NCBI GenBank assembly: GCA_026026165.1 | Contig: JAPEUD010000032.1 | Span: forward strand, 124,001-188,000 | Source: Sarea resinae | Lineage: Eukaryota | Direction: 5' to 3' | DNA length: 64,000 nucleotides | Part shown: positions 1-64,000 of the stretch, piece after piece | How positions within the stretch are numbered: position 1 is the first letter of the stretch | Layout of the letters: each line of letters begins with the position of its first letter | The notes under the pieces: model-generated | What the model was told of the DNA's origin: nothing | What the model saw: the letters and a program-made list of their open reading frames with translations, nothing else | Database searches by the model: none | Made by a program: the position numbers and the translations under genes

Positions 1-676
1 GCTTCAGCCATAGTGCCGGAACCGCGGGAAATATTGCCGAGTACTACCCTACTGTTGTCTGTGAGTGGACAAGTACTTCATGGATTGATGGATGGATTAA
101 TAGATTGATTGAATGAGCGAGAAGGCAAGTCAATGGGTGCAGCGACAGTCATACGAAGCGGAGTCAACAGGTCCCACAAAGACCGCGGACCACAAGCCAC
201 GAGTCACAAGTCAGGGGGAAGGGGGGGGGCACAGAAGGTCAATCGCATGAGCCGCGCTCCAGCTCTTCAGGGCTCCAGCTTCGCTCGTAAACAGCCGATA
301 TAGCGAGCGATATCTCTGCGTTCCCCCCGGGAGAAGATGCCCACCCGCCTCTCAAGCAGGAAAGCACCCTAAAGCATATCGCATCGAGGAGATAAGAAAC
401 ATACGTTTTTTGAACGTTGTGGGATCGGGGATCAGGAATGATGGGATTAGGGGTACTGGCATGACCTATGTACACTAGAGACAAAGGGGCGGGAAAAAGA
501 GAGGAGAGGTAGGGAAAAGAGCACAGGGAAAATAAAAAGAAAGGGTTACGAGAATAAAGAGGATAGAGAAAAGACAAAGAAGCCGGAAGGAGAGAGGAAG
601 AAAGTAATGAGATACCAAAGTCAACCATTTCCCTCTTTCTCTCGCTCTTTTTACATACCACTCAAACCTAATCAAC

Positions 677-677
677 C

Positions 678-710
<33 letters not shown>

Positions 711-711
711 G
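677..711. repeat. (CAGA)n tetranucleotide microsatellite
   Basis: About 8.5 consecutive CAGA units; a similar array lies at ~33908-33949. Confidence 0.95.
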
Positions 712-800
712 CCAACGCCACCTTCTAGAGGATCGACAAATGTGTGAAAAGATCATTCATGTCTTCCCCGCCTTCATTATCTTCACCTGCTCTACCTGCC

Positions 801-3301
801 CTACCCTCGTTTTTCGGCCCCATCAACATTAAGATCGAGACCGAGGGTGAAATCCATGTCTAAATCAACGTCCACGTCCATGTCCATGTCCATACTATCA
901 GACATCAACGGAACGAAACTAGACGCAGGTGCCGAATGCGAGATTTCTGGTGGGACTTTCGGTGCTGAGGGATATGTGGTGTCAGCGGCACCGGTTGACG
1001 CTTCAGCACTATTCCCCGTGCCGTGCGTCCACGGCCAGCCACCATGGTCGGGTGGCATTGAAGTGGGTATGCTGCTGCCCCAAGGGTCGTAGTTCCTAAA
1101 AGACGGATCGGTAGCCTCCACCACTTCCTTGTTGAGTGGGTGGGAGGGGTGGCCTTGAAGATGCTGACCCGCTGGAGCAGACGTAGGGGCAAAGGCAAAT
1201 GGAGCTGGCGAAGGAAAGGCCGAAGGAAAAACAGAGGCAGAGGTAGATGATGATGATGGAAATGCCGAGGCTGATGTGGAGACCGGGATGGGAATTGAAT
1301 AGGCCGCGTACAAGGGACCGGAGGAAGATGATGCGCGGCTGGAGAGTTGGTGCGAAGGAGCGGACATGGGAACAGCGAGAGAGGCGGATCTCGGCATACC
1401 ACCACCACCACCATCACCACCACCACCACCGTCGTCGACGCCTGCATCGCCGAACTGGCCTGGACCCCCTTCAAATCCTAACCCTAACGGTCCGACCCAC
1501 TCGCTCATCTCTCTGCCCTCCCGAAAGTGCAGAGCTAGGTGGTCGGCTCTGCCCTGCCATGTCTCACAACCCTCCTCACAGAAGCCGCACCGCGATCTGA
1601 TATCCTGTAATTCGCTCTTCCACTCCCTCTCCATAGTTGCCGTAAGCTGCTTGCAATTGTGCACGAGCCTCAAATGCTGCCGGAGGTGGTCTTTGCGGAA
1701 GAACGTGCGATCGCAAAGGGCCTTATCGGCACAGGCGCGGAAGTTGTGGTGGGTTTCAAGGTGCGAGGAAGGGTGCTTGGGGTCGTCATTCAGAGGAATG
1801 GGATGCTCGCAGAAGGCGCAGTGCAGACTTGCCATCCCTGTGGCGGTAGAGGAGACGAGCAGACCACCGTATGGCGCGCATGTCCATTTGGAGACTGTGA
1901 GATGCAAATTTTGCTCGTGGCGCTGCCAGTCATATTTTGTGCGGAATCTATTGGATAATCAATTGAGGTGATGTGGATATATGGTGACAAGACATACCTG
2001 TCTGTACAAAAGGTACACTGAAATAGCCTCTGATCGGCGGATTTACTGGAAGTCTGCGAGGGGGCTCGGCGACGACGACGACGATCTTTGCGTTCGATGC
2101 GGCCTACTGAACCAAATGAGTGCCGTGAAGTGTGCGAGAACAACGAGCCAAGCGAGATATCAGACTCGCTGGATCGTGCTGTTCGCTGCGTATTGACGCT
2201 GGTCATGGACGGGGCACGTTGTAAGATAGAAAAGCCGGATCCCGTGCTAGAGTCGCGATGGTCAACCCAGCTGCTGGTACGAGAAGAGTGATGCGTCTGA
2301 TGCGTCTCCGAATGGTAGCTTGACGTTGCGACAGCATTGGCGATGGCCGAGACAGAGGCGGCTTCATGTTCAGGCGGAGAGTGCTTCCATCGCTCCAGGG
2401 GATTCATATCCTCAAAGCCAGGACGCTGTGTATTTGGTGCGACAGACGGTATGTCCACAGCAGCGGATGAGCCATGTCCAAGATGAGGAGAAGCAGACCG
2501 TGGAGTGGGAACCTTGCCTCTTCGCCGAGCGTTAGCAAGCCAATTCGATATTTGACTCCTCTTGAGTCCCGTCATTTTCTTGAGCTCATCCTTTTGATCG
2601 TCGGTGGGATAGGGGTTCTCGTTGTGTTCCGCTAGCCAGTCTTTCAGGACACGGACAGCATGTCTGGGAAATCGAATGGCACCGCGACGCTTGCTGTCGA
2701 CGTCTGGAATGGGCTCCAAGGAGGGACCTTGCGATGATCGCAGAACTCTTGTACCCGTAAGCGCGCCGTTGTTCTGACATGCCTCTTCCGACACCCCATG
2801 TAAGGTGTCCACGTAGATACCCTTTGGCTTCTGGGCTTCCGTCTGGGACAGACTACACTGACGAAAGAGTGACATGCAGGCAGAACATTGCGTGCGGTCA
2901 TCTGTCGTACAAAAGCATTGCATTTGCATGGACCGGCAATAATCGCAGGGCACTTCGGGCTTGTAGTAACGAGGAAGCCAAGTGGAAAAATCGTTTAGAT
3001 TGTTCGCGTCACAGGATTCGGCTCCGATGGGGGATGGTTGAGGATGCTCTTCCAAGGCGGCGATGAATCCATGACAGAGACAGTTGCTGGCATCGGGATG
3101 GGACGGGCATAGGTAGCGGGGTGCGTCTGCGGGCCGAGAGTCACGAAATGCGTCCTCCCCATGATCTTGATGTGTATTGGAAGCTTTTTCAAAATCAAAG
3201 TACTCTGCAAAGGAATCGCGACAGGAGCAGTCGAGAACAAGCTGTGAGCAATTGGTGCAATGAGCATCCAGCAGGCGCTCATCTCGCTCGGACCAACACA
3301 T
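801..3301 (-). CDS. Homeobox (TALE/KN-type) plus C2H2 zinc-finger transcription factor with N-terminal Zn2Cys6-like cluster; 2 exons
   Basis: Homeodomain RFPRHAVRVLKDWLAEHNENPYPTDDQKDELKKMTGLKRSQISNWLANARRR. Removing intron 1948-1997 (GTATGT..TAG) joins FQCTFCTDR to FRTKYDWQRHEQNLH. Further C2H2-like motifs FFRKDHLRQHLRLVH and CGFC..RADHLALH. First ATG taken at 3301; start uncertain. Confidence 0.9.
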
Positions 3302-4209
3302 GGTAATTGATAGGGCGCAAAAGCTCAACTAGAACAGATACAACGAAATGACAATTGGTTCTTGCAAGAGTACGCAGACGGGAAGCAGAAGAGCACAAGA
3401 TATATATTGAAGAGTCATCTCACCAGATAGTGAAAGCCAGCTTGATGGATGATTAATGGGGGGAGGTCGGTGAAGATGATGCATGCCCCTAAAGCGGTTA
3501 GCCTGCGCCCTTCGACTTGACGCCCTGCACGTATCACATCACGATTAGATCCTAACGAATATCAGCCGTCCAAAGTGTAAATTCGTGATGATCGACTACT
3601 GTAGTAAAGAGCAACGAGTGAGATTTTAGAGCAGACGCGGGAAGACCCCGTTCTTCTCCGATAACGGGGGGCGGAAACACTAGAATAATATTGTAAGCAC
3701 TGTAGAAGACCATCGTAAGCACTGTAGAAGCAAGATGTGGAGTCTTGTGGAGTCTTCTTGCGGAGTAGTAACGCCTGACAGTGGCAGACGTGCACGGCAC
3801 GACTCGACTCGACTCATCCGAAGCTATGCGCTGCAATGCGAGAGGCATGATAAGGTATGATGCCGCAATCTTATCGATCAATCAGCTGTCCGATGCCATG
3901 CGCTGCAATGCGAGAAGGCTAGCTGGACACGCCGGGTAACTACGATCAAATCTATTGCCCATTTTCAGATCAGCCCTTCAGATAGATAGTCAACAAGACT
4001 GAAGGCAGGTGAACCAATCAATAATCAATGCTCTTCCACCTCTAACGCTCTTCTCAGGTGGCTAATACAGACTATAAGTACACGGAGAGGAGCCTCCCCT
4101 GTTGAACAAAGATGAAAATGCGAAGAGATGAGAATGAGAGGCCCTATAATACAAAACAACATCTAGAATCTAACCGTGTCAAAAGTCAAGAGGATGATGA
4201 GAAGAGGGC

Positions 4210-6524
4210 TCAATAGCTGTCAGCCTCTTCCCTAGTACCCCTGAACCCACCAAACCTCTTGAACCCGCCGCCTTCTCCGCCCTCGCGTCTCCTACCCTCG
4301 TGACCACGTCGCTCTCGCGGTGCGAAATCTCGCCCACTGCCGCTGGTCTCCTGGGTATCAAAGTCTCTTCTTCTCTCAAAGCCTCCTCGTCGTTCCCGAG
4401 GTGCAAAATCTCTTCCACTGCTTCCGCTCGACTCTTGGGTATCGAAGTCTCTCTTCCGCTCGAAGCTGCGGCCACCGTAAGAGCTTCTGTCTGATGAGCC
4501 GCCAAAGTCACGGCCTCGTCGGTCACCATAAGAAGGTCTGGAAGAGGAAGATTGTCGGTCAGAGCGATCAAATCGTCTGCCCTCACCACCAAACCTCGAT
4601 ACTCCCCTCGCAGAATCGGATCTCCTACCACCGCGGCCCTCCTCCTCATCTTCATGTCCAAACACCAGTCCTCTCATCCTATCTAGACCCAACTTTCTTG
4701 CTATCCCATGACTGACCTTCGGCGGGGTCTCCATGCCCCACCCGTACCGTGCGAGACTATTGACCGCGTCCACGACCATCTGTTTATGACTTATGGCTTG
4801 GTAAATGCCGAGATACGAGAGATATGCCTTAGCCTTGACCTGACGGTCAACGAGCTTGGTCGCTTCTTGGATTTGGGTTAGGGTTTCTCCCGTTGCAGCG
4901 GGTAAGTGGGCCGGTTGTGAGAGGTCCAGCTTCGCGGTTTGGAGGTCAGAGGATGCATCAGGTAATTCGAGAGGGAGGCCGCTGAGTCGACGGGAGAGCA
5001 CCGAGCGTTCGAATGCTGGGGTAAGGAGCCAAGCTTCTCCTGTGTTTGAGCCACGAGCAGTGCGGCCGACGCGGTGGATGTAGGAGTCGCGCGTGCCAGG
5101 GACACCGAGCTGGATAACGTGGGTGACGCCCGGGAAGTCCATGCCGCGCGCTGTAACGTCCGACGAGAACATGATGGCCGATTCAGCGTTGCGGAAGGCC
5201 GTCGCAGCGTCGGTTCGTGCTTTTTGTGAGAGCCGCGCGTGAATCTCGATGATCTTGGTCGGATAGAGGGGATGGCGGCTAAAGAGAGCAGCGCCGGGCG
5301 CTCGAAGGTTTTGGAATACGCCAGCGGCGAGCGCGACGTCGGCCGTTGAGTTACAGAAGACGATCGCTTTGAATGCTTCCTGCTCCTCCTTTCCGCGCTT
5401 GCAGATCTCTAAGCAGGCGGGAAGGATATTCTCTAGACCTTGCACGTGAACAAGTTTTTGGGGGACTTTGGTATGGGTAGGCTGCTCTCCCGCTTGGACT
5501 GTACGGACGGTGTGGAAGGTGGGTTTCATGGTTGCGCGGACGACTGGCATTACATCCTCGGGGACAGTGGCGGAAAAGAGAAGAGTCTGACGGTCAACCT
5601 CTCTTCTATTAGGAAGCAACTTTTGGATATCCTTGATCGCAGGAAGGAAACCATCGTCTAACAATCTATCGGCCTCATCGAGAACAAAAGCGCTGAGCTT
5701 CGGGGCCTTGACTCCTGTGTGAGGATCGGAGAGGATATCATTGAGTCGGCCTGGAGTGCCAATGAGTATGTGACAGCCTTGCCTCTGCATTGTGCGCAGC
5801 CCTTGGGACTTTTGTGTTCCGCCAACTGCCGTCTGCACGATAACACCCGTATGAAAGCACAGCCTCCGGGCTTCCTGGGCAATCTGCTCGGCTAGCTCGC
5901 GGGTCGGCGAGATGATCAATGCGCGAATGTCTGAGGGAGTTGCCTTCCCATCTCGAAATCCCTTCCGACGTACAAGACTAGGGTCTTTGCTAAGAATATT
6001 TTGGAGGACGGGAAGAAGAAAGCCGATGGTCTTGCCAGTACCTGTCCGCGCTTGTGCAAGGCTATAGAGTGTTAGTAGCGGTAGGATAAATTACAGTGAC
6101 AAACATACACATCTGTTCCACTAAGCGCCTCATTGATAGTCATGCTCTGGACCTGGGTCATCGTCGTGAGCTTCATATCTAACGTCAGACATTTGACAAT
6201 ATTTTCGTGGACGAGACCGCGCTCTTGGAGCTCGGCGAAACGTGTGATAGGGCCCTGTTGCGTTTTCTCTTGAATCTCCTGACCTGTTGGCGGTCTCTCG
6301 GCGTTGACCTCTCTTTCTATTTCTGCCTTGATGGCCCCGTTGTCGAGCTTTGCCTGTCGCCACGCGCATGACTGGTGTAGCTGTCGTGATGCTGACAGGG
6401 CTGGGGAGCGAGCGATGAACGGCGATGCCAAGGACTTGATAGTGGAAGATCTGAAAGAACAGGTCGAGGTAGAACGGAGCGCTCGAGGGACCGAGGCCGA
6501 AGCCTGTCTAAAAGCACCAAACAT
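4210..6524 (-). CDS. MSS116: Mitochondrial DEAD-box RNA helicase (Mss116/CYT-19 family); 2 exons
   Basis: Arg/Ser-rich N-terminal presequence; Q motif; intron 6062-6108 joins to AQARTGTGKT; motifs SPTRELA, TPGRL, DEAD, SAT, ARGMD, HRVGRTAR; basic Arg/Gly-rich C-tail. Confidence 0.9.
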
Positions 6525-7056
6525 GATGCTTCTTCTTGAGATGAACTCTTCAGATCGGCAAAGCAGATCACACGAGCCAGCAATGAATTAGAAAATGGAA
6601 GAACAATTCAAGATTAATCAAATGAGGTGATGGAAGATTGCGAAAAGCACTTGATGATGAACCGGATGAAGAAAATAAGTTGGAGAATATATGCAAGCAC
6701 CCTTGATATTTCTCTGCTCTAGCTCCAACGGGACTCGCCATCCAAAATTTCCAGTTTGCGGTCCAGCTGGCGGAGATGCCTTTGATCCCTCGCTCCCTAT
6801 CGATAAGGTACCAAGGTACGAATTTCCTCCGCAAGCGACTGGCATATCTAATCAATCGCATCTTACCAATCGTATCATCGGTGATTTCCAACGTTCTTTG
6901 GATGCTTCAAATGCCTACATGTAGTCATGACTTTCGAGCAAACGGTATCAGATTGACATCTACATTATTAAGATAGATTTCGCAAAGTCAATGTCAACGA
7001 GCCCCCGCAGTCAACGAATGGCACTAAGTGCCCCTCCGGCTTGATCCTCAGGACAG

Positions 7057-7711
7057 TCATTCTTCAAGCGGATAGCCAGTCCTGTATGCCACCTCCTTCT
7101 CCTGTTGAACGAGTGCGCATGGGCGGCAGCACCACACAGTGAACCAGTCATTATACGACTCTCCGCGGATGCGATATCTCTGCCGGATCTCTTCGCGGGT
7201 GATGCATTGCAGAAAGACGGAGGAGACGCAAAAATAAAGCCAGCACTGACCTTTCTATTAGCCTATCGAAGAACTTGGAAAGCATATAGGATGACATACT
7301 TGTCTGGTCTTGAGTGGCCGATAATCCTCGAGTTTGGGATCCTTGAGTCGTTCCTGGGTTCTTCCAAATATCGTACAAGGCGACCACCATGCTTCACAAC
7401 CTAGGTTGCATATTAGACCTGTTGCTCATCGTGTCGCCTTGTGAGTGCATACATGTACTTATTGGAGTGAAGCAATCGAAAAGACTATAGTGCCAGTCGG
7501 CATCTGCTTCTCCAATAACGCCATCACCCGGCGGATTGTACTCCATCGACTTCTGCTGGGCTGCATAGCCTGGAGCATTGTTCGCCTGAGATTGAATACC
7601 ACCGGGGGACTGAACGTCAACTGGCATTCCAGATGAATTGGCCACAGGCGTCGGGTACTCGGCCATCTCTGGGTGTAGGTCAACCGGGGCTTCCTTCTCC
7701 AACCCAGCCAT
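7057..7711 (-). CDS. PLAC8 (DUF614/PCR/FCR-like) cysteine-rich membrane protein; 3 exons
   Basis: Introns 7401-7452 and 7246-7299. Spliced product contains WHYSLFDCF..TCCEAWWSPCTIFGRTQERL..REEIRQRYRIRGESYNDWFTVWCCRPCALVQQEKEV, the PLAC8 signature; stop TGA at 7057-7059. Confidence 0.88.
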
Positions 7712-8423
7712 TTTAAATGAACGCTGTCCGGAAAAATCACTGATCAGATGATAGATTCAAAGTGACTGCAGGCTAAGGGATCGAAGAGAGCAGATGAACT
7801 GTGGAACCGTGATGAGACCGAGAAAAGGCTTAGCATTTCATGGGAGTAATAATGTGTTCTTATATACACCACATCCAAGAATGCCCATTGATGTGTCTGA
7901 AATCCGAATTAAGTCAAGACCGTTGCACACAAAAGAGCAAAATGCAATCTCTAGCAGACAGACCAGCCCTCCGTATGAGGTTCAGTATCAGTGGTGGGGG
8001 CCCAATTTTAAGGCGGGCCATGTAGAGCCATATCGGTCGCATTCGAAACCTCTTTTGGGAATACCTTACGGCACCAGCGGTTATTCAGTTTCAACACTAC
8101 CTATGCCGTCGGTGATTTCCTGGAAACAAATGCAGCCTTGCCAACAGATTGATCTCCGTAGTAATGTACTTTCGCAGCTGGGTGGCTGTCAGCAGAATCT
8201 CACGCCATGCGCGGCGAAATTCGGCTCGGAATCGTAGACTCAATAGCTTTAGATTCTTTCTCTATATTCATAAAATCATTGTCGCTCTTTCAGTCGGAGA
8301 CTCATGCCAAATATCACAGGAAACCCGTCCATCCACCCGAAATGAGATAAGAACTCCGAATGTAGGTATTGTGAAAGTCATGAAGTTGCGACGCCAACAT
8401 ACCCATGCAAAGACTGTTTCCAA

Positions 8424-9438
8424 TCACCGTGCCTGCCTTGGAGGGACGTTCTGCTTTCCATTTCCAAGAATGATCATCCCCTCGCCGATGCCTTGACAAA
8501 TGCCGCCTGCAACACCCTCAAGCCACCAAATCGCAAGCTCGTTGAGAGTCTGCCCAACCTTGCCGTCTCCCATCTGAAGCACCGCAGTTCCAAGCTCAAG
8601 ACTTCTCTTGCTTACTTTGTCCATCGTATCCGCACCGGCTGCAACCAGTCTCTCGGAGACTTGGTGATCACGGTCGTAGGAATAAACGCTCCGTGCTAGA
8701 AGCTTGAGGTACGGAAGGATGCACTGGAAAAGGATGAAGAGTTGGACAATGATGGAGGCTAGAATGCGGTGAATGAGTGACGGCTGGTCGAATCTATCCT
8801 TTGATTGAGCAGAGGGGACAGCCAGTTGCTGGTCTGAATTTCCGGATTTGATCGATTTGAAAACGCATAGCGGTACCGCACGCTGCAGCGTTGACTGTTC
8901 TTCCACGCTGAGATCCGTCGGGAGGCCTCTTAGAAGGTAGGTCAGAGCGTGAAGGTAGAGTTGCCTTCCAAAAGCGGCATTTCTATCGTCTAGGACAGAA
9001 ATCGATGAAGATTCTTCAACGGAGAGACGCAGAAGATTGGAGCCTGCAGAGATCAGCTGTTTGCTGGTAATGTACCTGGTAGGATTTTGACCCACCTTGG
9101 TTTGCATATTTCCAGACGATTCCCGTCTTGGACTCTGACACGCCAAAGCTTGGTGGAGATGAGTCCGCGGTATTCGGCCTATCCTCGTCGTATTCATCGT
9201 CCGAGAAAGGCTCAGCCTCTCCTTCAGACATCAAGCCTTCTGGAGAACTGTAGGCTGGCGGTGGAGTCCTTGACCGACTATTCCTATGTTGGTATCTGTT
9301 CACCGAATCCCGGATGGAAGAAAGACGAGGAATTCGATTCTGAAACGACAAGGGCAGCATTGCGTATATGAGAGACGAGGGTGGGCCATCGAGAGAGCTG
9401 ACAGAGAGAGGGCGAGGCCTTGGGACCGACGTGCCCAT
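8424..9438 (-). CDS. Fungal hypothetical protein; 2 exons
   Basis: Intron 9044-9095 joins KTGIVWKYANQG to SNLLRLS..FGRQLYLHALTYLLRGLPTDLS..WWLEGVAGGICQGIGEG. Protein-like composition; start codon uncertain. Confidence 0.7.
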
Positions 9439-10517
9439 GTTGTGCAGATGATCGAGCGGGCGTTAGAGAGGCGCGGTCATGGTTACTGCTAGTAGTCTTT
9501 GCTGGAGAGGAAAGCAATTCTTGATCCGACCAAAAGAGGTCCAAGAAGCGAACAAGTTGAGTCGGAACGATTCAGTGATCAGCTTCGGCTGACTTGACTG
9601 AGACCGGCCATGGCGGTGGCTTTAAGCATTTGACGGGCTAATGAGAGGCTATTTGGGGGCTATTGTTGGGGGGATGGATGGCATGGGATGTGGGAGGAAT
9701 GGAATGGGATGGGGCATCCATAATGGAGGGGGAGAATCGAGATAGGCCTTCACATGCGATAAGGGTCTCGCTCGCGAAGATACCTAAGGTATCTAGTAGG
9801 TAGGTAGGCAGCCCTGTACCTCAGGTATGACCGTTAAGCCCGTTGAAACTGTACAACTTGATATAATGATGATTGCCCTCAGGGCTGTCCATTCTCTTTT
9901 CCCGGATCAAATGAGATCAATCAATAATGAGCTCGAAGGGGATCCCCTTCTAGTAACTGAAGATACCAGCGGAGAACCCGCTCACTGCGATTCCATGTCA
10001 GAGAATCTACCATGTCGCAGTATTCGTGCTTCGTACGGATACATCTCGTACGCTAAGATAGCAAATTAGGTAGGTAGTGACAAGTCCCGAGGGGCCCGAG
10101 GCCCCGTGCGCCGCCGGCATGATAATATTGGGCTGTAGCATGTTCGCAGTGTGCCTCTCCCATCCTTGAAGCTGATACGAGAGATTAAGGCCACACTTGA
10201 GTACAGCACATGGAGAATCCATTGACAGCTGCCTGATCACGTTGATAGAAGGCTACCTGATGTTTTCATGTCGTACGAAATACAAATCACACTGCCTTTC
10301 CACGGAGAGACGATATCGATCTAGGGCGCAAATGAAAGGCTGAATCTTGGAACCGACAGACTGACCATAGAGTACAATCACCACTGAACGCCGTTACCCT
10401 CGCTTTTGTCCGATGACATGACACGAAATAGCAAACATCAGCCCGCATCATCGACCAGCCCAAGTCTCCAATCAAAGCGAAATGTCTCTTTGCCTTCATC
10501 TGAAGTCATGAGCCGTC

Positions 10518-11327
10518 CTATATTGCCCACCGGTAGCTGGCGTACCTCCCCGCTGTCTCAGACTTCCGGATGATCTTGACGACCTGCCCCCTTCGCAAAC
10601 CGAAATATCTCGCAACTGGGTCCCCGACCTGTATCCGGGGCAGCTGGCTTTCCTTTAGCCGGTATCGCTCGAGGAGATTCGATTTCTCCTCGGCGCTTAG
10701 CAGGACATGCTTTGGCACAAGCTCATGATGGGTGATATTGACCAGCAGGTCTTGTTCCAAGAACGTTTCAATGACGGCTGGCTTCACGGTCGGGATGATC
10801 TTGAGAGCCGCGGGAGTGATGGATACGCTAGTGATGAGGATGCCGCTCATGAAATTATGCTCGGCGATGTGATGGGCAAATGCTCGCATCTGTTTGATGC
10901 CGACATTGGAGTCCCCGTTGAATTCCACCCAGAGAGTCCCAATTTCCGGCGGAGGGGGGGTTGGTCTTTGAGGGGTGGGAGGAATTGTGTACTTTTCGAT
11001 CATGGCCTGGGATGGACGGGCGGAAAAGCGCATTTTGGAGCGACTAAAAGGTTCACCTTAATTCCCAAGTCCATAGAAAATTGAGGAAAAAGAAGGCTTA
11101 CTCGGCACTGCCATCGATGCTGCCATACTCTCTTCGAAAATCATCAAGAGAGATGCGCACTTCTTCATCGGCCAGCTCGTAGCCCTGCGAAAATTGTCAG
11201 TCAGGACACGATCAGATGGGGCGCTCAGGAAGCGCACCCTATCCTGCACCATCTCATGAATTGTTCTCCATGCGCGCCACAATCTCGTCAACTCCCGTTC
11301 GGAGTCCTGAGTACCGTCGCTGGCCAT
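10518..11327 (-). CDS. RPB5: DNA-directed RNA polymerases I/II/III common subunit Rpb5; 3 exons
   Basis: N-terminus [21 protein letters not shown]-terminal [60 protein letters not shown]. Two introns at ~11185-11237 and ~11045-11101. Confidence 0.97.
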
Positions 11328-11745
11328 GGCTCCCTTCTGTGTTACCTTGACCGACGTGAAGTTATAGAACGGTGGCTGCCACGAGAGTGATATTGAGGGC
11401 AGGGCAAAAGTCAGATGCGATTGCAATAAAGGTGACTTTTGTGCTCTCGCGAATCTGGATGGAAATAGAAATGGAAGTCGAAGATTTGATCGAAAACGGG
11501 AAAGATCGAAGATTTACGGGAAGCGAGTCGGCCCTTTCACGCTGCACTCTTGACACGGAAACTTCCCCACAAGAAATTGACAAGTTCGACACTTTGGACA
11601 CACACACACGGCCAAGGGCACACAATCAATCGATCACTAATTCATTCGTTCACCATAATATCAGGATCCGTTCATCGCAGAACAATCGACACTCCGCTTT
11701 TCCACTTCTCCTCTCTTGCCAGAGGCTCGCATTCTCACCACCATC

Positions 11746-13554
11746 ATGACCGAACTTGCAACTCCCTCGGCCGCCGCCATAGGCCTCGCCAATGCAGGAG
11801 CTTCATCGCCGGCCTCCAGCACCGAGAAAATCGCCAAGGTCAAGCCTGAGCGGCCTGATGAGGAGGCCTACAAGGCGAACCTTGCCAAGGCCGAAAAGGA
11901 GCATGCAGCTGCACAAGCAAAATTGGTACGTTTGCTCCGCGCGGCGTGAATGTGTGCATGAAGTTGTGCGGTGAATATGTGCGTGCATTTGACGGGCCTG
12001 GCCGTTGCACTGCATATTCAGAGAAGCACCGATGCTGGCCAGTCAAAAGCTAACGAACACGCAACCTATATAGAATGAAATCAAAGCAAAGATCGAGCTG
12101 GCAAAACCGCCGAATAAAGATTCTCCCATCGCCAAACGTCAACATGAATTGCGCTCCCAACTCTCAGCTATTCGACAACAGCAGCAGGGGCTTAAATCTT
12201 CCAAGGGCAATCTTCAAGAGAAGATCAAGAATCTTGATGCGAACCTAAAGTCCCGCATCGCGGAGCAGAAGACCGCTAAGAGTCGGATTCCGTTCAAAAG
12301 TGTTGAGGAGATCGACCGAGAAATCCAACGCCTGGAGAAGTCAGTCGACAGCGGTACCATGAAACTCGTGGATGAGAAGAAAGCACTCTCGGATGTCTCG
12401 AGCCTGAAAAAGCAAAGAAAGGGATTTGGCGGCATCGACGAGGCACAAAAAGGTATCGATGAGGTCAAGGCTCAGCTGGCGGAGCTGCGTAAGGGGCTGG
12501 ATGACCCGCAAGCGAAGGCGTTCAGCGAACAATATACAGCCATTGCCAAGGAGCTTGATGGAATCAAAGCCGAGCAAGATGAGGCCTATAAGAACATCAA
12601 CGCCCTACGAGACGAGCGGACGAAACTCCAGGCCCAGCAGCAGGAGAAGTATACCGCCATGCGCGGAGTCAAGGATCAGTACTACCAACAGAAGAAGGCG
12701 TTTGCCGATTACGAGCATGAAGCATACCGACAACGCAAAGAGCGACAAAAGGCCGAGCGTGATGCCTACGAGAAGGAAAAGCGAAGAAAGGTTGCAGATC
12801 GGAAACTCGAAGAGGCCAGTGAACCCGCATACATGGACGAGATTCTGTCCGCCGAAGGCCTGATCCGCTATTTCGACCCCTCTGCAGTTGACGCTTCGTC
12901 TAAGTCTTCCGCCCCCAGCAAATTTGCCGCACAAGTTCAGCGAACGGTCGACGACGCCCAGATCAAGGGATCCAAGGTTCTCAAAAAGGACGATGAGGAA
13001 TACTTTGTCGGCACGGGCGGCAAAAAGGGGAAGAAGGGCAGGAAGAATGGTGCTGCGGCATCTTCATCTCCTGCTGGTACGCCCACTGAGGGCAAGTTCA
13101 ACCTGAGCATGGGCGTCATCGAGGAGTTGGCCAAGGTCAATGTCGAGCCACCCATGAGCCAGGCTGATGTGCCTGGTGTGGTTGAGAAATTAAAGGAGAA
13201 ACTTGCTCACTGGAAGAAGGATCAGGACAAGAAGACCAAAGAGGTAAAATATGCATCCACTTTCTCAATCCCATTACCTCTATCAAGCTAATCTCTCCCT
13301 TTAATGACCAGAACGTCGAAAAAGCACAAAAAGAAATCGACCGCCTTGAAGCCGAAGCCAAAGAAGTCAACAACACAACATCATCCTCATCAAATGGCCG
13401 CGCCAAAGAAGGCGCAGCCCGCAAGCCCGCGCAAAAGCTCGAGGCCGTAAACGGCGATGCCGTTGAGCCAGCCGCCGAGCTTACCCAGGAGAAGGACGCG
13501 GCGGCTGACGCGACCGAAGAGCTGAAGAAGGCGAGCCTGGAAGATAAGGAGTAG
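11746..13554 (+). CDS. BFR1: Coiled-coil nuclear segregation / ER-mRNP protein Bfr1-like; 3 exons
   Basis: KPERPDEEAYKANL, IPFKSVEEIDREIQRLEKSVDSGTMKLVDEKKALSDVSSL, YFVGTGGKKGKKG and VEKLKEKLAHWK resemble Bfr1 family motifs. Introns at ~11926-12073 and ~13244-13311; stop TAG at 13552-13554. Confidence 0.75.
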
Positions 13555-14242
13555 ATTTTATCTATCTGATTCTGATCTGATTGATGTGTACGGCCTGATT
13601 TTTTTCATCCTATCGTCATCGTCATCGCTACTATCATCGTCTTGTCATCATCTCAGTCATCATCTCAGTCATCTCGTCGGGAGTCTTTACCTTTTCGATT
13701 CACAATGGGGGAAGGGGATGAATTTTGGAGGGGGTCTGGTGAGAATATATAGAAAAGTCGCTTTTCATACCTTTTCATACGTTTCGGTGTGCATTCGTCA
13801 TGGCGCGCGGCTCCAAACCCACGGCAGCCGTTGCGTCCAGGTGGTGGTGGTTCATGGGTGTGTGCATCTGTTATATTTTCTCCACTCTTAGGTAGCGGTT
13901 TTGACTCCAGATAGTATTCAGGGTCTACAGGACCGCAATTCGACTTTCACGTCGTCCACCGTAAACGAATATTGTAGAATTCGCGTTCTATGGCTAATCT
14001 ACCGATTTAAATACCACTTAGAAAGCCACTGATGCCCGTTCAACTCCAACAGATACGCGGGCACCGGGAGATGAGAGCAAGCAGATACCGACGAGCATGA
14101 TCTCATGTTGCGTTATCAGACCACCCCGCATACCTGCAGCTGTGGGGTATCTAAAGGCCCCGCATTCAATTGAACATTTTAGGGGTTCATATTCTGTTAA
14201 TTCCTCACTCGATACAGAAAGGTTCTCATCATCATCGGCATT

Positions 14243-16049
14243 ATGGTCGTGGGCTCCTTTCCCCTCGATGGTAAGACCGTCGTCATAACCGGCGGAGGGT
14301 CGGGTAAGTGCTCTACCAAAATCAAATGACGCAAATGCGCCCAATCCAGCCGTTTTTTTGAACCGCGAGATTTTTATGCTCATCTAGAAACTCATCTAAC
14401 TCTCTGCAAATCGCCAGGCATATGCTTCAGTTTCGCGCGTCAGGCCCATGCCGCCGGCGCAAAGATCATCATCGGCGACCTCAGACTAACACCCGAAGCC
14501 CAAGCTTTTCTGGACGAGCCCACCACCAAAGATGTCGTCTACAGCCCTTGCGACGTCACAAAATGGAACGATTTGCAGAATCTAGTGACGGTTGCCCAGA
14601 GAGAATTTGGACAGGTGCCGGACGTGTATGTCCCTGGAGCGGGGGTGTTCGATCCAGTACGATGTCTACTTTCCCACGGCCCCCATTGTTTATACTTCTC
14701 ATCTCAATCATTCTCGACACATGGGACCGCGGCTGATATCTGTATAACTATTCAAGCCATTCTCGAATTTCTGGGATGACCCCGAAACAGATGACCACTA
14801 CGCCCTACTCGACATCAACACCACGCACGTCATAAAATTGACTCGGCTTGCCATCCGGGCTCTCTTGTCGGCGGACAAGAAGGGCGTGGTTCTCATCACG
14901 GCATCTGTGGCGGGACTGTATCCGAACTATGTGTCCCCATTATATTGTGCGTCGAAGGCTGCTGCCGTGTCGTTTACGCGGTGTCTGAAGGAGGCCGATC
15001 GGCTGGAGGGTATCAGAGTCATGGCTGTCTGCCCGGGGTGAGTAGTCTTGTTAGCCTCTTGATCTCGCCAGGAAACGTCCAAGGGGGAAGAAAGAGGAAA
15101 GAGCCCTCTCGGGGTGAGGGTGCGGGGGGAGGGGGGGGGGAGAGCATGGCCACCTGAAAAAATGAATCCCCACCATCCTCTACTCATTTTTCTTGAAAGC
15201 TAACCCAACTCACTCACGCAGCCTGGTCACTACCCCCCTCTGGACATCCTCGCCCGAAAAGATGGCGCAATACTCGTTTGCCCAGGCAAACGTCCTGCCA
15301 CCTTCAGCTGTCGCGGCGCTGATGATCTCGATGATCGAGAACCTTCCCCAGTCCCCAACCCAAATTCAGAACGAGAGCAACGGCACATTCCCTTACAGCG
15401 GTGGCGACGTCGTGGAGATATCTCCCACGGGCACGAGGTGCGTCGACATTTGTGCTTGTGACTCAGCACCAACTCACCCAACTATATCTCCGTCCCTCTC
15501 TCGATACTCTTTTCCTCTCGCCCTCGCGTCCTGTGTCTCTGTTTGTCCCTCTTCATCACTGGTAAAAAAGACAAGCAGAAATTCTCCGAGTCCTCGAATT
15601 ACCGCACTCCTTTTCGCCTCTACCAGAACATAGTGTTGACGATAACACTAATATCACCGAACCCAAACAGGAAAATCCCAGCCACCCTCTCCTCGTCTTC
15701 GCCCCCACAGCCCTCACACGCACCGCTTCCATCTCCGACGCAGACTCCCACTCCGGCAGAACCATCCACCGGCACACCCCCATCGGAAGCCCCTCAGACC
15801 ACAGCAGCACCCACCGCAACGACGACCACAACAACAACCACAACGAAAAAAACCACCATCGCTTTCCCCCCTGAGCCCTCTGAAGCCAACCCCAACCTCG
15901 AAACAGATACCATAACCCCAGACCCAAGCGCAGCCACAAAGGCAACCAGAGCCTCAAGCACCGGAATCCCTACCTCTCTCCTCCTGAACGCCCTCAAGCC
16001 CATCCACGAGATCTTGGCACGGGAAAGGGGCAGCAGCGGCGTGTTTTGA
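14243..16049 (+). CDS. Short-chain dehydrogenase/reductase (15-hydroxyprostaglandin dehydrogenase-like); 5 exons
   Basis: GKTVVITGGGSGI Rossmann motif across intron 14304-14417; CDVT; PGAGV; catalytic S..YCASK; VCPGLVTTPLW. Further introns at ~14657-14756, 15038-15221 and 15438-15670. Confidence 0.88.
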
Positions 16050-16667
16050 ATATCTATGTCCCTCTTTGTCGCCGTCCGTTACTCGGTCTAACGTACTTGG
16101 TATCACTATCCACGACCAACCAAACCGCCCGCCCGACCGGCCTTCCTTGAAAGAAAGAAGCCTATACATCCCATCCCATCCTCTCCCAACACAAACCCTA
16201 ATCGTCACCATACGAAAGTCATACGCTTTAGCCAAGGACGCAACGTGACACCTCCGCCCCTACCAGAATCTGCCAGGATATCTCAAAAACAAGCCTAGAT
16301 TCTAGTCCCTTTTCAGATAACAGCTCTAAAGAAACAATCTACCATCTTTCCGATCTTCTAGTACTAGACTTTCGAACCCAAGGATCTTTGAACTATCATC
16401 TCAGGATATAAAGACTATGGTTGAATATATATCTTGTCGACTCAGAAGATAGACAGTGGAGCTCAAGATGTGATTTGTGATCTGTGACATGCTGAACCTC
16501 ATACACCACTCCTACTGCCTCTTAAATACAGACAATAGAAAACTCCTGCCCTTTTCTTCACTTTTCATCTCGGAAATGGGCTTGGTCTGCTTAGAATCTT
16601 ATATATCGCCTAGCGACAGACGCACCGCACCAAAAAAAAAAACAAAAGAAAAACCAAAAGAAGAGAA

Positions 16668-16692
16668 CCCCCCCCCCCCCCCCCCCCCCCCC
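16668..16692. repeat. Poly-C homopolymer (25 nt) after an A-rich tract
   Basis: Direct sequence reading. Confidence 0.9.
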
Positions 16693-17130
16693 TTCCCTTT
16701 CCTGAGAGGCGTTTCTTTCTTTGAATAGGTAGGATCGATAGCAGGGGTATTAAATTGAGCCGGGGAGGAGGGTGCTGTCTTTGGTCGACATGATTTGATT
16801 TGATTCGATTGAATCCTTTGGCCACCGACGGAGTAGTTAGTTCGAATCATCACCTTTCTGATTACCCGGCAACTACACGTATAGATGGTCAAATGCAGAG
16901 TAAGGGCTTCAGAACGATGATTTCAAGTGAAAGGGACAAGGCATGTTGTTGTATGTTGGTCATCTAATCTACTGGCTTATGCTGAGGAGCTGTGGACGCC
17001 CACCGCCGACTCGCGAGATTCAATCTCAGGGGAATCTCCCAAGTGGGGAAAGAGGGTGTCAACCCCAAGGCTCTCAGCATGATCAGGGGAAGAACGGAAA
17101 GTGAAATGAAAATGCGGCACCTCCCACCGC

Positions 17131-18090
17131 TCAGTCCCAGAGGATCAAGCTTCTCAAAGATTCCTCCCCTAGGCTTCGGCGATTCTTGACCGCCATGGCC
17201 CGAATCCGAGCCATCTCCCCCAGCTCCTCCAAAATCGGCTCTCGGCGCCCACTCGATGCACACCGAGAGTCCTCTCTGATGCTTGCCCAAATTGCATGCA
17301 CCTTGGAGTCCGCTGTGGTGCTTATAGTGGCATCCTTTCGGGGGATGGGTGCGTGCGGCAACTGTGGCTGCTGGAATTGCGCAGTGATGGGGATCTGCGG
17401 TGTGTGTCATTCTTGAAAGCGGGCGGCCAAGGTTGATACTTTTGTTGCGATGGTATCCTTCGGAACAATAGGGGCTTGCAATAACCGCAGCTTCTGAGAA
17501 CGTGCTGCAATAGTGGCGACTCGATTTACCATCGCACCCTTCTTCTGAGACACAGGGACCTGGCGTGTCGGTTGCTCTTGAAAGCGAGCGGCCAAGGTTG
17601 ACATTCTTGTAGCGCGGGCTTCCTTTGGAACGAAGGCGGCATGCGATAACCGTGGCTTCTGAAGTCGTGCTGCAATAGTGGCGATTTGATATGCTATTGC
17701 ACCCTTCTTCTGAGTCATAGGGGACCTGCAGCATCTGTTGTTCTTGAAAGCGGGCGGCTAAGATTTATACTTTTGTCGCAGTGGCATCCTTTGGAACAAT
17801 AGAGACGTGCAACAGGCGTGGCTTCGGAAATTGTGCAGCCAAAGTGACGACTTGATATGCTATTGCACCCTTCTTCTGAGTTATAGGGACCTGGGCTATC
17901 TGTCCTTTTGAAAGCGAGCGGTCAAGACTAATACTTTCGTTGTTGTAGTTGGGTCGTTCTTCGGCTTTCGCTCCTGAAATTGTGCTTTCGTAACGGTCGC
18001 TTCTGTAGCTATCGAGGGGAAGATGTTCTCCTTTCCCGGAGCTGGGATAGAGGATAGACCACAATAGTTCCGTCCCCTGAATGTAGACAT
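17131..18090 (-). pseudogene. Disrupted tandem-repeat protein gene (55-aa repeat units)
   Basis: ATG at 18090 (MSTFRG..GKENIFP). The repeat frame is interrupted by a -1 indel (~17905), TAA (~17765), a +1 indel (~17720) and TGA (~17407). Repeat translations differ mostly by conservative substitutions. Confidence 0.6.
17413..17950. repeat. Imperfect tandem repeat, ~165-bp unit, ~3.3 copies plus a degenerate partial copy at ~17320-17410
   Basis: Anchor TTGAAAGCG(A/G)GCGG at 17413, 17578, 17744 and 17908 (periods 165, 166, 164); GCACCCTTCTTCTGAG recurs in each unit. Confidence 0.95.
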
Positions 18091-18454
18091 TTTGCGATTT
18101 GAGAAGCGGAAAGGGTTGCTTTGATTGACGGAGAAAGCAAAGGATGATCGAAACCAATGAAGAATGGAGATAATGGCTAGTGTTAATCAAGAATGGAACT
18201 GATGCGTGATGGATAACAGCGAAATGCAACGGACGCGATAGACTGCTGCATTTAGAAATGATGTTGTCGCTCCTGATTCCGGGCCACAAGCAACGGTGGA
18301 AGGAGCGAGTGTCGCTCTTGCTGACCCTCCTGACAGTAGGAGAGAACTACACTCCGTTGCGCCTTCCAGGTTCGGAAATCCACATTGAAATACATTGCGC
18401 TCATCGATCTCCGAATGAGCAAAGTTCAAATCGTTGCTAAGTGACAAGGTGCAT

Positions 18455-19705
18455 CTAATGAGCCGCGCGATGCTCAACACTTCGGATGAGGTTCTCCTTT
18501 ACGGTTTCGATTGATTCATTGTCCATATTTAGAAATCGTATCTTCGGCATTTCCGTTAGCACAGTGACACGCCAGCACTCGAGATATACGTACTAAATCA
18601 TCTCTACTTCCATTATTGCCATACAAGGAGGGCTCGCTGAGACTCGCTTCGACTCCCTTTTTGACTCTCAGCTCCCACACTCCTTCCCAATTCCACTCCC
18701 CAGGTCGCCGAGCCCTCCCGACTGATGTTCCAACGGCCAGACGTTGGTAGCCAGTAGGGGCCGTCTCATCCTTTTCTGCAACGGGCTCAGCGTCCATCGA
18801 CGATCGCGAAGACGAAGACGGGGAGCCGGGACTTTTGAGGCGTCTATACGCGCGCCACGCATGCCAGGCTCCCGGATTACCCGCAGCCTCAAGTGGAACT
18901 GAATCTAGAACAGCCTCAGTGTCAAAGGATGATCGCATGTACCTCAGGACTTCGATTGTAGATATTTGACAGGGATCCCTGTCTGACGGCGGGGCAGCTT
19001 TTTGTAAGCTAGCAGCTGCAGATATCTGTGCAGTGTGGTCGATCCCCAAGGGGGAATGAGATGCAATAGGAGTACCCGCCGAATTCGGCAAAGGTGTGTC
19101 CGGCTTTTCGGTTCGGTCTGGAGCATTTGAACCACTCACGTTCCGCGAGGGGGTGGCAGACGGAACAGCACTCTTTCGAGCCCTACCGAACCATTGCGGA
19201 AACCCATGCCGTAGACTAAATCCTCCGGGTGGTAAGCGCTCTTCATCTGTCGCGCTCACTGTCTCCGTTTCCGATGACCCGGTGGTATAGGTATAAGTCG
19301 TCAATGGTGTAAGCAACGGATGAAATATATCAGTATTGAAGATTATTAGAGGTGGAAGCGAAGGGTATGCCGAAGGAAACGATATCTGGAAACGCAGGAT
19401 CGCAGGAGCATAGGGACCTTTTAAGATCAATTAGCAAATCCGATACACGATCGCTGCGAGTAAGAGAAGCCGGACACACCTTTTCGTACGAACAGAACTC
19501 CGGACCAAACAGCAGAGTCCCCCGGAGTGAGAGACACATAGACACCTTGAGGGCAAGCATGTTTGAGGCTCGCACTTCAAGGCCAGCACAGTCAGCACTC
19601 TCCAGATTCTGGACAAAGGTGAAGAAACGATTGATGACCATACAATTCGACGAGAAGCTGTTGCTTGCGAACAGAAGGCAAATCGAGTATTCGAGTGGAA
19701 GGCAT
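18455..19705 (-). CDS. Ubiquitin-conjugating enzyme variant, AKTIP/FTS (Fused Toes)-like; 4 exons
   Basis: QQLLVEFASLKHACPQGVYVSLTPGDSAVWSGVLFVRKGPYAPAILRFQISFPSAYPSLPPLIIFNTDIFHPL is a UBC fold with HPL instead of HPN and no catalytic Cys. The last exon, IRFLNMD..HRAAH*, ends at 18455. Confidence 0.8.
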
Positions 19706-19954
19706 CTTGCTCTGTCATCTCACTTTGGCCCGACTTCTCCAGCTGATGTTTGGAAGTTGGTCGGTCATTACCATCGGTACGGCACGGTAAGCGAAGAAGC
19801 CAATTCAGGGTCCCAGACAGAGGTCCGTGGGGTCCTCGGTATGTCGCTGCATCAGAGACCGAGCCGTGCGCGCCTTTAACCTAACCCGATTCCATCCACC
19901 CTGACAGAGTTTATGCACGGAAGACAGGGCTTGCAGATGAATGAGATCAAGACG

Positions 19955-20185
19955 TGCAGGTGTGCAGGTGGAGGTGGAGGTGGAGGTGTAGATGGAAGTG
20001 TAGATGGAGGTGTAGGTGAAGGTGCAGGCGGTTGATGGCTCAGATGTGGGAAATGGTGAGGTGGTGAGGTGGTGAGGTGGTGAGGTGGTGAGGTATTGAT
20101 CGTTTTCCGACTGCAGACGTCGAGACAACCCGACCTGACTGATGTCGCCCATCATTGAACCGAGCTCAGACGGCCGAGGGGCTCT

Positions 20186-20224
<39 letters not shown>

Positions 20225-20225
20225 T
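19955..20225. repeat. Cluster of short tandem repeats: (GGTGGA/GGTGTA)n, (GGTGAGGT)n, (CTCAGG)n
   Basis: Direct sequence reading; explains the spurious EPEPEP ORF 19805-20230. Confidence 0.85.
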
Positions 20226-23200
20226 GTCACCTACCTTAGGTACCTTACCTTGAGGTAGGTAGGTGGGCGGGAGCCCGAGGTAGACAGATAGATCCCAAGT
20301 TGTGAGTCGTGAGCTCACATTGTCCTGCTCTGACCTGCGAGATCTCTCGCCGCTCGGTTGCCAATTGTGACCGATGATGGTTCGCAATCGAAGGCCGCCA
20401 GCTCAGTTCACTCTTCTTTCAGATACGGTGGTGAAGTTCGGATGGCATCGTAAGTGATAGATCAGGCTGTGAGCATTTATGAACGCAGGAGAGCTTGATA
20501 TCCACGATTTCAGCCGGAAAGGCCCCGAGTACGGGCAATATCGATTCTGCAATCCTTCATCAATCAATCTCGATCACGTTGAACTTTGGAGACTCCTACG
20601 TAGCGGAGCGATCAAGGTCTATTGATTTCCCACATCAGGCTCTCAAGCAACTGGACCCAGCACGTGTAACAGAAAGGTCTGGGCGTGCAAATCTTGATGA
20701 AATCACTCTCAACAAACACGAGGTAAGTACGAGACTGAGAAGAGGGTGCTCAATCTCAAACAATCAATTCGAAGTGATTCAATCTACATAGTAGTGGCCA
20801 TTGATTCTGTACCAACAACCAACCGTAAGCTACTAGGTAGTAGGTGTGACGATGGTAGTATCAAATATGATCCCACTCCAGGCGACCACGCCTTCACCGC
20901 TGTAGCTTCCAGCTGCAATCCAATATAATCGAGTCAAGTTTGACATCTTCTGTTCGCACTCTGAGTCGAATGAATATCAAACACGAAGGACCGAGTACTC
21001 TGTACCTACCTTACCTAGCAGGTAGCCATTCTAGTGCTACTCGGCTAGGACTCTGGCTGTAACGTCAGCCAAGCTTCGAGAATCCAGACTCCGAAAACAA
21101 GATTGCTAGAATAGGGAGGCCGATGAAGATCCATCACGAACCACGAATCAAATGGAATTCAATGATCATAGATCAAGAGTCCACGTTCGGCACGTGCTTC
21201 CAGGATGAGAAGTGTCTTCCAGTGGCCGTCCTGCGTACAGGGTATCTCGGATCCTCGGCTAGGGCAAGCATTCTTGTGATTGCCCTTTCGGGCCATGTTG
21301 CACTTCCATCAAGCCATGCGTGCTCTATTCAATCTTGATAGTTTGACGGCTTTCTGGAAACGAGCGATCAAGTCCCGTCCTCCCCTTCATTCCCAAGGAA
21401 CGGGGCCTCCCTTATTTTCCAAAAGTTGACGCGTCATAAATTGCGCAGTCACACAAAGAAATGTATTCGCTGGGACGGTCCCCCGATCAGCGGTGAGAAG
21501 GTCTGGTTCTACAGTAAGGCTGCTGCGGAGGGAGAGCAACGTCAGATTAACATTGCCATCCAGACGTGGCATCCGTTCAGCCCATGGTTCATTGTGTCGG
21601 GTTCAGTCCAGCAAAGCTTCGTGGCAGGCGAGTCGCGACTTCAGGTTACGCAGACTGCTTGGCTTTACATCCATGATATCCACAGGCGCGGCAGGCGAAA
21701 GCGAAAGAGCCTTGTCGCGGATATCGTCGGGGGCCGGGAAATATAGATCATCGGGTTGGCATTGCCCTCAATCAAAGGATGGAGCCCATTGGTATCATCG
21801 GCGGGATAGTCATAACATGCACGATATTGGCCAAGGTAATATAAGCCGACATTGTGCCGGCCTTGGGTACGCTCTACGGCCATGCTTCAACGCCGAAGAG
21901 CAACTGTGGACTAAGGCGATTTTTTGTGAAACAATGCAATGCACAGTAATATTCGGCCACATCACCAAAACCGAGACTCATGACCTCTTTGTTGTTTCCG
22001 TCGCGGATGGTCGCGAGATGGCCAGATTGATAGTGGACCAAATGGGTTGGTGGGGGCCACGGGAGCGGAGCAGGTTGAGATGAGCAGCTGGGCGCCTGGG
22101 TACGGGCAGCCAACATTGCTTTTTCCGCTCATGACGTCTCTACTTAGTTTTCGAGACGTCGTCGATCGGTGCATGAAACGACAAGGGGCCATGAGGACCG
22201 TGAGGGCGATGAGGACCGTGAGGACCGGGCGCAATGCTTCTCAGAGATTCCTCGGACGAACCTTGGGGCCGGGAAGGTACCTACCAGGTATGTAGGTAAG
22301 GTAAGGTAGGCGGTGATGCACCCGGGCTGTTGCAGCCTTGGGCCAGCGGATTCCGGTAAGGCAGTCAAGTTAGTTCGAAGTCGGCCAGGCAGAGACGTTA
22401 GTGTAAGGTACCTGTGCCTGCCGCAGTAGTACACAGTACCCTACGCTGTAGGGTACGAGTACTCCGGAGTACATACTCGGAGTAGGTACGCAGTAGAGTA
22501 GCTGGAGAGTAGAGTCGAGTAAGGTAGAGTACTTCCGTTCCGGAGTCGTAGAGCACGAAGAGTGCATACCTACCTCCTAAGGTACCTTACCTACTCCACA
22601 GGTAGGTACTACATAGGTCGGTAGCTTCAGACTTCCATTGCCCTAAGCCACTGCTGGAAGGATAATCATTCGTGATCTGGATCCCTGCCTCCAGCTGATG
22701 GTCGCTCAGGTCAGGCCCGAGGGCCCCCTGAGCATGGCGGCGGTACGCATACTCTACTGTATGCATACTGTATCAATCCAAGATGTACTTTGTACTTCGT
22801 TCTTACCTGAGGCTACGAGTACAGTACTCTGCCTGTCCAACTAATGCGTGGCGGCTCGATGCAAGATTTTGTGCTTCGCGCATTGCTCCAACAAGGGCAA
22901 GGGCCGCAGGGACCGCCTTACTGGCCGTGGCCCAATCGCGTCCTCACCGGCTCACCGCACATAATGTGCGTTAGTCGTACGTTAGCAATAAAACATCGAC
23001 GGGAATCTCTACCGGCAGTCGAGGTACCCTCCCGCCCGGCCCAGCGCCCAATGTACGCCGTCTACGTGTATCGCGGTACCCAGATCTTTTTCATCTTGCC
23101 GCAACCCTGAAACTCGAATCGATCCTCTACTTCCTATTGGCGTGATCGCCCCTCACTAGACCGGGTTGACCGTCTCGACTCTCGTTTTCTGTCTCTTCTG

Positions 23201-25138
23201 TCCCGGGCCCTTGAAACGCCCATCTCCAGACCGACCAGGGTGGGAAAAAAGACGACGAGAAATGATGAGAGATGCGAAATGAGAGATGAGAGATGAGAGC
23301 AGCGAGCACGAGAGCGCGACAGCGAACGCGAAGGACATGACGGCAGCCCGCTCGGCTCTTCCTGGAGACCACTCCTCCCATCACTCTACTACGTAGTAGT
23401 CCCGTCTCAATTATTACTCAGAGGAGGGCTTCGTATATATCCGTACCCTATCATCATTTGCGGTGGTCGCACCCCCCCGTTTGATTTCTCCCCCTCCAGG
23501 GCCCCCCCTCCCTCCCTTGCCCTTCCACCCTTCCACCCCCTTCCAACCATGCCACCCCCCGGGATTACACTGGACTGCGCCGTTCGTTGTCGTCTTTTCT
23601 GCCCTTCAGACTCCGGTATTTCAGCCGTTGCCGCAGAACTAGCGATTGGTACCTTCCACCAGTCAGGGTCGCTTCTCGACTACTTACCTTGCCGGGCAAG
23701 GGCATCCTCCAGAGGGAGCCTACGCTGTACCGTGAATCCTGCTAGAGTAAGATCCGCGACCAAGTTGTCGGACCAGAGATGGTCACGGGAGACGCCATTG
23801 ATTTTTGTTCATTCTTCATCCAGAGCCAGAGGCCAGTCCGAGACCGCCACACCGCCTTTTGACGGCGTCGCAGGGTGAGCTTGTTCCGTCCGTGTTGTCG
23901 AGCTGGGCTGTGTCAAGCTGTGCCAGCCTGAGTGTCCCCAATGTTCCCAGTGTTCCCAATGTTCCCAATGCTCCCAATGTGAGATTGCAGCCCCGACATC
24001 ACGGAACCCGTTACGCCGAGGTAACGGTCGATGTGCACTGGCACCAATGACCTCCGCGTCGCATGGGCCGGAGACCAGCGAGAATGCCGTTGGGGTCCCG
24101 TAGTGATACCCTCATACCTTACACCTCACCCATCAAATACGAACGACAACACCGCCCTTGGGCGTCGGTCGGTATGATCAGGCGACGGTTGCCTGCTGGC
24201 ACATCGTCTCCCGAGGCCAGAGGCACTCACTCCCTGAGGCAGTACGAAGTACTCCGTAAGCAGCGCGCGAGGAAATAGGCAATCTCATTAGTAGGCAATC
24301 GTCAATGCTTCCCGCAAGGCTCCCGGAGCCTGCCAAGCCCAGACACACCGTTCTTGGGGATCGGGACTCCGAGGACTGCAAGTCCCGCCGTTCCCCGTGC
24401 CATTAGGATTGCCTCTATTGTCCCCCCATACTGGAGATCTCCACTCTCTCGACACCTAGGCGGTCCCGGTCCGACCTCCCGGGAAAAGAGCCGGCGCGAG
24501 CTGTCGGTACCCTAAACTTTGTCGAGCAACCAGCTAAAGCCGAGACCAGCATAGATCATCGATGACATAGACATCGGTTCAGGGGTTTGCATGCAGAAAC
24601 CGTCCCTTTGGTTCCGTCCGCGTTTCTTGGGATTATTCCCCCGGTGGCCCTGCCCATTGGCCCAGCGACCCTAGGGACTCTCGATTCCACCCTCTTGTCG
24701 TGTTTGCCAGATGAAGATGCGCAGAGTGGACCGGGGAGGCCACGCCCTGCTCCTGGTCGCTTATCGACAGCGGTGAGATGAGATGTGACCTGGCAATATG
24801 TAAGTGTGAGCAAATATGAGCGCAAGCTGCGACGTGCAAATTGTGCGTCCGCTATCCATGCCAGGGACATTGGATCATTGATTTCTGCCCCGTCCCGCTG
24901 GCGAGTTCCCTTTAAAGTCCTCGGGCCTCTTCACCAAAGCTTTCATTCTTTTCCCCCTTCTTCAGTCCCTCATCTCTCCGCCTTCATCTGCTCTAGTAAG
25001 GATAAAGAATTTACTGCAAGGACGTCACACGCAACCTTCTTCAGTGAGGAAGACATCCGTCACATACAACGTAAGCCAGGACCTCATCTACGGGTATCAA
25101 TTGGCGCTTGCCATTCACCAATCCGAGCCATCTCGAAG

Positions 25139-27242
25139 ATGCGGCGATCTTCAGCTTCAACATACGGGCGACGGGGCTCGCGACTGCCCAGCGGAGCAGC
25201 TCCTTTCCCCAAGCAGCAACTCGCCATTCTGGGTATGATCCCCTCTACCGGCGAAGCAATTTCGTCCCCGGTTGGGCATTGACACTGAGCCATTGCTGAC
25301 TCGACATCGCTCTAGCCGCCTGTCGAATCTGCGAGCCGATAGCCTTCATGTCAATATTTCCGTACATATACTACATGGTTCAGTCCTTCAAGATCACAGA
25401 CGATACCCGGCAGATTGCGATTTATGCTGGCATGGTCACATCTGCGTTCACAATCGCCGAATTCTCGACCGGTGTACTCTGGGGAAGACTGAGTGACCGG
25501 CTCGGACGCAAGCCCGTGCTTCTATTTGGGCTCGCAGGGACTGGACTTAGTATGCTGATGTTCGGCTTTGCTCGCAATCTTCCAATGGCGCTCATTGGTC
25601 GTGCTCTGGGTGGCCTTCTCAATGGGTTCGTTGCCCTGTCTTCGCACCACTCAGTCGTCGCTAATCTTGGTGTCTAGGAACATTGGGGTGTTGCAAACGA
25701 CGGTCGCTGAAATGATCACGGTGAAAGAGCATCAACGTAAGTAGAATTTGTCGGTATTCAAACAGTGCTTGAACTTATTCGTGTCTTTGTACAGCTCGCG
25801 CCTACGCAATAATGCCGTTCATCTGGTGCCTTGGGTATGTTTCTTCGATTTGCTCCAGCAAGAAAATGAAGCTAATCAGGGTGCGCAGTTCTATCGTCGG
25901 ACCAACTCTTGGAGGGGCTTTGGCAGAGCCTTGCGTCAGCTATCCCTCACTTTTCTCCCGCGGCGGGCTCTTCGACAAGTTCCCATACCTCCTACCAAAC
26001 TTGGTCTGCGCTATGATACTTGCATTTGGCGTCATGATTGGGATTCTGTTCCTGGAGGAGACCCACGAAGAAAAGAAGCATCGTCGAGATGCCGGCCTAG
26101 AAGCTGGCAGATGGATCACGAGCCTGCTTAGGGGACGAAAGTCCAAGGCTGGTTCTCCCGGCAAAGGCGGAGACGCTAACCTCGAAGAATCGCGGTCGCT
26201 TTTCGAAGACGAACAGCCCCCGGAATACCGGTCTACTGAAGGGTCGCCTCGCATTTCGTGCTCGCAGACAAGATCTGACGATATTCCACGAAGCTCGCTA
26301 GACCTACCGGAGAAGGCATCCTTGACGAGGAAACCAAGTATCACAAAGGCTTTCAACAAGCAAGTCGTCCTAATCATCGCGTCCTACGGTATACTAGCCT
26401 AGTAAGTGTTTTCCGATTCTAATGCCTGACCCTTTCGAGCATTTGCTAACCTTGATTTTAGCCACACAATCTCCTTCGAGCAGTTGATGCCAGTCTTATT
26501 GAGCTCTCCAATCTCTCATGAACCAGCTTCTTTGCCATTCAAATTCACAGGAGGCTTTGCTTTACCCACCAAGACGATTGGCATTATACTTTCTCTCCAG
26601 GGATTTTACGCCATGTTCGCGCAGGCCGTTCTTTTCCCATACGCAGCCGAAAAGTTTGGCAGCCTTCGGACCTTTCGCTTTGTGGCTATCTCCTGGCCGA
26701 TACTTTACGTCATAGTGCCCTATCTCGTTTTGCTACCAGAAGGGTTGAGGCTGCCCGGTGTCTTCATCTGCCTGGTGTGGAAAATCACGGCTCAAGCCTT
26801 GGCGTACCCGTCAAATGCCATCCTGCTCACGAACTCTGCCCCGTCGATGTTGGTTCTCGGCGCCATCAATGGCGTCGCGGCTTCTACCGCCAGTCTGTCG
26901 AGAGCTTTTGGTCCTACCGTGTCGGGGTTGATCCACTCGGTGGGGTTGAAGTTTGGATATTCCGGTCTTTCGTGGTGGTCAAGTGGATTGATGTGCCTGC
27001 TCGGAGCGGTCGAGTGCTTGTTCATCCGGGAAGTCGAGGGTCGGCTCGATCAGGACGAGGACGAGGCGGCCGACGAAGAAGCCCTCCTTGACGACCCTTA
27101 CTTGGACGGACCAGCAGTGGAGACAACCGTGTTCGCAGGCGAGCATGGGCTGTCCTCGTGCTCCGAAGCTCGACAAGACGATGCATCTCCAAACAAAGAT
27201 TTACGAATGGTGGGCTGCGAAGAAGCAGGCGTTGCTGAATAG
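25139..27242 (+). CDS. Major facilitator superfamily transporter (DHA1/TCR-Tet, YCR023C/ZIFL-like); about 6 exons
   Basis: FPKQQLAILAACRICEPIAFMSIFPY; MFS motif A WGRLSDRLGRKPVLL; RALGGLLNGNIGV; GPTLGGALAEP; LEETH; GAINGVAASTASLSRAFGP. Several ~50-80 nt GT-AG introns. Confidence 0.92.
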
Positions 27243-28516
27243 CATCGTTTGATGCCTCAGGCGACGACCGATGGAGTTTATATTATGGGTCTTTATAGAG
27301 GGTTCGATAGCATCTCACGATCTATCCTTGGGGAATGCATTCGTTGTAGAGGAAATGGAACTGGCGCGCCTTGGAATTCATCGACTCGCATATTCGGTTG
27401 GTTGCATGCGGACACTGGAGCATTACTCTTGATTTTGGGAGGCCACTTGGTGTTAGATTTTTCCTTTTCCTTTTGTGATCGTGGTCTTACGGTTAGAACC
27501 TACCTAGCATAGCAGCATAGCAGTCGTTGGTGATGAATGATGAAAGATCTTTTCCGATTATCTGATCAGATACCAGTCTGTATCCGTTACGTACATTGGA
27601 TGCGCCACGCCCTGACTTTTCATACTCGCTCCACGCGCTACACGGTCGATTGGCGATCACACAAGTCTCGATCGTCGAACAGGGGGTCGAGATTAGTAAT
27701 TTGCACGGTGGAAAAAAGCAATGAGAGAAAAGAAAAGAGAGGACAGGAATAATGAATGAACAACGACATGTGGGGGGAAGGAGGACCTACTCCGGAGTAC
27801 CCTGCTTGTTCTCTGATGGGCAGCATTGGTCATCCGTCCAAGCAAGTTGTCCGTACGGTGTACCTAGGCCTACCATGTTCGAGTCTCGAATCGGGCCTCC
27901 TCTATGTTCCTCCTGGCGGGCCGGCTGACTCGCGCAATGACAAGAGCTGCGGTGTCCGGCCTCCCAGTCTTCCGCTGAGTAGGTAGCTGTATTCGTAGCA
28001 TGAACACCAAAACTATGGGGAAGGCCAAGGGGAAGGGGAGAGCGGCGAAACGCTATCTCTGCCATGCCTGCTCCGCCCCAGCGCGAGAAGCAAAGGATCT
28101 CCCTCTCCGCTATGGTATGCTTAGCAGGTCGATAGACTCTTAGTGAGCCAAATAGGGCGTCGGTGTGTGCGTGTGTCCGGCTTCGGGGATACTGTGGAGG
28201 AGAATAGCTTCGTCTGCGCGGGCGGTAGTTGCTTTTTCTCCTCTCGGCACTGATGCCCCTCTAAGCTCCGAGAAGTTAACCCTCTCCCATCTACTTACCT
28301 ACTTCGTACATCTCTACATCTCTACTCTACTCTACTCGACTCGACTCGACTGCATCACAGCCTTGCACCTTCGCTCTCGTCTTCGGACTCCCTCTCCTCT
28401 CCTCTCCTCCTCTCCTCCCTCTCAACTCCACTCCACTCCACTCTCCGCTCCGCTCATCCACGACATCTACAGAGGGCGCATGCTTGGTGGAGAGATGTGT
28501 TCCCGGCTTCGCATTC

Positions 28517-31500
28517 ATGGATACCCCGTCGCCCGCCTCGACCACGACGGCAAAGTCATCTACCAGCGGCATCAAGCGGCCGCGCGAAACTTCCGAAGAC
28601 CCCTCCCCGCACGGTCCACCATTGCCGGCCGCCCAACCCCCATCTCCACCAATATCAACTCTTCCGGCGTCTTCGTTCCGCAACGTCTCGGCCTGCAATC
28701 GATGCCGCTCGAGGAAGAATCGATGCGACCAGCGTCTCCCGGCCTGTGCATCCTGCGAAAAGGCCCGCGTCAAATGCGTGGGGTACGACCCGATCACCAA
28801 GCGCGAGATTCCCCGAAGGTATGCCATGCACGCCCTTGATGTCTGCCTGCATTGGATGAGAGCATGTAGTAATCGAGCTGTCCTTCTAGCTATGTGTATT
28901 ATCTCGAGACCCGCGTGTCGTATCTGGAAACCGTCCTCCGAAACAACAACATCTCCTACGTCCCTTCCGAAGCCTTTGATTTAAATTACAAGCTTGGGCC
29001 CGATAATGTCGGCGGCTCTGCTCCGTCGGATGAGCAGCAGCCGGCACTGGATAAGACTCTCAATACCTCTGCCCCAAACGATCTGGGGCTTGGACCTATC
29101 GGTGGCTTCAAAGATGAATCGCAAGAGACGAAGCGGAACGATGCTGAGAAGCTCAATAAGCTGGTGTCGAACATCGGGATGGTGTCGGTGCAGGGAGCTT
29201 CTGATTCGAGATACCTGGGCTCGACTTCGGGCATTTCATTTGCAAGGGTAGTCTTCGCCGCCGTCAAGAGCTCGATGCCGGGCTCTTCTTCGGAACGCGG
29301 AAGCACTCGTGCAAGCCATCCTATCACAAGAGGTGCGGGAGTGCCATCCATGAGGGAGTCATTTTTCGGTCTTCATACGAAGCCTACCATCAAGCAAGCA
29401 CCTTTCCCCGAGAAAGACTTGGGTCGGAAACTGGTCGGGTTATATTTCGAACATGCCAATCCGCAACTACCTATATTGCACAGGGGGGAGTTCATGGTAT
29501 TATTTGATCGCACTTATGCTTCTGATCCCGAGGGTCGGACACCCCGAGATTTATACATCTTGAACATGGTCTTTGCAGTTGGCGCCGGTATTATTTGGGG
29601 TGACTGTGATGCTGACGATTCGTCAATGGCCTCCGGTTCCGATTCGCCTTCGAAGCATTCGTCAAGTTCAGCAAGTAAGAAGAGGCAAAAGATGTCCGGT
29701 CAGCAACATCAGCCAGAAGAGTATCATGCGTCGGCCATTATCCATCTGGAATCGATTTTAGGGTCACTCACGGCCCCTGATCGCCTGGATGGTTTTGGGG
29801 GTGGCCTTGATGCTCTTCAAGCTGTCCTTTTACTTGCTAGCTTTGCGTTATTGAGACCTGTGGCCCCGGGACTTTGGTATATAATTGGAGTTGCCGTCCG
29901 ACTGGCGGTCGACCTGGGCTTGCACTATGAGGATGGCACTGCCATTGAAGGCGGTCCTGGAGAGGATATCTCCATTGAAGCCATGACGAAGGGTGCCGGT
30001 GGTAACACCGGGGCAGCTTCAGGGCATAGAGTTATAGACGAGAAGGAGATAGGGCGGCGTCAATGGGTTAGGGACCAACGCAGACGTCTCTGGTGGTGCG
30101 TCTACTCGTTCGACCGGCTTGTGAGCGTCTGTGTGGGCCGGCCTTTTGGGATCACCGATCAGGTCATCACTACCGAATTCCCATCGTTGCTTGACGATGC
30201 TTATATCACTACTACTGGCTTCTGGAATCCTCCTGGAGGGCTTCAGGCCCCCAGTTACAAACGCGTGGCACACCATTACTTCCGCCTCCGTTTGCTACAA
30301 TCGGAAATGCTTCAAGTCCTTCAGCACCAGCAAGCCCAGCAAGCCCGAGCGAATGGGGCAAATCGGGGTAATCAATTCATGCATACAAAGCTTTCGTCAC
30401 CGTTCCTCCAGAAATTCAATGACTCTTTTCGGGACTGGCGGATCGATATTGACCGGAGGCTGTGGGAATGGAAGGAAGCAGCTCCACGAACCGAAGAGAC
30501 TGGCGTAAAATTCTCTGTGCAATTCCTGGAGCTAAACTACTGGCAGGCCGTAATCATGTTATACAGACAGAGTCTATCTGTTCCTCCTATGCTGGCTGGT
30601 GAGCTTGGAACTACAGATGATATCTCCAGCCCGTCGATGATCAAGATTGAAGCGCGAGAAGACGAGGATAGAGTTTTCTTGAAGGTGGCGGAGGCCGGGC
30701 AAAAGATTCTTCGATTATATCGCCAGCTTCACCGAGTTCGTCTTGTGAACTATACCTTCTTGGCCACTCACCACCTATTCATGGCTGGTAATTGTCCCAC
30801 AGTCTCAAGTATCGAAAGTGCTCTAACATCTAATAGGGATATCATTCCTATATGCAATCTGGCACTCTTCAGTGGTGCGCAGCAGACTTGTAAGTCTCAG
30901 TCTGACTCTCTTGGTCTTGCTCTATTGACGCATCATAGTCATTGGACGAGGTAGACTTCACTGTATTGGCGGCGACGTCAGTACTGGGAGATCTCATCTC
31001 CAAATGTCCTCCGGCAGAGGCATGTCGAGATGCCTTTGACCGAATGAGTAAGGCAACAGTACAGATGTGTCTCTCGACTACCGGCTTCGGATCCAGACCA
31101 TCCGGTCTTGACTCTAGGCAGGAATCACAAGGTCCTCCATCCGGTAGTCAGCGACCGGGACAGTCACAGGAAGATTCCGATCAGCGAGCGCAGCAGGACT
31201 ACTTTAATGAATCGCAAGGCTCCAGAAGAGCTCCTCCTCGATTTGATATGAACCTTGGCGATCTCTTCTCGGATGCCAATGGCGAATTGGGGTCTTTTGG
31301 CCGTACAAACAACGGCCCGCGGCTCCGCCGACCTTCTGCTACTTGGAAGCCGAGCGAAGAAGAGCATACGTCTTCTGCGAACGACAGTCGGGTGCCTGCC
31401 AATCTGCAGCCTGGTTTCGACATGGAACGTCCTGCTGACTTGGACATCGACCCGAACTTACAGCCACCTCCTCAGATTGCACCTCATCATGAAGCGTATG

Positions 31501-31694
31501 CTCAGAGCACATCTTACCCTGAGTATGGTTTTTCGAACATGGACTTTACCGGCGGCGCAGGCGCAGTGGGCAACAACCCGGAGATTGATTTGGGATTCGG
31601 TATGGGCTTGGACGTCGAGCATGACTGGAGCGACGGATCACATTTGGATTTGTTTGATGGCTTCTTTTGGGGTGGACCAGGCGCGGGATTATAA
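28517..31694 (+). CDS. uaY: Zn(II)2Cys6 transcription factor, positive regulator of purine utilisation (UaY/Ppr1 family); 4 exons
   Basis: SSFRNVSACNRCRSRKNRCDQRLPACASCEKARVKCVGYDPITKREIPRSYVYYLETRV; YLGSTSGISFARVV; fungal TF domain AVRLAVDLGLHYE..RRRLWWCVYSFDRLVSVCVGRPFGITD; KCPPAEACRDAFDRMSKATVQMC. Confidence 0.9.
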
Positions 31695-32050
31695 AAGTAT
31701 CAAGGATAAAGGTCACGGCTATATTTACTACTGTATTGATTTCGAGATACCAATCCAGCGGCAATTTAGGAGGCCTAATCTGCTTTTTATTTTTGGTAGG
31801 AGCTCCTATATAGATAGATCAGAGAGTCGAGTTTTCAATGCGAGATGGGGGTTGCCAATACGACCTTTGCTGGCTGCCGTATTCTGTAGATGCTACGGGA
31901 AACGAGGCGGTCTTGAGACGAACAACGAAACTTATTTACCATAATCGGCCATCATAACTAATCGTAAGCCTCCGTAGCATCGTAGGTGATCGCATATCAA
32001 CTACGTCGCGGCCCGTCGCAGCAGGCTCAAGGGAATGCGAAAGGCCCAGG

Positions 32051-33802
32051 ATGTGTTCTTTGACCATGTCAGCATCATGTCGCCAGTTCCAGGCCACTCT
32101 CACGCCATTTCTGTACCCAGCTCTCTACCAGCCCTTTTCCGTCTGCATACGAACAAGAATCTACTCCTCACCGGCCGAGGTCGCGAGTAGAAACAACCGT
32201 TCATACAGCACTAGTACTGCGACAACAGCGCCTCAGACGGGGGATGTGGAAGATGCAGGCTCGGAATCGCCAGTTGATCATCTCAACCCGCCACCGGAAG
32301 ACTACGCCCGCTCCATCTTCACGGATCGCTGCTCTCTCAGCCTTCATGCCGGCGCCGGCGGCCACGGGTGCATTTCCTTCCTCCGCGAGAAATTCGTCGC
32401 CGCCGGCCCCGCCAATGGAGGTGACGGCGGCAGTGGCGGCAGTATCTACATCCAGGCCGTGCGCGGCGAGACGAGTCTGCATAAGCTGGCGAGGAGGGGC
32501 ATCATGAAGGCCGGCCGGGGTAAAAATGGGAGAGGCAAAAACAGGGGTGGCGAGAGGGGCGAGGATTTACTTATTTCTGTGCCCGTGGGTACGGTCTTAC
32601 GAGAGATCTCGAGACTGGATCCCGTTGCTGAGGAGGAGGAAAGGATCAAGCGCGCCAATGGCATGGCGATGGAGGACGACTACGATGCGGAGGGGGAGGA
32701 CGGGGAGGGGCAGGGGCAGGGCCCGGTTGAGGATCTTTCGTGGAGACGCGACAAGTTCCTTTTACATCCAGCTTCGGCGCCCTCGGATTTCTTCTCGATG
32801 GAATTCCCCCGCCTACGATCGAGACAGTCGCCGTTGGGCTTCGCTCAGCCCGAGGCGCCCATCCACCTGGACCTCTCCGAGCCGATGGAGAAGCCCATGT
32901 TGCTGGTCGCTGGAGCAGTAGGCGGGCTCGGCAACCCGCACTTTGTCTCCAACTCGATCCCGCGGCCCAAGTTCGCGACCAAGGGCGAGACGGGCGTGCG
33001 CGTCAACCTCCAGCTGGAGCTGAAGATCCTCGCCGACGTCGGGCTCGTCGGGCTCCCGAACGCAGGCAAGAGCACGCTCCTGCGGGCGGTGAGCCGCAGC
33101 CGGACCCGCGTGGGCAACTGGGCCTTCACGACGCTGCAGCCCAACATCGGCACCGTGGTGCTGGACAACCACATGGGCCGCCCGCGCCTGCGCTCCGGCC
33201 GCACCAACTTCACCATCGCCGACATCCCCGGCCTGATCCCGGACGCGCATCTCGACCGCGGCCTCGGGCTGGGCTTCCTCCGCCACGTCGAGCGCGCGCG
33301 CGCGCTGGCCTTCGTCGTCGATCTCGGCGCCGGCGACGCCGTCGCGGCCCTCAAGGCCCTCTGGACCGAGGTCGCCGCGTACGAACGCCTGCGCGACCGC
33401 GCGCTCAACGCCGAGACCGAACGCCGTACCCTCTGGAAACCCATGGATCTCGTGACACCATCGGCGGCGGCGGCGGCGGCGGCCGACTTCGAGCACCACT
33501 CGGCCGCGGTCGTGAGCCAGGACGGCTCTACTTCGCTGCTGCCGGAACTGACCATGCCGCCCATCTCGGCCAAGCCGTGGTTCGTCATCGCCACCAAGGC
33601 GGACCTGGCCGGGGCGCGCGAGAACTTCGCCGGCCTGCAGGCCTACCTCGACGGTGTGGCGGCTGGGATGGTCCCGCATCCGGCTGGCAAGAAGAATGGC
33701 TGGCGGAAGCGACTCGTCGTCGTTCCTGTGAGCGCCATCAGGGGCGAGGGCGTCGATCGCATCGTCGAGCTCACGGTGGGCTTGCTGGATGAGTTTGAGT
33801 GA
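32051..33802 (+). CDS. MTG2: Mitochondrial Obg-family GTPase (Mtg2/GTPBP5), single exon
   Basis: Obg-fold glycine motifs AGAGGHG..GPANGGDGGSGG and GGLGNPHF; LELKILADVGLVGLPNAGKSTLL; WAFTTLQP; DIPGL; TKAD; VSA; N-terminal presequence-like region. Confidence 0.92.
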   Translation: MCSLTMSASCRQFQATLTPFLYPALYQPFSVCIRTRIYSSPAEVASRNNRSYSTSTATTAPQTGDVEDAGSESPVDHLNPPPEDYARSIFTDRCSLSLHAGAGGHGCISFLREKFVAAGPANGGDGGSGGSIYIQAVRGETSLHKLARRGIMKAGRGKNGRGKNRGGERGEDLLISVPVGTVLREISRLDPVAEEEERIKRANGMAMEDDYDAEGEDGEGQGQGPVEDLSWRRDKFLLHPASAPSDFFSMEFPRLRSRQSPLGFAQPEAPIHLDLSEPMEKPMLLVAGAVGGLGNPHFVSNSIPRPKFATKGETGVRVNLQLELKILADVGLVGLPNAGKSTLLRAVSRSRTRVGNWAFTTLQPNIGTVVLDNHMGRPRLRSGRTNFTIADIPGLIPDAHLDRGLGLGFLRHVERARALAFVVDLGAGDAVAALKALWTEVAAYERLRDRALNAETERRTLWKPMDLVTPSAAAAAAADFEHHSAAVVSQDGSTSLLPELTMPPISAKPWFVIATKADLAGARENFAGLQAYLDGVAAGMVPHPAGKKNGWRKRLVVVPVSAIRGEGVDRIVELTVGLLDEFE

Positions 33803-34096
33803 TGGATCCAGGTCTTGTTGGAGGACTAAGAGGGAGGGAGGGAGGGAGTCGGAAGCGGAGGAGAGCTGTAGTTGGAGAGAAGAGCGGCAAGAGCCCGATG
33901 GAGACAATCAGACAGACAGACAGACCGACAGACAGACAGACAGACAGACGGCCGGTATGGCATGGCATCGCATCGCATGTTTTGATACGGTATCATTCAA
34001 TGTCGAGATCCAGAGACCAGAGACGGACGAACAAAAGACTCCGTTCTATTATGTATGTGTATCAATATCTATAATCAACTAAAACCTCTATTCAAA

Positions 34097-34098
<2 letters not shown>

Positions 34099-34147
<49 letters not shown>

Positions 34148-34180
34148 CTGTATATACACACACACACATATATATATATA
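34099..34180. repeat. (CT)n then (AC)n/(AT)n microsatellites
   Basis: About 23 CT units at 34099-34144 followed by short AC and AT runs. Confidence 0.95.
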
Positions 34181-34289
34181 TACTTAAATTCTAGCTTGAC
34201 TATGACCACGAATATATGTATAGAGGACCTGTTATATGGTAGAGCAGGGAGTAAGAGGAGAGAAGAGAAGATAGAAGCTGTAGAGGGTG

Positions 34290-34470
34290 TAGAGAGAAAG
34301 AGAGAAAGAGAGAAAGAGAGAAAGAGAGAAAGAGAGAAAGAGAGAAAGAGAGAAAGAGAGAAAGAGAGAAAGAGAGAAAGAGAGAAAGAGAGAAAGAGAG
34401 AAAGAGAGGAAGAGAGGAAGAGAGGAAGAGAGAAGAGGAAGAGAAAAGAAGAGAGAAGAGAGAAGAGAGA
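34290..34470. repeat. Polypurine tandem array (AGAGAAAGAGAGAAAAG-type units)
   Basis: Pure A/G repeats that give the spurious REREKERK ORF. Confidence 0.9.
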
Positions 34471-37400
34471 TATTATACAGAATAAACTAAATTAGATCAG
34501 ATTAAACTGGTGTTAAATCCATCGAGTCAATGTCGGTGAGATACATGTAGTAAAGACCTGTAGCCTTAGGCTAGGAGACAAGAAGAGAGAGAGAGAGATG
34601 TTGGACTTATAGGATTAGGCTAGGATACGAAAGGAGAGCCGTCAGGCTATTAGATCGCAGGAGAGTAGTACCAGTAGTTTTATCGAGTACTGGATGTTTC
34701 TCTATAACCCTGAAAATAGAGGTAGATATAGGATAGGTGTAAGAGGAGTTTATTGAGAGTTGAGAAAGTGTTTCTTTAGACACGGTGGTCTGGTAGATAT
34801 TATCAAGGTTTAGCATCCCAGGAAGAAAAGTCGAGGTCAGCTCGCTGTAGGATAGTGATATTGATCTCAACATGACAAAACCAGACCCTTTGGACACCAG
34901 AACGAGCTGCAATATTCAGAGCGAGCTGCAAACCTCTCACTGCCGTCATCCTGATGTGATCGCGTAACAAACGTGAGGTGTTCCATCTCAGACGGCCAGT
35001 ACCGTACCGTACCGTACCCACCAGACCGACTGACTTCATCGACCAAGGCTAATGAGAATCCAACCGTATCACCGCACGCTTTTCTCATCAGCATCAGAAA
35101 AGGCCAGAGCTAGCTACGATGTAGGTAGCTGCCCGCGGCCGATACCTGTAGCAGAGTCGTAGGTAGGTAGCTAGCGGACGGACTCTTCTCTTTCGGCGAG
35201 CTCGGCACGTGGCATGCGATGGCGCTACCCGCAAGGCTGCAAAGCCCCCAGCTGGTTGGAGCTACCTATGTATTGCTGATGAGATGGATTTAGGGATTGA
35301 GCGAGCCAGTGGTCCGGGCGGTACAGCATCAATGCACTGCATAAGGTACATACTCCGGAGTAGAACGAATTACGCGCAGAGCCAAGGAGACTTGTTATGT
35401 TGGGTAAAGGGTGATGTGTGATGTCGTTGCGGCTTGAGCTTGAATGTTAGTCTTTGTTATTGGTGATGGTGGTGGTGATAGATGCAGTTGGCGCTGGCGT
35501 TGGTGTTGGAGGCTTGCTGACGAGTTGTTGATGATTGGATGTCTCTGGCCGGCTGGTCCGTTGGAGCTCAGCGGGGTCCAGTCAGAGACCTGGTGCTCGC
35601 GTGGTTTTTGGAGTCTACCTCACCGTGGGCGATCATGTTCGACTCCGGAGTACAGCATCTTGAGCATTATGAAGAACAAAGTTGGAGATGAGGACCCTCT
35701 CGTGATCCATGCACCTGACTGATGGATCACTACGACGTAAGCCAGCAAGTCCAAAGACTACGTCCTCCGGAGTACTCCTAGAGACTCGGTACTCGAGAGA
35801 GAGCGCGGATGACGAGGTCGAAAAGGGCAAGCTGGCACGCGACGGCGATGCCATTTCTCAGCCGTCGCCCGCCTTATGCAATCGTTAGTCATGCCGTACC
35901 GAGTGCTCCGGAGCAGTGGCCGCTGCGAAAGCGGCGAGTGGAGAGTGGAGGGTGGAGCGCGAGCAGCGAGAGCGAGCGGCGGAGTGTCACCCAACCAATC
36001 AGAGGCGGCGCAGACCAAGACGAAGACGGGAGGAGAAAGCATAGAGAATTCGACCATGACGGTGATTCGCCCTGTACGCCGCAATCTTAAGATTCTGACA
36101 GGGACTTCATACTCGTGAGCCAAGGACCCGAGCCATGGGCTGTGAACGTTGTGTCCAGGTCGAGGGGACGGGTCCAGGGCACTTGGGCGGTTTTTAGGGC
36201 CTCAATAGTACGAGCACTAAGGCCAATACCTAGAGTAGTAGGGTCTCACATGCTTTGCAGATACAGGACACAACGTATCTTCGAGGTCGGAAGAGATCCG
36301 CAGAGGGAGCTGGGGAGCTGGGGAGCGGAGAGAGATTGTGCAATCGCAGGGTACCTAGCAGACACCTACTGCGTACTACTCCGAGTATCCATGGATGTCG
36401 TAGGGGATCCCCAACAAGCAGCACTAAAAGGCTAAGCGCGTGGGATGAAGGATAGAGAGAGCGGCAGAGAGAGAGAGAGAGGGAGAGAGGAGTCGGCCCT
36501 CGTCTTCGTACTAGCAGTCCACAGTCTAGCAGTACAACCCGGTACTAATGCTCCTGTGCCATGCCGCAATGATACTCGATGATACTCGATGATACTCAAC
36601 ATGGAATGACTGGACTGGCTGACTGGGCATCATCGCCAAGTCGATCAATGCAACGTTCCAATTCGCATCTGTTCTACTGACGGTCTGACATGCCGGTGAT
36701 CATCTTCGCGCAACGCTCAAGATCATCACCCTCATGCCTTTCGGTCCATCGTTTCAAGTCGCGAGATTCGAGAGATGGCCGGCCGATCAGCGAGTCAAGA
36801 CGATACTTACTTCTGATCGGGTCCGAGTCGACTCTACTTATAGCTCCTGCCGCAGCTCCAGCGACCGGCGACGTTGGTAGAGATCACCAGCCTTGACTGC
36901 TTCGGTGAGTAGGTGCATCGCCCACAAGCAACTTCTGCTGCTTATCTCTCAGACCTGGCGAACCAAGCCTCGACCACGATGAGGTTGTTGTCCTACATCG
37001 TACATGTACGCCGCATGTCGCTCGGGCCACGATATCCGACAGGGACCACCTCCAGGGCTCCCGTGTTGGCTCGCTTGCCGATTTGAGTTCAGGTGCCGTT
37101 CGAGTTCAGGCTGAGTGGTGGAGATGAATGGCAAGTCCAGAGAGCCCAAGACCCAAGAGCTCAAGAGGCCCAGATAGGCTTTCGACCAGTCTCTACCTTG
37201 AGATATGCCAAGGTCTACCTACCGTATCTTTGGGGGCTTAGGGTCTTGGGGTCTTGGGGCCTTGTGGTCCACGGGTCCTTGGCTCGAGAGTGCACGCACG
37301 AAGATACTTCTACTACTATTGATTGATATCCATCCTACCTATCTCTGCGGCTGCGCCTGTAGTCCCGAATTGGTCGTTCGTACTTCGTACCTTCCGTTGC

Positions 37401-39151
37401 AAGACATGGTCCCATTCCTGCCACATCCCAGCATCTCTCCCGCGTCTATCAGACTTGACTCTCAGGTAGGTAGGTAGGTATCCAGGGCTCCCGGCTTATC
37501 GACTGAGATACTTCATAGACGCCGGGAAAGTCGAATCCAGGATCAATTTGCCTTGCCCTTCCGTCTTCACATCCCCCCTCACCCCTTGGGTTCGCTTCGC
37601 TTGTCCTGTCCTGGCCTAATGACGGTTGTCGCGTGGGATGGACGCCCAGGGTACTAGGTACCTTTCACGGCGGTCTTCTTGCTCCTTACATGCGGTTCAT
37701 GCAGCGTGTTCTGAATCCAGCCTCACCTTCACTATTTGGTCGCTGGCTGGTGATACTCGACGAGTCCGGAGTGGCATTGGTGGTACTTGTGCCACCATAA
37801 GACGGGTGAGGTGGTCGACGAAGTTGCCATCCATGGATGCAAAGCACTGAACAGGTCGGTGGGCAGGTACTCTGGAGTAGAGAAGTCCAGATGTTCTTCT
37901 CTTGTATTCGCGTGTGTAAGAGGGAGAGATAGCAGCCGCGTCTTATCACGCCCACGGTCGGCTTGGCAGACCGCCACCCCATCCCACCCCATCCCATGCT
38001 ATCTCATACCATCCCGTACTGGTATTAGCATCCCCCTCGGAGAGGCCAGTGAGAGGCCACAGCGGAGTCGACTCGAGCCCGCGAAAACCCCCCGGAATTT
38101 CTTCCCATTCGGGCCTTTGTGCTCTCTGCATCATCGCCATCCTCGTCCTCTTCATCTTCAGCCATCACCGACCCATATCTCTCTGGCCACCTTCCCTCTC
38201 TGAGGCGTTGCTCGTCTCGAGTCCCTCTCCCCATACCCTCTTGATACCGTCCTCTCCTCTGCTCTCCCTTCACCCCTCATCCGCCTCCCAAGCAAGCCCC
38301 GTCTCGCCAAGCCCACAGCCAAGCGCCAATCAATCCTCTATCATCTTTTGTCATATCGGACTACTACATACCTAGTACTTCACTGACATTGGATTTCGCT
38401 GTTCGGTGCGGTCCCTCTCAGGTACCGACCTGCTTGACTCGTCGCCGTCGCCTTCGAGAGGTACCCGGAACTCGGGTCACTAAGGGACTCACTAGAGCTG
38501 GTGCGCACGCCCACGGTGCCTATCTTACCGCTGACGGGGACTACCGCTGGGCTGCCGAGTACCTGCGGGCTACCTGCCTCTATCGTATCGCCTTTGCCGC
38601 CCGAGTCTCCCTCGTCCCTCGTCGCTCGTTGCTCGTCGCTCGTCGAGTCGACGTAGTACTGCGTACCCTCGACTCCAGTACTCCCACCCTTGCCAGCCCT
38701 TCTTTGCTCCTCGCTCCCCCATCGCTCGCTCGTGTGCCCTTCCCGACCTGATCACCTACCTCCCCCCAAAGTCAAGTCGCCCATACACCAACCATCATTC
38801 ACTTCACCTACACCTCCTCTTCGCATCCTCCTCCTCCTCCTCCTCCGCCCATCTTGCCCCCCATCGCTGTCGAAACACAAGAGGCTCTCCTCCTCTTCAC
38901 CGTCTCCAACCCGCCTTTGCTTCGAGATATATTGCCCGCCCACCTCTTCACGTGGCTGCCCGAAACGAGACGCATTCGTGCGTCGTCAGTATCCGGGGAA
39001 AGTCCTTCGCAATGGTCCGAGCTCTTCATCTGTCCAACTCGACCTCGTCGCCCCCGTTCCATCTCGTCGAATTCTGAAAGTTTGCCGTCGCCTGCGCCGA
39101 GTAGATCTCACGCTCGCCCCTCTGCGGAGGTGGTAGAGTGTCCCGACGACA

Positions 39152-40894
39152 ATGATTCCGCGAAGCATCTACCAGAACCAACCTCCGCCGGCGCGCACCG
39201 CGCTCGAGGACAATCCGACGCTTCTCGTGAGTTGGTGGTGTACGGGCTTTGCGCTGGTGGTGATCCTGCTGCGGATGGGTGGCCGATATGTTCGGACGGA
39301 AAAACTGTTTCGCGAGGACAAGGTCATGGGACTGGCCATCATCCCGCTGCTGTTACGGATGGGCCTCGTGCATGTGGTCTTGCGGTTTGGAACGAACAAT
39401 GTGGATACCACCGGTCTGACGGCCGAGGACATACATAAACGGGATATTGGTTCTCGATTGGTGCTGCCAGCGAGAATCATGTACGCGGCCTTGTGAGTAT
39501 TGCAAAGTGGACAGAGGGTTTTCCCTTTCTGACATGTTCTAGTCTTTGGACCGCCAAATTCACCATCTCCGAATTCTTGAGACGCCTGACCGAATCACAA
39601 TGGAGAAGGACATACGAATTGGTCTTGCAATTCATTCGCTATGTCCTTTTCATCTCCTTTGTCGCCGTCGTCATATCTACTCTCGCTGAGTGCCATCCAT
39701 TCGACCACTACTGGCAAGTTGTGCCCGATCCCGGGCCCAAATGTAGGCAAGGCTATGCACAGCTCGTTACCATGGGCGCCACCGATATCATCACCGACTT
39801 TCTTCTCGTTCTTTTTCCAATTCCCATTGTCATTGCATCGGCAATGCCTCTGAAACGGTGAGTCGATTCTTTCGATTTGTTGGTGATGATACTGATTCAA
39901 AGCAGTAAAATATCGCTTGTTCTGCTCTTTGCCCTGTCGCTATTTCTCGTCGCCTGCACCAGCTACCGTGTACCGAGCATCATCGAGCGAAAAGGACGAC
40001 AACAATTCCGTACCCTGTGGGCGTCGCTCGAAATCTTGGCTTCTGCGGGCGTTTCGAATGCTTTGGTGATTGGGTCTTTTGTTCGTGATCGAGGCATCAA
40101 AAAGGCAAAGTATAAATTCGGCTCGACCAGCGAAAGCATGGATCGACCATCGACCCGGCGGGGAACGATGACTGCCCAGTACTGGGGCAGTGATGAAGAC
40201 CTCGTGCGAGATTTAGGGATTCGGTTAGGTCCCGAACTTCGCGATCTCGAAGCCGCACCACGTCCGGCCCCGATGGCGTTACCTCTGGCGTCGCAAGCAA
40301 AAGCCGTCACTCCCGCGGTCGGTCAATCTTGGCGATTTCCCAGTGGCAGTGAGACCGACAGCGATGATCTCAAGATACCCAACCTGGAGCCCTCCAGAAG
40401 TCCGGGTGACGCCTCGTCGATAAACAACTCGAAGAAGGTTTCATTCTTTGACGTCGGAGGCCTGCTCGAAACCGGTGATTCCCGCGACAGCACATCTTCC
40501 GCCCAAACCTTGACCGCCAATACCTTCGTTCCCGCCACCCAAGCACACGATTTCGCCTCACCCCGCAACCAAGGCTCGCGTGCCATCCTCCACGACATCG
40601 GCGGTCTTTTGTCGCCTCACGAACCTCGACGGGATCGAAGTCATTCGAGCCACTCGGGAGGAAGGTCTAACAGTAGACGCGCACATCGCCGAGGATCCCA
40701 CGACGAACACCGACCTCCTCTACCGACGGATGGCCCGAACGCTGAACCCCCCTCGGGAATCCCCAACATCACTCTCGCCCGGACAGACACCATTCAGTCC
40801 TTGCAAGACGTTGGGGGTCTGCTCAATCCCGAACAGCGAGAGCAGCTGGAGCAACACCAGCAGCAGCACCAACAACGGCAACAAGAGCAACAGC

Positions 40895-40928
<34 letters not shown>

Positions 40929-40992
40929 TCATCATCTTCATCATAATCACCACCACCATAATCACAACCACTCTCATCATCAGCATCAATAG
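39152..40992 (+). CDS. PTH11-like (fungal rhodopsin-domain) integral membrane protein / GPCR-like, no CFEM, poly-Q/poly-H tail; 3 exons
   Basis: Seven hydrophobic segments with LRMGGRYVR..EDKVM, RIMYAALLWTAKF, ECHPFDHYWQVVPDPGPKC, TDIITDFLLVLFPIP and WASLEI. Introns at ~39493-39542 and ~39858-39905. Confidence 0.85.
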
Positions 40993-41952
40993 TATAGACC
41001 TCGCGAACCTCTAGACATATGGTGCAGCGGAGCATCTCATGAGATGAGCTACGAATGATGAAAATACCTCTTTTCCTTTGGCGTTTCAGCGGCGCAACGA
41101 GCAAGGTCGGGCTTTCGGTCAATGGGGATCAGGTGCGCACCGGTCTTTGGGTGGATTGGGTTGGGGTTATCGTCTTGAGACCCACAGGAATTGCTGTGCA
41201 TTCCTTCTTATCACTTTGGATAGGCCGGGAGGTTTCTTATTGGTGTTGGTTGATTCAACGTGATGAACACGGACTAACAGCGTCTTGGACTTTTTTTCTT
41301 TTCAATTCCTTCTCCCCTACACCCCACATCTCGACATTTACCTCTCAAATACATCTCTGTCCAAATATTTGCTCATCTAACTGTAATATACATCGCGGCG
41401 TTTTTGATCCTCGTCCAACCTACGTCCTCTTTTTTATTGTTTCCACCGTGCATCGCCATCATGGCCATCATGTACCGTACGTCGTCGACGGCCCCACATA
41501 TTTGTTTATTCTGTCTGCCACCTTTTCTGCGCCTCCAAAGTCTTGGGACCGATCGTCCACACTTTTCTTTTTCCGTCTCGATTTTTTTATCTTCAAGCGT
41601 AAAAGAAGGCGGTTCTTCTAAGATAGAATGGAATTCGAGAAGCCGTTTGAGAGCATTTGACGGACCAGCTTTTCATCTGTGACGGGGACCCGAGTGATGC
41701 ATGCTAGATGATGGATGATGGGTGATGGGTGATGGGTGATCTTGAAACCCGAGTCGTTGCCATGGCTTTAACCCTCTCGACACCTTGAGGCTTGCGGCTT
41801 GCGGCTCGTGGCTTATAGCTTATAGCTTCCAGTCGTTCTAGGACGTGGTCACTTTGCCCTTTTAACCGTCTATCTCTACGGAGTTTGTCTTCCCATTCGA
41901 TCGAGTCAGTGCTTGATCGGATATCATGCAACCACGAAGCTTTACTCCTTCT

Positions 41953-41953
<1 letters not shown>

Positions 41954-42047
<94 letters not shown>

Positions 42048-42203
42048 TTCGGTCTGCTATGCATGTCTGTCTGCCAAGGTATGTACGCTGTAGGTATATA
42101 TGTATGTGTGTACGTACGTGTCTATTGTGCTACCTAAGGCCTAAGGTTTGCTATATATCTACTAGGAGTATATATAGATCGATCATCTTTCTATTTATCT
42201 CTC

Positions 42204-42237
<34 letters not shown>

Positions 42238-42245
42238 GCTACCTT
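41954..42245. repeat. (CT)n microsatellites
   Basis: About 43 CT units at 41954-42039 and a second array at ~42198-42237. Confidence 0.95.
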
Positions 42246-42434
42246 AGTTGGGTACAAACCATTTTATTATTTAATTACTCGGCTCTGCCTTCACTCTAAA
42301 GAGATAGATGGGATAGATAGATAGATAGGGGAAGAGGGCACGGGCATGGCTAGGCGCGTGATGGCTGGGCGCTGTGAGGAGAGGGAGGGCGGGGGTGTCC
42401 CGGGTTGCGTTGGCTGGCTGTCTAGGTGTTATGC

Positions 42435-42665
42435 TGACGGGCTGGCGGACGGGTGGGCTGGCGGACGGGTGGGCTGGCGGACTGGAGGGCGGGAGTGTAT
42501 GCTTAGGATTGGGATTAGATAGGTAAATAGGTAGATGGATGGATGGATAGGTAGGGCGGGACGGGGCTAGTCTAGTTAGAGAGCGTGTGTTTAGATATGT
42601 GTAGAGATGTGTAGAGACGCGTAGAGATGCGTAGAGATTTGTAGAGATGTGTAGATATATAGAGC
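42435..42665. repeat. Minisatellites: GACGGGTGGGCTGGCG (16-mer) and GTAGAGATGT (10-mer, ~6 copies)
   Basis: Direct sequence reading. Confidence 0.85.
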
Positions 42666-43697
42666 CAGAAGAGAAAGAGGGGGACTAGGGGGTTAAGAGG
42701 CAGAGACAGGAGAGAGACAGAGAGGTAAGGGGTAAGGAGTGTGCATCTAGTATACTAAGCAACATCTAGATATAGGAATGACAGGTTGAATATCATAGCT
42801 AACTAAAGCTTTACTCTTAGTCTAATGTGTTCTGCTACCTGCCATTCTACTACCGTTTCTTCTACTATCTGTTCTACCTTTCTATCTACTATTAACACCT
42901 ACCACCACCACTGCGACCGCAACCACACCCCCTTTACACTTAAAACCACAATCACAATTACAATCACCCTTACAAGTGTAATGTAGATCTGATCCCATTA
43001 TATTCTAGTCTAGCTAATCAGTTCTAGGTTTTCTAGCACGTTGCAGACGTTGCTGCTCTAAGGTAAGTAGTCGAATCGTTTTGCTTAGGGCGTGTGTTTC
43101 CACGGTGCGATTAGGAGGGAGAGGAGCGAGAGAGAAGGGGGGGTAAGGGGGACGAAGATCCTTAAGAGATAGATAGGACATAGAAATCTCTTTTTTCTCT
43201 CTTCATCTTCCTTTTAGACTTTTGACCCTGAATTAGTTAAGGATTTCCTTTCTGCTCGAGCCCTCTAGCAGTGATTGTGAAAGACTCAATCAAAGTAAAC
43301 AAAGAAAGAGACTATAACCAGAGTGACTAAGTAGGTAGGTAATTGATTGACCTGTATAAATCACCTTACCAAGTCACTGGAACTGTAACTACCTACGAGT
43401 AAAGGTAGTTGGAAGGTAGCTGGTGTAGAGCACACCAAAACACCCAGCATGACGTCAGTCCCGTCTTGTCCGCCTCGCTCGCTCACCTCGGCCCCCCCAA
43501 ATGCCCTAAGAAAAACGCCCCACCACCACTCCCACTCCCACTCCCACTAGACCAAAAAGTAACACTACAGAAGCCCCGCCATACCACCAAACCTCGGGCT
43601 ACTATCTATACATACCTTTTACAACCAACCAACCCTTCCTTGAATCCTTCCCCCACCCACCACCCCCTCGGAGGTGGAGGTGAAAAAAAAGAAAAAC

Positions 43698-43800
43698 TTC
43701 GGATACCGGGAATCGAACCCGGATCGTGTGAGGACCACGTCGCACAGCCTAGAGAAGGGAGATTGAGAGTCACACATGCTAGCCTTTACACCATATCCGA
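43698..43800 (-). tRNA. tRNA-Glu (anticodon CTC) with 31-nt intron
   Basis: Minus strand TCGGATA TG GTGT AAAGGCTA GCAT G TGTGA CT-CTC-A [31 nt] C TCACA CGAT CCGGG TTCGATT CCCGG TATCCGA A gives a 72-nt mature cloverleaf, followed by a T-run Pol III terminator. Confidence 0.95.
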
Positions 43801-45371
43801 TTGTTCGAACATCCTTTTTTTAAGGCACTGGTTGAGAGATTCGGTCCGGGAGGGGGTATATATAGGGTAAGTTGGGGTTAGTTTGTGAGTTGGGTGGGTG
43901 GATAGGTAGATGGGTAGGCAGGGGAAGAGGTTGGCGGGCTGATTCTTTTGATGCTGGTTTAGGTTGGCTTTGTCGCTGCGGATAGTATTGTGATGCGGGT
44001 GATTTTGGGAGTCAGAGGTCACTATATTACCTACTTACCGTGTGTGGTACGGTAAATAGGCAGACCTGTTCCTACGTGAGCCATCCCAAAAGACCTACTA
44101 TAACCCGGCTCGTCTGGGTTCCGCCTATTTGCCTACGAGATAGCGCAGCGCTCCTCACATCGTGATAGAGAGAGAGAGAAAAGGAAGAGAGAGGAGGAAA
44201 ACAGTAGAGAACCTTAAATTGACCGCAGTATATGCCGTGCAGGATATATTTAATTAGCTATCCATCTATGTATCGGCCTACCTCTCCCCTTCCACCCACC
44301 CCTTTATACTGTCATAAAGCCAACCACAAGGTGATTCCGCAACCGCAACCGCAGGTACACGAGACCAGCAGCTGGAGGTGGACTTTTCCAGGACTTGCCT
44401 GTACGAAAAGGGCGCGTGTGTAGGTAGAGTCTCGATAGAGCTTGCCGCTGCTTGAGCAGTACGAATGCGGCTTGTGGTGATGCAACCTGATACAATGCGA
44501 TGCGATGCGATGTGCTCAAGCGGTTACGTAGCAGGTTTATACTATAGCACTAGGTATATCTAGATCTTTATTTAATCAACTACCTACCTACATACTCACT
44601 ACCTACCATACCGATCGACCGACCGACCGACAGACAAACTGATAAACAGCATAATGATTGTTAGGATTGATTGACATTGTGAAGAGGATAGTGATAGGAT
44701 TATGTCCTAGAGTTAGAGAGAAGGCAGGGGGGAGAAACAGAAAGGGGGGAGGAGAGAGGAAAGGCGAAGAGAGAAAAGAAGAGAGAAGTGCGAAAGGGAG
44801 GGAGAAGTGAGAAAGGGAGAGGAAAAGAGAACAAGAGAGAAACACAGAGACACAGAGAAAGGGAAAGGGTTCAGTGTGCGTGCAAGAGTCATCAGATGAA
44901 AAAACTCTGACGGTTTTGATTTTCAATTTTCAATTTTCAATTTCTGATAAATTTTCATTTTTGGAAACTCGTATTCATTGGCCATTTTCTGAGAATTAAG
45001 TTAGTCGTCGAGTCGAGTCCTGATCCTGAAACCTGACATGTCCACCTGATTCATATCTAAGGGTAGCAAACATTTGTAACGAGAAAGAGAAGAAAAAAAG
45101 CCATGGCGACGTGACATGAGTATCGTATCGTGAGGCTTGGAAATGATAATAGAGGGCGGTTGGTATAAAGCACAGCACAGCGCCAGAAATTGCGAGCACT
45201 TAGAGAGGTAGCCAACGTAGAACTGTGCCCAGATGATCATTGGCCCCCTTCGTTCTTTATGACATCCACCCTTCATTCTTAATAACATCCTCCTTTCATC
45301 CTTTTCCTTAAAATCCAGCCATAAGCGCCAACACCGAAAGAGAAAATCATCCTTCTTTTCCACCATCCACT

Positions 45372-46055
45372 TCACCTCCTCCTTCCACTCGAACGGCGCC
45401 CGTGGCCGTACACATCCTCCATCGGCATGTCACCGCCGGCATACATATCGGGATCTACGGGCCTAAAGCCGGAATCGCGCCGATGACTCCTGACTCTCCT
45501 CGGCGGCGGCGGGGTCTCGGCCTCCTCGATGACCTCGATGACCTCGTCGCGCGGCTCGGGCGGCGGTGGTGCCGGCGCGGGCGGAGGCTCGCGTCGGTCT
45601 TCGATGATGATGCGCTCGGTGCGCTCGGAGCGAGGCCGCGGCGACCGGCTCACGCGCGACGCCGTCCGCACTTCGGTCATGTCTTGGCGACGGGAGCGGG
45701 TCGAGCGCGTGCGGGGCGACCGGCGCGAGATGGTTTCGACTTGGTCGACCGACACGTTGGAGCCGCGCGCGTTGAAGGCGAGCGACAGCAGCCAGACGAG
45801 GAAGAGGAAGCCGGCGACGCTGCCGAGGATGATGCCGACGACGGTGCCGGGCGTGGGACCGGCATTGAGGCCGGCGTAGGTGGCTGGGATGGCGACGATG
45901 TTTTGCCGTTTGCCCAGCAGATGCGATGAGAGGCTGGAAGAGTCTTCGGGTTGCGATCGCGACGAGAGATGCAACGAGAGTCGTCGAGCGGGCACGGCGG
46001 CGACGTTGGTGATGAAGCGGCGAAAGGGCCGAGTCTTCAGTGTGATGGGAGCCAT
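45372..46055 (-). CDS. Fungal single-pass membrane protein of unknown function
   Basis: LLGKRQ (Kex2-like KR), IPATYAGLNAGPTPGTVVGIILGSVAGFLFLVWLL transmembrane helix, then an Arg/Ser/Pro-rich cytoplasmic tail with EVIEVIEE and SGFRPVDPDMYAGG; high GC3. Confidence 0.8.
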   Translation of the reverse strand: MAPITLKTRPFRRFITNVAAVPARRLSLHLSSRSQPEDSSSLSSHLLGKRQNIVAIPATYAGLNAGPTPGTVVGIILGSVAGFLFLVWLLSLAFNARGSNVSVDQVETISRRSPRTRSTRSRRQDMTEVRTASRVSRSPRPRSERTERIIIEDRREPPPAPAPPPPEPRDEVIEVIEEAETPPPPRRVRSHRRDSGFRPVDPDMYAGGDMPMEDVYGHGRRSSGRRR

Positions 46056-47608
46056 GGTGTTGTTGACTTGAGGATGAGAGGATGTGCGAGGCTGAGAGAC
46101 GGTGGCTGCAAAGAGTTCTGCTCGACAATGAGCTGCAGCGAACTTGGTTGACGTGCTGGCTCAGCGAGATGCGGTCGAAGATGGCACGGCAGTCGGGTCA
46201 AACGAGCGACATGAAGCGATCAACTTGACCGGCGGAGTGTGAGGGTGAGATGGAGAGAAGAGAAAGAGAAAGAGGATGGATGGATGGGTGGATAGAAGTA
46301 AGTCACCGCACCGCAAGAAACAGCGTGGATGGCCGATCATGGATCTTCGCGAGGGCACCAGCCAACCATATATGATGGTTCGGTGATGGATGGATCGATA
46401 TTGACGCAATGATGGGGATGGGCATGGATGGCCTCGCTCCAGCTGTTCGTGCCCCGAGTCTCCCGCCCTCGCGCACCCCGGACCCTGCGACGGACAGTCT
46501 GCTCTCTTGTTCCTGTAGGTGGGCATCCGCGATTTGCTCCTGTGCATCCAATAACATGGCACGCCGCACGAAGCTATCACGACGTCCGTGGCTGGGAGAT
46601 GAATTGGCCGCTCTGACGGGGCGAGGTGGCTGGTCGGTCAACGTCGACTAGGGCTCAGCTAAGGGGTCGACGCCGGCCATCGAGGGGCAGACAAGAGACA
46701 ACAAGGAGTAGAGTACGCAGTACGATACGCAGTAGGCCAGTCTCGGGTTGGCTGCGTGTGTTTTGTCAGTGTCCGACTCCCCTGGTACACACAATACACG
46801 CACTATCGATAAAGAAGGAGGCGGAGGAAGCGAATCAGGGACCCATGGACGACAAGTCGCTCGTGTCGGCACCGAAGGACTTCTTCAGCGATGACTAAGC
46901 GAGCATCCATGGCCCGGCACCAGCCACCAGCCACCTTCTTTCTTGTGCCCTAATACTACCTGGTCCTGACTGCTCGTCCTTGACCGCGGTCGCCATCCTC
47001 TACAGTCATCTATCTCGGCGGGTAGCGGAGGGTCGTAGCCTGCGCCTCGACCGTGCCCTCGAGCAGCATATGGATGTCTAATAGTAGACCGCAAAAGGTG
47101 GCTGACGCGGCTAAGCGGGCTTAGAGCTTTAGTATTCGTAGAGGCTTCGTATCTTCGTCGTAGTCCGAGTAGTGGTACTCGTTGTGCTGCGTAGACCGGC
47201 GGTAAGGTGAGAGGCACTCGGTACCGCACCTCACTCTCGACGCTTCTGGCAGTGTCGTCGATGCTTCGGTGCTATCGTTAATAAAAGATCCAGCATCCAC
47301 GGACATCCCAGACACTCATCCATCCCCCACTCATTTCCCATCTTCCAATCCCACCATCACTCGTCACAGGATTGACTGCCCTCTCCCTCAAGCCATACTC
47401 TCTTATCCATAAACCGTAGACGCACGCACGCATCCTGAAGGGATATCGACGGACGACAACGCCACCGCGGATTGGTATCGCTTCGCATCGCATCGCATCG
47501 CATCGCATCGTATCTGTTGCACATAGATAGAGATCTCGGTATCACCGTACATCAACCCCAGCAAGCAGGCCGAGGCAGAGAGGCAGCCATCCATCAACGA
47601 CCGTAGAC

Positions 47609-48132
47609 ATGTCCAAATACGTCCGTCTCCCCCCCACCCCTCCTCTCTCTCTTCTTTCCCTCTCTCTCCCACCTCTCCCCTCTCCCTCTACCAAGACAAG
47701 ACAACACGACACGACACTGACAAGCACCGCCCTCAACAGGACCCGCCGCAAGGCCCACCGCCCAACTACGCCGCCCACCCGCAACAATCCGGCCACACGC
47801 CCGCCGACGGCAGCGGGCCCGCCTACCCGTACCCCTCGTCGCCGCAGCCCGTCTACCAGCAGCAGCAGCAGCCACCATACCAGACCTACGGCTCTCCGCC
47901 ACCGCAGGGCGGATACTATGGCCCGCCGCCGCCGGGGCAGGGAGGGTACTATGGCCCGCCTCAGGGGCAGGCCGGCATGTACTATCAGCCCGGCATGATG
48001 CCACCACAGCAGCAGCAGCAGCAGGGCGGGTACTATGCCCAGCAGAGGAGTGGGGGCGGCGAGGGCGTTTGCGCCGGTCTCTTGGCCGCGCTGACCTGCT
48101 GCTGTTGTCTGGACATGTGTTTCTTGTTCTAG
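47609..48132 (+). CDS. CYSTM (cysteine-rich transmembrane module) Pro/Gln/Gly/Tyr-rich protein; 2 exons (missed by the ORF track)
   Basis: MSKY, intron 47621-47739 (GTCCGT..CTGAC..CAG), then DPPQGPPPNY..YYGPPPPGQGGYYGPPQG..GGEGVCAGLLAALTCCCCLDMCFLF*, a canonical CYSTM C-terminus. Confidence 0.9.
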
Positions 48133-49182
48133 TGTGGTGTGTGTGTGTGCGTTTGGGGGCAAGAGGACCAAGAAGCGGCAGAGGAGAAGGATAGCAAGAG
48201 GAGAATAGGACGAGTGGGCGGTCTCAATAATAATCACCCCTCCGCTCCGAATTCGACGATACCCGGAGCCGTCATTGTGGCATGGCATCTCCGGGCTCTC
48301 AATGGCTCCGAGGCTGTGGCGTCTGGTCTGCTTGGATTCGACTTCCGTCTCATCCCAGTGTTTTCATCTTCCTCTCTCTTTACGCTCGGGCTCTCCATCC
48401 GAATCACTCCAAAGGGACACGGCGAACTACGGCGCAAGGTTTCCCTTCTCTCTCTTCTTTTTTTTTGTCAACTTGGTAGTGAGATCTACTCTGCATGATT
48501 TCTTCCTTCCTTTCTCTCTTTTCTACGGTCTTCTCTTCTCTTGCCAGGGTCTTGGTCTCTGACTTCGCATTGAGATTGCCATCTATCTAATATCTAGCTG
48601 GACCTGCGGGAGATAACTGTAGAAAGCAAAACGAACGACTGGATCAGGGAGATGGTTGTAATTATTGATGAACAAAATCATTCACAATTCACACGTCTGG
48701 TCTGATCTTGATGGTTCTCGTATCAGTGACGGCATAATCGCCGCGTTTGATATACTCAATTGCTATGACGAAGGAGCGCAAGCCGGTGTCTGTATCGTGC
48801 CGCCACTTACCTCTAACGTGTGCGCGCTGGTGAAGACAGTCAGACGTGGACGAGCTCGAACGACGGCGAGAAAAAGAGATGCTGAGAGAGTGGGGAGTCG
48901 GGAGAGAAGGATTGGACTCTCGCCGAACTGAGAAAGTAGAGATGGTGAAAGGAGTGAGTGAGTGGTTGAGGAGTCTTGAGAGAAGATGTCAAATATGGTA
49001 GATATGAAAAGATGGTGATAGAGTGAAAGAGTGAGAGTAGTCTCGAGAGACGGGTTGAGACTCGTTTTAGAAGAGGAGATTGAGGGAGAGTGAGTGGACA
49101 CGAAGCAGACGGCATGAAGCAGACGGCATTGCGCCTGAAACGTAGACAAAGGGACGTGCAATCCAATCCACGTAGTCCGTCT

Positions 49183-50150
49183 TCATCCGATGATGATGGA
49201 TGATGGATCGAGTTTTTTGTGCGCGCTGCGGATGTGCCGCATTCCGTTATCCTTTCTGTTCCACCCGCCTGGTTCTTCCCCCTTGGCAAAATTGCACAGG
49301 GGATCCGGACAGAAGAAGCGCGAGCGGGGGCGGGATCGATGCCTGCGGTTCTCGTGTCGTTTTGGAGCTTGTCTCTCGCGCGACAATTTGGGCGTCTCGG
49401 CGCGTTTCTCGCGTTCGTGCTTGTCGACGCAGTCCATTTTGGGAGCCCTGGAGGTGATGGTCAGATCTTGAGCGCGGTTGGCGGCGATTCCTAGAGAAAC
49501 GGAACGACGCACCCTTTTCTTCGAGGTTGGGATTTCGCACCCGTCGGAGGACCGTCGATGCTGACGGTACCTCGAGCAGATGCTGCCTGCGACGTGACAT
49601 CTTGGGTCATAGACTCATATGCTGAGCTAGACGGACTTGTATAAAAGCTGGCATCCGAAGAGAGACCTGGCGGATAGACGGGATGCGAGGAACCGTCACC
49701 CGGAGAGGTTTCGGGAACTATGTCGGATGCATCTGAATCCCCGAGCCAGGTGACCGGGCGGAAAAGGGGATGCAGTGGCTCTTGGAAGTCGTTGCCCGCG
49801 TTTCCATCAGCTGTTTCGAAATGCGAATTCCAGAATCCTAGGTCACCAAAAGTCAAAGGCAAAGAGGGCGCCAAGGCAGCCAGGGCGTTCCCTGCTGAGG
49901 TGTTAGCATCTCTATAGCACAATCCGAGTAAAGAGACTTCCCAGTACCTTCTAGCAGCTGAGAGGGGGCAAACAATTCGACTTGGCCGGATTGACTCGTG
50001 CTTTGCAGTCCTGCCAACGGGCTCGAGGACTCCGTCTCGTTCAGGAAATCTTCAAAGGAAAAGCCATGATCCGAGGCGGTCGAACAGGGTTCTATTAGTC
50101 GCGGAGCAAAAGGACTCTTATTTGTATGTAGGTGAGAGTGTAGAGGCGTT
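49183..50150 (-). CDS. C2H2 zinc-finger protein A (finger 1 degenerate, finger 2 intact); paralog of 55844-56773; 5' end unresolved, possibly a pseudogene
   Basis: Introns 49895-49947 (phase 1) and 49448-49512 (phase 2). C-terminus FFCPDPLCNFAKGEEPGGWNRKDNGMRHIRSAH. No in-frame ATG in the open frame 49948-50509. Confidence 0.65.
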
Positions 50151-51038
50151 GGATCGGCATCTACACCTGAAGCAGTATCGTATTTGTCGAACCTCCCGGA
50201 ATATCCGCACTTCTCTAACTGTTCAAAAGCTTCGAGGGGTGCGCAGATCCCGGGACGTTCGACAGCATGGTCGGAGTTGTCGAACCTCTCATTACTTTCC
50301 CATCCCTCGAATTGTTGCTCAAAAAGCTCGAAGCCAAACAATTCGAGGGATGGAAAATCAATGAGAGGTTCAACAACTACGACAACGTGGCTTGAATCAG
50401 AACATGGAGTGGAAGAAATATTGGCCAGTCGGAGATCCTCGAGATCTCCGCTTCCTTCGGCCGATAATAAGACAAGAGATGAGAGTGGCCGTCTCAGCCA
50501 GAGCAACAACGATGGTAGACAGAAAAAAAGGTCAGGCAGATAAGAGAGGAGGGCGAAGTGAGGATGAGAGTGTGGAACCGCCCGACCTTTTATGTCCAGA
50601 ATCGTGTCCGGACGGACAAGGCTGAGACGAGCCTCGAATTTGAGGGCCGAGGGGCCGGCACCATTGGCTTATGTCATAATCTATGATCCATGATCTCCTC
50701 TTCTCCTTTCGCCTTTTTACCACTTCTGAGGACCTCATATTCAAGGTATGCACATAGAAACGCAGTCGTAGTAACACTCGCAGTACCCGGACTTCATGTT
50801 CCTTATCCTTATCCCCCGGATTGCGCAGATCAGCCAAGCCATCATGCAACCTCGCACCAACAATACTCAAGCGAGCACAACAAACGACCCCTCCACCTCC
50901 AATCCCCATCCCACCAGGCATCCCACCACCATCCGCCACTATAATAATGCCATCCAAACGCCCACACCCAAAAACCTCACCGCATAGCCTAGACATACAA
51001 AACACTGGCAGCACCGCACCTCACCTCACCTCAGCAGC

Positions 51039-52820
51039 ATGCTGCACCACCCAATCCCGCCTCTCCTGACAGCCCGAGCCCGCGCGCGCGCCGCACAAGC
51101 CTCACCACTGACCATGCCCAAGCGCGCCCATGCCACCAAGCTCCAAACCACAGCCACGCTGGCAAAACGTCCGAAGCCATCGCGGCCACCAGAACCGGCA
51201 CCTCGCCCTGAATCCTCGCCGAGAAGCTCCCCTTCTCCTCCTTCATACGCGGCAGAACTCAGCAGCCCCCAAACCCAAAGCCAAACACAAACCCCACCTC
51301 CCCGCTCTCTCGACAGCCTCACTTCAACTCTGCTCGCAATCCTCATCTCCAGTACCCATGACCCCGCAGAGGACGCGATAGCGGCGTGCGGCGCCTCCGT
51401 GCTCGCGATCCTGCCGCGCCGGCCCGCCGACTGCCTGAGGCTCGCGCGGACGAAATTGCACGTCTATCCGTTCAAAGAGGTGCCGCTGTGCTGGCGCCGG
51501 CTGTTCGAGGACGCCAGCCTGATTCTAGCGCTACGGCTTATCCGGCGCCGACTAGGTCTGGTGGTAGATGTGGAGGCGGAGACGGCGGAGGAGGAGGAGG
51601 GGGAGGAGGGGGAGGATTATGTGGTGGTGGAAGGACAGGAGAGAGAACTTTGCCGAAACGAGGATATACAGGGAAAAGGGGAAGAGGCTCAGGGAGAGAA
51701 GAAGGCCGGAGGAGAAGCAGACTGGTTGGATGAGGTCGTGCGGGTGTTGGACATGGCCATCATCATGTCCGGGGCACCGAAACGGAGAGAGATGATTGAA
51801 GATCTTCTAGCTGCGCTGGAGGAGGATTTCGACTCTACTACTACCACCTCTAACACTACCACTACGACCACCTCAACGTCCTCTTCCACCACCGTAAGCG
51901 CCTCCGCCCAGCTCCACATCGACCTTTTACCCACAGACCCCATGGCTGCCTCTCCACGCCTGCAATACCCTGTTCCGCACCAGCCGGCACCATCCCTCCA
52001 AGCCTTTCAGACGCACCTCGATACCCCGTCCTCTCTCGGCGGACCCACGCCGCTCCATATATCTCACGCTCTGGACCACTGGCCCGCGCTGGACGAGCGG
52101 CCCTGGAGCTCAGTCGCGTATCTGCTTCGCCGGACCTTTGGCGGCCGCAGACTCGTGCCCGTGGAGGTGGGGCGGGCGTACACGGATGAGGGATGGGGGC
52201 AGGAGATCGTGACGTTTGGAGAATTCGTGGATCGCTACCTTGTAAAAGACGAAAACAATGATGGCAAAGACGGAGAGCAAGAGGCCACGCCAAAGAAGAC
52301 AGGTTACCTGGCCCAACACGACCTCTTCTCCCAGATCCCGAGTCTGCGGAACGATATTTCCATTCCGGATTATTGCTATACCACCCCTCCTTGCCCACTC
52401 CCCAACACGCCGCTGGAATCAAAGACCATCCAGACGCTAGATACGCCCCTTTTGAACGCGTGGTTCGGCCCAGCAGGCACTATCTCTCCGCTCCACACAG
52501 ATCCCTATCACAACATCCTCTGCCAGGTCGTGGGGAAGAAGTACGTTCGTTTGTACAGCCCCTTGGAGACATCCAAGCTCTATCCGCGAGGTATAGAGGA
52601 GGGTGGGGTAGACATGGGAAACACGAGTCAGATCGACATCGACCTCGGCGATGATGGTGCGGAGGTGGAGGTCGATGAGGAAAAGTTCCCGCTCTTCAGG
52701 GGGGCAAAGTATGTGGATGTCGTGCTGGGAGAGGGAGAGTGTCTTTATATCCCTGTCGGCTGGTGGCATTACGTTCGGAGCCTGAGCACGAGTTTTAGCG
52801 TCAGCTTTTGGTGGAACTGA
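51039..52820 (+). CDS. JmjC-domain 2OG-Fe(II) oxygenase, JMJD5/KDM8-like, single exon
   Basis: [135 protein letters not shown], with the HxD...H triad intact. Confidence 0.93.
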
Positions 52821-53133
52821 ACGAAACGTCCGAAGAGGAAGAAAATCTTACCAGGCGTGGCTGGAAGCAAACATTTAAAGCTATTTAAAGCTTGACTTGG
52901 CAAGTCGTAAGGCGCAAGTCTCGGAATAGGCGCAAGGACCGAGGTCTTCTGTTGCGAAGAAGCAGAATGAGGTCCTCGAGACATGAAAATGCTTCGCGAC
53001 CAGTCTGACCATCGGCTCGTCATTCCGAGACTCTTCACTATGAAATCATAGCCGACCCGCGGTCATACGTCGGAAACACCAAGGCTCACAGCTGTATAGA
53101 TGCTCAGTCGCGACTTGCTCGGGACGAGGCCGT

Positions 53134-54690
53134 TCAAGTTTTGCTGCAGATGGAGCCACCACGGCGCGATAAATTTCCTTCTGCCTTGACGGATTCAGGA
53201 GTCGCCTCTGACTTCTTCTGGGCCCATGGCGGCTCGCCGTCGTCATTAAACTCCGCCCACTGAAAGAAAGAGCACCTACATTCTGGTCAGTGAACGTTGG
53301 GCCCAGAAATTGTCGCTTTTCGACCTACCCCTCTTTACCTGGCGTGTACCCGGCATGACACATCCACATGTACCGGCCAAAGATTGTCTTCTTCTTTTGA
53401 ACACACCGCAAAACCGTCGGCACATTACATTTACACTTCGGTGTATACCTAGGGTGAAAGCTATCTCGATAACACCGGTAGGTAATGTTGATCCTCTTTT
53501 TCCCGGCGATAGGGTGCGGGTCGATAGCGAGAGATGGATGTATGCTATGTTTCCATTCCTCCTGCATTTCGGCGTGCATCACCAGAAGCGAGTTATGAGG
53601 TAAATGTATCGAGATTTGGCCTTCGGCGTCTGCTCGTTCGTCGTCTTTCTTGCCGGCGTCCCCATTTTGGCCGACGTTGTCGGAGGTGGCCTCTTCGCGG
53701 GGTATGACCTTTCGGACTCTGAATTCCCTGCTAACGCCCAGACTGAGACTCCCGATGATAGCCCTCGGGCCAAGATATGTGAGTTGATCGGAGTGATATC
53801 CAACGCTCTCACCACCACCGTCGTAACAATTGACAAAGGCTGCGTTGGGTATCCATTCTTTTGGTGATTGATACTTTAGCTTTTGGCCATTGGCATAGTG
53901 CGATTTACTTCGCCGGGCTATTTCTTTGTTGACGGTGTGTTGAACCACTGTAGAGACCTGGCGCAGATGAGGAGTAAGCTGGCGGACGTCCTAGAGTCAC
54001 AGGTTAGATAATATACCAGTAGAGCGGATTTGGGGATTCTTGGCTCACCCCGAGATAGCTGCCATTATAGAGATATTCAGTTGTTTGCTTCCGCTGCTCG
54101 TCTTTTGAGTCCACGTAGAAGCATGAGGAGTGAGGGCTCTCGACCACATTATCGAAGAGCTTGAATCTCATCTTCCCGAAAGTCGGCGCCTCAGCGAGCA
54201 TCTCCCTCAGAAGATCATCCGCCGTGTCCGCGGGGAGGAAGTTGTGGATGATCGAGCATGGTGTATGTGCCGCGACGTCTGCGGGCGAATACAGATGAAG
54301 CGTCTTGCCCTTCTTCGTCAGCGGCTTCGGGCTAGGTGTGCCATGGGCATAGCTGGCTGCCTTGTCTCTGGAAGAGAGGGCGAATCGCGTCAGAGATGAT
54401 TGGTATGACAAGCTGCCGAGAGCCGCCTTCTTGCGGGGCGGTCGTGAAGAGGGCCCGTCGTGTCGCGAGGACAAGGCCTCGGAGGCCGCCTCAACGGCGC
54501 CGTCAAAGGCAAGAAGCACATCCAGGAGCAGCGATTGAGGCGAGCGAGGGTGCAGAGATGCGAGGATGCCGAGCTTGAAGTCGGTGGATTCCTCGTCGAC
54601 GGAGCCGATGGGGGTGTTCTTTTTGGTCCATTGTGGCTTTTCTAGACACGAGGGCGACCGACGCCGTTTGCGCTGGATGAAGGCGTCCAT
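53134..54690 (-). CDS. CUE-domain + AlkB-family 2OG-Fe(II) dioxygenase + GRF zinc finger protein; 3 exons
   Basis: ESTDFKLGILASL..LLDVLLAFDGAVEAAS (CUE-like); NAAFVNCYDGGGESVGYHSDQLTYLGPRAIIGSLSLG; HNSLLVMHAEMQEEWKHSI; RINITYR; GRF CKCNVPTVLR..GRYMWMC..GCSFFQWAEF after splicing; stop TGA at 53134-53136. Confidence 0.92.
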
Positions 54691-55843
54691 GACGGACTGG
54701 ATGGGAGAACCGGGCTTTTTCACATTGTAGATGGTGGATCGCGCATACTGGAGCTGCCCTCAGGGTGTCGTGGGTGACGGCACCGACATCAACACGCCTG
54801 CAGCTGTTGGCGATAAGTCGATAACACTACTCGGCATGGGTTCTCTCAATTCTTTAGTAAGCAAGGACGAGAGCTAGGCTGCATCCCGTCAAGCCAGCAC
54901 CGCGTACGCGTCGCCAACCCCAGATGATCGCCGAGGTGGACTGCGCAGTCAGTAAACCAACATCGGGAGCAATAGAGGACCTTCGAGCATGCATTGGATG
55001 CATTGTCACCGGATGCTTCTGCTTCCTTCTGTCGCTTTCGATCCGACCTCAGAATCAGACAAACATGACATGTCATGCTCTTCGACCGCGAGGAGACGAT
55101 GTCACGGCAGAGCCTCATCCGAAGACAGACAGCCCGTCACAGCCCTCCACTGCCTGTGGGATGAGGGCCGACGGGCGGTGCGATCCAAGACCTCCTGATC
55201 TGGCTGCGCTGGTCGGCTCCCCGACCAATGTCGAGGCTGCAACATCATGCACGGCTCTCGTTCAGGACGGCCAGGACGGCCAGGACGGCCAGGCCTGATT
55301 CTGCAGAGGGATACGTCACTCTTTGGTGGTCGCCTTATTCGCCCAGGGCGGTTGACCTCAAGACTGAGGTTCATCGACCGCCAAGCCTGAGGTCAGAGGG
55401 AGAGCTCCGGCTTCCCCGTCATCGTCTTCATTAAGGCCGCTCGCTGCCACCCCAATCCCCTTAGGATTCTCCAGCCACATCTCATTCTCTCCCTTCGGAA
55501 CTGTGGCTGGTATAGAGCATACAGTCCATCACCGCCTGCACAGTGCACCGCCACGATCCGTGGTGCTCACACTTGATCCGCCCTCCGTATACACGCGCCG
55601 TATACATCTGAGCCTCGTTCTTTGCCGTATATTGTCTCTGACACATCCTCGAAGCCGTCTGCGGTCAGAGGTATACCTGAAGGCGAGGGACTGCCCAGTC
55701 TTTGACCGACTTTCATTACGTCTTGGTAACATCAACCTTCAATGTAAATCATTTCTGTTTGGTCCTTTTGCCCTGGGAGATGGAATGGAAAGAAGCTCAA
55801 ATGTCTACAGTCACTGCAAGGGATTGTTGGCGTGCTGCTGGTC

Positions 55844-56773
55844 ATGGCCGGCTCTCTTCCGGGTAGCTCATTGTCCAGGGATGTCGGATACGCCGGCGGG
55901 TCTGCCGTGATCCCCGAAGACGACGAATTTGAATGGCCCAATGATACTTTCTTCAACGACCAAGCATTGTACCTAGACCAGTCGGGCGGGATTGAAGCTA
56001 CCGACCAGATAGGGCAGAACCAATCGGTCGTTAGTACCCCGGAGCCTAAGCATCAAGAAGGTACGGGAGTGATTGATTCTTCAGAAGTCGGGAGGAATAA
56101 ATGCTGACGGTCCCCAGATGCTGACTCGATCTTTCCATGGGAATACGGTTGGCCCCATGGAACTTGGTCTGGCGATCTCCCCGGACTACGACTCGACTCG
56201 TCGACTCCATTGATCGGGCCCGATGAGCTGACGGTGCATTCGCTCTCGCCGAGTACGGCTTCTTCGGGCATCAATCGCCCCCTCGGCCAATCTTCTAATT
56301 ACAGCTCCTTTACCAGCCTGACCAGCCTGGGCCAGGAGTCAAGCAATCGAGTTGCATCTCATGACCCGAAATTCAATGACCCGACCTCCACGGGGCAAGC
56401 AACGACGGCCTCTGATGCTGCTAGTACACGACCGCGTTGTCCAGCCGACCAGCTATCGGAATCAAGCCTGCAAGAAATGTTCGTATATTGGACAATATCA
56501 GCCATTCGTTCTAACATGCACGCCTCCAGAACACCTCCTGAGTCTGTCCCAGTCGACTCCTTTGAGTGCGCCGAATGCGGCCGCACATTCCAAGACAAGC
56601 ACGGCCTCAAACGGCACAAGCTCACGCACGGCGCCAATCGCTTCGTCTGCCCGGCGCCATTTTGCAAGTACGGCGTCGACGGCGAGAAAGGCGGGTTCGC
56701 GAGGCGGGATAACGGGAGGCGACATCTTGCGTCGCTGCATCCGGGATTGGAAGTCCCGCTCATCGAGATGTGA
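55844..56773 (+). CDS. C2H2 zinc-finger protein B (two intact fingers); 3 exons
   Basis: Introns 56061-56117 (phase 1) and 56479-56529 (phase 2, 51 nt, stop-free). FECAECGRTFQDKHGLKRHKLTH and FVCPAPFCKYGVDGEKGGFARRDNGRRHLASLH. Confidence 0.85.
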
Positions 56774-57069
56774 TGATTTGTTGGTTGGAGACCTGGGCTA
56801 GTTTGAGCGTGGTCTGGTTCGAGGTATAGTCTAGCTCGAAGTATAGCCTAGTCCGGCACATGGTGTTTATTGGTCATCAGCGAGTGCCGCTCTTCGCCTT
56901 TCAAAAGCCAGCGCCTCCAAATGAAGCCGCGAGAACAAGAAAAATACCCTCCAGTCAGCGTTGAAGAGGACATCGATGCTCGGGACTGATTCGGCGCGAT
57001 TTCTTCTTCTCTTTTTCTCCTTGTTCGTCTCACGACACCATTTTAGAATCCTAGCATTTTAAACAAAAG

Positions 57070-58140
57070 CATTGTTTTCTCTCTCTCTATCTTTCTCTCT
57101 CTCGCGTCCGAGACGTAATGTAACCACACGCTCCTAGCCTCCTATCCTCCTATCCTCCTATCCTCCTACCCTGATCAGCCCTAGACACCCAGAGCAGGAG
57201 GAACAGAAGTAGAACAACCTTATTTCCTATATCATACCAGAGCACCTAAAATACCGACACAAACATGAATACTAATCAAGACATAAACATAGCCCTCTTT
57301 CCCCCACCCCGTACCTAAAAGGTGGGCTTTTTCCTTTAACCCTCTCTCTAACTAAAAAGAAAAGAAAAGAAAAGAGGATAGCAGCTGTAGCAGCCTCTTT
57401 ACCTATCTGTCTATCTGTTTGCCCTGCGCTATAAGTCTAGCTCTCTCTCTAATTTAGATATCTATCTATCTATCTATCTAGCTCTCTCTTCTCTCTCTTA
57501 CACAACAAACACACGCAACTCTAAAATCTTAGTATGTGTTCTATTATAATGATACTATTCTCTGTTCTCTTAACAAGTGTTTCTTCTTTCTTTTCTTTTC
57601 TTTTCTTTTTCTTTTTCTTTTCTTTTCTTTTTCTTTTTCTTTTTCTTTTTCTTCTAGAGTAGAGGAAGAGAAAGAGAGAGAAAGGAAAGGTGTAATTAAT
57701 TAGGATTACTTATTTCATATGTAGAGAGAGAGTGTGTATGTTAAGTAGTATGTAGAAGGTATATAGATAGAGTAATAAGAAGAAGAGTAAAAAGAAGAAG
57801 AAGAAGAAGAAGAAGAGAATAATATCATTTCTCTAGACTTCTATTCAGATGTCTAGATCGAGGTATAATCACCGTCTACTACGTATAACTCATTATAGCT
57901 ATCGACCTAAGGCACCTACCTGCCATTTACTCTATATCTTGCATGAGTATTGATATTTATTTGTGTATCGATATCTCGCTCTCACTCATCTATTTCCCAC
58001 TCTATCTAAGCTATATCTACACAATCTCGGAAGCTAGGCGCTAAAAGAGCCGCCCCTTTTCTCAAGATAAGAGCTATCACTTTGCTCTAATAGCTATATG
58101 TTGTTATTTGTATATTACCTACCTACCTACCTACCTACCT
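57070..58140. repeat. AT-rich simple-sequence island: (CT)n, (CTATCCTC)n, (CTAT)n, (CTTTT)n, (AAG)n, (CTAC)n
   Basis: Direct sequence reading; the ORF track shows no ORF within this interval. Confidence 0.85.
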
Positions 58141-58408
58141 ACACGCTCTTCCTCTTAGAATAGCATTTTCTATGCTGGTATTACTCTGGTCCACCTGCGA
58201 AATCAATAATCTACCGCGTTGGCGAGCCTTGCTTAATAGAGTGTATTGCTTTTCACTGGCGGATAAGAACGGGGCCGACAGGTCGATAGATAGGTAGACG
58301 GGCAGCCAGAGACATAGTTGGTCAGTACACCGAAGAGTAAACATAACAGAGAGTAGAGTTGATTCTCTATTCTAACCTAGTGATATATACAGCCACACGC
58401 CCATCCAC

Positions 58409-61400
58409 CTACCCAGTGCGAGGATACCCCCACTGGTCCATCCACGCACGCACCCACTCGGGCCTGACCGGCCCCAGCGTCCTCAGGGCCTCACTCGCCG
58501 CCGAAGCCCTCTCGGTGCGGAACCTGACGCCCGCCGGCGCCGAGCGCGCGATGCCCTCGAAGAAATCCAGGATCTTGACCGACGGATTCGGCGTCGTTGG
58601 CGCCGCATCGGCCGACGGGCCCGCTCGCACCGTCTCGATCCACTCGCGCAGAGATATTACTTTGACCCCTTCGCCACCCAGCCGCGCTCGGATGGCCGGC
58701 AGGAGATCGGGCCACGAGAGCGCTGTCGGGTTGACGAGGTGGTAGACGGATGATATACCACTACCAAGACTTGCCGCCTCCGCCGCCTGCATGAGCTCGA
58801 CCACGACTTTCGAGAGCACGTCCACTGGGATCCAATCCACCGTGTTCATGCTGCCGAGCGAATCCGGCAACGTGCCGAGCGTCTGCGAGCTTTTTATCAT
58901 GCTCGGGAACCATTCCCGCTCGTTCCAGATGCCCTTGCCGGCGGCGCCGATCGGACCAGCTATCTGTCCGACCCGGAGAACGGTGCTGGGGACTGCCCCC
59001 AACGATGCGACACTTGCGGCCTGAAGGAGACGCTCGGAGACGCATTTCGACTCTCCGTAGCCCATTGGTTCCGGAGAGGAGAAATCCTCAATGATCTCCT
59101 CGGGTGCCATGTCAAGAGAATGATGATTATCGCCGCCGTCGTTTTCAGGCTTACTGGGGTTGTATGCCGCGATGGAAGAGATGCTGGAGACGAAGAAGAT
59201 TTGAGCGTGCTTTGCTGAGGCTGCGCTGAACTCTATTAATCTCCTTACTCCACCGATATGGGAGTCGAACGACTCCAGCGCGAGATTAAAGTTGACGGGC
59301 CACGCATTGTGAATTACCTGAGTGACTGTCTTGCGTAAGTTTTCGTATTCTTCCGGCTTGAAGCCAAAGAAAGGCTTGTTCAAGTTATCCGTTTGATAAA
59401 AGTCGACCCGCTCGGTGAAGTCGGCAGTGAGACCTCGTGATTCGTTGACCTTCTTCTGCTTCTCAACAGCATCCGCAGCTCTGTTCACGCATATGACCTT
59501 CGTGACGTGCGGCTGAGCTAGAAGCGCGTCCAGCAGATATGAGCCAAGGGACCCTGTCGAGCCTGTCAAAATAACAGACCATTTCCGACTGGCATTGACG
59601 GCGTCTGAGGATCTATCGGCTCCGTCTGTATGAGGAGCCGTGCTTTTCGTCGGCAGTCCGACTGACCATTTTGCTAATGTCTCTTCAAGCTTCTGAGTTC
59701 TGTCTTCGGGTCTCGCGGACATAAGCTCTATCTCTCCGTCGGGCGCCGTCTGTGCGATGGTCAACAATGAAGTCAAAGCTGTGGCCAGACTTGCAACATC
59801 AGGGTTCCTGTACACGATTCTCGTGCTGATTCGTGCCGACTTCGGTATACTCAAATGCGATTCCAATGCCGACTCCATTAGTCGTACCAGGTTCACCACT
59901 TGAAGAGAGTCCATTCCAGCGCTAAAGAAATCAACATCATCATCGGGTGGTGGAGATTTCCGGACGCGAGTAATTGCTTCTCGCACGAAATCTCGCACCG
60001 ACTCTGGAGATTGCGGATCCACGATTCCTAGAGCATCTCCATCTTCCAACGGCCCGGCTTGAGCGGCAGCAGTGTACATATCCTCAATCTCCTTCGCGAA
60101 CAAATCAACAGTGAAAGGTCGAATGACCGTACCTTTCGGAGTCCTCAGGAAGCTTTTCTCTGGTGACGCAAAAGTGACCAATGACTTCGTAAGCTGTCCA
60201 TACGCAGGCAGATCCAAGTTGGCCTGCTCTACCACCGGCCATAGTTCGTCGATGATCTTCATCTTCTCATGCTCATTCTCCGGTAAAGCCCCTTTCAGCT
60301 CAACGAGCAATCCTGGCTGGAACTTTCCTTTACCAACAATGAGCGCACTATTTACCAAGTCACCTCTTCCGATAATGCCTTCGGCCGTCACAGGATTGAG
60401 CTTTTCGCCGTTCGAGAGGACAAGCACGTCATCGCTTCGTCCTCTGTGGCGCCAGAGATAAGGTTTCGTCGGATGCTGAGAGAATAGATCTTTGAAGTCG
60501 TATTCCTCGAGATGTGGGAAGTTTTCGAATACCGGAATGAAAGCAGGATAGCCCATGTCATCAATGCGTTTGATGTAGAGTGCGTGTAACTCTTTGTCAC
60601 CCCCAAACGGTCGCATCTCCACACCGGCCCACGGATGGAAATGCCAGTATTGCCAATCGTTTTCCGGGTCCTCCAGTCGTATTGCTGGCAGTAATTCCGA
60701 CTCCGTCTGACCCATCCAGTGATAGCAGTTTTTGTTCAGCTTGTGTAGAATATCTCCGCTCGCCTTGGCCAATGGGCCCGACCCAAACGCAATGTATTTC
60801 AGTTTCGAGAGAGTCTCGCGGAACTCGGGGACCTCCACCAAGTCTTCTATGAGAGATGGCGGTAGAAGGCAGCCATCGCATTTCGCGTGAATGAAGATGT
60901 CGTTCACGAGGTCTGCACTGAGTGGCTTGTCTGATGGAGGATAAACGTTTGTCTCGCCAATGAATATACTTTTTATTAACCCGAGTTGGATACCGCCGGC
61001 CTGTAGTAGGGGTGAGCATGGTTTGAGGGTAACGATATTGGAGACATACATGGAAGCTCGGCATGGTCAGTAAGCAGCGGGATCCGATCGAAAATGGTTC
61101 GTACGTTACGATCCCGCGGCCTTCGACCAGAGGGAAGAAGCGCAACAGGTCCTGTTGGGAACCATAACCATGTCTCAACTGAATAGGCTTAGGTGCACCT
61201 GGTAGACGGTAGGGAATCAGCAGTCGGACGCGGAACAAAAGACGATGGAACTAGACAAAGGCAAATGAGTAGTACCGGTAGTTCCTGATGTATGCAAGCG
61301 TAAGAGAGGTTCTCTTCTGGCTTCTGCAAATGTCTTTTCGTACGGATAGTGTGGAACGGGAGTATCGTCTATGAAGTCTTTCAGGTCGGGGACGACAATG

Positions 61401-61931
61401 GCTCGCCTTTCGGCATTTTCATAGTCATAGTGTTCCATCAACTTGGCCACGCGTTGTTCTAGTGAAGAGGAGCAGAGGAATTTCCCGCAGTGACTGGCTT
61501 TCATGACAGCGTATTGAGCAGAGTCACTGTTTCGCAAGGACACGAAGAGCATCTGTAACAGGTCAGTTCGATATAACGATCATCTGGAACGCTCTAAAAT
61601 GTGGTTGACGGAACAAACACGGTCGTACCTGATACCCGGCCTTGACGGCTGCCAGGGCCAGTATTGGATATCGCGGATCCGTGGGGCCCATGTACGCCAG
61701 AGTCTCAAAAGTTGAGCTCCGTCCCAAACGATCCTCTAGCCATCTTGCCATACGATTCACGGCGTTGGCGAATTGTTTGTATGTGATATCCACGTATCCA
61801 TCAGCGAGGTTTGATGTTCGCGGAATCGAAACCCACGGCCTCTCCGGATGGTCCCTGGCCGTCTGGTCGACAACCTGAGGAAGAAGACGCTGCCCATAAG
61901 GCGGTTGTTTCTGATCTGCCGTGGCCGCCAT
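58409..61931 (-). CDS. NRPS-like enzyme, adenylation-thiolation-reductase (A-T-R; carboxylic-acid reductase type); 4 exons
   Basis: Introns 61553-61628, 61199-61275 and 61001-61049. A domain HTSGTTGAPKPI, FHAGG, GQTE, DLF, RGRSDDVLVLSNGEKLNP, RTPKGT; T domain DFFSAGMDSLQV; R domain LTGSTGSLG, HNAWPVNF, GYGESK. Confidence 0.95.
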
Positions 61932-63030
61932 GGTCAATCATACCGCGTACCTTAGCCAACAGCCTGATGACCGAGGATAGGACGTGGACGTGAACACATA
62001 TATATCGCGGATGGCCTCGAGGGGCGGGGCACCAAAGCGGCAATTCACCAGAGCTACGTTACGACATCTACCTACCTTACTGCGTAAGTGAGTGCAGCCG
62101 ACCCGCACCGACTAGTGAGGCACGGTGGGCGAGACCCTGATCTCGGATGACGAACATGAACATGGCCCCTGGTTCGGTGATAGCGTGGGGAGCGGTGGAG
62201 ACGACCGTTGACTTGCGCGGCATTGCCATGCCACACTGCAAAACACCGGAGATCTCTTCTATCTTGGTCAAGGGGCCAGGCCGATTAGCGCCTGTCAAAG
62301 CTTTGATTCCGCCCGGCCATTAGAGTACGGAGTAAACGTTGGAGGAGACCTTAGGACGTAGACGTGGACGCGAGGAAACGATCGTCGCGACAGTCGACAA
62401 CTACACGGCCACCTCGTGGGAGACGGGATGAGGGATGAGGCACGACCCGAGCGAGAGAGACAAGGGCTCTCCTGCTAAAACTTTGTTCTCGTTTTCCGCA
62501 ACAATGAAGAGCTCACACCTGCGTCGCTTTGGCTGCATTCCGTCTTTGACTCGACCTTGCGGACGGACAACGACTGTCGAGATCATTACCATTTGAGCTC
62601 TGGCCAAGGCGGGCGGGCCGCGAGTAGCGCATTGCGCCGCCGCCGACGATGCTTAGCTTCGGGCACCATGTGCGGGAAGCTTCCGCTCGAGGCATCAATT
62701 CCGTGTCCGTCGGAGCCAAGTCCGTTTATTCATGTCCGTTCAGCTCTCTGCTCTGCCAAGTTGACCGACAAATCGTCTATCCGCCGGTCCCCCTCCGGAC
62801 CGAGAATGAGGTGTGCGCTGCCCATGGTCATGCCGTGGGACAAATCTGGTCATATCGTGATTGCATTTCGCGTCTTTTCATTACATATCGTCTCCTTTGT
62901 GCTACTGACCGCCATTAAAGCTCATCACCGACTCTAAAAACGAAGAACCTCGGGTCCTTCTCATCAAACAACATGTTGCGTGCTTTAGTAAGATCAATCT
63001 CTTTCTTCAGGGAAGAGAGAATCAAAAAAA

Positions 63031-63132
63031 TGCGTCGGCCGGGAATCGAACCCGGGGCCCATCGAAACTATCACGGAACTCGTAGAGTAATGTTTCTGGC
63101 AACGATGGATTTTACCACTAAACCACCAACGC
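63031..63132 (-). tRNA. tRNA-Gly (anticodon GCC) with 31-nt intron
   Basis: Minus strand GCGTTGG TG GTTT AGTGGTA AAAT C CATCG TT-GCC-A [31 nt] T CGATG GGCC CCGGG TTCGATT CCCGG CCGACGC A gives a 71-nt mature cloverleaf; a T-run follows immediately. Confidence 0.95.
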
Positions 63133-64000
63133 CTTTCACGTGACACAGGCTGCCGTATGAATCATGATATCCTAGTCGATGCTGCTACCAGTCTACGATC
63201 GCAGGCTGAAGACCAACCAAAATTTCGTCATTAGTTACAGCCTATAGATACGAGGCATATCCGACTTCATGCGAGCTGAAAGATCAATTGGATAATTCAT
63301 GATCGATTGCAGTCTGTCCACTCGTGACTACGATACGTGCATACGAAAACATGCATCGGAGTACAGTTCACGCGCGACCGAAGAGAGGAAAACAGAAGCA
63401 AAGCGGTAGTCCCGCGGAGAGGCCCGTGCTGGTGCTGGTGCGGAAGGTACCGCCGGCAGATCAAACTGTCACCTAACACCTACTAGGTACTAAACTACCT
63501 CTGTTGTTGTTGAACGCGGTGAACCGATCCGCCCGCTGTTCTATTTAGCATTGCTCGAGGAATGCTTCCGTTGTGGGATGATCGGCCCTTTGCAGGCCAG
63601 GGGCTGCCGTAGAGTACCTTATTACCAGCTATGTAGTCTTCGAATCCGAGGACGAAAGAACCGAATTAGCCAAAACAATCCGGAAGAGCTTGCGGCTTTT
63701 CCTCTGCGCTACGACGGGCACTACTCCTGTGATCGGCGGGGATGATACATCGTAGACTGATGGATCATGTATCAATCCCTGAACGAGATACATCCTGCAG
63801 CATGCATACATGAGATACATGAGATGCGATGCCCGCTCTGCGTCGCTGATGCGTCCTCGGCCGAGCTGCTGAACGCCAAGTTTGGTCTTACTTGGTCTTA
63901 CGTCGTGTGTTCTGTCAGACCTGACGGCGCTGTCGTGTCGTGTCGGGTGGTCGTGTCGGGTCCCTTAAGGACCGACCGTCCGCGATGTGGTGCATCATTT

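Follow-up and report, generated by a model that had tools for sequence, protein, structure and literature searches.

Two C2H2 zinc-finger genes, here called gene A and gene B, lie 5.5 kb apart on opposite strands in the window, a stretch of 64,000 nucleotides from Sarea resinae contig JAPEUD010000032.1. They flank the genes for a Cupin_8/JmjC protein and a 2OG-Fe(II) oxygenase, and a gene for an NRPS-like reductase lies beyond gene B. The features are given below with their positions in the window.

49183..50268, minus strand: gene A (database protein P0001, 303 amino acids), whose joined exons reproduce P0001
50268-50220 (putative), 50166-49947, 49890-49513 and 49447-49183, minus strand: exons of gene A
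50219-50167 (53 nt, putative), 49946-49891 and 49512-49448, minus strand: introns of gene A
49339..49419, minus strand: relic of finger 1 in gene A, H-E-R-E-K-R-x15-H-x4-H (read with the codon table)
49318..49422, minus strand: basic segment KHEREKRAETPKLSRERQAPKRHENRRHRSRPRSR, which holds the relic and abuts finger 2
49219..49311, minus strand: finger 2 of gene A, C-x4-C-x19-H-x4-H, four ligands present
50270-50383, no strand assigned: near-perfect hairpin, immediately upstream of gene A's annotated ATG
50988-52820, plus strand: Cupin_8/JmjC protein
53325-53990, minus strand: 2OG-Fe(II) oxygenase (2OG-FeII_Oxy_2)
55844..56773, plus strand: gene B (database protein P0002), exons 55844-56060, 56118-56478 and 56530-56773
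56561-56629, plus strand: finger 1 of gene B, classical, FECAECGRTFQDKHGLKRHKLTH, C-x2-C-x12-H-x3-H
56648-56740, plus strand: finger 2 of gene B, long-loop
58409-61066, minus strand: NRPS-like reductase (AMP-binding, PP-binding, NAD_binding_4)

Two side observations concern the surroundings of these genes. Where the 2OG-Fe(II) oxygenase gene lies, an RNA contig joint at 53379-53542 leaves out 162 nt; its AA..GT borders (plus strand) are non-canonical and its shorter side has only 24 letters, and it may stem from another organism or be an artefact. An open frame at 47527-48132 (plus strand), QQQQQPPYQTYGSPPPQGGYYGPPPP, is rich in Gln, Pro, Gly and Tyr and matched no Pfam family, and its product looks like a low-complexity, prion-like protein.

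In the database, P0001 is labeled a hypothetical protein, from a metagenome-assembled genome of Sarea resinae. The frame of gene A runs through 303 codons and four exons without a stop, and in all four exons the annotated frame gave the best codon score, much as in gene B. Introns 1 and 2 of gene A share position and phase with their counterparts in gene B, and both are intact, as the original prediction stated. This long open, coding-like state suggests a protein with one finger plus a basic segment rather than a dead gene.

Two public sequencing runs were used, both as contigs: the probable source DNA run (X1) and a metatranscriptome of decaying wood (X2). The DNA contigs covered only 50615-57070, which is outside gene A. 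The metatranscriptome held 32% of the sampled words, with pieces 90-99% alike to the window, and it is from a close relative, another strain. In one of its contigs the match ends at 56478, and 13 of the 14 letters that follow agree with the window from 56530 onward; intron 2 of gene B is therefore spliced, and the real protein has 273 amino acids. The database entry P0002 (290 amino acids) retains this 51-nt in-frame intron (56479-56529) as coding sequence, FVYWTISAIRSNMHASR. A further contig joint, GT..AG with 67 nt skipped, removes 55744-55810 and marks an intron in the 5' untranslated region of gene B, 33 nt before the ATG at 55844. Gene B starts at 55844, since the exon before that intron contains an in-frame stop (inspected by eye). 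We conclude that the metatranscriptome is at least partly truly spliced RNA.

The paralog with an intact classical finger, on which the original prediction relied, is present: finger 1 of gene B, FECAECGRTFQDKHGLKRHKLTH, occupies 56561-56629 on the plus strand and has the ligands, the spacing and the profile match of zf-C2H2 (PF00096; E 2.5e-5, 24.9 bits, just below the cut-off of 25.2). At E<=1 it matched 172 PDB sequences, including PRDM9, a consensus-finger design and ZNF568 chains, with PRDM9 as the best (5.9e-18). Finger 2 was likewise found intact as claimed, with all four ligands of C-x4-C-x19-H-x4-H in both genes, and its flanking motif is also kept in gene A; no Pfam profile matched finger 2 of either gene. 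The proteins of genes A and B are 29% identical overall (MAFFT), and significant likeness was confined to the last 57 amino acids (BLASTP, 39% identity, E 2e-11). Within the 34-codon block of finger 2, pS was 0.67 (dS about 1.7) and pN 0.36 (dN about 0.49), giving a dN/dS of about 0.29; 17 of the 34 residues are identical, and 9 of those 17 are specified by different codons. From these comparisons of codons, finger 2 has been held by selection in both copies. The values of pS and dS indicate that the duplication is old, and since the synonymous sites are saturated, the two paralogs assign no direction to single changes.

Where a first finger would be expected, the last exon of gene A reads H-E-R-E-K-R-A-E-T-P-K-L-S-R-E-R-Q-A-P-K-R-H-E-N-R-R-H (minus strand, 49419-49339). 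The codons named in the original prediction were recovered with the codon table: CAC at 49419-49417 (His), CGC at 49413-49411 and at 49404-49402 (both Arg), TCG at 49383-49381 (Ser) and CCA at 49365-49363 (Pro), each of these five being one C>T change from a permissive residue, and CAC at 49356-49354 and CAT at 49341-49339 for the two His residues. The accompanying claim that the finger is broken only by T-to-C changes did not hold. Only the two Cys/Arg codons differ from gene B by a single T/C (TGC/CGC). The other three are more distant, with three bases differing at Phe11 (TTT in gene B, CAC in gene A) and two each at Phe20 (TTC and TCG) and Leu26 (CTC and CCA), and the proposed one-step changes reach permissive residues, not gene B's own residues. 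The spacing is also altered, R-x2-R-x15-H-x4-H in the relic versus C-x2-C-x12-H-x3-H in finger 1 of gene B; gene A has three residues more than gene B in the linker that leads to finger 2, and at least three small indels separate the two finger-1 regions. C2H2 fingers in general have the spacing C-x2-4-C-x12-H-x3-5-H.

The relic has no Cys ligand, and Arg (CGC) stands at both Cys places in the alignment of the original prediction. Whether both His ligands are retained, as stated there, varied with the aligner, and the three programs used gave three different residue matches in this region. BLASTP placed His1 of gene B on the second His of gene A and His2 on an Arg; MAFFT placed Cys1 on Arg15, Cys2 on a Thr (ACG) and His2 on an Arg; and a global BLOSUM62 alignment placed Cys2 on Thr18. 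In the last two alignments, the Cys places are thus occupied by Arg and Thr. The residual likeness of the two regions is weak but present, with a score of 24 versus 12.5 ± 4.6 for shuffled sequences and with 54 of 2000 shuffles matching or beating it. A nucleotide alignment with free end gaps scored 4, as did or exceeded 487 of 1000 shuffles, and is uninformative. Judged by zf-C2H2 (PF00096), the relic lacks the Cys/His ligand set, the spacing and the profile match. No C2H2 family was listed over it by hmmscan at E<=10, where the sole row was zf-C2H2_12 (E 2.1, residues 65-78), and the whole of P0001 gave 0 Pfam families. The last exon of gene A had no significant match in the PDB (best, one chain at E 2.1). 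AlphaFold2 single-sequence models were too poor to use (exon 3 pLDDT of 59.2 for gene A and 45.0 for gene B).

The composition of the region explains why so many of its codons lie one C>T change from a finger residue. The 43 codons between intron 2 and finger 2 include 11 Arg, 5 Lys and 3 His, with 7 of the Arg residues encoded by CGC, and this basic segment is the one part of gene A in which the codon score showed no frame preference. Any CGC or CGT Arg codon is one C>T change from Cys. Conversely, TGC has two transition neighbors that change the residue, CGC (Arg) and TAC (Tyr); since there are only these two and the segment became basic, the two Cys-to-Arg changes need no special mechanism. 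In addition, 17 of the 43 codons are hydrophobic or one C>T change from hydrophobic. We searched codon shuffles of the segment for a restorable pattern in a loose form, [Cys or CGY]-x2/4-[Cys or CGY]-x12..15-H-x3..5-H, and found it in 819 of 20,000; the exact observed spacing arose in 37 of 20,000, and gene A itself lacks the canonical form with x12. A caution for the reading of raw sequence follows. Because CGC and CGT are one step from Cys and about 40% of the codons of a segment like this are hydrophobic or one step off, an Arg-rich stretch beside a finger will often look restorable, and spacing needs to be checked besides ligand identity before editing is proposed.

Contigs from the metatranscriptome covered 48740-49143, 49289-49440 and 49514-49744 in the region of gene A and left 49935-50508 uncovered, an interval that takes in the annotated ATG, the putative 53-nt intron and the ACG at 50147-50149. 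On the plus strand, a C-to-U change of the proposed kind would be seen as G>A. All five proposed sites fall within the contig at 49289-49440 (record 10), which departs from the window by a total of one mismatch and one absent base; the genomic reading therefore holds for at least four of the sites, the Cys2 codon among them. None of the 8 G>A places tallied for the whole run falls in 49289-49440. The records shown for this run sum to 56 mismatches versus 48 tallied, and mismatches near contig ends were probably omitted from the tally. Sites 49404, 49382 and 49364 lie at least 36 nt from the contig ends and have no tallied G>A, and they are thus unchanged; for sites 49419 and 49413, at 21 and 27 nt from an end, the only constraint is the total of one mismatch. 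A finger cannot be restored unless 49404 (Cys2) changes. The RNA check of the five finger sites therefore gave no C-to-U change in this run, which is one environmental sample of another strain under one condition, present as consensus contigs at a depth of 2.5, from which variants that are rare or confined to one stage would be missing.

No splice joint was reported for the introns of gene A among these contigs, and the RNA nature of the gene A contigs rests on the library label together with the spliced gene B contigs of the same run. Two contig ends, 49440 and 49514, are close to the exon ends at 49447 and 49513, which from one study is no proof of splicing. The missing base of the contig over the relic is at 49360, in a run of four A, at a depth of 2.5, and may be a contig error. 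If real, the gap would shift the frame of that strain into a 206-codon open reading frame (48840-49460, minus strand) that skips finger 2. Differences between the metatranscriptome and the window numbered 1 in 383 nt for gene A (records 10 and 11), 9 in about 420 for gene B and 32 in 657 for the JmjC gene. A reading of the lower number in gene A as selection was set aside, because metatranscriptome contigs may come from different strains.

Searches for relatives of gene A by word-based methods, phmmer and two metagenome scans found no ortholog. Word-based searches of the middle length class with exon 2 of gene A, the open reading frame of gene B and P0001 returned only the query proteins themselves (1 of 102, 1 of 348 and 1 of 1216 candidates, respectively), and of the pattern matches in the two metagenome scans (103 and 160), none was confirmed. 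With phmmer, P0001 matched only itself and P0003 (187 amino acids) among 1.84 billion representatives. The match to P0003 (E 2.3e-5) is limited to residues 234-294 of P0001, that is, the tail of the relic and finger 2. P0003 contains two copies of a module made up of a finger followed by a GRFYCPHPxC long-loop finger, and the leading finger of its first copy is also without the Cys pair; loss of the leading finger may be recurrent in proteins of this kind. A protein atlas gave generic C2H2 leads only; its rows naming the zf_C2H2_17 families (PF26176 and PF26177) scored 0.87-0.88, and 13-23% of their members carried these families. Neither family was listed at E<=10 by hmmscan for exon 3 of genes A and B or for P0001, and the Pfam copy used may lack them.

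We favor an ordinary loss of finger 1 at the DNA level in an old paralog, with the mRNA read as encoded (probability of about 0.9). Gene A is a paralog that separated from the two-finger C2H2 gene B long ago and has diverged strongly from it, and finger 1 would have been lost from the DNA of its lineage. Both Cys codons of finger 1 would have turned into Arg codons, the commonest kind of single-base change from TGC, while at least three small indels altered the spacing and hydrophobic core positions were replaced. What remains would be the Arg/Lys/His-rich segment directly before the intact long-loop finger 2, and in the mRNA, read as encoded, editing would repair nothing. The fallback offered in the original prediction, decay or selected loss of one finger, is supported. 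Given the long-kept open frame and the selected finger 2, we infer that the loss at the DNA level has probably left a gene that is still used, its product having one finger and, N-terminal to it, a basic extension. By analogy with the GAGA factor, the basic segment might act as a nuclear-import signal and/or as an extra nucleic-acid contact.

The same loss at the DNA level could instead have occurred in a gene that is a transcribed pseudogene, or is becoming one, and yields no working protein, which we regard as unlikely while giving it some weight. This possibility draws on the start of gene A. The statement that gene A has no in-frame ATG was correct for the contiguous frame, in which 271 open codons contain none, and incorrect for the database protein, in which P0001 starts at the ATG at 50268-50266 after removal of the 53-nt intron 50219-50167. 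The start is thus rescued only by a putative upstream exon that belongs to the database model, and the donor of that intron is weak (GTTAGA). An upstream intron in gene A is nonetheless plausible, because RNA proves one at a comparable site in gene B; from the end of that intron to intron 1 the distance is 83 codons, compared with 73 codons for the counterpart in gene A. At the foot of the annotated ATG lies the hairpin at 50270-50383, which has arms of 47 nt (89% complementary) and a loop of 20 nt, and its RNA fold has an energy of −77.9 kcal/mol (z −12.9) that 0 of 200 shuffles reached. The 16-nt core of the hairpin occurs within the window only at its two places; the hairpin could be a small foldback insertion or a regulatory element, and if transcribed it would hinder initiation. 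Also compatible with a pseudogene are the base missing from the relative's RNA contig upstream of finger 2, the failure of the searches described above to find orthologs of gene A, and the lack of a Pfam family for any part of it. Several observations argue against a pseudogene: the 303 codons have stayed open over four exons despite the saturation of synonymous sites between the two genes; the signal of the coding frame equals that of gene B in strength; finger 2 keeps its four ligands and its flanking motif, with 9 synonymous codon differences among 17 identical residues; and the one-base gap lies in a homopolymer of a contig with a depth of 2.5.

A directional force, either GC-biased gene conversion or some other T-to-C bias, is a very improbable driver of the loss of structural residues. 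In the finger-2 block, sites with C in gene A and T in gene B outnumber the reverse by 7 to 2, and CGC is the commonest Arg codon of gene A (9 of 19), as such a force would have it. The purines of the same block run in the opposite GC direction, with A in gene A and G in gene B 10 times versus 2 for the reverse, which is AT-ward, and GC3 is lower in gene A (0.566) than in gene B (0.62). GC-biased T-to-C conversion, named as a cause in the original prediction, is not supported by these values, and there is no gene-wide GC-ward drift in gene A. Moreover, two paralogs with saturated synonymous sites give no direction, and the spacing was changed by indels, not by substitutions.

Conditional C-to-U editing or programmed deamination, by which CGC would become UGC at 49413 and 49404 and the hydrophobic positions would be mended to yield a working finger 1, has almost no likelihood. 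It gains from the one-step distance of the five codons, from a restorable pattern that is somewhat rarer than chance (the 819 shuffles above), from the single condition sampled in the metatranscriptome, and from C-to-U changes reported in basidiomycete transcriptomes; in the relevant passages of PMC7306014 these are reported only in Polyporales, and strain or allele differences confound the reports. It runs against the single mismatch in all over the five sites, and the restored product would still be C-x2-C-x15-H-x4-H, which is non-canonical, not the x12 of gene B or of the Pfam model. The coding strand of the 81-nt relic contains 26 C's, and the five proposed ones share no common context (GCA, ACG, ACG, TCG and CCA). 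The same C>T change would create a stop at 49371 (CAA) or at 49359 (CGA), the latter in the same AAACG context as 49404, and at 49356 or 49341 it would destroy the His ligands. The editing described for filamentous ascomycetes in passages of PMC7306014, and likewise in PMC4817773 and PMC10776026, is A-to-I and occurs in the sexual stage. That site-specific C-to-U changes of this ascomycete nuclear mRNA in an unsampled condition, such as fruiting bodies, turn both Arg residues into Cys and switch on a long-spaced first finger is exceedingly improbable; if true, it would change the DNA target of the gene A protein.

With loss of finger 1 from the DNA as the preferred reading, gene A adds one more case of a duplicated C2H2 gene with a degenerate finger. 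Its biological weight is small: the two small C2H2 genes form a pair specific to their lineage, and one of them has lost a finger.

Among known systems, the classical C2H2 finger (PF00096) of two-finger fungal transcription factors fits finger 1 of gene B. The relic in gene A is at the homologous place, after the same intron, but differs in having no Cys ligand, x15/x4 spacing and no match to the model, and finger 2 of both genes differs by its loop of 19 residues instead of 12. Restorative editing in filamentous ascomycetes, as presented in parts of PMC10776026, PMC4817773 and PMC7306014, is A-to-I, belongs to the sexual stage and mostly corrects stop codons. It shares with the editing proposal the idea of a DNA defect that is corrected in the mRNA under some condition; gene A would need five C-to-U changes, none of which was seen in the RNA of the metatranscriptome.

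There is also a likeness to the "degenerate" zinc fingers that are flagged in protein databases and are discussed for ZNF750 in a section of PMC10465944. Like these, the relic is finger-like, stands at the expected place and departs from the CCHH consensus in both ligands and spacing. The ZNF750 finger proved to be a real CCHC zinc site, according to the same section (PMC10465944), whereas the relic can draw on two or three His but on only a single Cys in its vicinity (C6 of exon 3), from which a four-ligand site is not evident in the sequence. In the GAGA factor, DNA is bound by a domain in which basic regions lie ahead of one C2H2 finger (Omichinski 1997, cited in a passage of PMC10465944). 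Gene A resembles it in architecture only, in that its sole intact finger follows immediately on a strongly basic stretch; the finger itself differs by its long loop, and the likeness would be an analogy of working, not membership.
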